From: Halobacteriaceae archaeon
GTDB taxonomy: Archaea; Halobacteriota; Halobacteria; Halobacteriales; Halobacteriaceae
Assembly (NCBI GenBank): GCA_042216675.1
Contig: JBDGTS010000055.1
Span: 1 to 39,032 of the forward strand
Reading direction: 5' to 3'
Length of the DNA stretch: 39,032 nucleotides
Shown: positions 1-39,032 of the stretch, one piece after another
Layout: each line of letters starts with the position of its first letter
How positions within the stretch are numbered: position 1 is the stretch's first letter
Notes under the pieces: model-generated
What the model saw: only the letters and a program-made list of their open reading frames with translations
The model's database searches: none
Told to the model about the DNA's origin: nothing
Program-made: the position numbers and the translations under genes

Positions 1-2
1 AC

Positions 3-191
3 CCCGACTCCTTCTTCGGGGACCCGACCCAGCCCATCGGCGGGAACATCTTGGGGCACACCTCCACGTTCCGCATCTACCTCCGGAAGTCCAAGAACGA
101 CAAGCGCATCGTGCGCCTCGTGGACGCGCCGAACCTCGCCGACGGCGAGGCCGTGATGCGCGTGCAGGACGGCGGTCTGAAGCCCGAATAA
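3..191 (+). CDS. radA: DNA repair and recombination protein RadA, C-terminal fragment (gene starts before the window)
   Basis: Manual translation from nt 3: [62 protein letters not shown], the typical archaeal RadA C-terminus. Confidence 0.95.
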
Positions 192-234
192 CCGCGCCGC
201 TCGGCGGCGCGTTCCGTACCGGAAAAATGGCCCC

Positions 235-651
235 TTATTCGGTGGACGTCTCGTCCACGTCGGCGTCGCCCCGGTAGATTTTCGCGCCGTCCTGCACGAC
301 TTTCTCGGCGAGGACGGCGCACTTGATACGCATCGGCGTCACCTCGATGCCGAGGATGTCGAGGACGTCCTCGCGGTCCATCTCCTCGACCTCGTCGAGG
401 GTCATCCCCGGCAGTTCCTGCGAGAGGAGGCTGGCCGAGGCCTGACTGATGGCACAGCCGTCGCCCGTGAACGCCGCCGTCTCGATCGTCTCCTCGTCGT
501 CGGCGAGGGTGACGTAGAACGTGAGTTCGTCGCCACAGGAGGTGTTGTGGCCGACGTGGGTGTACGTGGGATCCTCGAGTTCCCCGTAGTTGCGGGGGTT
601 CTTGTAGTGGTCGAGGATTTGCTGGCGGTACATGTCCGAGCCCATGCTCAT
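235..651 (-). CDS. sufU: SufU/IscU (NifU N-terminal) Fe-S scaffold / sulfur-transfer protein
   Basis: MYRQQILDHYKNPRNYG, NTSCGD, GDGCAISQAS and MRIKCA motifs (three conserved Cys); near sufS; start set at MSMGSD (651). Confidence 0.9.
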   Translation of the reverse strand: MSMGSDMYRQQILDHYKNPRNYGELEDPTYTHVGHNTSCGDELTFYVTLADDEETIETAAFTGDGCAISQASASLLSQELPGMTLDEVEEMDREDVLDILGIEVTPMRIKCAVLAEKVVQDGAKIYRGDADVDETSTE

Positions 652-696
652 GTTGCCCGCGGATAGGGGAACGAGGCGCAAAAGGCTTCCGGGGCG

Positions 697-1281
697 TCAG
701 ATTCGGCGGACAGCGGCGTAGAGCGCCGGGAGACCGGGAGGGAGCGCGAGGACGCCGAACCCCGCCGCCGCGGGGCGCGCCCACCGCGACTCCGCGACGG
801 CGAGGGCCGTCGCCGCGACGCCGAGCGTCGCCACGAGAGACGCCGCGTTGCTCCACGCCGGCGCGTACGTCGAACAGTAGCCCCAGCAGACGAACGTGTA
901 GGAGGGCGCGTTCCACGTCGGGGGGTGGAGTTTCGGCCAGACGAAGCGACAGTACGTCGTGAACGCGAGCATCGCGCCGGTCGGCACGGCGAGCAGCCAG
1001 CCGGTGCGCCCGCCGACGGCGTCACCGAACCGGCGAGGGCCCGTGACGACCAGCGCCGGCGCCGACGCGACGTAGAGCCAGATGCCGAGAGTGTAGGTCA
1101 CCGGCCAGTGCTCCACGCGCGGCTGTGTGTAGCCGACGCGGAGCGGGGCCGGGAGCGTCGCCCACGGGAACGAGGGGTCCGGAACCGGGTTCGTCACGAA
1201 GGCGACGGCGGTGAGGACGCTGGCGAGGGCGAACAGCCGGGGTCCGGCGCGCGCGAGGCGGTGAGCGGCCGGTCGTCGCAT
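697..1281 (-). CDS. Hypothetical membrane protein
   Basis: 194-aa ORF with several hydrophobic segments and W/P/C-rich loops (HPPTWNAPSYTFVCWGYC); fills the gap between sufS and sufU on the same strand. Confidence 0.65.
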   Translation of the reverse strand: MRRPAAHRLARAGPRLFALASVLTAVAFVTNPVPDPSFPWATLPAPLRVGYTQPRVEHWPVTYTLGIWLYVASAPALVVTGPRRFGDAVGGRTGWLLAVPTGAMLAFTTYCRFVWPKLHPPTWNAPSYTFVCWGYCSTYAPAWSNAASLVATLGVAATALAVAESRWARPAAAGFGVLALPPGLPALYAAVRRI

Positions 1282-1367
1282 GGCCGGCTGTACACACCGC
1301 TCGGTCTTCGCGGTTCTGCTTCAGAATCCAAACCGAATCGGGGGCCGGGTCGTGGAATCGAACCCCG

Positions 1368-2612
1368 TCAGGCGAAGATGTCGATGGCGTTCTCGACGCC
1401 CTCGACGAGCGTGTCGACTTCCTCGCGGGTGTTGTAGAGGTAGAAGGAGGCCCGCGCGGAGGCGGCGACGTCGAGGCTGTCGTGGAGCGGTTGGGTGCAG
1501 TGGTCGCCGGCGCGGATGGCGACGCCCACGTCGTTGAGAATCGAAGAGAGGTCGTGGGCGTGGATGCCGTCGACGTTGAACGCGACGAGGCCCGAGCGCT
1601 CGTCGGCGGGCGGGCCGTAGATGTCGACGTCGTCGATTTCGTCGAGTCGCTCGTAGGCGTAGCGGGCCAGTTGCTCCTCGTGTCGCTGGATGCGCTCCAA
1701 CCCCACGTCGTCGAGGTAGTCCGCGGCCTCGGCGAGAGCGATGCCCTCCGCGATGACGGGCGTGCCGGCCTCGTACTTCCACGGCAGTTCGTTCCACGTG
1801 CTGTCCGCGAAGGTGACGGACTCGATCATCTCGCCGCCGTAGAGGAACGGCTCCATGGATTCGAGGAGGTCTCGACGGCCGTAGAGACAGCCGATGCCCG
1901 TGGGACCGGCCATCTTGTGCCCGGAGAAGGCGTAGAAGTCCACGCCCAGTTCTTTCACGTCGACTGGGCGGTTCGGCACCGCCTGCGCGCCGTCGGCGAA
2001 GATGAGCGCGTCCTGTTCGTGGGCGAGGTCCGCGAGTTCGCCGATTGGGTTCACCGTGCCGAGGACGTTCGAGACGTGGACGGCCGACACCATCGCGGTG
2101 TCCGGGCCGATGGTCTCGCGGGCGTCGTCCACGTCGAGGCGGCCCTCGTCGTCGAGGCCGACGTAGCGCACCTCGGCGCCCGTGCGCTCGGCGATCTGCT
2201 GCCACGTCACCAGCGAGGCGTGGTGCTCCATCTCCGTGAGGACCACCTCGTCGCCGGGGCCGAGTTCGTGCAGTCCCCACGCGTACGCCACGAGGTTGAT
2301 GCTCTCGGTGGTGTTCTTCGTGAATATCATCTCCTCGCGGCCCTCGGCGCCGACGAACTCCGCGAGTCGGTCGTGGGCCTCCTCGTACGCGACGGAGGCC
2401 TCTTGACTCAGGTGGTGGATGCCGCGGTGGACGTTGGCGTTGACGTTGCGGTAGTAGTCGCTGACGACGTCGATGACCTGTTCGGGCGTCTGTGTGGTGG
2501 CGGCGTTGTCGAGGTAGACGACCTGTCGGTCGTCGCCGACGCGCCGTTGGAGAATGGGAAAGTCGGCGCGCAGACGCTCGACGTCGAGCGGACTCGATTC
2601 CGTTGCTTCCAT
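1368..2612 (-). CDS. sufS: SufS-type (group II) cysteine desulfurase
   Basis: YLDNAATTQ, DGAQ, PLP-lysine motif FSGHKM, catalytic RAGDHC. Confidence 0.95.
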   Translation of the reverse strand: MEATESSPLDVERLRADFPILQRRVGDDRQVVYLDNAATTQTPEQVIDVVSDYYRNVNANVHRGIHHLSQEASVAYEEAHDRLAEFVGAEGREEMIFTKNTTESINLVAYAWGLHELGPGDEVVLTEMEHHASLVTWQQIAERTGAEVRYVGLDDEGRLDVDDARETIGPDTAMVSAVHVSNVLGTVNPIGELADLAHEQDALIFADGAQAVPNRPVDVKELGVDFYAFSGHKMAGPTGIGCLYGRRDLLESMEPFLYGGEMIESVTFADSTWNELPWKYEAGTPVIAEGIALAEAADYLDDVGLERIQRHEEQLARYAYERLDEIDDVDIYGPPADERSGLVAFNVDGIHAHDLSSILNDVGVAIRAGDHCTQPLHDSLDVAASARASFYLYNTREEVDTLVEGVENAIDIFA

Positions 2613-2671
2613 CGACTCGATTTAAGTCTCGGAGCCACAACACTCCTTCGGTCAGGCGAGCGTTGCCGGCG

Positions 2672-2962
2672 TCAGAGACGCAGGAACTGGGCGTGGAGCG
2701 TCCCGTCCACGTCGAGGACGTTCGCCTCGTCGACGAAGCCCTCCTCGATGGCGAGTTCCACAGCCTCGGTGCCGACGAGGTTCGCGACGGACGCGTCGGC
2801 GAGAGAGGCGACGACTTGCTCGCGGGTCACCTGCTCACCGCCGTAGAACTGCTCGGTGACGGTGAGCGACACCGCACCGTTCTCGAACGTCTCGCCGATG
2901 AGGCCGTCGTCACAGACGGCGACGAGGCGACCCCGGTCCGTGGCGCGTTCCGAGAGTATCAT
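2672..2962 (-). CDS. DUF424-like protein
   Basis: LVAVCDDGLIG...FYGGE...NLVG...AIEEG pattern of the archaeal DUF424 family; ATGA overlap with the upstream TPR gene. Confidence 0.8.
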   Translation of the reverse strand: MILSERATDRGRLVAVCDDGLIGETFENGAVSLTVTEQFYGGEQVTREQVVASLADASVANLVGTEAVELAIEEGFVDEANVLDVDGTLHAQFLRL

Positions 2963-3693
2963 CCGACAAGTTCGCTCTCCTGTCGCTCCCGGATGGCCTG
3001 TGCGCGTTCGGCGGCCTCGGCGGCGGCCTCCTCGCGGCCCAGTTCCTCGAGGGCGCGGGCCTTCTCCTCGAACACGTCGGCCTGCCGGAACTCGAGGCGA
3101 ATGGCATTATCCAGACAGTCCGCGGCCTCCTCGTGGCGGCCCTGCTCGTTCTCGATGAAGCCGAGGTTGTACCACGCCTGTCCGAGTCGGTCGTCCTCGC
3201 GGACGGCCGCCTCGGCGTGCTCGTAGGCCTCGGTCGTCTCGCCGAACTCCCAGAGTGCGTAGGCGAGGTTCGTGTGCGCCTCCGCGGCGAAGGGGCCCTC
3301 CTCGGCGACGTTGAGGGCCGCGCGGTGAGCGTCGATGGCGGCGTCCCACTCTTCGAGTTCGGCGTGGCCGATGCCCTTGTTCACCCACGCCTCCTGTTCG
3401 AGGGCGTCGTCCTCGGCGAAGCGCGCCGCACGTTCGAAGGCGTCGGTGGCCTGTTCGTGGCGGTTGATGCCCATGTAGTCGAGGCCGACGTCGATGAGGC
3501 TGTCGGCGTCCACCTCCTCTTTCGGGAAGTGGCTGTCGTCGAGGAGGTCCGCGACGACGCGGGCGTCGACTGGGTCGACCTCGTCGGGGTCGACGTCGAG
3601 TTCCGGCGGGTCGAGGTCGAAGCCCTCGTACGGGTCGTCGAAGCCGGGGCCCGACGAGAACTCGTGGGGGTCGCGCTCGGGGTCGTCGGTCAT
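2959..3693 (-). CDS. Tetratricopeptide repeat protein
   Basis: Start MTDDPERD (3693); repeated TPR units AWVNKG, AHTNLAYAL, AWYNLG, EKARAL. Confidence 0.85.
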   Translation of the reverse strand: MTDDPERDPHEFSSGPGFDDPYEGFDLDPPELDVDPDEVDPVDARVVADLLDDSHFPKEEVDADSLIDVGLDYMGINRHEQATDAFERAARFAEDDALEQEAWVNKGIGHAELEEWDAAIDAHRAALNVAEEGPFAAEAHTNLAYALWEFGETTEAYEHAEAAVREDDRLGQAWYNLGFIENEQGRHEEAADCLDNAIRLEFRQADVFEEKARALEELGREEAAAEAAERAQAIRERQESELVG

Positions 3694-3747
3694 GCGTCCC
3701 GGTTTGGGGAGGCGCGGAGTTAAGCCCACCGCACCCGAAGCGGCGGT

Positions 3748-4308
3748 ATGCGGCTGTTCGTCAGCGTCGACCTCCCGGCGCGACTCGCAGACGACGTGGC
3801 AGCGGTACAGGACGCGCTCAGAGACGCCTCTGGGCTCCGCTTCACCGACCCCGCACAGGCACACGTGACGCTCGCCTTCCTCGGCGACGTGGCCGAGGAC
3901 GAGGTGCCCGACATCGAGGACGCCCTCGACAGGGCGGTCGAGCGGGCCGAAGTGACGCCGTTCGAGGCCACCGTCGGCGGCCTCGGCGTGTTCCCGAGCC
4001 TGGACTACATCAGCGTCGTCTGGGTCGGCTTCGAGGACGGCGGCGAACAGTTGGGGCGCCTCCACGACGCCGTGGAGGCCGAACTGGAGCCGCTGGGCTT
4101 CGAACCCGAGGACCGCGATTTCACGCCCCACGTCACGATCGCGCGGATGGACCACGCGGGCGGGAAGGACCTCGTGCAGGAGGTGGTCGAGGAGCAGTCG
4201 CCCACCGTCGGCGAGATGACCGTCGCGGAGATTCGGCTGACCGAGAGTACCCTCACGGACGGCGGCCCGGTGTATTCGACGGTGTCGAGCGCGTCGTTAC
4301 CGGCGTAG
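3748..4308 (+). CDS. thpR: RNA 2',3'-cyclic phosphodiesterase (LigT/ThpR, 2H family)
   Basis: MRLFVSV start and two HxT motifs ([15 protein letters not shown]). Confidence 0.92.
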
Positions 4309-4357
4309 CGGCGAGATGGACAGGATTTTATGCCCCGCGTCGGTACTGACGCCCACT

Positions 4358-4510
4358 ATGGGCAAGAAGTCGAAGGCCATGAAGAAGCGACTGGCCAAGC
4401 TGGAGCGGCAGAACAGCCGCGTCCCGGCGTGGGTGATGATGAAGACGAACCGCGACGTTCAGCGCAACCCCAAGCGCCGCCACTGGCGGCGTAACGACAC
4501 GGACGAATGA
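4358..4510 (+). CDS. rpl39e: 50S ribosomal protein L39e
   Basis: [30 protein letters not shown]...RHWRR; 50 aa. Confidence 0.97.
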
Positions 4511-4785
4511 GCGCCGAATTCGAGGAGCGCGTCATGACCGTGCCCCTCCGCGACGCGCTCGCCGCACCCAAGCACGAGCGAGCCGACAAGGCGATGTCGC
4601 TCATCCGCGAGCACCTCGCCCAGCACTTCAACGCGCCCGAGGACGCCGTGCGCCTCGACCCCTCCATCAACGAGGCCGTCTGGGCGCAGAGCCGGAAGAA
4701 CCCGCCGAGCAAGCTCCGCGTCCGCGCCGCCCGCTTCGAGGAGGAGGGCGAGCCGGTCGTGGAGGCCGAACACGCGGACGCGTAG
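4507..4785 (+). CDS. rpl31e: 50S ribosomal protein L31e
   Basis: ERVMTVPLR...RADKAM...[12 protein letters not shown]...PPSKLRVRA; ATGA overlap with rpl39e. Confidence 0.96.
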
Positions 4786-4791
4786 GGACGC

Positions 4792-5457
4792 GTGCTCCGC
4801 GCTACCTTTATCGGATCGCCGTACGTCGGCGTGTTCGCCCGTGCGACGAACGACGACGTGTTCATCAGGCCCGACCTCGACGACGACCTGACCGAGAGCA
4901 TCGGCGACGAACTCGACGCCGACGTGGTGCGAACGACCGTCGGTGGCTCCGCCACCGTCGGGTCGCTCGCCGTCGGCAACGAGAACGGCCTGCTGGTGAG
5001 CAGTCGCATCCGCGACACCGAGCGCGAGCGTCTCGCCGACGCCACGGACCGCCCGGTCCACGCGCTCCCCGGACGGGTCAACGCCGCCGGGAACGTCGTC
5101 CTCGCGAACGACGCGGGCGCCTACGTCCACCCGGACCTCACGCGCGAGGCGGTCCAGACGGTGCAGGACGCACTCGACGTGCCGGTGACGCGGGGCACCA
5201 TCGGCGACGTGCAGACGGTCGGTACGGCCGCGGTGGCGACGAACGACGGCGTCCTCTGCCACCCGAAGGCCACCGACGACGAACTCGACGCCGTCGAGGA
5301 GGCCCTCGGCGTGCGCGCGGACGTGGGCACCATCAACTACGGCGGCCCGCTCGTCGGGTCGGGACTGGTCGCCAACGACGCCGGCTACGTCGTCGGCGAG
5401 GAGACGACCGGCCCCGAACTCGGCCGCATCGAGGAAGCGCTTGGCTACCTCGACTGA
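4792..5457 (+). CDS. eif6: Translation initiation factor aIF-6
   Basis: [47 protein letters not shown]; conserved position after rpl31e; GTG start. Confidence 0.95.
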
Positions 5458-5507
5458 GCAATCTTGTAGTAGGAAGATTCTTCCGGCTCGGCCCGCCGTC
5501 TAGAGAC

Positions 5508-5966
5508 ATGAGCTTAGGCGGCGGTCAAGGCCAACAGCAGATGCAGGAACTGCAGCAGCAAATCGAGGCCCTCGGCGAGGAGATCGAGGAGCTGGAAGCG
5601 GAAATCGAGGAGATGCAGGCCGAGAAGGCCGAAATCGACGAGGCCATCGAGGCCCTCGAGAACATCGAGACGGACGAGGAGATTCTCGTGCCCGTCGGCG
5701 GGGGCGCTCGCGTCCGCGCCGAAGTCGACAACATTCAGGAGGTCATCGTCTCGCTGGGCGGCGGCTACGCGGCCGAGGAGGGCCGCGACGGCGCCATCGA
5801 GACGCTGGAGGGCAAGCAGGACACCCTCGACGAGCGCATCGACGAGGTCCAAGAGGAGATCGGCGAGGTCGAGTCCCAGCGCTCGCAGCTCGAACAGCAG
5901 GCCCAGCAGGCCCAACAGCAGATGATGCAGCAGATGCAACAGCAACAGCAGGGTCAGGGCGAATAA
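5508..5966 (+). CDS. pfdA: Prefoldin subunit alpha
   Basis: Coiled coils flanking ILVPVGGG and VSLGGGY beta-hairpins; Gln-rich termini. Confidence 0.93.
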   Translation: MSLGGGQGQQQMQELQQQIEALGEEIEELEAEIEEMQAEKAEIDEAIEALENIETDEEILVPVGGGARVRAEVDNIQEVIVSLGGGYAAEEGRDGAIETLEGKQDTLDERIDEVQEEIGEVESQRSQLEQQAQQAQQQMMQQMQQQQQGQGE

Positions 5967-5976
5967 CGCGACGACG

Positions 5977-7062
5977 ATGTTCGACGGGCTGAAGGACAAA
6001 CTCGGCCGGTTCCGCGACGACGTCGAGGAGTCCGCCGAGGAGGAAGCAGACGAAGCGCCAGCGGCGGAACCGGAAGCGGCCGACGCCGAGGCGGAGGCGG
6101 ACGCGGAGGCTGAGGCCGACGCCGAACCGGAGCCCGATACCGAGGCCGGGGACGAAGCGGCCGACGCCGAGGAGGGGCGCTCGCTCGGCGAGCGGGCGAA
6201 ACTGTTCGCCACGGGCAAGACGGTCATCGACGAGTCGGACCTCGAAGGCCCGCTCGACGACCTCGAACTCGCGTTGCTCTCCAGCGACGTGGAGATGGAG
6301 GTGGCCGACGCGATTCTCGATCAGGTGCGCGAGAACCTCGTGAACACGACTCGCGCCCGCGGCGAGTCCGTGGGCGACGTGGTGGAGGAGGCGCTCTCGG
6401 AGGCACTGGTCGAGGTGATGAGCGTCGGCCAGTTCGACTTCGACCAGCGCATCGCGGACGCCGAGAAGCCGGTCACCATCGTCTTCACCGGCGTGAACGG
6501 CGTCGGGAAGACGACGACCATCGCCAAACTCGCCAAGCGCCTCGAATCGCAGGGCTTCTCGACGGTGCTTGCGAACGGCGACACGTACCGGGCCGGCGCG
6601 AACGAGCAGCTCCGCGAACACGCGGAGAATCTGGACCTCGACGTCATCACCCACGAGCAAGGGGGCGACCCGGCGGCAGTCATCTACGACGCCGTCGAGT
6701 ACGCCAACGCGAACGACGTGGACGTGGTGCTCGGCGACACCGCGGGACGCCTCCACACCAGCGAGGGCCTGATGGCGCAACTGGAGAAAATCGGCCGCGT
6801 CGTCGACCCCGACATGACGCTGTTCGTCGACGAGGCGGTGGCCGGGCAGGACGCGGTCAACCGCGCCCGGGAGTTCGACGACGCGATGGAGATGGACGGG
6901 GCCGTCCTCACGAAGGCCGACGCCGACGCCGACGGCGGCGCCGCAATCTCGATTGCCCACGTCACCGGGACGCCCGTCGTCTTCTTGGGCACCGGACAGG
7001 GCTACGACGACCTCGACGTATTCGACCCCGAGGAGATGGTCGCGGCCCTGTTCGAGGAGTAG
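5977..7062 (+). CDS. ftsY: Signal recognition particle receptor FtsY
   Basis: MFDGLK start, acidic A-domain, GVNGVGKTTT, DTYRAGA, DTAGR, TKAD GTPase motifs. Confidence 0.96.
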   Translation: MFDGLKDKLGRFRDDVEESAEEEADEAPAAEPEAADAEAEADAEAEADAEPEPDTEAGDEAADAEEGRSLGERAKLFATGKTVIDESDLEGPLDDLELALLSSDVEMEVADAILDQVRENLVNTTRARGESVGDVVEEALSEALVEVMSVGQFDFDQRIADAEKPVTIVFTGVNGVGKTTTIAKLAKRLESQGFSTVLANGDTYRAGANEQLREHAENLDLDVITHEQGGDPAAVIYDAVEYANANDVDVVLGDTAGRLHTSEGLMAQLEKIGRVVDPDMTLFVDEAVAGQDAVNRAREFDDAMEMDGAVLTKADADADGGAAISIAHVTGTPVVFLGTGQGYDDLDVFDPEEMVAALFEE

Positions 7063-7479
7063 TCACTCTAACTGCCGTTCCGGCGGCGCGGCGTCGACGA
7101 GTTCGACGGCGAGTTCCGTCCCGTCGCGGCGGTACGCGACGACGTTCTCCCGCTCCCACGGCGGCACGGCGACCAGCACCCGCGCCGCGAGGTCGTCGCG
7201 CCGCGAGATGTCCGGGTCGCCCGCCGGATGCGAGAGGAAGCGGGCACCGCCCCGCGTCGGCGGCGTCCCGAGGTCGATACCGAACACGTTCCGAATCGAG
7301 CGCCCGGCGTCGGGGAAGTAGAAGTCGGCGAAGACGGGCGTCTCCGGCGGCAGGTCCGCCCAGTCGTCGGCGGGCGAGGAGACGAGCGACACGGTCACGG
7401 GGTTCGGGTCGGCGTCGCGGGCGAACGTGAGCAATACGTCCAGCAAGCCCGCCGTCACGAAGACGCGGTCACGGGTCAC
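7063..7479 (-). CDS. Hypothetical protein with a degenerate MPN/JAMM-like motif
   Basis: 138 aa, acidic; FLSHPAGDPDISRRD fits the H-x7-S-x2-D spacing of JAMM but lacks the first His. Confidence 0.7.
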   Translation of the reverse strand: MTRDRVFVTAGLLDVLLTFARDADPNPVTVSLVSSPADDWADLPPETPVFADFYFPDAGRSIRNVFGIDLGTPPTRGGARFLSHPAGDPDISRRDDLAARVLVAVPPWERENVVAYRRDGTELAVELVDAAPPERQLE

Positions 7480-7509
7480 GGGTCACGTAGGGGAGCCACG
7501 GACAAGACG

Positions 7510-9459
7510 TTACTCCCACGTCACGGCGTCCAGCGACACGTCCTCGAAGACGGCGGTGGCGGACTCGCCGTCGTCGTGGCTACACACCGCGAGGCCGTAG
7601 AGCGCTCGCTCCCCGAGCGGAACGGTCTGCTCGTCGAGTGCCTCCCAGTTCTCGCCGTCGGCGGAGCGGAACACCGTCACCGTGTCGCCCGAGCGTTTGA
7701 GGCGGAACCAACAGGGGAGCGTCGTCTCGCTTTCGAACGTTCGACTCTGGGTGCCGGCGTCCTGCTCCAGTTGCCACAGCGTCTCGGCGCCCTCGCCGAG
7801 CGTCGTCCCGACGTAGGCGTGGGGTGCGCCCTCGTCGAGGCCGTCGCGGACGATGAGACCGGTCTTTGCCTTTCCCTTTTGGGCCTCGAAGTCAGCGACG
7901 CGGGCCACCATGTCGGCGTCGCCGGTGACGGCGCCGTACACGAAGTAGAACTCGTTGACGGTGCGCCAGAGGTTGCGACCCGTCCCCGTCACGATCCACC
8001 GGCCGTCCTCGGTGTGGGCGTCACCGTCGGCGAACTCCCCGACGGCGGTGGCGCTGTCGAGCGTGACCGGCCGGCGGTCGGCGGAGACCGTGCCCGGGCG
8101 CGTGACGACGAGGGAGTCCCGAAACTCGAAGCGGGCGCCACCCGAGTCGCTCTCCTCGGCGCGGAACTGCCAGCCGTGGCGGTCCGCGATGGTGCGGACG
8201 ATGTTCAGGCCGAGGCCGCCGGTGTCGAACTCGCCGGTGTTGAGTCGCTGGCGGAGGTCCGGCGGGAGGCCGGGGCCGTCGTCGGCGACGTAAAAGCCGC
8301 CGTCGACGAGGCCGACGGTGATGGTCACGTCCGAGCCAACGTGTTCCACTGCGTTGCGAAACAGGTTCTCCAACACCTGCTGGAGGGGGCCCTCGTCGGC
8401 GCGCACGAGTTCGTCTTCGACCCTGACGTGCAGGGTGGCCCCGCCCGTCTCGACGGTGTCCCACGCCGCCCGCGCCGCGTCCGCGATGGAAATCGGCGCC
8501 TCGTCGGCGACGCTGTGACTCTCGCGGGTGAGGCGCACGAGGTCGTCGATGATTTCGTCGATGCGGTCGAGTGACTGCTCGACGGCGTCGAAGTGGGCCG
8601 GGTCCCCGCTCTCGCGCGCCAGCGCGAGGTTGCCGTTCGCGACGTTCAGCGGGTTGCGGAGGTCGTGGGTGACGACGCTCGCGAACTTCGATAGGAGTTC
8701 GTTCTTGCGCCTGAGTTCCTGTTGGGTCTCCTGAAACCCCGTGACGTCCTGCGTGAAGCCGACGAGGCCCCGCAGCGAGCCGTCGCCGTCGTACCACGGG
8801 TATTTCCACGAGCGGATCCATCCCGCCTCGTGGTCGTCGATGTCACTCGCGTCCACCTCGTAGCGGCTCAGGACCCCCTCCATCGGCGTCTCGCGGTCGA
8901 GGACCGACTCGTCCTCGCGTTCGATGACCGCCGAGCGTGGCTCGTCGAACAGGTCCGTCTCGCGTTCGCCCACGGCGTCGTGGCGGATAGTCTTCGTCGA
9001 ACGGAGGTGGCGGGCCTCGTCGTCTTTGGCGTAGATTTCGAAGGGCGCGTGTCGGAGCAGTTCGGAGAGGATGTCGCTCTCCAGATTCAGCGTGCGGCGT
9101 CGCCGTCCGACCGGAATCGCGTCCGCGACGGCCTCGGCGACGGCGTCGGGACCGCGGGTTCGTGGGACGTAGCGGTCGGCCCCCGCCGCGACGGCGTCGG
9201 CGGCGAGGGCGTCGTCCCCGTCGGCGACACAGACGAGGGGCACCGCTTCGTCAGCGGTGCGGACGCGCCCCGCGAACTGTGCCGCGTCGACCCCGGGCGG
9301 GTCGTGAGCCGCGACGACGGCGGCGGCACTCCCGGTTCGCTCGGCGGCGGCGTCGGGGTCGACGGTCGACACGGACGCGACGGAGTCGCGAGACGCGACT
9401 GCCGAGCGCTCGGCGTCGGAGAGACCAACTGCGTACACGACCCCCTCGTCCGTCTGCAT
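7510..9459 (-). CDS. Soluble sensor histidine kinase: degenerate receiver - PAS - HisKA - HATPase - C-terminal lectin-like (DUF1349-type) domain
   Basis: H-box [11 protein letters not shown]-box [10 protein letters not shown]1 ADDGPG, G2 GLGL; PAS-PAC (IYAKD...KYPWYDGDG...GFTQDVT); extra ~175-aa beta-rich C-terminus. Confidence 0.88.
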
Positions 9460-9556
9460 TACCCATACGTGTAGTATAGTCCATCATAAAGGCAGGTGTC
9501 AGCTGGGGTGCAGGGAGACAAAGCCCTTTAACCGCCGCCGCCCATACAGATGTCAA

Positions 9557-10957
9557 ATGGTACTCGACGACCTCGGGAGTTCGCTGCGGGGGACCTTAGA
9601 CAGCCTCCGCGGCAAGTCCCGCATCAGCGAGGACGACGTCGAGGACATCGTCAAGGAGATTCAGCGCTCCCTGCTGAGCGCTGACGTCGACGTGTCGCTG
9701 GTGATGGATCTCTCGGACAGCATCAAGGAGCGAGCGCTGGAGGAGGAACCGCCCGCCGGCACCAGCGCGCGGGACCACGTCCTCCGCATCGTGTACGAGG
9801 AACTGGTCGACCTCGTCGGCGAGTCGACCGACATCCCCCTCGAAGAGCAGACGATCATGCTCGCCGGCCTGCAGGGGTCGGGGAAGACGACCACCGCCGC
9901 CAAGATGGCGTGGTGGTTCTCGAAGAAGGGGCTTCGCCCCGCCGTCATCCAGACGGACACCTTCCGCCCCGGTGCCTACGATCAGGCAAAGGAGATGACC
10001 GAGCGGGCGGAAGCGGCGTTCTACGGCGACCCGGACGAGGACGACCCGGTGAAAATCGCCCGCGAGGGCCTCGAAGCCACGGCCGACGCCGACGTCCACA
10101 TCGTGGACACGGCGGGCCGCCACGCCCTCGAAGACGACCTCATCGACGAAATCGAGGACATCGAGGGCGTCGTCGAACCCGACCGGAGTCTGCTGGTCCT
10201 CGACGCCGCAATCGGGCAGGGCGCGAAGGACCAAGCCCAGCGTTTCGAGGAGGCCATCGGCATCGACGGCGTCGTCATCACGAAACTCGACGGGACGGCG
10301 AAAGGTGGCGGCGCGCTCACCGCCGTCAACGAGACTGGCTCGACCATCGCCTTCCTCGGGAGCGGCGAGACGGTGCAGGACATCGAGCGCTTCGAACCCG
10401 ACGGCTTCATCTCCCGCCTGCTCGGGATGGGCGACCTCAAGCAACTCACCGAGCGGGTCGAGCGGGCGATGGAGGAGACCCAAGAGGAGGCCGAGGACTG
10501 GGACCCCGAGGACCTGCTGGAGGGCGAGTTCACGCTGAAGGACATGCGCCGGCAGATGAACGCGATGAACAAGATGGGGCCGCTCGATCAGGTGATGGAC
10601 ATGATTCCGGGGATGGGCGGCGGACTCATGGACCAACTGCCCGACGACGCGATGGACGTGACCAAAGACCGGATGGTCACCTTCGAGGTTATCATGGACG
10701 CGATGACCGAGGACGAACTGGAGAACCCCCGCTCCATCGGCGCCTCGCGGGTGCGTCGCATCGCGAAAGGGTCTGGCACCGACGAGGACACCGTGCGGGA
10801 ACTGCTCGAACAGCACCGGATGATGGCGAAGACGCTCAAGCAGTTCCAGGGCATGGGCGAGGGCGACATGGAGCGGATGATGAAACAGATGCAGGGCGGT
10901 GGCGGTGGCGGCGGCGGACTCGGCGGCATGGGCGGCGGTGGCGGACCGTTCGGCTGA
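9557..10957 (+). CDS. srp54: Signal recognition particle protein Srp54
   Basis: [33 protein letters not shown], Met-rich M domain, GGM tail. Confidence 0.97.
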
Positions 10958-11006
10958 TTTCGGACGGTTCGAAGGCTTTTCACGTGATGCGCTCTCGAAG
11001 GGCAGT

Positions 11007-11759
11007 ATGCGTACCAAACCGGTTCTGGCGATTGCCCTCGCGAGTATGCTGTTGCTCGCTGGCTGTTCGGGTCTCACCGGCTCCAGCGGCAACGGCGACG
11101 GCGCCGGCGGCGACTACCCCGCCGCGGACTCGATTACCGCTGACCAGATAGAGACGCACGCGGCCGCGCTCAACGACACGAGTTTCACGACCGAAATCAA
11201 CGTCACGCAGGGCGGCCAAACGGTGTCCTCGGCCACGGTGCTCGTGGACCGCACGGACGACCAGTATCTCCAGCGCTCGACGAGTGCCTTCGGCAACTCG
11301 ACGCTGTACACCGCGGGGAACACCTCCTACCAGCGGAGCCAGTACGGCAACCAGACGCAGGTGGCCCGCACCGACCGGAGCGTGAACGTCACCGCCGCGG
11401 TGCGCGGGAGCAGCACGCTCGAAATCTTCATCTCGCACAACGTCACCTACGAGCAGGTGGGTACCGAGACGTTCGACGGCGACGAAGTGATGCGCTACGA
11501 GGCCGAGGGCGTCGACAAACTGAGCGAGGAGTTCCGCAACTCCACGGGCGAGAACCTCACGGTCACCGACTTCTCCGCCACCCTCCTCCTCGACGGCGAG
11601 GGACGGGTCCGGAAGTTCAGCGCCGACTTCAGCTTCACGCGGAACGGTGAGACGAGCAACACGACGTTCGTGACGACGGTGACCGACGTGGGGAGCACCG
11701 ACGTCGAAGAGCCGGACTGGGTGTCGCAGGCGAACGCGACGACCCAAACGCAGTCCTGA
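11007..11759 (+). CDS. Secreted lipoprotein, probably heavily N-glycosylated
   Basis: MRTKPVLAIALASMLLLAGC lipobox; C-terminal DVGSTDVEEPDWV pattern; 11 N-x-S/T sequons. Confidence 0.85.
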   Translation: MRTKPVLAIALASMLLLAGCSGLTGSSGNGDGAGGDYPAADSITADQIETHAAALNDTSFTTEINVTQGGQTVSSATVLVDRTDDQYLQRSTSAFGNSTLYTAGNTSYQRSQYGNQTQVARTDRSVNVTAAVRGSSTLEIFISHNVTYEQVGTETFDGDEVMRYEAEGVDKLSEEFRNSTGENLTVTDFSATLLLDGEGRVRKFSADFSFTRNGETSNTTFVTTVTDVGSTDVEEPDWVSQANATTQTQS

Positions 11760-11805
11760 CGACACCGGGAAGTTTTCACCCGTCGACGGATAGATTCCGA
11801 GGAGA

Positions 11806-12981
11806 ATGCGGAGGCTCCAGCGCTACGATGCCCTCGCCCTGACGGCGGGGCTGTGGTTTCTCGCGAAGTTCCTCCGCTACCTGTTTCCGCCGCTGTTCCC
11901 GACGTTCAGGGCCGAGTTCGGCGTCTCGACGAGTACCTTCGGGCTGGCGTTCAGCGCCCTGATGGTGGGCTACGCGCTCCTCCAGTTCCCGTCGGGGGCG
12001 CTCGCGGACCGTCTCGGCGGCGTGCGCGTCATCACCGCCGGCGTCGTCGTCTCCTCGGCGGGCGCGGCCCTCGTCGCCGTCGCGGACGGCCTCGGGGTCG
12101 TCGTCGTCGGGATGCTCCTCGTCGGCGTCGGCACCGGCGCCCACAAGACGGTGGCCGTCGCGCTGATGGCGGCGGTGTACCCCGACAGCACGGGCCGCGC
12201 ACTCGGCGCGATGGACACCCTCGGCGCGTTCGGGGGCGTCGGCGCGTCCGCGGCCATGGTCGTCATCGCGGCGCTGGGGCACGGCAGTTGGCGCCTCGCG
12301 TTCGCGGGCGGCGCCGTCGTGGGCCTCCTCGGCGCGGCCCTGTTCGCCCGGCGGGTCCCCACTCGCGTCCCCGAGGGCGCGACGGACGGCGAGACGCCGG
12401 ACGTGCGGCGCTACCTCGCGCGCCTCCGCGACCCGGCCTTCGGGGCGTTCGTCGCGGCCACCGTCCTCTCCTCGCTGGCGTACAACGGCGCGCTCTCCTT
12501 TCTACCGTACTACCTCGGCGCCGTCGGCCTCGCCGAGCCGACGGCGAACGCGCTCTACGGCGCCCTGTTCGTCGTGAGCGTCGTCCAGCCGGTGACGGGC
12601 GAGGCGAGCGACCGGTTCGGGACGCTCCGCGTCGCGGTGGCGACGCTCGGCCTGACGACGCTGGGTCTCGTCGGCCTGCTCGTCGGGTCGGGCGTGCTGG
12701 CACTCGGTGCGGCCGTCGTCGCTCTCGGCGCGGGCGCACACGGCTTCCGGCCGGTCCGGGGCGCGTACCTCGTCCGGGTCGCCCCCGCGGGCGGCGCGGG
12801 CGGGAGCCTCGGCGTCGTCCGCACGGTGTTGATGGCCGCTGGCGCCGCCGCACCGGCGCTCGTGGGCCTCGTCACCGACGCCGCCGGGCCTCGCGCGGGG
12901 TTCGGCCTGCTGGCGGCGTCCGCGGCGGGGGCGCTCACGCTCGTCGGCGCCCTCACCCACTGGGAGGACGGGGGTTTTTAG
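11806..12981 (+). CDS. MFS transporter
   Basis: ~12 hydrophobic segments; MFS motif A GALADRLG and GEASDRFG. Confidence 0.9.
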   Translation: MRRLQRYDALALTAGLWFLAKFLRYLFPPLFPTFRAEFGVSTSTFGLAFSALMVGYALLQFPSGALADRLGGVRVITAGVVVSSAGAALVAVADGLGVVVVGMLLVGVGTGAHKTVAVALMAAVYPDSTGRALGAMDTLGAFGGVGASAAMVVIAALGHGSWRLAFAGGAVVGLLGAALFARRVPTRVPEGATDGETPDVRRYLARLRDPAFGAFVAATVLSSLAYNGALSFLPYYLGAVGLAEPTANALYGALFVVSVVQPVTGEASDRFGTLRVAVATLGLTTLGLVGLLVGSGVLALGAAVVALGAGAHGFRPVRGAYLVRVAPAGGAGGSLGVVRTVLMAAGAAAPALVGLVTDAAGPRAGFGLLAASAAGALTLVGALTHWEDGGF

Positions 12982-13005
12982 GGCGCCTGAGAGAATCGGG
13001 GAGCC

Positions 13006-14088
13006 ATGACACACACTGCCGCCGTCATCGGCACCGGCCCCGAACCGGAGAACCCCGTCTGGGGCGAGAGCGCAGCGATGGCGTACCAGCACGCCCCCGG
13101 GTACGAGCGGCGCGACGACGTCGAACTCGCGGCCTGTGCGGACCTCGTGCGCGAGAACGCTCTCGCCTTCGCCGACGAGTTCGACATCAGCGAGGACCAC
13201 GTCTTCGAGGACTACGAGGAGATGCTCCGCGAGGTGGAGCCGGACGTGGTGAGCGTCTGTACGCCCGTTCCGACCCACGCACCAATCGTCCTCGACTGCA
13301 TCCACAGCGGCGTGCCCGACGCCGTCCACTGCGAGAAGCCGATGGCGACACGGTGGGAGGACGCCCGCCTGATGGCACAGGAGGCCGACCGCTGGGACGT
13401 CCAACTCACGTTCAACCACCAGCGCCGCTTCGAACCGCGCTGGCGCCGCCCGAAGGAACTGCTCGACGACGGCGAAATCGGCGACCTGAAGCGACTGGAG
13501 GTGTCCGCGAAGACCCTGCTGGACAACGCGACGCACTTCATCGACCTCGCGAACTTCTACAACGACGAACGGCCGGCGGAGTGGGTTCTGGGCCAACTCG
13601 ACTACCGCGAGGAGCACGTGAAGTACGGCGCGCACAACGCCAACCAGACGCTCGCGCTCTGGGGCTACCCCAACGGCGTCGAGGGGATGGCCATCACGGG
13701 CCACGGCACCGAAACGGTGGGCGCGTCGAACCGCCTCGTCGGCACCGAGGGCGTCATCGAGGTGAACCCCACGGACGCCGACGCGGCGGCGCGCATCCGC
13801 CGCGCCGGAGACGAGGAGTGGACGGCCCTCGACGTGGAGACGGAGGCGGGGTGGGGCGGAAGCATCGTCGCGGCCATCGACCACGTCGTCGACTGCCTCG
13901 ACGCCGGCGAGGAGCCGGAGCTGTCGGCGCGACGGGCGCTCAACGTCACCGAACTCATCTTCGGCACCTACGAGTCCTCGCGACGGCGGGGGCGCGTGGA
14001 CCTGCCGCTCAGAACTGACGGCAACGCCCTCGAAGAGATGGTCGAGTCGGGCGAGTTGAACCCGCGGACCCCCGAGGATAACAGTTAG
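13006..14088 (+). CDS. Gfo/Idh/MocA family oxidoreductase
   Basis: VIGTG Rossmann start, VSVCTP, CEKPMA, NHQRRF motifs. Confidence 0.9.
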   Translation: MTHTAAVIGTGPEPENPVWGESAAMAYQHAPGYERRDDVELAACADLVRENALAFADEFDISEDHVFEDYEEMLREVEPDVVSVCTPVPTHAPIVLDCIHSGVPDAVHCEKPMATRWEDARLMAQEADRWDVQLTFNHQRRFEPRWRRPKELLDDGEIGDLKRLEVSAKTLLDNATHFIDLANFYNDERPAEWVLGQLDYREEHVKYGAHNANQTLALWGYPNGVEGMAITGHGTETVGASNRLVGTEGVIEVNPTDADAAARIRRAGDEEWTALDVETEAGWGGSIVAAIDHVVDCLDAGEEPELSARRALNVTELIFGTYESSRRRGRVDLPLRTDGNALEEMVESGELNPRTPEDNS

Positions 14089-14113
14089 GTCGCTCGGGTC
14101 AGTCGGGTGAGCG

Positions 14114-14335
14114 GTGTCACGCATCCGGGGACGGCTCTCGCTGGTCGCCTACCCGTTCGTCGCCGTCGCCCTCGTCGGGGTGGCGACGACGCTCGTCTCG
14201 TCGTCCCTCCTGCTCCGCGGGCCCTTTTTCGACGGCCCGCGACTGCAGTCACTGGCGGTGCTGTACGCCGTCGGCGGCTTCATGGGCGGCATCATCGTCG
14301 CGTCGTGGGCGGGAAGCCGCGCCGCGCGCTTGTAA
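14114..14335 (+). CDS. Small hypothetical membrane protein
   Basis: 73-aa ORF with two hydrophobic helices; exactly fills the gap up to the convergent gene. Confidence 0.5.
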   Translation: MSRIRGRLSLVAYPFVAVALVGVATTLVSSSLLLRGPFFDGPRLQSLAVLYAVGGFMGGIIVASWAGSRAARL

Positions 14336-14758
14336 TCACTCCGTCGCCGGGTCCTCGATGGGGTTCCCTTCGGCGTCCGTCTCGGGCGCGAGGTAGTCGA
14401 TGAACTCCTCGACGGTGGGGTCCTCGACGGTGACGGTGACGCGCACGTCGCCGAGTTCGGCCGGGTTGCCCACCGAGAAGTTGACCACGTCGTGGCGGGC
14501 AGCCTGCTTCTTCAACTCGAACGCGAAGCCGTCGGCGGTCCGCCGGTCGAAGAACACCGAGCGCGCGGTGTCGAGGATGCGCTGTTCGCGGAGTCGCTCG
14601 GCGAAGTGTTCGAGCGTGTGCGTCGTCGCCTCGACGCGGTCGTCCGCGACCTCCACGTCCGCCTCGGGGAACAGTTCCGCGACGGCGACGGCGACGCGTT
14701 CGGGCACCTCCGTCTCGTTGACCGGCGCCGTCACGCGGACGGTGATGCTGTAAATCAT
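14336..14758 (-). CDS. UPF0201/DUF54 RNA-binding-domain protein
   Basis: APVNETEVPERV...LREQRILDTAR...LKKQAA pattern; coupled to the UPF0200 kinase gene. Confidence 0.85.
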   Translation of the reverse strand: MIYSITVRVTAPVNETEVPERVAVAVAELFPEADVEVADDRVEATTHTLEHFAERLREQRILDTARSVFFDRRTADGFAFELKKQAARHDVVNFSVGNPAELGDVRVTVTVEDPTVEEFIDYLAPETDAEGNPIEDPATE

Positions 14759-15315
14759 GGGTCCTCGCCCTCCGTGAGGACGGTCCGCACGCGGTCGTGA
14801 AACGCCTCCAGCGACCCCGTGTTGTCGATGACCACGTCGGCGTCGGCCATCGCCGCGTCCATCCCGAAGCCGCGCTCCCGTTCGTCGCGCTCCCGGAGCG
14901 ACTCGCCGCCGTCGGCGGCGCTCGCGTCCCGGCCTCGCTCGGTGACCCGCCGTTTGCGCGTCTCGAAGGGGGCCTCGATGGAGACGAGGCGGAAGTCGTC
15001 GCCGAACGCCGCCTCGAAGCGCTCGACTTCCACGTCGCTCCGAATCCCGTCCACGAGGACGGTGTCGGCGTCGGACTCGGCGAGGGCCTCCTCGATGACC
15101 GGCAGCGACCGCTCGGCGATGGCGGCCGGCCCGCCCTCCGCCCGGAGCGCTTGTGCCACCTCGCCGTGGTGGGTGTCGGGGTCGAGGTCCCGCTCGCGGC
15201 AGGCGGCGCGAATCACGTCGCCCATCGTCACCACGGGGACGTCGAGGTCACGGGCGACGGCCGCGGCCTCGCTCTTGCCGCTCCCGGGGAGGCCGACGAT
15301 GCCGATGACTTGCAT
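14755..15315 (-). CDS. UPF0200 P-loop kinase (archaeal dephospho-CoA kinase-like)
   Basis: MQVIGIVGLPGSGKS Walker A, MGDVIR, DGIRS, ERDERERGFG. Confidence 0.85.
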   Translation of the reverse strand: MQVIGIVGLPGSGKSEAAAVARDLDVPVVTMGDVIRAACRERDLDPDTHHGEVAQALRAEGGPAAIAERSLPVIEEALAESDADTVLVDGIRSDVEVERFEAAFGDDFRLVSIEAPFETRKRRVTERGRDASAADGGESLRERDERERGFGMDAAMADADVVIDNTGSLEAFHDRVRTVLTEGEDP

Positions 15316-15408
15316 TGGCCGGCCGTAGTGGTGAGTCGGGGTTAAGTGCTGTGTTCCCCCGCAAGCCGTCCGAACGACTTTTTGCGCCCACCCCGAAAGA
15401 ACGGGCGA

Positions 15409-15512
15409 GGGCACGTAGCTCAGTCCGGATAGAGCGTCGGACTTCTATTCCCGGTGCGCCAGCGGCGGGAGAAGACATCCGACGGTCGTGGGTTCGAATC
15501 CCACCGTGCCCG
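15409..15512 (+). tRNA. tRNA-Arg(UCU) with a 29-nt intron at canonical 37/38 (15448-15476)
   Basis: Acceptor GGGCACG/CGTGCCC, D arm GCTC/GAGC, anticodon stem TCGGA/TCCGA with CT-TCT-A, T arm GTGGG-TTCGAAT-CCCAC; strict bulge-helix-bulge at the intron ends; CCA not encoded. Confidence 0.95.
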
Positions 15513-15734
15513 TAGCGAGCGAAGCGAGCGGAGGGCACGCAGGGGATTCGAATCAGGGAGCGGGAAGTGAGCGAGCGCCGGCGAGCGAACGGGAGCGACC
15601 GTGGTTCGAATCCCACCGTGCCCGTGCAGCGTGTCGCGCGAAGCGCGACCGCGAACCGGCGCGAAATGGATTCGAACTACGCGAGACGAGCGACAGCGAG
15701 TCTCGCCATCGAGTGAGAATCCCACCGTGCCCGT
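15513..15734 (+). repeat. Two tandem tRNA-linked palindromic units, each ending in a copy of the tRNA-Arg 3' end
   Basis: GAATCCCACCGTGCCCGT at 15496-15513, 15608-15625 and 15717-15734 (periods 112 and 109 bp); inverted T-arm copies at 15543-15552 and 15668-15677. Confidence 0.9.
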
Positions 15735-15776
15735 CCACTTTTTCCTCGGTCGCTTCGCTCCCTCGCAAAAACGTGG
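15735..15776 (-). repeat. REP-like palindromic element with a GCGAAGC apex and T5/A5 arms
   Basis: Minus strand CCACGTTTTTGCGAGGGAGCGAAGCGACCGAGGAAAAAGTGG folds into a stem with tandem GA mismatches; the T5 on the plus strand may also terminate the tRNA transcript. Confidence 0.65.
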
Positions 15777-15821
15777 GGCAAAAGACCGCAGGGGCGGGAT
15801 TCGGCCGGGCGCGGTCAGTGC

Positions 15822-16679
15822 CTACACCCACCGCGAGAGCCGCGACTCGTCGGTGTTCCGGTGGACCGTCAGCACCGGCGACTCGTCCACGTCGGCCGTC
15901 ACGGCGTCCGTCGTGGACCCGAAGAGAAAGCGGCGGAGCGAGCCCTTCTCCGGCGCGCCGAGGACCGTCAGGTCGTGGTACTGGGCGTGTTCGACGATGG
16001 CCGCAGCGGGGTCAGCGCCGCGCTGAACGAGGTGGTCCACCGCCACGTCGTCGTCGAGGTGGTACTCGTAGCAGTCGAGCAGGCCCGTCGCGTCCGACTC
16101 CCGGGACTCGGAGGCGTCCTCGGGCAGGACGTGGAACAGTTCGAGCCAGCAGTCGGAGGCCCGGGCGATGGCGCCGGCCACCTGCACCGCGAGGCCGGAG
16201 TGGGGACCGCTCGCCACCGGGACGAGGATGCTCGCCGGCGACTCGAAGGTGTCCATGCCCGTGCCGACGACGGTGTGGCAGGGCGCCGAGACGCGGTCAC
16301 GTCGGCCGGAGAGGACGCCCTCCGACTCGTCGACGACGGTTGTCGTGATGCCGTGGTCGCGGACGAAGGACGCCACGGCGTCCCGGGTGCGCTCCGTCAG
16401 GTGGTCGTACGTCGGCACGTCGAACGCCGCCGTGACGGTGCGCTTGAGGCGGGCCTGCTCGTGAAGCGCCTCGGCGTGGTCGGCGTCGCCGTCGACGGTA
16501 TGGAGGAGGTAGAGGTCCCCGTCGGCGCCGAACGTGATGCTCCCGGCGAGGAGGCCCGTCTCGTCGGCGTTGAGACCCTCGTGGAACGGCACCAGCACCC
16601 GTTGGTCGCTCGACGGCCAGTCCGAGTCCGCGTGAGCGACCTGCTGGGGCCATGGCCGGTCGCCCGAGTTGATGCTCAT
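15822..16679 (-). CDS. Universal stress protein (tandem UspA domains)
   Basis: RVLVPF and SILVPVASGPHS strands; LTVLGA...RFLFGSTTDAV C-terminal Usp signature; start at MSINSG. Confidence 0.85.
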   Translation of the reverse strand: MSINSGDRPWPQQVAHADSDWPSSDQRVLVPFHEGLNADETGLLAGSITFGADGDLYLLHTVDGDADHAEALHEQARLKRTVTAAFDVPTYDHLTERTRDAVASFVRDHGITTTVVDESEGVLSGRRDRVSAPCHTVVGTGMDTFESPASILVPVASGPHSGLAVQVAGAIARASDCWLELFHVLPEDASESRESDATGLLDCYEYHLDDDVAVDHLVQRGADPAAAIVEHAQYHDLTVLGAPEKGSLRRFLFGSTTDAVTADVDESPVLTVHRNTDESRLSRWV

Positions 16680-16757
16680 CGTCGCCACCGTCACCGGCGG
16701 GATACAAAAACCCTCGCGCACCGACCGCGACGGGCGCTCGGGGGCGGGGAGCAGTCG

Positions 16758-16907
16758 TTACATCAGGCCCTTCACGTCGTCGAACTCCGTGCGGCAGAAA
16801 GGACAGCAGTATGTCGTCTGGAACCCGGTGGTCTGGGCCACGGTCCGTGTCTCCAGCTGGTGCATAGCAATACTGCGCTGACAGTCAGGACAGTCGACCC
16901 GCGGCAT
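16758..16907 (-). CDS. Small CPxCG-related zinc-finger protein (49 aa)
   Basis: MPRVDCPDC...YCCPFC; TTTAAG TATA-like box ~25-30 bp upstream of the ATG at 16907. Confidence 0.75.
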   Translation of the reverse strand: MPRVDCPDCQRSIAMHQLETRTVAQTTGFQTTYCCPFCRTEFDDVKGLM

Positions 16908-17001
16908 ATGCAACCCATACCCACACAATACCTTAAATCTCGCGCTTCCCCGACAGAGGCGTGCTAACACGGCGCATTCAGGACGAGTTCCCGCGAGAAG
17001 C

Positions 17002-18087
17002 CTACTCCTCGAATCCGTCCTCGAACCGGAAGGTCCCGTCTCGCTGAACGACCGCTCCGTCGACTTCGATGTAGGAGTCCTCGCTCATGTCACAGATCAT
17101 GTCGACGTGGACCGCGCTCTCGTTCTGTGCGTTGCCCTCGCCGACGGTGTCCTCGTAGGCGCGGCCCAGCGCCATGTGGACGGTGTCGCCCATCTTCTCG
17201 TCGAACAGCATGTTGTACGTGAAGCGGTCGATGTCGCGGTTCATCCCGATGCCGAGTTCGCCGAGGCGGCGGGCGCCGTCGTCGGTGTTCAGGACCTCGG
17301 TCAGCACGTCCTCGTTCTTCGCGGCGCTGTGGTCGACGACTTCGCCGTCCTCGAATTCGAGGTGGACGTCGATGACCTCGCGGCCCTGATGGTAGAGGGG
17401 CTTGTCGAAGAGGACTTCACCTTCCACGGAGTCGGGTACGGGAGCGGTGAACACCTCGCCGCCGGGGAGGTTGTGCTCGCCGTAGTCGTTCTGGGTGGGA
17501 TTGCCGTCCACGGAGAGCGTCACGTCGGTGGTGTCGCCGGAGACGATGCGCACCTCGTCGGCGGGGTCCAGAATCTCGACCATCTGGGCCTGATGCTCGC
17601 GAACCGCCGCCCAGTCCTTGTTGACGGCGTCCCAGACGAAGTTCTCGTAGCCCTCGGTACTCATCTCCGCGAGTTGGGCGTTCGCGGGCGCGGGGAACTG
17701 CGTGAGACACCAGCGCTTCGAGAGGCGTTCGTTGAGGACCGGCCGCATCGCCTTCGAGTGAGCGCTGTTGGTCGCGGGGTCCACGTCGCCCGTCTCGGTG
17801 ACGTTGTCGTTGGCGCGGATGGCGACGTAGGCGTCCATCTCCTCCGCGAGGGCGAGGTGGTGGTCGGGCGTCTCGAACTCGTCGCGCGCCCGGAGGAACG
17901 CGCGTTGCGCGCGGTCCGAGGAGAGCATCCCGAGCGGGTTCGCGCCCGCGTCGCCGATGGCCTCGTAGAGGGCGACGACGAGGTCCTCGGCGGCGGGCGG
18001 TGCGACGACCACCACGTCGTCGCCGGCTTCGAGGTCGATGGAGTGTTCGACGACGATCTGCGCGTGTTCGCGAATCCGTGGGTCCAT
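17002..18087 (-). CDS. Aminopeptidase, M29 (AmpS/PepS) family
   Basis: NLPGGEVFTAP, LGELGIG, LFDEKMGDTVHMALG, SAVHVDMI motifs. Confidence 0.93.
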   Translation of the reverse strand: MDPRIREHAQIVVEHSIDLEAGDDVVVVAPPAAEDLVVALYEAIGDAGANPLGMLSSDRAQRAFLRARDEFETPDHHLALAEEMDAYVAIRANDNVTETGDVDPATNSAHSKAMRPVLNERLSKRWCLTQFPAPANAQLAEMSTEGYENFVWDAVNKDWAAVREHQAQMVEILDPADEVRIVSGDTTDVTLSVDGNPTQNDYGEHNLPGGEVFTAPVPDSVEGEVLFDKPLYHQGREVIDVHLEFEDGEVVDHSAAKNEDVLTEVLNTDDGARRLGELGIGMNRDIDRFTYNMLFDEKMGDTVHMALGRAYEDTVGEGNAQNESAVHVDMICDMSEDSYIEVDGAVVQRDGTFRFEDGFEE

Positions 18088-18127
18088 ACCCACCCTTCGG
18101 TCGGTCGCCCCAAACCGCTTTCGAGCG

Positions 18128-18256
18128 CTACTCCTTGCCGCGTTCGACGCCCTCCTTGAAGCCGAGGAGGGTGCGCCGGAGGAGCAGGAAGGCGAAGAAG
18201 AATATCAGAGCGAGGACGCCGAGCAACAGCAGAAACACGGGGTCGTCGGGAATCAT
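18128..18256 (-). CDS. Small single-pass membrane protein (42 aa, not in the ORF track)
   Basis: Manual translation MIPDDPVFLLLLGVLALIFFFAFLLLRRTLLGFKEGVERGKE*; fills the gap between the aminopeptidase and regulator genes. Confidence 0.7.
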   Translation of the reverse strand: MIPDDPVFLLLLGVLALIFFFAFLLLRRTLLGFKEGVERGKE

Positions 18257-18337
18257 GGGGGTGGCTTCCTCGGCCGGGAGCAAAGGCGTTTCGCCGGCGG
18301 ATAAGGTTCATACCGTTCGGCGTCGTATCGCCGTCAA

Positions 18338-18958
18338 ATGGCTGACCTGTTGCCCGGACTCTCGGAAGTCGAGGACGAGGACCCCGACCCCCGGGTCCTC
18401 GGACTCGACAGCGACGACGCCGACGAGGTGTTGGGAGCACTCTCGGCCGGAACCGCCCGGTCGCTGCTCACCGCCGTCCACGAGGACCCCGCCACGCCCT
18501 CCGAACTCGCGGAGCGAGCGGACACCTCTCTCCAGAACGCGCAGTACCACATCGAGAAACTCGAAGACGCCGACCTCATCGAGGTTCGGGGGACGCGCTA
18601 CTCCGAGAAGGGCCGCGAGATGAACGTCTACGGTCCGACGGACCGACCGCTGGTGCTGTTCGCCGGCGGCGACGACGAAGGGCGGAGCATCCGCGACGCG
18701 CTCCGCAGTTTCATCGGCGCCGTGGGCGGCCTCGCCATCGGGAGTCTCCTCGTGCAGGTGGCGCTTCGCGGCGTTCCGTCGCTCGGCGGGGGTGGGGGTG
18801 CAGGCGCGGGCGGTGCGGGCGGCGACACGGGGCCCGCCCTCCAGAGCACCGACGCGGCCAGCAACGCCGCCTCGTCGCTCCCGCCGGGACTGCTCTTCTT
18901 CCTCGGCGGCCTGCTGGCGTTGTCGCTCGTCATCGGATGGCGCGCCGTGCGTGACTAA
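18338..18958 (+). CDS. ArsR-family HTH regulator with two C-terminal transmembrane helices
   Basis: PATPSELAERADTSLQNAQYHIEKL...YSEKGREMNVY wHTH; two hydrophobic segments joined by a Gly-rich linker. Confidence 0.88.
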   Translation: MADLLPGLSEVEDEDPDPRVLGLDSDDADEVLGALSAGTARSLLTAVHEDPATPSELAERADTSLQNAQYHIEKLEDADLIEVRGTRYSEKGREMNVYGPTDRPLVLFAGGDDEGRSIRDALRSFIGAVGGLAIGSLLVQVALRGVPSLGGGGGAGAGGAGGDTGPALQSTDAASNAASSLPPGLLFFLGGLLALSLVIGWRAVRD

Positions 18959-19013
18959 AATCGGCGTTTTATCCAACGGCGGCTATATGGTGTGGCCGAG
19001 ACACACACGTACT

Positions 19014-19080
19014 GGAGGCGCCCCCGCCTCCCCCCGCTGCTTCGGCCCTCCCCCGGTCCCCGGCGTCCCCCCACCCCCCT
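19014..19080 (+). ncRNA. Candidate C-rich small RNA
   Basis: TATATG at 18984-18989 with no ORF following; hairpin GGAGGCG-CCCC-CGCCTCC starting at the expected TSS, then C-runs. Confidence 0.3.
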
Positions 19081-19604
19081 CACTCGCCGCTCTCGTCAGG
19101 GGCCGGAACGTCCACTTCGCGCAGTATCTCGCCGTCGACGGTGCGAATCGTCCCGCTGAGCCCGTCGTCCACGGTGAGTTCGGCGTGGCTCCGCGGTCCG
19201 CCCCGCGGCGCGTCGTGACTCCCCGGATTCAACAGCACTGGGTCCGCGCCGGCGACGGCCGGGCGGTGCGTGTGCCCGGAGACGACGAGGTCCGCACCGC
19301 GTTCGCGCCCCAACAGCGCCAGCGCCGTCTCCCCGCCCCGTTTCCGGTGGGTCATGGCGACGGTGACGTCGCCCAGCGCCACCGTCCGCGCCGAGGGGAG
19401 GCGGTCGCGGACGCCCGCCGTGTCGCGGTTCCCGTGAACGGCTGAGAGGCGCGCGTCGAGGCCGTGGAACGCGTCGAGGACGGCCGTCGTCGTGAAGTCG
19501 CCGGCGTGGAGAATCACGTCGGCGTCGGCGACCGCCGCCGCGGCGCGCCCGTCGAGGCCGGTGCCCTCCGAGCGGTGCGTGTCGGAGAGGACGACGACGT
19601 TCAC
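19080..19604 (-). CDS. Metallophosphoesterase (YfcE/MJ0936-like)
   Basis: SDTH, HAGD, VHGNRD, SGHTH, NPGS motifs. Confidence 0.92.
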   Translation of the reverse strand: MNVVVLSDTHRSEGTGLDGRAAAAVADADVILHAGDFTTTAVLDAFHGLDARLSAVHGNRDTAGVRDRLPSARTVALGDVTVAMTHRKRGGETALALLGRERGADLVVSGHTHRPAVAGADPVLLNPGSHDAPRGGPRSHAELTVDDGLSGTIRTVDGEILREVDVPAPDESGE

Positions 19605-19984
19605 AGGAGGACCACCCCGAGAGCGGTGACGAGGCCGGCGACGACGACGGCCGCGACGGCGGCGTCGCGGTGGAGGTGCCGGGCGGCCACCTTGTCGGCC
19701 GCGCGGGCGTCCGCGTCCGTGACGGTGCCGCTCTCGTCGCCCACGTCGTAGCGGCCCTGTAGGGCGAACCCGGTACAGAAGGCGCGGCGGGCCTGCAGAT
19801 AGCCGAGAAACGCGCCGAACAGCGGTCCCACAGTGGCGAACAGGGCCACGGGAGGCCAGTCGAGGACGACGACGGCCGCGGCGAGGACGACGGCCGCCAC
19901 CGCCGCGACGCCCCCGACGGCGAGGCGCTTCCGTCGCTCGCGCCCGCCGATGTTACACTGGCCGGGTCGGTAGGTGTCTGCCAT
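19601..19984 (-). CDS. Hypothetical membrane protein
   Basis: MADTYRPGQCNIGGRERRKR...LQARRAFC; three hydrophobic segments; GTGA overlap with the downstream gene. Confidence 0.75.
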   Translation of the reverse strand: MADTYRPGQCNIGGRERRKRLAVGGVAAVAAVVLAAAVVVLDWPPVALFATVGPLFGAFLGYLQARRAFCTGFALQGRYDVGDESGTVTDADARAADKVAARHLHRDAAVAAVVVAGLVTALGVVLL

Positions 19985-20062
19985 GGCCGCGCGTTGGAGC
20001 GCCGTGGTGTTGAGGGTTCGCCTCGGGCAAGGCCTTTGAGGTGGCCGGCGCAACTGCGAGCG

Positions 20063-21004
20063 ATGGCAAGCAGCAAGAAGGTCGTTCTCGCCGCCCTGTT
20101 CGCGAACGGGGCCATCGCCCTGCTGAAGTTCGGCGGATGGGTCCTCACCGGCAGTCCGTCGATGCTGTCGGAGACGTACCACTCCGTCTCGGACACGGGC
20201 AATCAGGTGTTTTTGCTCATCGGCCTGCGCTACGGCGAGAAAGAGCCGAGTCGGGGACACCCCTTCGGCTACGGCAAGGCCCAGTTCTTCTACGCATTCC
20301 TCGTCTCCGTGTTCCTCTTTGGCATCGCGGGGTGGGAGAGCGTGAGCCACGGGGTCCACGCGCTCCAGCATCCCGAGCCGGTGGGGGCGGGCGAGTCGAC
20401 GCTCCTCGGCGTCACGTTCCCGACCGTCTACGTGAACTACGCGGTGTTGCTCGGCGCCATCGCCTTCGAGTCCTACGCGTTCCGGGCGGCGCTGGCGAAC
20501 ATGAAAAACCAGATCAAGCGCCACGGCTGGACCGGCATGCGGCAGGCGTTCCGCCGGACGAGCAACGTCACCGTGCTGACCGCGCTGACCGAGGACGCGG
20601 TGGCGCTCGGCGGCGCGGCCATCGCGCTGGCCGGCATCGCGCTCTCGAAGGCGACCGGTGACCCCATCTACGACGCCGTCGGCGCCCTCCTCATCGGCCT
20701 CCTGCTGATGGGCTTCGCGCTGGCGCTGGCGTGGGAGAACAAGCGCCTCCTCCTCGGCGAGAGCGTCGCCTCCGAGGACGAGGACCTGCTCCGCGACGCC
20801 ATCGCGTCCCACGAGAGCGTCGTCCACGTCGACGACCTGCGGAGCGTCTTCTTCGGGCCGGAGCGCCTGCTGGTCACCGCGGACGTGAGTTTCGACTCGT
20901 CGCTCGTCACCGGCGACATCGACGGGGAAATCACGGCCATCGAGGAGGAACTGAAGGCCGTCGACGACCGGGTGAAGACGGTGTACATCGAACCGGAGCT
21001 GTGA
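20063..21004 (+). CDS. Cation diffusion facilitator (CDF) transporter
   Basis: SETYHSVSD, HPFGYGK, TEDAVA motifs and a cytoplasmic C-terminal domain. Confidence 0.92.
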   Translation: MASSKKVVLAALFANGAIALLKFGGWVLTGSPSMLSETYHSVSDTGNQVFLLIGLRYGEKEPSRGHPFGYGKAQFFYAFLVSVFLFGIAGWESVSHGVHALQHPEPVGAGESTLLGVTFPTVYVNYAVLLGAIAFESYAFRAALANMKNQIKRHGWTGMRQAFRRTSNVTVLTALTEDAVALGGAAIALAGIALSKATGDPIYDAVGALLIGLLLMGFALALAWENKRLLLGESVASEDEDLLRDAIASHESVVHVDDLRSVFFGPERLLVTADVSFDSSLVTGDIDGEITAIEEELKAVDDRVKTVYIEPEL

Positions 21005-21048
21005 GCGTCTGACGGAACGTTAAGGTGGGCCGGCGGAAACGAACGTCC

Positions 21049-21522
21049 ATGACTGACCTCACGCGACGACGACTGCTCTCGGGCGCGGCCGTCGGCGCCG
21101 CGTCGCTCGCTGGCTGTCTCGGCGGCAACGGCGGCGACTCCGACCCCACCACCGACGGGAGCGCGACGCCCACCGAGACGAGTGACGAGGGGTCGCGCCT
21201 CCGCTACATCGACATCCTCAACCGGGACGACGAGGCCCACACCATCCACGTACAGGTCGAACGCGCCGGCGAAGTCGTCTACTGGGGCGTCCACGACCTC
21301 GCGGCCGCGGGCGAGGGCGAGGCCGCCGGCGCGATGGTCGAGGAGCAGTGGGACAGCGGCGGCCCGTACACCATCGAAGCCCGCGTGGACGACGGCCCGG
21401 TACGCTCGGGGACGTACGCGACGGGGACCGGCGAGTGCGTCGCTGTCCTCGCACAAATCGACGGCGGTCGACTCTCCTTCTACCGCGACGAGGGGGCCTG
21501 CGGGACGACGACGGCCCAGTAG
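21049..21522 (+). CDS. Tat-exported lipoprotein
   Basis: MTDLTRRRLL...SLAGC twin-arginine signal plus lipobox. Confidence 0.82.
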   Translation: MTDLTRRRLLSGAAVGAASLAGCLGGNGGDSDPTTDGSATPTETSDEGSRLRYIDILNRDDEAHTIHVQVERAGEVVYWGVHDLAAAGEGEAAGAMVEEQWDSGGPYTIEARVDDGPVRSGTYATGTGECVAVLAQIDGGRLSFYRDEGACGTTTAQ

Positions 21523-21561
21523 CACCGAGAGTTTTAACGGTCGGACGCCCAACCAACGGAC

Positions 21562-23724
21562 GTGGCAGCCGACTACGCGGCGTTCTTCCCGAAGCCCGAC
21601 CCCTACGAGAATCAGGGCGCGGCGATGGACGACATCGCCGAAGCCCTCGACGACGGCCGCGACGTGCTCTTCGAGGGGGCCTGTGGCACCGGGAAGACGC
21701 TGGCCGCACTCGCACCGGCGCTGGCGCACGCCCGCGAAGCGGACAAGACGGTGGTCATCACGACGAGCGTCCACCAGCAGATGCGCCAGTTCGTCGCGGA
21801 GGCGCGCGACATCGCCGAGCAAGAGGACATCCGCGCCGTCGTCTTCCGCGGCAAGGGCTCGATGTGCCACATCGACGTGGGCTTCGAGGAGTGTCAGGTC
21901 CTGCGGGACAACACCCGGGACCTCGTGGAGGCGGAAACCGACGCCGCCCAACTCCGAGAGCGTGCGGACGAACTACTCGCCGCGGCCCGCGAGGGCGACG
22001 AGGAAGCCGCGGAAGCCCGGTCGGCCGTGATGGACGAACTCGACGCCGTCGAGGACGAACTCGACGAACAGGCCGACGCGGCGACGTGTGACCACTACCG
22101 GGAGAACCTCACCGCCGACACCGACGCCTTCTACTCGTGGCTGTTCGACGGCGTGCGCACCCCCGACGAGGTGTACGAGTGGGCCGGCGAACGCGGCATG
22201 TGCGGCTACGAACTGCTCAAGGACGGCATCGAGGGCGTCGATTTGGTCGTCTGCAACTACAATCACCTGCTCGACCCGGCGATTCGGACCCAGTTCTTCC
22301 GGTGGTTGGGCCGCGACCCCGAGGACGTCATCGCCGTCTTCGACGAGGCACACAACGTCGCCGACGCGGCCCGCGACCACGCCGCGACGACGGTGAGCGA
22401 ACGCACCCTCGACGGCGCCCTCGCCGAACTCGACGACACGGACGACCCGCGGGCCGACGCCGCGGCGAACGTCGTCGAGGCGTTCCGAGACGCCCTCGTG
22501 GCCACCTACGAGGACGAACTCGGATTCGGTGACCGCGAGGAAATCGGCGAGAACTGGACGGACGTGGTCGTGCGCAACGAAGACAGACGCGACGACGTGA
22601 CCCTCGCGTTCCTCGACCGGTACAGCGGCCGGGGCATCGGCCGGGACCTCGAACAGGCCGTCGCGCTCGGGTCGGACTTAGACGAGGAGTACGAGACGGC
22701 GTACAAGCGCGGCGAGACGACGACGAGAAAGGAGTGTCAAACCCTCCAAGCCGCGGAGTTCGTCCGCGAGTACGTCCGCGAGGGCGACGACGGTGGGCGC
22801 TACCCCGTCGTCGGCGTGCGCCGCGACGCCGGCACCGACGAGGTGTACGGCCGCGCGGAGCTGTACACCTGCATCCCCTCGCGGGTGACCCGGGACCTGT
22901 TCGACGACGTGTACGCGAGCGTCCTGATGAGCGCCACGCTCCGGCCCTTCGACGTGAGCGCCGACGTCCTCGGACTGGAGGACCCGGCGACGATGGCCTA
23001 CGGCCTAACCTTCCCCCCGGAGAACCGCCGCACCCTCGCCGTCGACGTGCCCGCGCTGTTCGCAAGCCGGCGCGACGACGGCGAGGTACAGGAGACGGTG
23101 GCCGGAGCGCTTCGGGACGCGATTCGGTTCACGCCCGGCAACGCCCTGTTCTTCTTTCCGTCCTACGCCGAGGCCGAGCGCTACCACGACTTGCTGGCCG
23201 ACGTGGACGCGACGCGCTACCTCGACGAACCGGGGACGCGCGCCGAGGAGTTGCGACAATCGTTCGTGGACGGCGACGACGGCGTTCTGTTCACCTCGCT
23301 GTGGGGTACGCTCGCCGAGGGCGTCAGTTTCGACGGCGACGACGCGCACACCGTCGCCGTCGTCGGCGTGCCGTACCCGCACCTCGACGACAGGGCCGAG
23401 GCCGTGCAAGAGGCCTACGACGACGCCTTCGACGGCGACGACGCCGGCTGGCGCTACGCCGTCGAGATTCCGACGGTGCGCAAGACGCGACAGGCCCTCG
23501 GACGGGTCCTCCGCTCGCCCGACGAGGTGGCGGTGCGGGCGCTCATCGACCGGCGCTACACCGAGGCGGGCGCCCGGGAGATGCCGGCCTACAGCGTCCG
23601 CGACGCCTTCCCCGAGGCCGAACGGGAGGAGATGGTCGACGTGGCGCCGACGAAACTCGGCTACGCGATGCTGAACTTCTACACCGACCGGGACGCGTGG
23701 CCGGGCGACCCGCCGACGCCCTAG
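21562..23724 (+). CDS. XPD/Rad3 (DinG-family) Fe-S DNA helicase
   Basis: Q motif PYENQ, GACGTGKT, Cys residues of the Fe-S domain, FDEAHN, MSATL, FFPSY, QALGRVLR. Confidence 0.92.
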   Translation: MAADYAAFFPKPDPYENQGAAMDDIAEALDDGRDVLFEGACGTGKTLAALAPALAHAREADKTVVITTSVHQQMRQFVAEARDIAEQEDIRAVVFRGKGSMCHIDVGFEECQVLRDNTRDLVEAETDAAQLRERADELLAAAREGDEEAAEARSAVMDELDAVEDELDEQADAATCDHYRENLTADTDAFYSWLFDGVRTPDEVYEWAGERGMCGYELLKDGIEGVDLVVCNYNHLLDPAIRTQFFRWLGRDPEDVIAVFDEAHNVADAARDHAATTVSERTLDGALAELDDTDDPRADAAANVVEAFRDALVATYEDELGFGDREEIGENWTDVVVRNEDRRDDVTLAFLDRYSGRGIGRDLEQAVALGSDLDEEYETAYKRGETTTRKECQTLQAAEFVREYVREGDDGGRYPVVGVRRDAGTDEVYGRAELYTCIPSRVTRDLFDDVYASVLMSATLRPFDVSADVLGLEDPATMAYGLTFPPENRRTLAVDVPALFASRRDDGEVQETVAGALRDAIRFTPGNALFFFPSYAEAERYHDLLADVDATRYLDEPGTRAEELRQSFVDGDDGVLFTSLWGTLAEGVSFDGDDAHTVAVVGVPYPHLDDRAEAVQEAYDDAFDGDDAGWRYAVEIPTVRKTRQALGRVLRSPDEVAVRALIDRRYTEAGAREMPAYSVRDAFPEAEREEMVDVAPTKLGYAMLNFYTDRDAWPGDPPTP

Positions 23725-24242
23725 GCCGGGAGCGAGACGCGGCCCGACGGCTCGCGGTACGTCGAGTCGAAGAACACCAACTGCTCGACGGTCCACCGCA
23801 CCGGGCCGACGGACTGGCCCTCCAGCCGTCGCGCCACGTCCGTCGACGTTTCGAGACCGAAGGAGGGCCCCTCCTCGTCGCCGCGCGCGAGGGTGACGTG
23901 GGGCACGTAGTCCTCGCCCTCCAGTCCGGGCACGGGGTCCACGACATCACAGAGTCGCTCGTGCGCCTCGCGGATGCCGGGACTCTCGACGGCGAGGTAG
24001 ACGACAGGCGACGACCCGGAGGTGGGCTCGTAGAACACGCCGATTTCGTCGATGCGCACCTCGAAGGGCGGCATGTCGGACAGCGCACGCCGCACGCGCT
24101 TCTCCGCGTCCGGTCCGCCGTGGTTCAGCCGCTTCACGAGGAGCGTGTAGGGGTCGCGGCGGTCCAACCCCCGGAGTTCCGGGGCCACCTCCTCGGCCAC
24201 CCGTTCGACGGCGGGCGGGAGGGGCACGTTCAGACTGTCCAC
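23721..24242 (-). CDS. 2H phosphoesterase (2'-5' RNA ligase family) protein
   Basis: C-terminal YVPHVTLAR; first motif reads PYTL rather than HxT. Confidence 0.8.
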   Translation of the reverse strand: MDSLNVPLPPAVERVAEEVAPELRGLDRRDPYTLLVKRLNHGGPDAEKRVRRALSDMPPFEVRIDEIGVFYEPTSGSSPVVYLAVESPGIREAHERLCDVVDPVPGLEGEDYVPHVTLARGDEEGPSFGLETSTDVARRLEGQSVGPVRWTVEQLVFFDSTYREPSGRVSLPA

Positions 24243-24279
24243 GTCGGTACTGGGGCGTCTGGCGGCAAAGGGGTTTCTC

Positions 24280-24471
24280 TCAGATGCGGTCGAGGAGCCA
24301 CAGCACGATGAGCAACAGCACGACGAGACCGATGAGCGGCCGGAACGGCCCCAACAGCCACCCCAGCGTGTGCAGGACCTCGCCGACGATTTCGAAGACG
24401 AGCCAGATGGCCACGAGGACGAGGATGATTTTCAGCAGGCTCTCGGCGTCGACGTCGGCGCGTGGGTCCAT
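24280..24471 (-). CDS. Small two-helix membrane protein
   Basis: 63 aa, LLKIILVLVAIWLV...PLIGLVVLLLIVLWLLDRI; TTAA box upstream. Confidence 0.78.
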   Translation of the reverse strand: MDPRADVDAESLLKIILVLVAIWLVFEIVGEVLHTLGWLLGPFRPLIGLVVLLLIVLWLLDRI

Positions 24472-24525
24472 GGTTCGGTATCGGCGAGCGCGAGATTAAG
24501 CGTTCGGGCCGGCCAGCGCCGTCCC

Positions 24526-24541
24526 GAAAGGCATTAATAAG
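24526..24541 (+). promoter_or_regulatory. BRE/TATA promoter of the arg leader and argG
   Basis: GAAAGGCATTAATAAG with TATA-like TTAATAAG at 24534-24541, 25 bp before the ATG at 24566. Confidence 0.7.
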
Positions 24542-24565
24542 CCCCGACGGAACGTTTTGCCAACG

Positions 24566-24652
24566 ATGACGCCCCCGGCATCCCACGGCACGGCGGCCGA
24601 CAGCCGGGGGGCCGTGTCTCTTCTCCGTCGGCGACGACCGGGGTCCCGATAG
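24566..24652 (+). CDS. Putative arginine-operon leader peptide (28 aa)
   Basis: MTPPASHGTAADSRGAVSLLRRRRPGSR*; four consecutive Arg codons at 24626-24637; ATG at the predicted TSS; directly upstream of argG. Confidence 0.65.
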   Translation: MTPPASHGTAADSRGAVSLLRRRRPGSR

Positions 24653-24729
24653 GACCCCCATCATCATTCTCACCACGTCGCCAGCCCAGTTCCGTTGATT
24701 GACCGCAGTTCCACCACCACACCACCACA

Positions 24730-25959
24730 ATGACAGACTCCACGAAAGTCGCGCTCGCCTTCTCGGGCGGGCTCGACACGACCGTTTGCGTCCCGCTGCT
24801 CGAAGAGGAATACGGCTACGACGAGGTCATCGGCGTCACCGTCGACGTCGGCCAACCCGCCGAAGAGTTCGACGAGGCCGAGGAGACGGCCGAGGCACTC
24901 GGCCTCGACCACTACGTCGTCGACGCGAAGGCCGAGTTCGCCGACCTCTGTTTCACCGGCGTCGCCGCCAACGCCGACTATCAGGGCTACCCGCTCGGGA
25001 CGGCGCTCGCGCGCCCCGTCATCGCGAACGCCATCCTCGACGTGGCCGAGGAGCAGGGCTGTAACGCCCTCGCGCACGGCTGCACCGGGAAGGGCAACGA
25101 CCAACTCCGCTTCGAGGCCGTCTGGCGCGCCACCGACATGGAAGTCATCGCGCCCGTCCGCGAACTCGGCCTCACCCGCGAGTGGGAACTCGAGTACGCC
25201 GAGGAGCGCGACCTGCCCGTCGAGGGCGGCAACGAGGGCGTCTGGTCCATCGACACGAACCTCTGGAGCCGTTCCATCGAGGGCGGGGATCTGGAGGACC
25301 CCGGCTACGTGCCCCCGGAGGACATCTACGACTGGACCGACCAGCCCGGCGAGGGCACCGAACTCGTCGACATCGAGTTCGAGGCGGGCGTCCCCGTCGC
25401 CGTCGACGGCGAGGAGATGGACCCCGTGCCGCTCATCGAGGAGTTGAACGAGCGCGCAGGTGCCCACGGCGTCGGCCGCACGGACATGATGGAGGACCGC
25501 ATCCTCGGGCTCAAGGTCCGCGAGAACTACGAGCATCCGGCCGCGACGACCCTGCTCACCGCCCACGAGGCGCTGGAGGGCCTCGTCCACACGAAGGCCG
25601 AGCGCACGTTCAAGCAGGACGTCGAGGCCGAGTGGGCCGAGTACGCCTACAAGGGCCTCGTCGACTCGCCGCTGATGAGCGCGCTGGAGGCGTTCATCGC
25701 GGAGACGCAGGAGACGGTGACGGGCACGGTGACGGTGAAGTTCGACGGCGGGCAGGCCCGCGCCGTCGCCCGCGAGAGCGAGTTCGCCGTCTACTCCGAG
25801 GAGGCCGCCTCCTTCAACACGGAGACGGTGGCCGGCATCGAGCAGTCCGACGCGACGGGCGTGGCGAAGTACCACGGCTTCCAGGAGCGGTTGGCCAACG
25901 CCGCGAAGGACCGCGCGCGTCCGGAACTGAGCACCGACGGGAGCGGCGACGACGAGTGA
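24730..25959 (+). CDS. argG: Argininosuccinate synthase
   Basis: AFSGGLDT, HGCTGKGNDQLRF, SIDTNLWSRSIEG motifs. Confidence 0.97.
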   Translation: MTDSTKVALAFSGGLDTTVCVPLLEEEYGYDEVIGVTVDVGQPAEEFDEAEETAEALGLDHYVVDAKAEFADLCFTGVAANADYQGYPLGTALARPVIANAILDVAEEQGCNALAHGCTGKGNDQLRFEAVWRATDMEVIAPVRELGLTREWELEYAEERDLPVEGGNEGVWSIDTNLWSRSIEGGDLEDPGYVPPEDIYDWTDQPGEGTELVDIEFEAGVPVAVDGEEMDPVPLIEELNERAGAHGVGRTDMMEDRILGLKVRENYEHPAATTLLTAHEALEGLVHTKAERTFKQDVEAEWAEYAYKGLVDSPLMSALEAFIAETQETVTGTVTVKFDGGQARAVARESEFAVYSEEAASFNTETVAGIEQSDATGVAKYHGFQERLANAAKDRARPELSTDGSGDDE

Positions 25960-25960
25960 G

Positions 25961-27415
25961 ATGACCGAGGACGGCCCGGGCGAGGACGTGGTGCGCCGGG
26001 AGCGCTTCAGCGGCGGCCCCGCACGCGAGTTCCTGTCGTCGCTCGCGGCCGACCGCCGCATCTTCGAGGCGGACCTCGCCGTGGACCGCGCGCACGTCGT
26101 GATGCTCGCGGAACAGGACGTCGTCGCAGACGAGGAGGCGGGCGACATCCTCGACGCCCTCGCTGGGGTCGAATCGGAGGGGCACGAGGCCCTGCCCGAC
26201 GGCGAGGATGTCCACGCCGCCATCGAGACGGCCGTCATCGACCGGGTCGGCCCCGTCGGCGGGAAGATGCACACCGCCCGCTCGCGCAACGACGAGGTGG
26301 CGGCCTGCATCCGCTACCGCCTGCGCGCGGACCTACTGGACGCGCTGGACGCGACGCTGGCGCTCCGCGAGACGCTGGCGAGCGTCGCCGCCGACCACAC
26401 CGAGACGCTGCTGCCGGGCTACACGCACCTCCAGCCGGCACAGCCGACGACGCTCGCGCACTACCTGCTGTCCTACGAGGGCGCCGTCGCCCGCGACACG
26501 GCGCGCCTGCTCGACGCCTACGACCGGACGAACCGGTCACCGCTCGGCGCGGCGGCGCTGGCGGGCACCCCCTTCGACGTGGACAGAGAACGCGTCGCCG
26601 ACCTCCTCGGCTTCGAGGCCGTCGTGGAGAACGCGATGGACGCGGCGGCGGGCCGCGACTTCCTGCTGGAGGCCGTCTCGGCGCTCGCGACGCACGCCAC
26701 GCACCTCTCGGGCATCGCCGAGGACCTCGTGGTGTACGCGAACAAGGGACTGGTGGACCTCGACGACGACTACGCCTCCACCTCCTCCATCATGCCCCAG
26801 AAGAAGAACCCGGACACGCTCGAGTTGGTCCGGGCGACGGCCGGCAACGCGGCGGGGGCGCTACAGGGCCTGCTGACGACCCTGAAGGGCCTGCCGCGTG
26901 CCTACAACCGCGACCTCCAGCGTGCGACGCCGCACGCGTGGACGGCCGTCGACGCCGTCAGCGACGCGACGGACGTGGTGGCGGGCGCCGTCGCCACCGC
27001 CGACTGGCCGGAGGACGCGATGGCCGAGGCGGCGGGCGAGGGCTTCTCGACGGCCACCGGCGTCGCGGACCTGTTGGCGATGCACGGCCTGCCGTTCCGG
27101 ACGGCCCACGAAATCGTCGCCGCGGCGGCCGAACGCGGGGCCGACGTGGAGGCCCTGAGCGAGGCGACGGAGGCCGTCGTCGGCGAACCGCTCGGGTCAC
27201 TCGTCCCCATCGAGGACGTGGAACGGGCGCTGTCCCCCGCCGAGAGCGTGGCGATGCGCGACTCGCAGGGCGGCCCGGCACCCGAGCGGACGGCCGCCGC
27301 GGCCGCGGACGCCCTCGACGCCGTCACGGCCGACCGCGAGGCGGTGACGGAGCGCCGGCGGGCACTCGACGACGCGCGCGAGACGCTTCGTGCGGAGGTG
27401 GCATCCTACTCGTGA
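25961..27415 (+). CDS. argH: Argininosuccinate lyase
   Basis: HTARSRND, GYTHLQPAQ, SSIMPQKKNP signature. Confidence 0.97.
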   Translation: MTEDGPGEDVVRRERFSGGPAREFLSSLAADRRIFEADLAVDRAHVVMLAEQDVVADEEAGDILDALAGVESEGHEALPDGEDVHAAIETAVIDRVGPVGGKMHTARSRNDEVAACIRYRLRADLLDALDATLALRETLASVAADHTETLLPGYTHLQPAQPTTLAHYLLSYEGAVARDTARLLDAYDRTNRSPLGAAALAGTPFDVDRERVADLLGFEAVVENAMDAAAGRDFLLEAVSALATHATHLSGIAEDLVVYANKGLVDLDDDYASTSSIMPQKKNPDTLELVRATAGNAAGALQGLLTTLKGLPRAYNRDLQRATPHAWTAVDAVSDATDVVAGAVATADWPEDAMAEAAGEGFSTATGVADLLAMHGLPFRTAHEIVAAAAERGADVEALSEATEAVVGEPLGSLVPIEDVERALSPAESVAMRDSQGGPAPERTAAAAADALDAVTADREAVTERRRALDDARETLRAEVASYS

Positions 27416-27501
27416 CCCTAGTACCACATACCTGATACGTTCAGGGGAAACCCGCGGTTGCGAGCGTCTGTACGCCGATAGCGGCGGCTGTGAAACACAT
27501 A

Positions 27502-27530
27502 TTTTTTCTGGTACTTTCGACACCCTTAAG
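27502..27530 (+). promoter_or_regulatory. T-tract after argH and internal promoter for lysW(argW)-argF
   Basis: T6 at 27502-27507 and CTTAAG at 27525-27530, ~29 bp before the lysW ATG at 27559. Confidence 0.55.
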
Positions 27531-27558
27531 TGAACGCCGAGGGAACGTGGAGACACGT

Positions 27559-27723
27559 ATGGCTGAATGTGTCGAGTGCGGGGCCGAACTGGACCTGCAC
27601 GAGGATCTGGAGGTCGGGGAGATCGTCGACTGCCCCACCTGTGGCACGGAACTCGAAGTGATCGACGTCGACCCCGCGGTGCTCGATACCGCGCCCGAAC
27701 TCGAAGAGGACTGGGGGGAGTGA
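27559..27723 (+). CDS. lysW: Amino-group carrier protein LysW/ArgW
   Basis: CVECG...CPTCG zinc ribbon and C-terminal EEDWGE signature. Confidence 0.96.
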   Translation: MAECVECGAELDLHEDLEVGEIVDCPTCGTELEVIDVDPAVLDTAPELEEDWGE

Positions 27724-27753
27724 CGTGACGGCGGCCCCCGGGAGGTGGTCAGC

Positions 27754-28611
27754 GTGAAGGTCGGCCTGCTCTACTCCCGCATCCGGCGGGACGAGAAGCT
27801 ACTGCTCTCGGAGCTTCGGGAGCGGGGCCACGAGGTCGAGAAAATCGACGTGCGGCGCCAGCGGTTCGGCCTGCACGACGCGCCCGAGGACTTCGAGAAC
27901 CTCGACGTCGTGCTCGACCGCTGTGGCGCGACCAGCCGGAGCCTCTACGTCACGCGCTTCCTTGACGCCTACGGGGTCCCCGTCGTCAACAGTCACGAGA
28001 CGGCGCGCATCTGCGCCGACAAGGTGGAGAACAGCCTCGCTCTCGCGGAGGCCGGCGTGCCGACGCCGACGACGGAAGTCGCGTTCACCGTCGAGAGCGC
28101 CCTCGACATCATCGAGGACTTCGGCTACCCCTGCGTTCTCAAGCCCGTCGTGGGCTCGTGGGGGAACCTGATGGCGAAACTCGACAGCCGCGACGCCGCG
28201 GAGGCCATTCTCGAACACAAGGAGACGCTCGGCCACTACGAGCACAAGGTGTTCTACATCCAGGAGTTCGTGGAGAAGCCGGGCCGCGACATCCGCGTGC
28301 TGGCGACCGACGGCGAACCCGTGGCGGCGATGGTGCGCTCCTCGGACCACTGGCTCACCAACGCCGCACGCGGCGCCGAAACCGACGCGTTCGAGTTAGA
28401 CGACAGAGCGCGCGAACTGGTCGCCGAGGCCTCCGAGGCCGTCGGCGGCGGACTGCTCGGCGTCGACCTGATGGAGACGGGCGACGACTACACCGTCCAC
28501 GAGGTCAACCACACCGTCGAGTTCAAGGCGCTCAACGACACCGTCGAGACAGACGTGGCCGCGGACGTGGTGTCGTGGCTCGAAGCCCGCGCCGGGGAGG
28601 GGAGCCGATGA
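27754..28611 (+). CDS. argX: LysW-glutamate ligase (RimK-type ATP-grasp, ArgX/LysX)
   Basis: KPVVGSWG, YIQEFVEKPGRDIR, EVNHTVEF; GGAGGTG SD before the GTG at 27754; inside the arg operon. Confidence 0.92.
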   Translation: MKVGLLYSRIRRDEKLLLSELRERGHEVEKIDVRRQRFGLHDAPEDFENLDVVLDRCGATSRSLYVTRFLDAYGVPVVNSHETARICADKVENSLALAEAGVPTPTTEVAFTVESALDIIEDFGYPCVLKPVVGSWGNLMAKLDSRDAAEAILEHKETLGHYEHKVFYIQEFVEKPGRDIRVLATDGEPVAAMVRSSDHWLTNAARGAETDAFELDDRARELVAEASEAVGGGLLGVDLMETGDDYTVHEVNHTVEFKALNDTVETDVAADVVSWLEARAGEGSR

Positions 28612-29642
28612 CTCTCACCGCCGGCGTCGTCGGCGGGAGCGGCTTCACGGGCGGCGAACTGCTCCGCCTGCTGGCCGACCACCCCGAGTTCGAGGTGGCA
28701 CAGGCCACCAGTCGCTCGTACACGAACCGCTCGGTGGGCACGGTCCACCCGAACCTGCGGGACCTCGATTTGCGCTTCTCGGACCCCGAGGACCTCGAGT
28801 CGGTGGACGTACTGTTCGCCGCGACGCCCCACGGCGTCTCGATGGCGCGCATCGACGCGTTCCGGAACGCCGCGGACACCGTCGTGGACCTCTCGGCGGA
28901 CTTCCGTCTGGACAGTGCCGCCCCCTACGACGAGTACTACGACGGCCACGACAGGCCCGAACTCCTCGCCGAGTCCGAGTACGCGCTTCCGGAACTGAAC
29001 CGCGAGAACCTGCCGGGCGCGGACCTCATCGCGGCCGGTGGCTGTAACGCGACGGCGACGCTCCTCGCCCTGCATCCCCTCTTCGAGGCGGGCGTCGTCG
29101 AGGACCCGACGACGGTCGTCGACGTGAAAGTCGGCTCCTCGGAGGGCGGCGCGGGCGGCGGCCAAGCCTCCGCGCACGCCGAGCGCTCGGGCGTCGTGCG
29201 CCCGTACGCGCCGACCGGCCACCGCCACGAGGCCGAAATCGAGCAGTTCCTCGGCACCGGGGTCAACTTCACCGTCCACGCCGTCGATATGATTCGCGGC
29301 GCGTCGGCGACGTGCCACCTCATCCCCGAGGAGATGCCCTCGAAGGCCGACCTCTGGAAAGCCCTGCGAGGCGCCTACGGCGACGAACCGTTCGTCCGCT
29401 TCGTCGCGGGGTCCGGCGCCGTCTACCGCTACCCCGAACCGAAGGCCGTCGCTGGCACGAACTACGTCGAACTCGGCTTCGAACTCGACGAGGACAACGG
29501 CCGCGTCGTCCTGTTCTCGGCCATCGACAACATGATGAAAGGGTCGGCCGGACAGGCCGTCCACGCCGCGAACGTCGCCCTCGGCTTCGAGGAGACGGCG
29601 GGACTCGACTTCCGCGGGTTACATCCCGTCGGAGCGCCATAG
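28608..29642 (+). CDS. argC: [LysW]-glutamyl-phosphate reductase (ArgC/LysY)
   Basis: VVGGSGFTGGEL, DLSADFR, GGCNAT, IDNMMKGSAGQA. Confidence 0.94.
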   Translation: MTLTAGVVGGSGFTGGELLRLLADHPEFEVAQATSRSYTNRSVGTVHPNLRDLDLRFSDPEDLESVDVLFAATPHGVSMARIDAFRNAADTVVDLSADFRLDSAAPYDEYYDGHDRPELLAESEYALPELNRENLPGADLIAAGGCNATATLLALHPLFEAGVVEDPTTVVDVKVGSSEGGAGGGQASAHAERSGVVRPYAPTGHRHEAEIEQFLGTGVNFTVHAVDMIRGASATCHLIPEEMPSKADLWKALRGAYGDEPFVRFVAGSGAVYRYPEPKAVAGTNYVELGFELDEDNGRVVLFSAIDNMMKGSAGQAVHAANVALGFEETAGLDFRGLHPVGAP

Positions 29643-29678
29643 CCGAGCCATGACCGCCACACAGTGGAGGGCGAACGG

Positions 29679-30494
29679 ATGACCGTGGTCGTGAAAATCG
29701 GCGGCGCGCGCGCCGTCGACCCGTCGGGCGCACTCGCCGACGTGGCCGACGTGGACGACGACGTGGTCGTGGTCCACGGCGGGTCGACGGCCGTCGACGA
29801 CCTTCTGGACCGCCTCGACATCGAACCGACCTACGTCGAAACGCCCGACGGCGTCGTGGGTCGCTTCACCGACGCCGAGACCATGGAGGCGTTCACGATG
29901 GCGATGAGCGCGGTGAACACGGACCTCGTCGCGGGCCTCCAGAACGAGGGCGTCGACGCCGTTGGCCTCTCCGGCGTCGACGGCAGACTGCTCACCGGTC
30001 CCCGGAAGTCCGCCGTCCGCGTCGTCGAGGACGGCACGAAGAAGATCAAGCGCGGCGACCACTCCGGCGCGATTCGGGACGTGAACACCGACTTGCTGGA
30101 GACGCTCCTCGCCGACCACGTGCCCGTCGTCGGCCCGCCGATGCTCGGCGACGACGACGGCGACTGGCTTCCCGTCAACAGCGACGCGGACCGGGCGGCC
30201 GCGGCCATCGCGGGCGCTCTCGACGCCAGCCTCGTCGTCCTGACCGACGTGCCCGGACTGCTTCGGGACGTGGACGACGGAGACTCGCTCATCGAACGCG
30301 TCGACTCCCCCGACGCGCTTCGGGAGGCCCGCACGGCCGCCGAGGGCTTCATGGGCAAGAAAGTCATGGCGGCCGAGGAAGCGCTCGAAGGCGGCGCGAC
30401 GCGCGTCGTCGTCGCCTCCGCGAACGCGGACGCGCCCATCGGCGCGGCCCTGTCCGGCGCCGGGACCACCTTCACACCTGACTGCATCTCATGA
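29679..30494 (+). CDS. argB: [LysW]-glutamate kinase (ArgB/LysZ)
   Basis: VVKIGG, VHGG, NSDAD, LTDVPG, MGKK amino-acid kinase motifs. Confidence 0.93.
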   Translation: MTVVVKIGGARAVDPSGALADVADVDDDVVVVHGGSTAVDDLLDRLDIEPTYVETPDGVVGRFTDAETMEAFTMAMSAVNTDLVAGLQNEGVDAVGLSGVDGRLLTGPRKSAVRVVEDGTKKIKRGDHSGAIRDVNTDLLETLLADHVPVVGPPMLGDDDGDWLPVNSDADRAAAAIAGALDASLVVLTDVPGLLRDVDDGDSLIERVDSPDALREARTAAEGFMGKKVMAAEEALEGGATRVVVASANADAPIGAALSGAGTTFTPDCIS

Positions 30495-31621
30495 ACTTCG
30501 TCACGTCCGAGAAACCGATTCGCATCGAACGCGGAGAGGGACCGTACCTCTACGACGACGGCGGCACCGAGTATCTCGACTGCGGCGCGAGCTACGCCTG
30601 CACGCCGCTCGGCCACTCTCACCCCGGCGTCACCGACGCCGTCTGCGAGCAGGCCCGCGAACTGACCTTCGTGCAGGCCTCCTACCCGACAGACGTGCGG
30701 GACCGGGCCTACGCCACCCTCGCCGCGGCCGCACCCGGCGACGTCGAGAACGTGTGGCTCTGTAACTCCGGGACCGAAGCCAACGAGGCCGCACTCAAGT
30801 TCGCCCGGAGCGCCACCGAGCGCTCGAAAATCGTCGCCACGACCCGGGGCTTCCACGGCCGCACGATGGGCGCACTCGCGACGACGTGGAAAGACGAGTA
30901 CAAGGAGCCGTTCGAACCGCTCATCGGCGACGTGGAGTTCGTGCCGTACGGCGACGAAGCGGAACTCCGCGACGCCGTCGACGACGAGACGGCGGGCGTC
31001 ATCATGGAGCCGATTCAGGGCGAGGGCGGCGTCAACCCCGCGCCCGAGGGCTACCTCGACGCCGCGCGCGAGGCCACCGAGGACGCGGGCGCGGCCCTCA
31101 TCCTCGACGAGGTGCAGACGGGCGTCGGCCGCACGGGCACGCTGTGGGCCTGCGAACAGGCCGGCGTGGTCCCCGACATGCTGACGACGGCGAAGGGGCT
31201 GGGCAACGGCCTGCCGGTCGGCGCCACCCTCGTCGCCGACTGGGTGGCCGACGGCGCCGGCTCCCACAACGCGACGTTCAGCGGCGGTCCCGTCATCAGC
31301 GCCGCCGTGGACGAGACGGTGTCCACCGTCGTCGAGGAGGAGTGGCCCGCTCACGCCGAGGCGGTGGGCTCGCACCTCCGCGAGCAGATTCGCGCACAGG
31401 CCGGCGACGACGTGCGCGAGGTGCGCGGGTCGGGCCTGATGGTCGGCGTCGAGGTGAAGCGGGGGGCGAACCGCATCACGAAGCGCCTCGCGCTGAACCA
31501 CGAGATTCTCGCGCTCCCGGCAGGCCGGACCGTCGTGCGCTTCCTCCCACCGCTGGTCATCGAGGAGGCCCACGCCGACGAGATCGCGACGGCCCTCGCC
31601 GACGTGCTGGAGGGGATGTGA
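30491..31621 (+). CDS. argD: [LysW]-ornithine aminotransferase (ArgD/LysJ)
   Basis: NSGTEANEAA, FHGRT, EPIQGEGG, DEVQTG, AKGLGNG class-III aminotransferase motifs. Confidence 0.94.
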   Translation: MNFVTSEKPIRIERGEGPYLYDDGGTEYLDCGASYACTPLGHSHPGVTDAVCEQARELTFVQASYPTDVRDRAYATLAAAAPGDVENVWLCNSGTEANEAALKFARSATERSKIVATTRGFHGRTMGALATTWKDEYKEPFEPLIGDVEFVPYGDEAELRDAVDDETAGVIMEPIQGEGGVNPAPEGYLDAAREATEDAGAALILDEVQTGVGRTGTLWACEQAGVVPDMLTTAKGLGNGLPVGATLVADWVADGAGSHNATFSGGPVISAAVDETVSTVVEEEWPAHAEAVGSHLREQIRAQAGDDVREVRGSGLMVGVEVKRGANRITKRLALNHEILALPAGRTVVRFLPPLVIEEAHADEIATALADVLEGM

Positions 31622-32655
31622 TGAGCGTCACTCTCGACCGCGAGGCGGCCCGTGATCTCGTCTTCGACCTCGTGGCGACGCCCTCCCCCTCAGGCGAGGA
31701 AGCGGAGTGCGCGGAGCTGCTCGTGGACTTCTTCGAGTCCCACGGCCGGGAGGCGTGGATCGACGACATCGGCAACGTCCGCGCGCCGGCCGACGACAGC
31801 GTTCTGCTCACGTCCCACATCGACACGGTGCCGGGCGACATCCCCGTCGAAATCGAGGACGACGAACTGTGGGGCCGCGGCAGCGTGGACGCGAAGGGGC
31901 CGCTGGCGGCGATGGCCGCGGTGGCCGTGGAGACGGGTGTCTCATTCGCCGGCGTCGTCGGCGAGGAAGTCGACTCCCGCGGCGCGCGGCACCTCGTCGA
32001 GAACCGCGAGGACGCGCCCGAGGCCGTCGTCAACGGCGAGCCCTCGGGCTGGGAAGGCATCACGCTCGGCTACCGGGGACTGCTGGCTGGCCGCTACGTC
32101 TCCACGTCCGAGCAGGGCCACTCCTCGCGCCCCGACAAGAACGCGATTCAGGAGGCCATCGACTGGTGGAGCGCCGTCGAGGACAGATTCGACCCCGACG
32201 AGTGGACGCCCATCTTCGAGCAGGTGACGACCAAACCCATCAGCATCGACGGCGGTCCGACTCCGGACGGCCTCTCCGTCGAGGCGACGATGGAGGTCCA
32301 ACTCCGCGTCCCGCCTCAGTACACCCCCGAAGAAGTGCGGGAAATCGCCGACGGCGAACTCGACGGGGGGACCGTCAACTGGTACGATTCGGTCCACCCG
32401 GTCATGGAGAGCTCCCGAAACCCCGTCGCACGGGCGTTCCGGGCGGCGATCCGCACGACGGACGGCGACCCGACGATGCTCCGCAAGACGGGGACCAGTG
32501 ACATGAACGTCTTCGCCCGGTCGTGGGACTGTCCGATGGTGACCTACGGCCCCGGCGACTCGGACCTCGACCACGCGCCGAACGAGCACCTCGAACTCGG
32601 GGAGTTCGACCGCAGCGTGGCCGTTCTCGAACGCGTGTGTGATCGCCTCGCATGA
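31621..32655 (+). CDS. argE: [LysW]-ornithine hydrolase (ArgE/LysK, M20 family)
   Basis: SHIDTVPG, GRGSVDAKG, GEE, GTSDMN, DHAPNEH. Confidence 0.93.
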   Translation: MSVTLDREAARDLVFDLVATPSPSGEEAECAELLVDFFESHGREAWIDDIGNVRAPADDSVLLTSHIDTVPGDIPVEIEDDELWGRGSVDAKGPLAAMAAVAVETGVSFAGVVGEEVDSRGARHLVENREDAPEAVVNGEPSGWEGITLGYRGLLAGRYVSTSEQGHSSRPDKNAIQEAIDWWSAVEDRFDPDEWTPIFEQVTTKPISIDGGPTPDGLSVEATMEVQLRVPPQYTPEEVREIADGELDGGTVNWYDSVHPVMESSRNPVARAFRAAIRTTDGDPTMLRKTGTSDMNVFARSWDCPMVTYGPGDSDLDHAPNEHLELGEFDRSVAVLERVCDRLA

Positions 32656-33557
32656 CCCTCGACGACGACCCAGCCCATCTGATAGACGTCGACGACTTGA
32701 CCCGCGAGGACGTCTCGCAGGTCCTCGACCGCGCGGCCGCGCTGAAGGCCGGCGAAACGACCCCCCGCTTTCCCGACTACACGCTCGGGATGCTGTTCGA
32801 GAAGCCCAGCACGCGGACGCGGGTGTCCTTCGAGACGGGGATGACCCAACTCGGCGGGCACGCCATCTTCCTCGGCGAGGACGACATCCAACTCGGCCGG
32901 GGCGAACCCATCAAGGACACCTCGCGGACCCTCTCGCGCTACGTGGACGCGGTGATGGCGCGCCTCTTCGAGCACGAGAAGATGGAGGAACTGGCCGAAT
33001 ACGCCGACGTGCCCGTCGTCAACGGCCTCACCGACCGGGCACACCCCTGTCAGACGCTCGCGGACCTGCTGACGATACGGGAGCGCTTCCCCGACTTCGA
33101 CGCCTCGGTGACGTGGGTCGGCGACGGCAACAACGTCGCGCAGTCCTTCGCCATTGGCTGTGCCCTCGTCGGCATCGACCTCACGGTGGCGACGCCGGAG
33201 GGCTACGGTCTCGACGACGAGGTGCTGGCTCGCGCCGACGGACTCGGGAACGCTCCCGAGACGACCCACGACCCCGTCGCGGCCGTCGAGGGCGCGGACG
33301 TGGTGTACACGGACGTCTGGGTCAGCATGGGCGAGGAGTCGGCTCGCGAGGAGAAACTGCCCGACTTCGAGGGCTTTCAGGTGAACGCCGACCTGCTCAC
33401 GCACGCGCCGGAGGCAGTGGTGATGCACTGTCTCCCCGCCCACCGCGGCGAGGAGATCACCGACGAGATCGTGGAGAGCGACCGCGCCATCGTCTTCGAC
33501 CAAGCCGAGAACCGCCTGCACGCCCAGAAAGGGTTGCTCGTCGAAGTGCTGGACTGA
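32652..33557 (+). CDS. argF: Ornithine carbamoyltransferase
   Basis: KPSTRTR, HPCQTLAD, VWVSMG, HCLP. Confidence 0.97.
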   Translation: MTLDDDPAHLIDVDDLTREDVSQVLDRAAALKAGETTPRFPDYTLGMLFEKPSTRTRVSFETGMTQLGGHAIFLGEDDIQLGRGEPIKDTSRTLSRYVDAVMARLFEHEKMEELAEYADVPVVNGLTDRAHPCQTLADLLTIRERFPDFDASVTWVGDGNNVAQSFAIGCALVGIDLTVATPEGYGLDDEVLARADGLGNAPETTHDPVAAVEGADVVYTDVWVSMGEESAREEKLPDFEGFQVNADLLTHAPEAVVMHCLPAHRGEEITDEIVESDRAIVFDQAENRLHAQKGLLVEVLD

Positions 33558-33599
33558 GAGCGCCAACTTTCTTGCATTCGTGGGCCGACACGTCGGCGC

Positions 33600-33977
33600 A
33601 TGGAGCCATCGAGACGTGACCTGTTGACGACGCTGGGTAGCGTGGGGGCCGCGACGGTGCTGGCCGGCTGTTCCAGCGGGGGTGACTCGGGGTCAGCGTC
33701 ACCGACGAGCGCTGCCGGCCCGGAGCGTGGGCCGGTGGAGACGTTCCGGCAGTTCAACACCGCACTGAAGAACGGCAACGAGCAGAAGGCAAAGACGTAC
33801 CTCCACCCGGACTGGAACACCCCCGTCGAGGACATGGACAGCGCCGCGGACCCCTCGGTCAGGCTACTGGAGCAGTCGGACACGGAGGCGACGGTCGAAG
33901 TCGACTCCGAGCAAGTCACCGTCCACATCATCATGCGCGTCCACGACGGCGAGTGGAAGATCTACGACTCCGAGTGA
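33600..33977 (+). CDS. Small Tat lipoprotein (possible NTF2-like fold)
   Basis: SRRDLL...VLAGC; C-terminal DGEWKIY strand pattern. Confidence 0.8.
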   Translation: MEPSRRDLLTTLGSVGAATVLAGCSSGGDSGSASPTSAAGPERGPVETFRQFNTALKNGNEQKAKTYLHPDWNTPVEDMDSAADPSVRLLEQSDTEATVEVDSEQVTVHIIMRVHDGEWKIYDSE

Positions 33978-34016
33978 ACCGCCTCCTTTTTGCCCGGCGC
34001 CCGCCTCCGTTCGCCC

Positions 34017-35276
34017 ATGAGTCTCGACCTCACCGCGGCGCCCGAGGAACCCCCCGCCGAGGCCACGGACGGCGCGTGGCTGACCTGCATCGAGTGCGGG
34101 GAGACGTTCGCGCCGTTCGCGGCCATCCGGTACACCTGCGACGACTGCGGGGGCCTGCTCGAAGTCCGCTACGCCGACCAGCCCGGCTTCGACGACTTCG
34201 AGGGCCGCGGCGTCTGGCGCTACAGCGCCGCCCTGCCCTTCGCGGAGGGCGTGACGCTCCCCGAGGGCGACACGCCCCTGCACCGCGTGCCGCGCCTCGA
34301 AGACGAGATCGGCGTGAACGCGCTCCGAATCAAACACGAGGGGATGAACCCCACCGGGTCGTTCAAGGACCGCGGGATGACGGTGGGCGTCCGCGCGGCC
34401 CAAGCCGTCGGCGTGGACCGACTGGCCTGCGCCTCGACGGGCAACACGTCGGCGGCGCTCTCCGCGTACGGCTCTCGCGCCGACATGCAGACGCTCGTCC
34501 TCCTGCCCGCCGGGAAAGTCGCCGCGGGGAAGGTGGCGCAGGCCAGCCTCCACGGCGCACGCATCCTCGAAGTGGACGGCAACTTCGACTCCTGTCTCGA
34601 CATCGTACAGGACCTCGCGGACCGGGGCGAGGCGTACCTGCTGAACTCCTTGAACCCGTTCCGACTGGAGGGCCAGAAGACCATCGGCCTCGAAATTCTG
34701 GAGGCCTTCGAGGCCGACTACGGCCGCCTGCCCGACCGCATCGTCCTGCCGGTGGGCAACGCGGGCAACACCGCCGCCCTCTACAAGTGCTTCCGCGAAC
34801 TCGTGCAGGCCGACGCCATCGACCCCGACGACGTGCCGATGCTCACGGGCGTCCAAGCCGAAGGCGCGGCCCCGATGGTCGAGGCCATCGAGAACGGCTG
34901 GGACCACGTGGAGCGCTGGGACGAGGTGGAGACGCGCGCGACGGCCATCCGCATCGGCAACCCCGTGAACGCGCCGAAGGCCCTTCCCGGCATCCGACAG
35001 ACGGGCGGCACCGCCGTCGCCGTCTCGGACGAGGAAATCACCGACGCCCAGCGCACCCTCGCGGGCGAGGGCGTCGGCGTCGAACCGGCCTCGGCGGCGT
35101 CCGTCGCGGGCCTCCGAAAACTCCGAAACAGCGGCGTCGTCGCCGACGACGAGGACGTGGTCTGTCTGACCACGGGACACCTGCTCAAGGACCCCGAAGC
35201 GGCCGCGGCGGCCGGCAACGAACCCGAACCGGTGCCCAACGACACGGACGCGGTGCTGGAGCACCTCGCCGACTGA
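34017..35276 (+). CDS. thrC: Threonine synthase
   Basis: N-terminal CxxC..CxxC, NPTGSFKDRG, ASTGNT, PVGNAGN, LTTGHLLKD. Confidence 0.95.
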   Translation: MSLDLTAAPEEPPAEATDGAWLTCIECGETFAPFAAIRYTCDDCGGLLEVRYADQPGFDDFEGRGVWRYSAALPFAEGVTLPEGDTPLHRVPRLEDEIGVNALRIKHEGMNPTGSFKDRGMTVGVRAAQAVGVDRLACASTGNTSAALSAYGSRADMQTLVLLPAGKVAAGKVAQASLHGARILEVDGNFDSCLDIVQDLADRGEAYLLNSLNPFRLEGQKTIGLEILEAFEADYGRLPDRIVLPVGNAGNTAALYKCFRELVQADAIDPDDVPMLTGVQAEGAAPMVEAIENGWDHVERWDEVETRATAIRIGNPVNAPKALPGIRQTGGTAVAVSDEEITDAQRTLAGEGVGVEPASAASVAGLRKLRNSGVVADDEDVVCLTTGHLLKDPEAAAAAGNEPEPVPNDTDAVLEHLAD

Positions 35277-35331
35277 GCGTCGGACGCCCGTCTGCCCGGG
35301 GTTTTTTGCACGATAGTTCGTAGGACAGAGT

Positions 35332-35502
35332 ATGGCGACCGACGGCGAGACGCCGGAGAACGACGCGGTTCGGGTCGCCGCACTCGAAGGAGCCATCGCC
35401 GCACTAGAGGCGCGACTCGCGCAGGCAGAGGGGACAGAGCGGGAGCAACTGCGGGCGGAGTTGGCCGCGCGGCGGCGCGAACTGGACCGGGTGCGCGACT
35501 AG
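35332..35502 (+). CDS. Small coiled-coil hypothetical protein (56 aa, not in the ORF track)
   Basis: Manual translation MATDGETPENDAVRVAALEGAIAALEARLAQAEGTEREQLRAELAARRRELDRVRD*; its stop overlaps the serA stop (CTAG). Confidence 0.6.
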   Translation: MATDGETPENDAVRVAALEGAIAALEARLAQAEGTEREQLRAELAARRRELDRVRD

Positions 35503-37085
35503 TCGCCGTTGAGTTCGATGGCGACGATGTCGATGACGCGGTCGTCAGCGAGCAACTGCTCGCGAACCTCGTCGGTCACCGGGTCGTCGAGGTTGTACAC
35601 CGTCAGCGCCTCGCCGCCGATGGTCTGGCGGGCGTTGAACATCCCGGCGATGTTGACGTCGTGGTCACCGAGCACGGAGCCGATGAGACCGATGACGCCG
35701 GGTTCGTCGCTGTTCCGCGCGACCATCATGTGGCCGTGCGGGATGGCGTCGACGCGGAAGCCGTCGATAGAGACGAGGCGCGGGTCGTCGCCGGCGAACA
35801 AGGTGCCGGAGACGCTCACCTCGTCCTCGTCGCCGCGGACGGTGACGGTGACGAGGCTCTGGAAGTCCGCGGACTGGGCCGTCTTGCTCTCGGTGACCTC
35901 GATGCCGCGCTCCTCGGCCACCTTGTCGGCGTTGACGGCGTTGACGCGCCACTCGAGGGGGTCGAAGGCGCCCTTCTGTGCGCTCGCGGTGACCAGTTCC
36001 ACGTCCTCGTCGGCGATGTCGCCCTCGTAGGTGACTTCGACGGCGTTGAGGCGGCCCTCCAGCAGTTCGGCGCCCACCTTGCCCGCCGTCTCCGCGATGT
36101 CGATGTAGGGGCGGATGCGCGGGAACGCGCTCTTGTCCACGGACGGGGCGTTGAGGGCGTTGACGACCGGTTCGTCGTTGAACGCCGCCAGCACCTGTTC
36201 GGCGGTGTCGGTGGCGACGTTCTCCTGTGCGGCCTCCGTGCTGGCGCCGAGGTGCGGCGTCACGATGACGTCGTCCTGTTCGAGGAGGGGGCTGTCCTCA
36301 GGGAGGGGTTCCTCGGCGAACACGTCGAGTGCCGCGCCTTCGAGGATGCCGTCGGCGACGGCCTCGGCGAGAGCGTCCTCCTGCACGATGCCGCCGCGGG
36401 CGCAGTTGACGAGGTAGCCGCCCTCAAGTTCGGCGAGTTCCTCCTCGCCGATCATGCCCTCCGTCTCGGGGAGCAGGGGCGTGTGGACGGTGACGTAGTC
36501 GGCCATCCCGATGCAGTCGTGGAGGTCGTCCACGAGTTCGGCGCCGAGTTGCTCGGCGCGTTCCTCGCCGATGTACGGGTCGTAGACGGCGAGGTCCATG
36601 CCGAGCGAGGCCAGCCGTTTGGCGACTTCCTGCCCGACGCGACCCAGACCGATGATGCCCAGCGTCTTGTTGTTGACCTCGTTGCCGAGGTAGTCGCCTT
36701 TCGCCCACTCGCCGCCGCGGAGGCGGGCGTGGGCTTGGGGAATCGAGCGGGCGGCCGCGAACAGCATCGCGACGGTGTGCTCGGCGGCGGCGCGGACGTT
36801 GCCCTGCGGCGCGTTGGCGACGATGACGCCGTGGTCGGTGGCGGCGTCGATGTCGATGTTGTCGACGCCGATGCCGGCGCGCCCGACGATGACGAGGTCC
36901 TCGGCCGTCTCGAACACCGTCTCGTTCACGTCCGTGCCGGAGCGGACGATGAGCGCGTTCGCGTCCGCGACGACGTCGAGAAGCGCGTCGCCCTCGACCT
37001 CGTAGGCTGTCTCCACCTCGTGGCCCGCGTCGCGGAGCAGTTCGAGCCCCGCGTCAGCGATCGGGTCCGTGACGACTACCTTCAT
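35499..37085 (-). CDS. serA: D-3-phosphoglycerate dehydrogenase (with ASB and ACT domains)
   Basis: RAGIGVDNID, GLGRVG, NCARGG, TPHLGAST; C-terminal ACT (DEPGVIG...VNIAGM). Confidence 0.96.
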   Translation of the reverse strand: MKVVVTDPIADAGLELLRDAGHEVETAYEVEGDALLDVVADANALIVRSGTDVNETVFETAEDLVIVGRAGIGVDNIDIDAATDHGVIVANAPQGNVRAAAEHTVAMLFAAARSIPQAHARLRGGEWAKGDYLGNEVNNKTLGIIGLGRVGQEVAKRLASLGMDLAVYDPYIGEERAEQLGAELVDDLHDCIGMADYVTVHTPLLPETEGMIGEEELAELEGGYLVNCARGGIVQEDALAEAVADGILEGAALDVFAEEPLPEDSPLLEQDDVIVTPHLGASTEAAQENVATDTAEQVLAAFNDEPVVNALNAPSVDKSAFPRIRPYIDIAETAGKVGAELLEGRLNAVEVTYEGDIADEDVELVTASAQKGAFDPLEWRVNAVNADKVAEERGIEVTESKTAQSADFQSLVTVTVRGDEDEVSVSGTLFAGDDPRLVSIDGFRVDAIPHGHMMVARNSDEPGVIGLIGSVLGDHDVNIAGMFNARQTIGGEALTVYNLDDPVTDEVREQLLADDRVIDIVAIELNGD

Positions 37086-37155
37086 GTACGAGCGAAACCG
37101 TGGCCGGGGGTTAACGCTTTCCACATCGCCGCGGCTCTCGGGGCCTCTGGGCGAT

Positions 37156-37297
37156 TAAAAGCGGTCTCGGGGGAGCCGCGCCGGCGGACGCGGATGGGAC
37201 AGGTCCCCGGACGCTCACGAACTGACCGCCCGGCCGAGTGCATGGGGTCACGGCGTCCCGCGCACCGATGCCCACGGTGGGGGAACGCGCCGGGCAC
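37156..37297 (-). ncRNA. Candidate structured small RNA between serA and serB
   Basis: Orphan TATA-like AAAACCTAAG upstream; several stems; ends in TTTTAAT; serA and serB each have their own promoter-like box. Confidence 0.35.
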
Positions 37298-37326
37298 TTC
37301 GACCTGAACGCCCCACCCACTTAGGT

Positions 37327-37342
37327 TTTAGGTTCGCCTAAA
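37327..37342. promoter_or_regulatory. DtxR/IdeR-family-like operator palindrome
   Basis: TTTAGG-TTCG-CCTAAA with perfect 6-bp arms; resembles the DtxR consensus core TTAGGTTAGCCTAA. Confidence 0.55.
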
Positions 37343-37388
37343 CAGTCGGTATCGAACCGTTGAAGCGGATTCGGGTCCGGGTGCCCAC

Positions 37389-38024
37389 ATGGACATCGTC
37401 GCCTTCGACTTCGACGGGACGCTCTCGGACTCCGAGATGACGGTCCTGCTGGGCGAACAGTACGGCGTCGCCGACCAGATGGCGGACATCACGGAGCGCG
37501 CGATGAAGGACGAGATCGACTACGCGACCAGTCTCCGGGAGCGAGCGGCGCTGTTGGAGGACCTTCCGGACGCTCGCGCACAGGCCGCCTTCGAGCAGGT
37601 GTACCTCCGGCAAGGCGCGGCCGCGGTCATCGAGCGTCTCAACGACGCCGGCGTGTTCACGGCCGTCCTCACCGGCGGCTTCCACCGCGGCGTCGAGGCG
37701 GCGCTTGCCCGGGAGAACGTGAGCGTCGACACCGTCATCGCCAACAGCCTCCCCGTCGAGGACGACCACCTCACGGGCGAGGTGGAGGGTCCCCTCATCG
37801 AGGGCACCAAAGACGAGGCGCTGGAGACGCTGGCGATGGACGAGGGCGTGGGCCTCGACGCGACTGTGGCCGTCGGCGACGGCGCGAACGACCTGCCGAT
37901 GTTGAAGGTTGCGGGCCTCTCAGTCGGCTTCGAGCCGAAGCCGGCGGTTCGGCCCCACTGCGACGTGGTGGTGGCGACGATGGACCGCCTCGCCCGCGTG
38001 TTCGAGGAGCGCGGCGTCCTGTGA
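37389..38024 (+). CDS. serB: Phosphoserine phosphatase
   Basis: HAD motif DFDGT, TGGF, GDGANDLPM; neighbour of serA. Confidence 0.94.
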   Translation: MDIVAFDFDGTLSDSEMTVLLGEQYGVADQMADITERAMKDEIDYATSLRERAALLEDLPDARAQAAFEQVYLRQGAAAVIERLNDAGVFTAVLTGGFHRGVEAALARENVSVDTVIANSLPVEDDHLTGEVEGPLIEGTKDEALETLAMDEGVGLDATVAVGDGANDLPMLKVAGLSVGFEPKPAVRPHCDVVVATMDRLARVFEERGVL

Positions 38025-39032
38025 CTACTCCGTCGCGGCCGAAATCGCCTGCTCCACGTCGTCGATGATGTCGGCGGGGTCCTCGATGCCCACCGAGAGC
38101 CGCACCATGTCGGGCGTGACGCCGGCTTTCTCCTGTTCTTCCGCCGTGAGTTGCTGGTGGGTCGTGGACGCGGGATGGATGACCAGCGTCTTCGCGTCGC
38201 CGACGTTGGCGAGCATCGACGCGAGGTCCATCTCCTCGGCCGTCGCCCGGGCGTCGTCGTAGCCGCCCTCGAGCCCGAAGGTTATCATGCCGCCGTAGCC
38301 GCCGTCGAGGTACTCGCTGGCGTTGTCGTGGGTCGGGTGGTCCTCCAGTCCGGGGTAGTTGACCCACGCCACCTCGTCGTGGGCGTCGAGGTACTCGGCG
38401 ACGAGCATCGCGTTCTCGCAGTGGCGCTCCATCCGCAGGGGAAGGGTTTCGAGGCCCTGCAGGGTCTGCCACGCGTCGAAGGGCGCCTGCGCGGAGCCGA
38501 GGTCACGAAGCCCCCGCGCGATGGCGGCGTAGGTGAACGCGGCGTCGCCGAATCGCTCGCTGAAGTTGACGCCGTGGTACGCGGGGTTGTCGGCGGCCAT
38601 CTCGGGGTACTTCTCGGGGTACTCCGTCCACGGGAACGTGCCGCCGTCGACGACGACGCCGCCGATGGTGGTGCCCGACCCGTGAATCCACTTCGTCGTG
38701 GAGTTCCACACGAGGTCCGCCCCGTGCTCGATGGGGTTGCAGAGCGCCGGGGTCGCGAACGTGTTGTCCACGAACAGAGGGACGCCGTTGTCGTGGGCGA
38801 TGTCCGCCACGCGCTCGATGTCCGGCGTGACGAGCGCCGGGTTGCCGATGGTTTCGAGGTGGACGTAGGCCGTGTCCTCGTCGATGGCCGCCTCGTACGC
38901 CTCGTAGTCGAGGGTGTCCACGAACGTCGTCTCGATGCCGCGGCGCTCGACGGTGTGCGTGAAGTAGGTGTAGGTGCCGCCGTACAGCGCCGAGGCGGTG
39001 ACGATGTTGTCGCCCGCCTCCGCGAGGAGGAA
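38025..39032 (-). CDS. metY: O-acetylhomoserine/O-acetylserine sulfhydrylase (5' part outside the window)
   Basis: ETIGNP, DNTFATP, STTKWIHGSG, ANVGDAKTLVIHPASTTH, RLSVGIED; frame stays open to the window end. Confidence 0.92.
   Translation of the reverse strand, partial: FLLAEAGDNIVTASALYGGTYTYFTHTVERRGIETTFVDTLDYEAYEAAIDEDTAYVHLETIGNPALVTPDIERVADIAHDNGVPLFVDNTFATPALCNPIEHGADLVWNSTTKWIHGSGTTIGGVVVDGGTFPWTEYPEKYPEMAADNPAYHGVNFSERFGDAAFTYAAIARGLRDLGSAQAPFDAWQTLQGLETLPLRMERHCENAMLVAEYLDAHDEVAWVNYPGLEDHPTHDNASEYLDGGYGGMITFGLEGGYDDARATAEEMDLASMLANVGDAKTLVIHPASTTHQQLTAEEQEKAGVTPDMVRLSVGIEDPADIIDDVEQAISAATE

Follow-up and report, generated by a model that had tools for sequence, protein, structure and literature searches.

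The window analysed here is a 39,032-nucleotide stretch of contig JBDGTS010000055.1 from a Halobacteriaceae archaeon. It contains a candidate operon of nine genes in the order argG, argH, lysW/argW, lysX/argX, argC, argB, argD, argE/lysK and argF, which are tightly packed on one strand, and a leader directly upstream of argG. The features of this region are given below. The promoter, the G-free linker and the C/A tract were read from the sequence, the upstream ORF (uORF) was predicted by translating it, and the operon genes were assigned by NCBIfam matches above the curated cut-offs.

24524 to 24541, + strand: promoter P1, a BRE-like CGAAA followed by the TATA box ATTAATAAG
24566 to 24652, + strand: predicted leaderless leader-peptide ORF (uORF), 28 codons plus TAG
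24626 to 24637, + strand: Arg-codon run CGT CGG CGA CGA, the proposed stalling site
24630 to 24636, + strand: 5' strand of the putative long-range helix P-long, GGCGACG, inside the Arg codons; present in the centroid fold
24640 to 24658, + strand: hairpin P1, 7 bp with a 5-nt loop, GGGGTCC/GGACCCC, containing the uORF stop at 24650-24652
24659 to 24676, + strand: G-free linker 3' of the hairpin
24676 to 24682, + strand: 3' strand of P-long, CGTCGCC, approximately 43 nt upstream of the argG ATG
24711 to 24729, + strand: C/A-only tract adjoining the argG ATG at 24730
24730 to 33557, + strand: candidate controlled operon of nine genes

The TATA element TTAATAAG occupies positions 24534-24541 and is directly preceded by CGAAA. 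The predicted uORF product, MTPPASHGTAADSRGAVSLLRRRRPGSR, begins at ATG 24566 and ends at TAG 24650-24652, with the T and A of the stop codon in the loop of hairpin P1 and its G in the 3' arm. The local segment forming this hairpin had a predicted free energy of -15.0 kcal/mol. The original prediction had placed the TATA box, the ATG, the ORF, the Arg run, the hairpin, the GGCGACG/CGTCGCC complement and the G-poor spacer at positions that were confirmed to the base. It had also named CGC as the dominant Arg codon of the window, and CGC was indeed the commonest genome-wide (50% of Arg codons in 515 long ORFs); CGA accounted for 9.9% in the same ORFs. No T-tract terminator was found when the window leader was read, in agreement with the earlier statement that a bacterial-style hairpin followed by a U-tract is missing there, and no mutually exclusive pair of terminator and antiterminator hairpins was found in this leader.

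Taken by itself, the window did not exceed chance. The fold of the whole leader had a z-score of 0.33, with 120 of 200 shuffled sequences being at least as stable, and the same genome contained, among the matches listed, at least four TATA-linked short ORFs with at least four consecutive Arg codons. Whole-leader stability was therefore dropped as evidence, and no claim is based on the fold of the window. Both observations are what would be expected if an ORF and a hairpin had coincided by chance in GC-rich intergenic DNA. This explanation is extremely improbable, being contradicted by the conservation, the frame test, the covariation and the genome-wide uniqueness described below. The weight of the analysis thus lies in the conservation of the element in relatives.

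To this end, argG loci, 110 in total, were collected from many genera of Halobacteria, Haloferax included, and automatic testing was possible for 97 of them. A TATA box followed 31-37 nt on by an ATG and by an ORF of 20-57 codons ending inside a GC hairpin was found at 93 of the 97 testable loci; since the loci are mutually related, such counts overstate their independence. Of the 17 loci that did not pass automatically, 13 had the element when inspected by eye, five of these with a GTG start. The TATA box, ATG, Arg-rich tail and hairpin were present in all 30 argG loci taken from 12 families of the order. An AT-rich 7-mer began at -31 to -37 in 92 of the 97 loci. Among 86 distinct relatives, A/T accounted for 90% or more at positions -31 to -28 relative to the uORF ATG, and an A/G-rich stretch lay at -39 to -37. 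The spacing between the TATA box and the ATG fits a predicted leaderless start. It had originally been proposed that argG upstream regions across Halobacteria be compared for a conserved uORF, for consecutive Arg codons in its frame and for covariation of a hairpin, and all three were found.

The element was also highly specific to its position. A covariance model (R1) matched at the expected place and strand in 56 of 80 named haloarchaeal loci, and most of those it missed were recovered by the uORF finder. In the window genome, there was one significant match of 42 bits, the next best scoring 21 bits (E 0.016). Among 151 genomes, 73 were positive, with exactly one match in each. In all loci examined, the element was situated directly upstream of argG and in the same orientation. 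No uORF of this type preceded argG in any of 20 non-halophilic genomes from 16 other families of the same phylum.

Two leader architectures were distinguished among 87 distinct leaders. In 44 of them, argG had a TATA box of its own, and in 35 of these 44 the uORF unit ended at a T-tract; the remaining 43, including the window, had no second TATA box. The window's architecture is represented by Halobacterium and Salarchaeum species and the other by Haloferax volcanii; in Haloferax, the T-tract lies approximately 46 nt 3' of the hairpin. T-tracts of four or more were found in 5 of the 43 leaders of the window's class versus 35 of the 44 leaders of the other class, and C+A made up 75% of the last 30 nt where a second promoter was missing (43 spacers) versus 49% where it was present (44 spacers). 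Where a T-tract is followed by a second argG promoter, control in cis would require read-through. Such leaders could be taken to mean that the uORF belongs to an independent small gene whose product, either a small RNA of approximately 100-140 nt or a basic peptide, acts in trans or is unrelated to argG; the separate promoters and the T-tracts in 35 of the 44 leaders favour this explanation. It is nevertheless highly unlikely, because position and orientation before argG are constant with one copy per genome, the body of the peptide is not conserved, and in the 43 leaders lacking a second TATA box argG must share a transcript with the uORF.

To evaluate the reading frame, the ORF was taken from the TATA-proximal ATG regardless of its frame. 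It ended in the hairpin at 93 of the 97 loci, whereas the two shifted frames did so at 1 and 9 of the 97. The distance from the ATG to the hairpin varied from 52 to 163 nt across loci, and the frame ending in the hairpin was nonetheless kept. The body of the uORF showed no protein-like codon periodicity (GC contents of 0.70, 0.74 and 0.76 at the three codon positions); therefore, the case for translation rests on the conservation of frame and start.

The tail of the uORF was strongly enriched in arginine. Arg made up 41% of the last nine codons of 82 distinct peptides, and every one of these peptides had 2-6 Arg residues in this segment. CGA accounted for 74% of 301 tail Arg codons versus 2% of 1378 Arg codons in argG. 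Its share was 77% in tails with a downstream complement and 72% in tails without one, values which were treated as equal. No gene for tRNA-Arg(UCG) was found in the window assembly, which is 80% complete. Thus, a short ORF, as predicted, lies ahead of an amino-acid operon and carries the cognate codons, in the window as four consecutive Arg codons; both properties are typical of leader-peptide attenuators.

Beyond arginine, no conserved peptide sequence was found, the body varying in sequence and in length (20-57 codons). Four leader peptides searched against NCBIfam, and two of these against Pfam, matched no family. The last residues followed the sequence of the hairpin, reading GS.., GL, GR or AL while the stem covaried. 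Because the last residues change with the covarying hairpin, it is the RNA fold and the Arg codons, judged from these alignments, that are conserved, and not a peptide motif. The last Arg codon was followed by the stop at a distance of 15 nt in 20 of 30 loci and at 12 nt in four others, and the tails often ended in Pro followed by the stop or in Gly/Ser/Pro-rich residues. The fixed place of the stop in the hairpin and the frequency of such tails are compatible with an arrest peptide that senses free arginine and that, when arginine is present, would stall the ribosome at the stop and lower downstream expression. In known examples, namely the fungal arginine attenuator peptide (the CPA1 / arg-2 uORF) and TnaC, it is a conserved peptide within the ribosome that detects the free amino acid. 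The haloarchaeal leader resembles the former in that a uORF precedes an arginine-metabolism gene and the latter in that the stop codon may be the site of control; however, its peptide keeps no motif beyond Arg. It is also generally accepted that a run of a rare cognate codon marks the sensing of tRNA charging and not the binding of a ligand in the exit tunnel. With only Arg conserved, the last residues changing with the hairpin and the body variable, an arrest peptide is quite unlikely.

Hairpin P1 was supported by covariation. In 61 model-aligned rows, 99.3% of cells were paired and four of six pairs had compensatory changes, values matched by none of 500 shuffles; this alignment was guided by the covariance model, and such an alignment leans towards the structure of the model. 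When 30 elements were aligned with MAFFT without further guidance, RNAalifold predicted no pairs, because the loop lengths differ. Between the last Arg codon and the hairpin there were 0-5 nt. In 87 distinct spacers, G made up 1-3% of the first 15 nt 3' of the hairpin versus 15-31% farther on. Hairpin P1 alone was considered as the terminator, and this possibility was rejected by reasoning from the spacing. The RNA occupied by a ribosome at the end of the Arg run would overlap that occupied by a polymerase just beyond the hairpin; with the two machineries coupled, P1 would be blocked in either state, and with them uncoupled it would be free in either.

The pairing between the Arg run and CGTCGCC, noticed originally in the window, turned out to be part of a long-range helix (P-long) whose strands co-change across loci without a second promoter. 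In 37 distinct class-1 loci, the strand of each locus paired with its own partner at -17.8 kcal/mol versus -16.1 kcal/mol for swapped strands (z -4.1, 0 of 2000 permutations). Perfect 7-mer complements of the Arg segment occurred in 17 of 87 spacers versus 3, 2 and 1 in controls, and 16 of these 17 belonged to loci without a second promoter. RNAalifold predicted P-long in two groups, and within single groups the helix was invariant. The duplex of the Arg segment with the downstream region was modestly more stable than with shuffled spacers (mean z -0.96; -1.79 in the window), a coding-region control paired equally well, with the leader being better in 37 of 87 cases, and 6-mer matches did not reach significance when permuted (45 of 500). 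The 3' strand of P-long ended 6-64 nt before the argG ATG across loci, at 6-18 nt in some and at approximately 43 nt in the window. According to these pairing models, the putative regulatory codons lie in a stretch of RNA that would pair or stay single-stranded according to the position of the ribosome, since the Arg region pairs downstream and the hairpin lies 0-5 nt away.

Because a conserved helix takes one of its strands from the Arg-codon region, the CGA repeats might be due to that helix or to another nucleic-acid contact. The uORF would then be translated and needed in cis without sensing arginine, its role being to keep the leader open or to keep polymerase and ribosome coupled. The body, which shows no selection for a protein, and the tails with just two Arg codons are in line with this explanation. 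However, the frame always reads the repeat as Arg and not as Asp or Thr despite differing leader lengths, and lineages that have diverged at the nucleotide level retain Arg as CGG or CGA codons separated by Pro codons. Furthermore, CGA is equally dominant where the downstream complement is missing, and the element is confined to the arginine operon. A uORF acting in cis without sensing arginine is therefore unlikely.

It was demonstrated across relatives that the frame, start and stop of the uORF are conserved, that its tail is enriched in Arg and in CGA, that the hairpin covaries, that the strands of the long helix change together and that each genome has one copy, before argG. We infer that the uORF is translated, that it responds to arginine and in which direction it acts. 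The leader is probably a leaderless arginine-sensing leader peptide, i.e., a ribosome-mediated attenuator of the argG-argF operon. The predicted transcript start coincides with ATG 24566 or lies a few bases from it, and ribosomes would begin to translate the short ORF at the very 5' end of the mRNA. With ample charged tRNA-Arg, a ribosome would clear the four Arg codons, stop at the TAG inside P1 and depart. The vacated leader could then form P1 as well as P-long, which joins the Arg-codon region to 24676-24682, and this folded leader would reduce operon expression by premature termination, blocked argG initiation or RNA decay. When arginine is short, the ribosome would dwell on the run of Arg codons, for the most part the rare CGA, and would cover the 5' strand of P-long and the 5' arm of P1, leaving the leader open and operon expression higher. 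For the Halobacteria as a class, we lean slightly towards the view that the ribosome serves as the arginine sensor, with CGA being read by a single tRNA and the dwell time setting the fold of the leader. These data suggest that archaea, like bacteria, can sense amino-acid shortage by stalling a ribosome.

Of the routes considered, shielding of the C-rich tract from factor-dependent termination by FttA, as initially suggested, was not supported: the tract after the hairpin would, by our reasoning, be exposed with or without stalling, and FttA favours U-rich RNA according to the available text of a 2025 review. Hairpins as well as T-stretch-plus-C motifs act as transcription terminators in vivo in Haloferax volcanii, as described in PMC7237163, and both were counted as a haloarchaeal precedent for the attenuator reading. 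Among 23 RNA runs for a Haloferax locus, all of them available as assembled contigs, four were examined; each gave one assembled contig bridging 721 bases, which is uninformative on starts, ends or levels.

Leader-peptide attenuation is a textbook bacterial mechanism. The haloarchaeal leader shares with the enterobacterial trpL, hisL, pheL, leuL and thrL a short ORF that precedes a biosynthetic operon and contains consecutive cognate codons, and probably also the location of these codons in an RNA strand whose fate depends on the ribosome. In contrast to those attenuators, it is archaeal and predicted to be leaderless, has no Shine-Dalgarno site and carries its stop codon in the loop of a conserved hairpin. 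In addition, the window has neither a hairpin-plus-U-tract terminator nor evident 2:3 and 3:4 alternative hairpins. We know of no enterobacterial leader peptide for arginine biosynthesis, which is controlled there by ArgR. To our knowledge, neither Rho nor RNase G is known in archaea. Both constitute the read-out of Salmonella orf34 in the speF leader, in which, as described by Ben-Zvi et al. 2019 (PMC6386406), consecutive Arg codons of an upstream ORF report arginine because ribosome pausing selects between alternative mRNA folds; orf34 controls a polyamine gene and not arginine synthesis. The mycobacterial polycysteine short ORFs are likewise leaderless first cistrons with a cognate run, at which a stalled ribosome blocks a shut-off structure that sequesters the ribosome-binding site, according to the available part of Canestrari et al. 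(bioRxiv 10.1101/834739). As presented there, that system is bacterial and occupies several loci per genome, whereas the haloarchaeal element occurs once per genome, has no Shine-Dalgarno site and has its helix end 6-64 nt before argG.

Rfam 15 gave nothing in the leader at E values up to 10. The best match in the scanned stretch, to the sodF sRNA on the minus strand inside argG, was discarded, its 29.6 bits being below the gathering score of 46. A full-text literature search found neither archaeal leader-peptide attenuation nor a prior description of the element. In the main text of the Haloferax and Halobacterium ribosome-profiling and atlas papers, supplementary tables being outside the scope of this search, argG was not mentioned.

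If the interpretation as an arginine-sensing leader peptide is correct, the leader would represent the first ribosome-mediated attenuator in Archaea to sense an amino acid and would explain the control of a nine-gene arginine operon. It would also provide a read-out of the coupling between translation and RNA fate in Archaea in a system lacking a bacterial-type terminator, Rho or a Shine-Dalgarno site, an example of an archaeal rare codon put to regulatory use, and a compact arginine-responsive switch for haloarchaeal genetics. The element is class-wide, single-copy and composed of clear parts, namely a start, Arg codons, a hairpin, a helix and, in half of the lineages, a T-tract terminator, and it could be tested in genetically tractable haloarchaea such as Haloferax. 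Because ORFs of 20-57 codons escape gene callers, comparable sensors for other pathways may await discovery. A scan of the window genome for leader peptides of other amino acids yielded 65 TATA-linked short ORFs with residue runs. None of them had a run of His, Phe or Ile, and a single one had a run of Trp. Two CGA-rich short ORFs with Arg runs preceded unrelated genes in this genome.

The leader upstream of argG proved to be laid out exactly as described in the original prediction, from the promoter, ATG, ORF and Arg codons to the hairpin, the complementarity and the G-free and C/A tracts. The features of the leader and of the operon behind it are listed below.

24280-24471, - strand: 63-codon ORF upstream of the leader, diverging from the leader promoter
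24524-24541, + strand: promoter, consisting of the TATA box ATTAATAAG with BRE-like CGAAA ahead of it
24566, + strand: ATG start of the upstream ORF (uORF), 32 nt downstream of the first T of the box
From 24566, + strand: uORF product of 28 codons, MTPPASHGTAADSRGAVSLLRRRRPGSR
24626-24637, + strand: Arg codons CGT CGG CGA CGA
24630-24636 and 24676-24682, + strand: complementary segments GGCGACG and CGTCGCC
24640-24658, + strand: 7-bp hairpin, with the TAG stop spanning the loop and the 3' arm
24659-24676, + strand: stretch without any G
24711-24729, + strand: tract of C and A only, abutting the argG ATG at 24730
To 33557, + strand: argG, argH, lysW, lysX, argC, argB, argD, argE/lysK and argF, tightly packed

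The 63-codon ORF matched no NCBIfam family. A similar divergent ORF start was observed in the upstream flanks of the same-family loci L005, L007, L010, L012, L013, L016 and L020, and this neighbourhood seems to be conserved.

By itself, the leader in the window was not beyond chance. Its fold was no better than that of its shuffles (z 0.33), no Rfam match was found within the leader, and the same GC-rich genome (G000) contained further short ORFs that are linked to a TATA box and carry an Arg run. Two of them, with CGA-rich Arg runs, were located on contigs C28 (15095-15172, - strand) and C56 (3392-3556, + strand). The former precedes a gene for a lipoprotein that we take, from its motif, to resemble a phosphate-binding protein, and the latter an ORF that is presumably rhodanese/metallo-beta-lactamase-like; no arginine connection was visible for either.

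When argG upstream regions were compared across Halobacteria, as had been proposed with the original prediction, a conserved uORF with an in-frame Arg-rich tail and a covarying hairpin was found. Two sets of loci, with some genomes common to both, were used: the argG loci of 30 genomes, which represent 12 families of the order, and 80 loci from named haloarchaea (Haloferax, Halobacterium, Salarchaeum, Natrialba, Natrinema, Halorubrum, Halobaculum, Halomarina, Halovenus, Halolamina and others). The nearest ArgG proteins were approximately 80% identical, and the window's genus had no further genome in the comparison set. All 30 loci of the first set contained a TATA box, an ATG approximately 25 nt later, an Arg-rich ORF tail and a GC hairpin that began 4-5 nt past the last Arg codon. 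The stop followed the last Arg codon at 15 nt in 20 of these 30 loci; the distance was 12 nt in four loci and 21-24 nt in five, and in one locus the anchor was out of frame. For 56 of the 80 named loci, a covariance model trained on nine elements gave a match (E up to 0.05) at the expected site and on the expected strand, and most of the loci missed by the model were recovered with a simple uORF finder.

In the window's genome, the model had a single significant match, which was the leader of argG (E 4e-8, 42 bits), and the next match scored 21 bits (E 0.016). A broader model gave exactly one match per genome in 73 of the 151 genomes of the class (E up to 0.001), and wherever coordinates could be compared, this match was the site before argG. 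The broader model found the element in none of 19 genomes of one genus, yet a divergent form was seen by eye in one of them (L019); therefore, the misses of this model reflect its sensitivity. Elsewhere in the phylum, argG was not preceded by such a uORF in any of 20 genomes, drawn from 16 other families. Among the non-halophilic genomes, several (L119, L120, L121 and L136) have argG close behind an ORF that, we assume, ends like the C-terminus of the carbamoyl-phosphate synthase large subunit, and thus the arginine genes are arranged differently there and lack the uORF.

Whether the uORF is a conserved reading frame was examined with a frame test: without regard to frame, the ATG preceded at -38 to -27 by the best AT-rich 7-mer was chosen, and the first in-frame stop was located. 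Of the 110 loci, 8 were excluded for a wrong stem taken by the hairpin caller and 5 for lack of an ATG in range, which left 97. The uORF stop fell inside the hairpin or at most 9 nt after it in 93 of the 97 loci, whereas for frames shifted by one or two this was the case in 1 and 9 loci, respectively. Since the distance between ATG and hairpin ranged from 52 to 163 nt, the frame was retained despite many length changes. In 92 of the 97 loci, the first base of the AT-rich 7-mer was between -31 and -37, and A/T was at least 90% at -31 to -28 (86 distinct sequences). Haloarchaeal promoters have a similar spacing between TATA box and start, and the spacing observed here is consistent with a leaderless uORF transcript.

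The 17 loci that did not pass the frame test were inspected by eye. A GTG start was seen in five Halolamina-type loci, and in eight more the element was present, its hairpin being of a variant form or its start missed by the rule. One locus had the Arg run and the hairpin with no start found, and one had lost the stop in the loop. Three related loci were divergent: their hairpin was weak, and their Arg-rich part lay in the middle of the peptide. The uORF bodies had no protein-like periodicity (GC by codon position 0.70/0.74/0.76 vs 0.74/0.41/0.85 in argG), and the peptides belonged to no Pfam or NCBIfam family. Both observations argue that the peptide itself is unlikely to be the product that matters.

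Two leader classes were distinguished among 87 distinct spacers, the spacer being the stretch between the hairpin and argG. Class 1 (43/87, including the window) had no TATA-like element ahead of argG, and therefore argG must share the uORF transcript; the median spacer was 86 nt long, and C+A accounted for 75% of its last 30 nt. In class 2 (44/87, including Haloferax, Natrialba, Natrinema, Halorubrum and Halobaculum), argG had its own TATA box at leaderless distance. A tract of at least four T was present in 35 of the 44 class 2 leaders, at a median of 52 nt past the hairpin, and was followed by C in 28 of the 35. According to excerpts from PMC7237163, a T-tract plus C was reported as a transcription-terminating motif in Haloferax volcanii, where hairpins were also able to terminate transcription. 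In leaders with the second promoter, the region from the T-tract to the TATA box of argG contained a conserved, AT-rich block in which a TAGC/TAGGC motif occurs (L060:600-695 in Haloferax gibbonsii; similar in loci L017, L018, L021, L063, L067 and L088). This block, which in Haloferax contains the palindrome GCCTATAGGC, could be a candidate transcription-factor site controlling the second promoter.

Covariation of the hairpin was studied in 61 elements aligned with the model, 60 of them located before argG and one a stray match. In this alignment, which was fitted to the model and favours structure, 99.3% of cells in the six hairpin pairs were paired. Compensatory changes were present in four of the six pairs, and the observed values were reached by 0 of 500 shuffles. 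When the partners were slid by one to three columns, pairing was only 23-77%. Stems inspected directly formed the same fold from clearly unlike sequences (GGGGTC/GACCCC, GGGCC/GGCCC, GGCCC/GGGCC, GGGGC/GCCCC and CTGGCC/GGCCAG), and the final two or three residues of the peptide varied along with the stem. G amounted to 1-3% over the first 15 nt past the hairpin. Across all loci, GC dropped sharply at the hairpin, from approximately 73% in the uORF bodies to approximately 52% in the spacers.

Complementarity of the Arg run to a segment further downstream, already noticed in the window, recurred in class 1 loci. Perfect 7-mer complements of the 14 nt preceding the hairpin were found in 17 of the 87 spacers, 16 of these in class 1, whereas the control words were found in 3 (same-sense), 2 (reversed) and 1 (complemented). 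The partner sequences of this long helix differed among lineages, each fitting its own Arg region. In 37 class 1 loci with distinct 18-nt segments, own strand pairs had -17.8 kcal/mol and swapped pairs -16.1 kcal/mol (z -4.1, 0 of 2000 permutations). RNAalifold predicted the long helix in a Halobacterium-type group and a short form in Haloferax, invariant inside each group, and weaker tests of the pairing were equivocal. With the exception of one locus, the 3' strand of the helix ended 6-64 nt upstream of the argG ATG (approximately 43 nt in the window).

Codon statistics were calculated for 82 distinct peptides, whose length was 20-57 codons (median 30). Arg made up 41% of the last nine codons and 14% of the codons elsewhere, and every peptide had 2-6 Arg in its last nine codons. 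CGA accounted for 74% and CGC for 4% of the 301 tail Arg codons, whereas among the 1378 Arg codons of the corresponding argG genes these shares were 2% and 73%; in long ORFs of the window's genome, 9.9% of Arg codons were CGA. The CGA share was 77% with a downstream complement and 72% without one, and it was equal in both leader classes; therefore, the RNA helix is not its explanation. Pro made up 20% of the last nine codons (loci L001-L118), many Natrialba-type loci had tails in which Arg and Pro alternate (CGA CCG), and the Arg run was often preceded by a short pyrimidine-rich stretch of Phe/Leu/Ser codons. Pro-rich tails or the pyrimidine-rich stretch could slow the ribosome or polymerase.

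Judging from the geometry of known ribosome footprints, a ribosome with one of the last Arg codons in its A site would cover both the 5' arm of the hairpin and the 5' strand of the long helix. During a shortage of charged tRNA-Arg, CGA would thus be decoded slowly and the leader held open. With fast decoding, the ribosome would reach the stop in the loop and depart, and the leader would fold; for a biosynthetic operon, this folded form is expected to be the one in which expression is off. The output could be termination via the hairpin or T-tract, plausible from class 2 and the excerpts from PMC7237163, a block of argG initiation, plausible where the helix ends 6-18 nt before the ATG, or RNA decay. 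Termination by the hairpin alone is not compatible with the spacing between ribosome and polymerase when these are coupled. Shielding of the C-rich tract from FttA, put forward in the original prediction, was not supported. Assembled RNA contigs bridged the leader region; such contigs are uninformative on transcript ends.

In full-text literature outside subscription journals and supplements, no leader peptide or uORF was described before archaeal argG. Classical bacterial leader peptides are among the nearest analogues of the element. Leaderless poly-Cys short ORFs of mycobacteria (bioRxiv 10.1101/834739) and the Arg codons of Salmonella orf34 (PMC6386406) are likewise near, and these nearest analogues are all bacterial.

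Several further features were seen around the leader. A weak Rfam sodF sRNA match antisense within argG (24998-25085, - strand; 29.6 bits vs a gathering score of 46) is probably due to chance. Past argF, two long ORFs overlap on opposite strands (33864-35396, - strand, and 34017-35276, + strand), and the 510-codon minus-strand ORF had no NCBIfam match. Upstream of the arg locus, a Rad3/XPD-type helicase gene (21562-23724, + strand; TIGR00604, 168 bits, under the cut-off of 247) forms a convergent pair with an adjoining gene (23721-24242, - strand) that weakly matched the 2',3'-cyclic phosphodiesterase / 2'-5' RNA ligase family.
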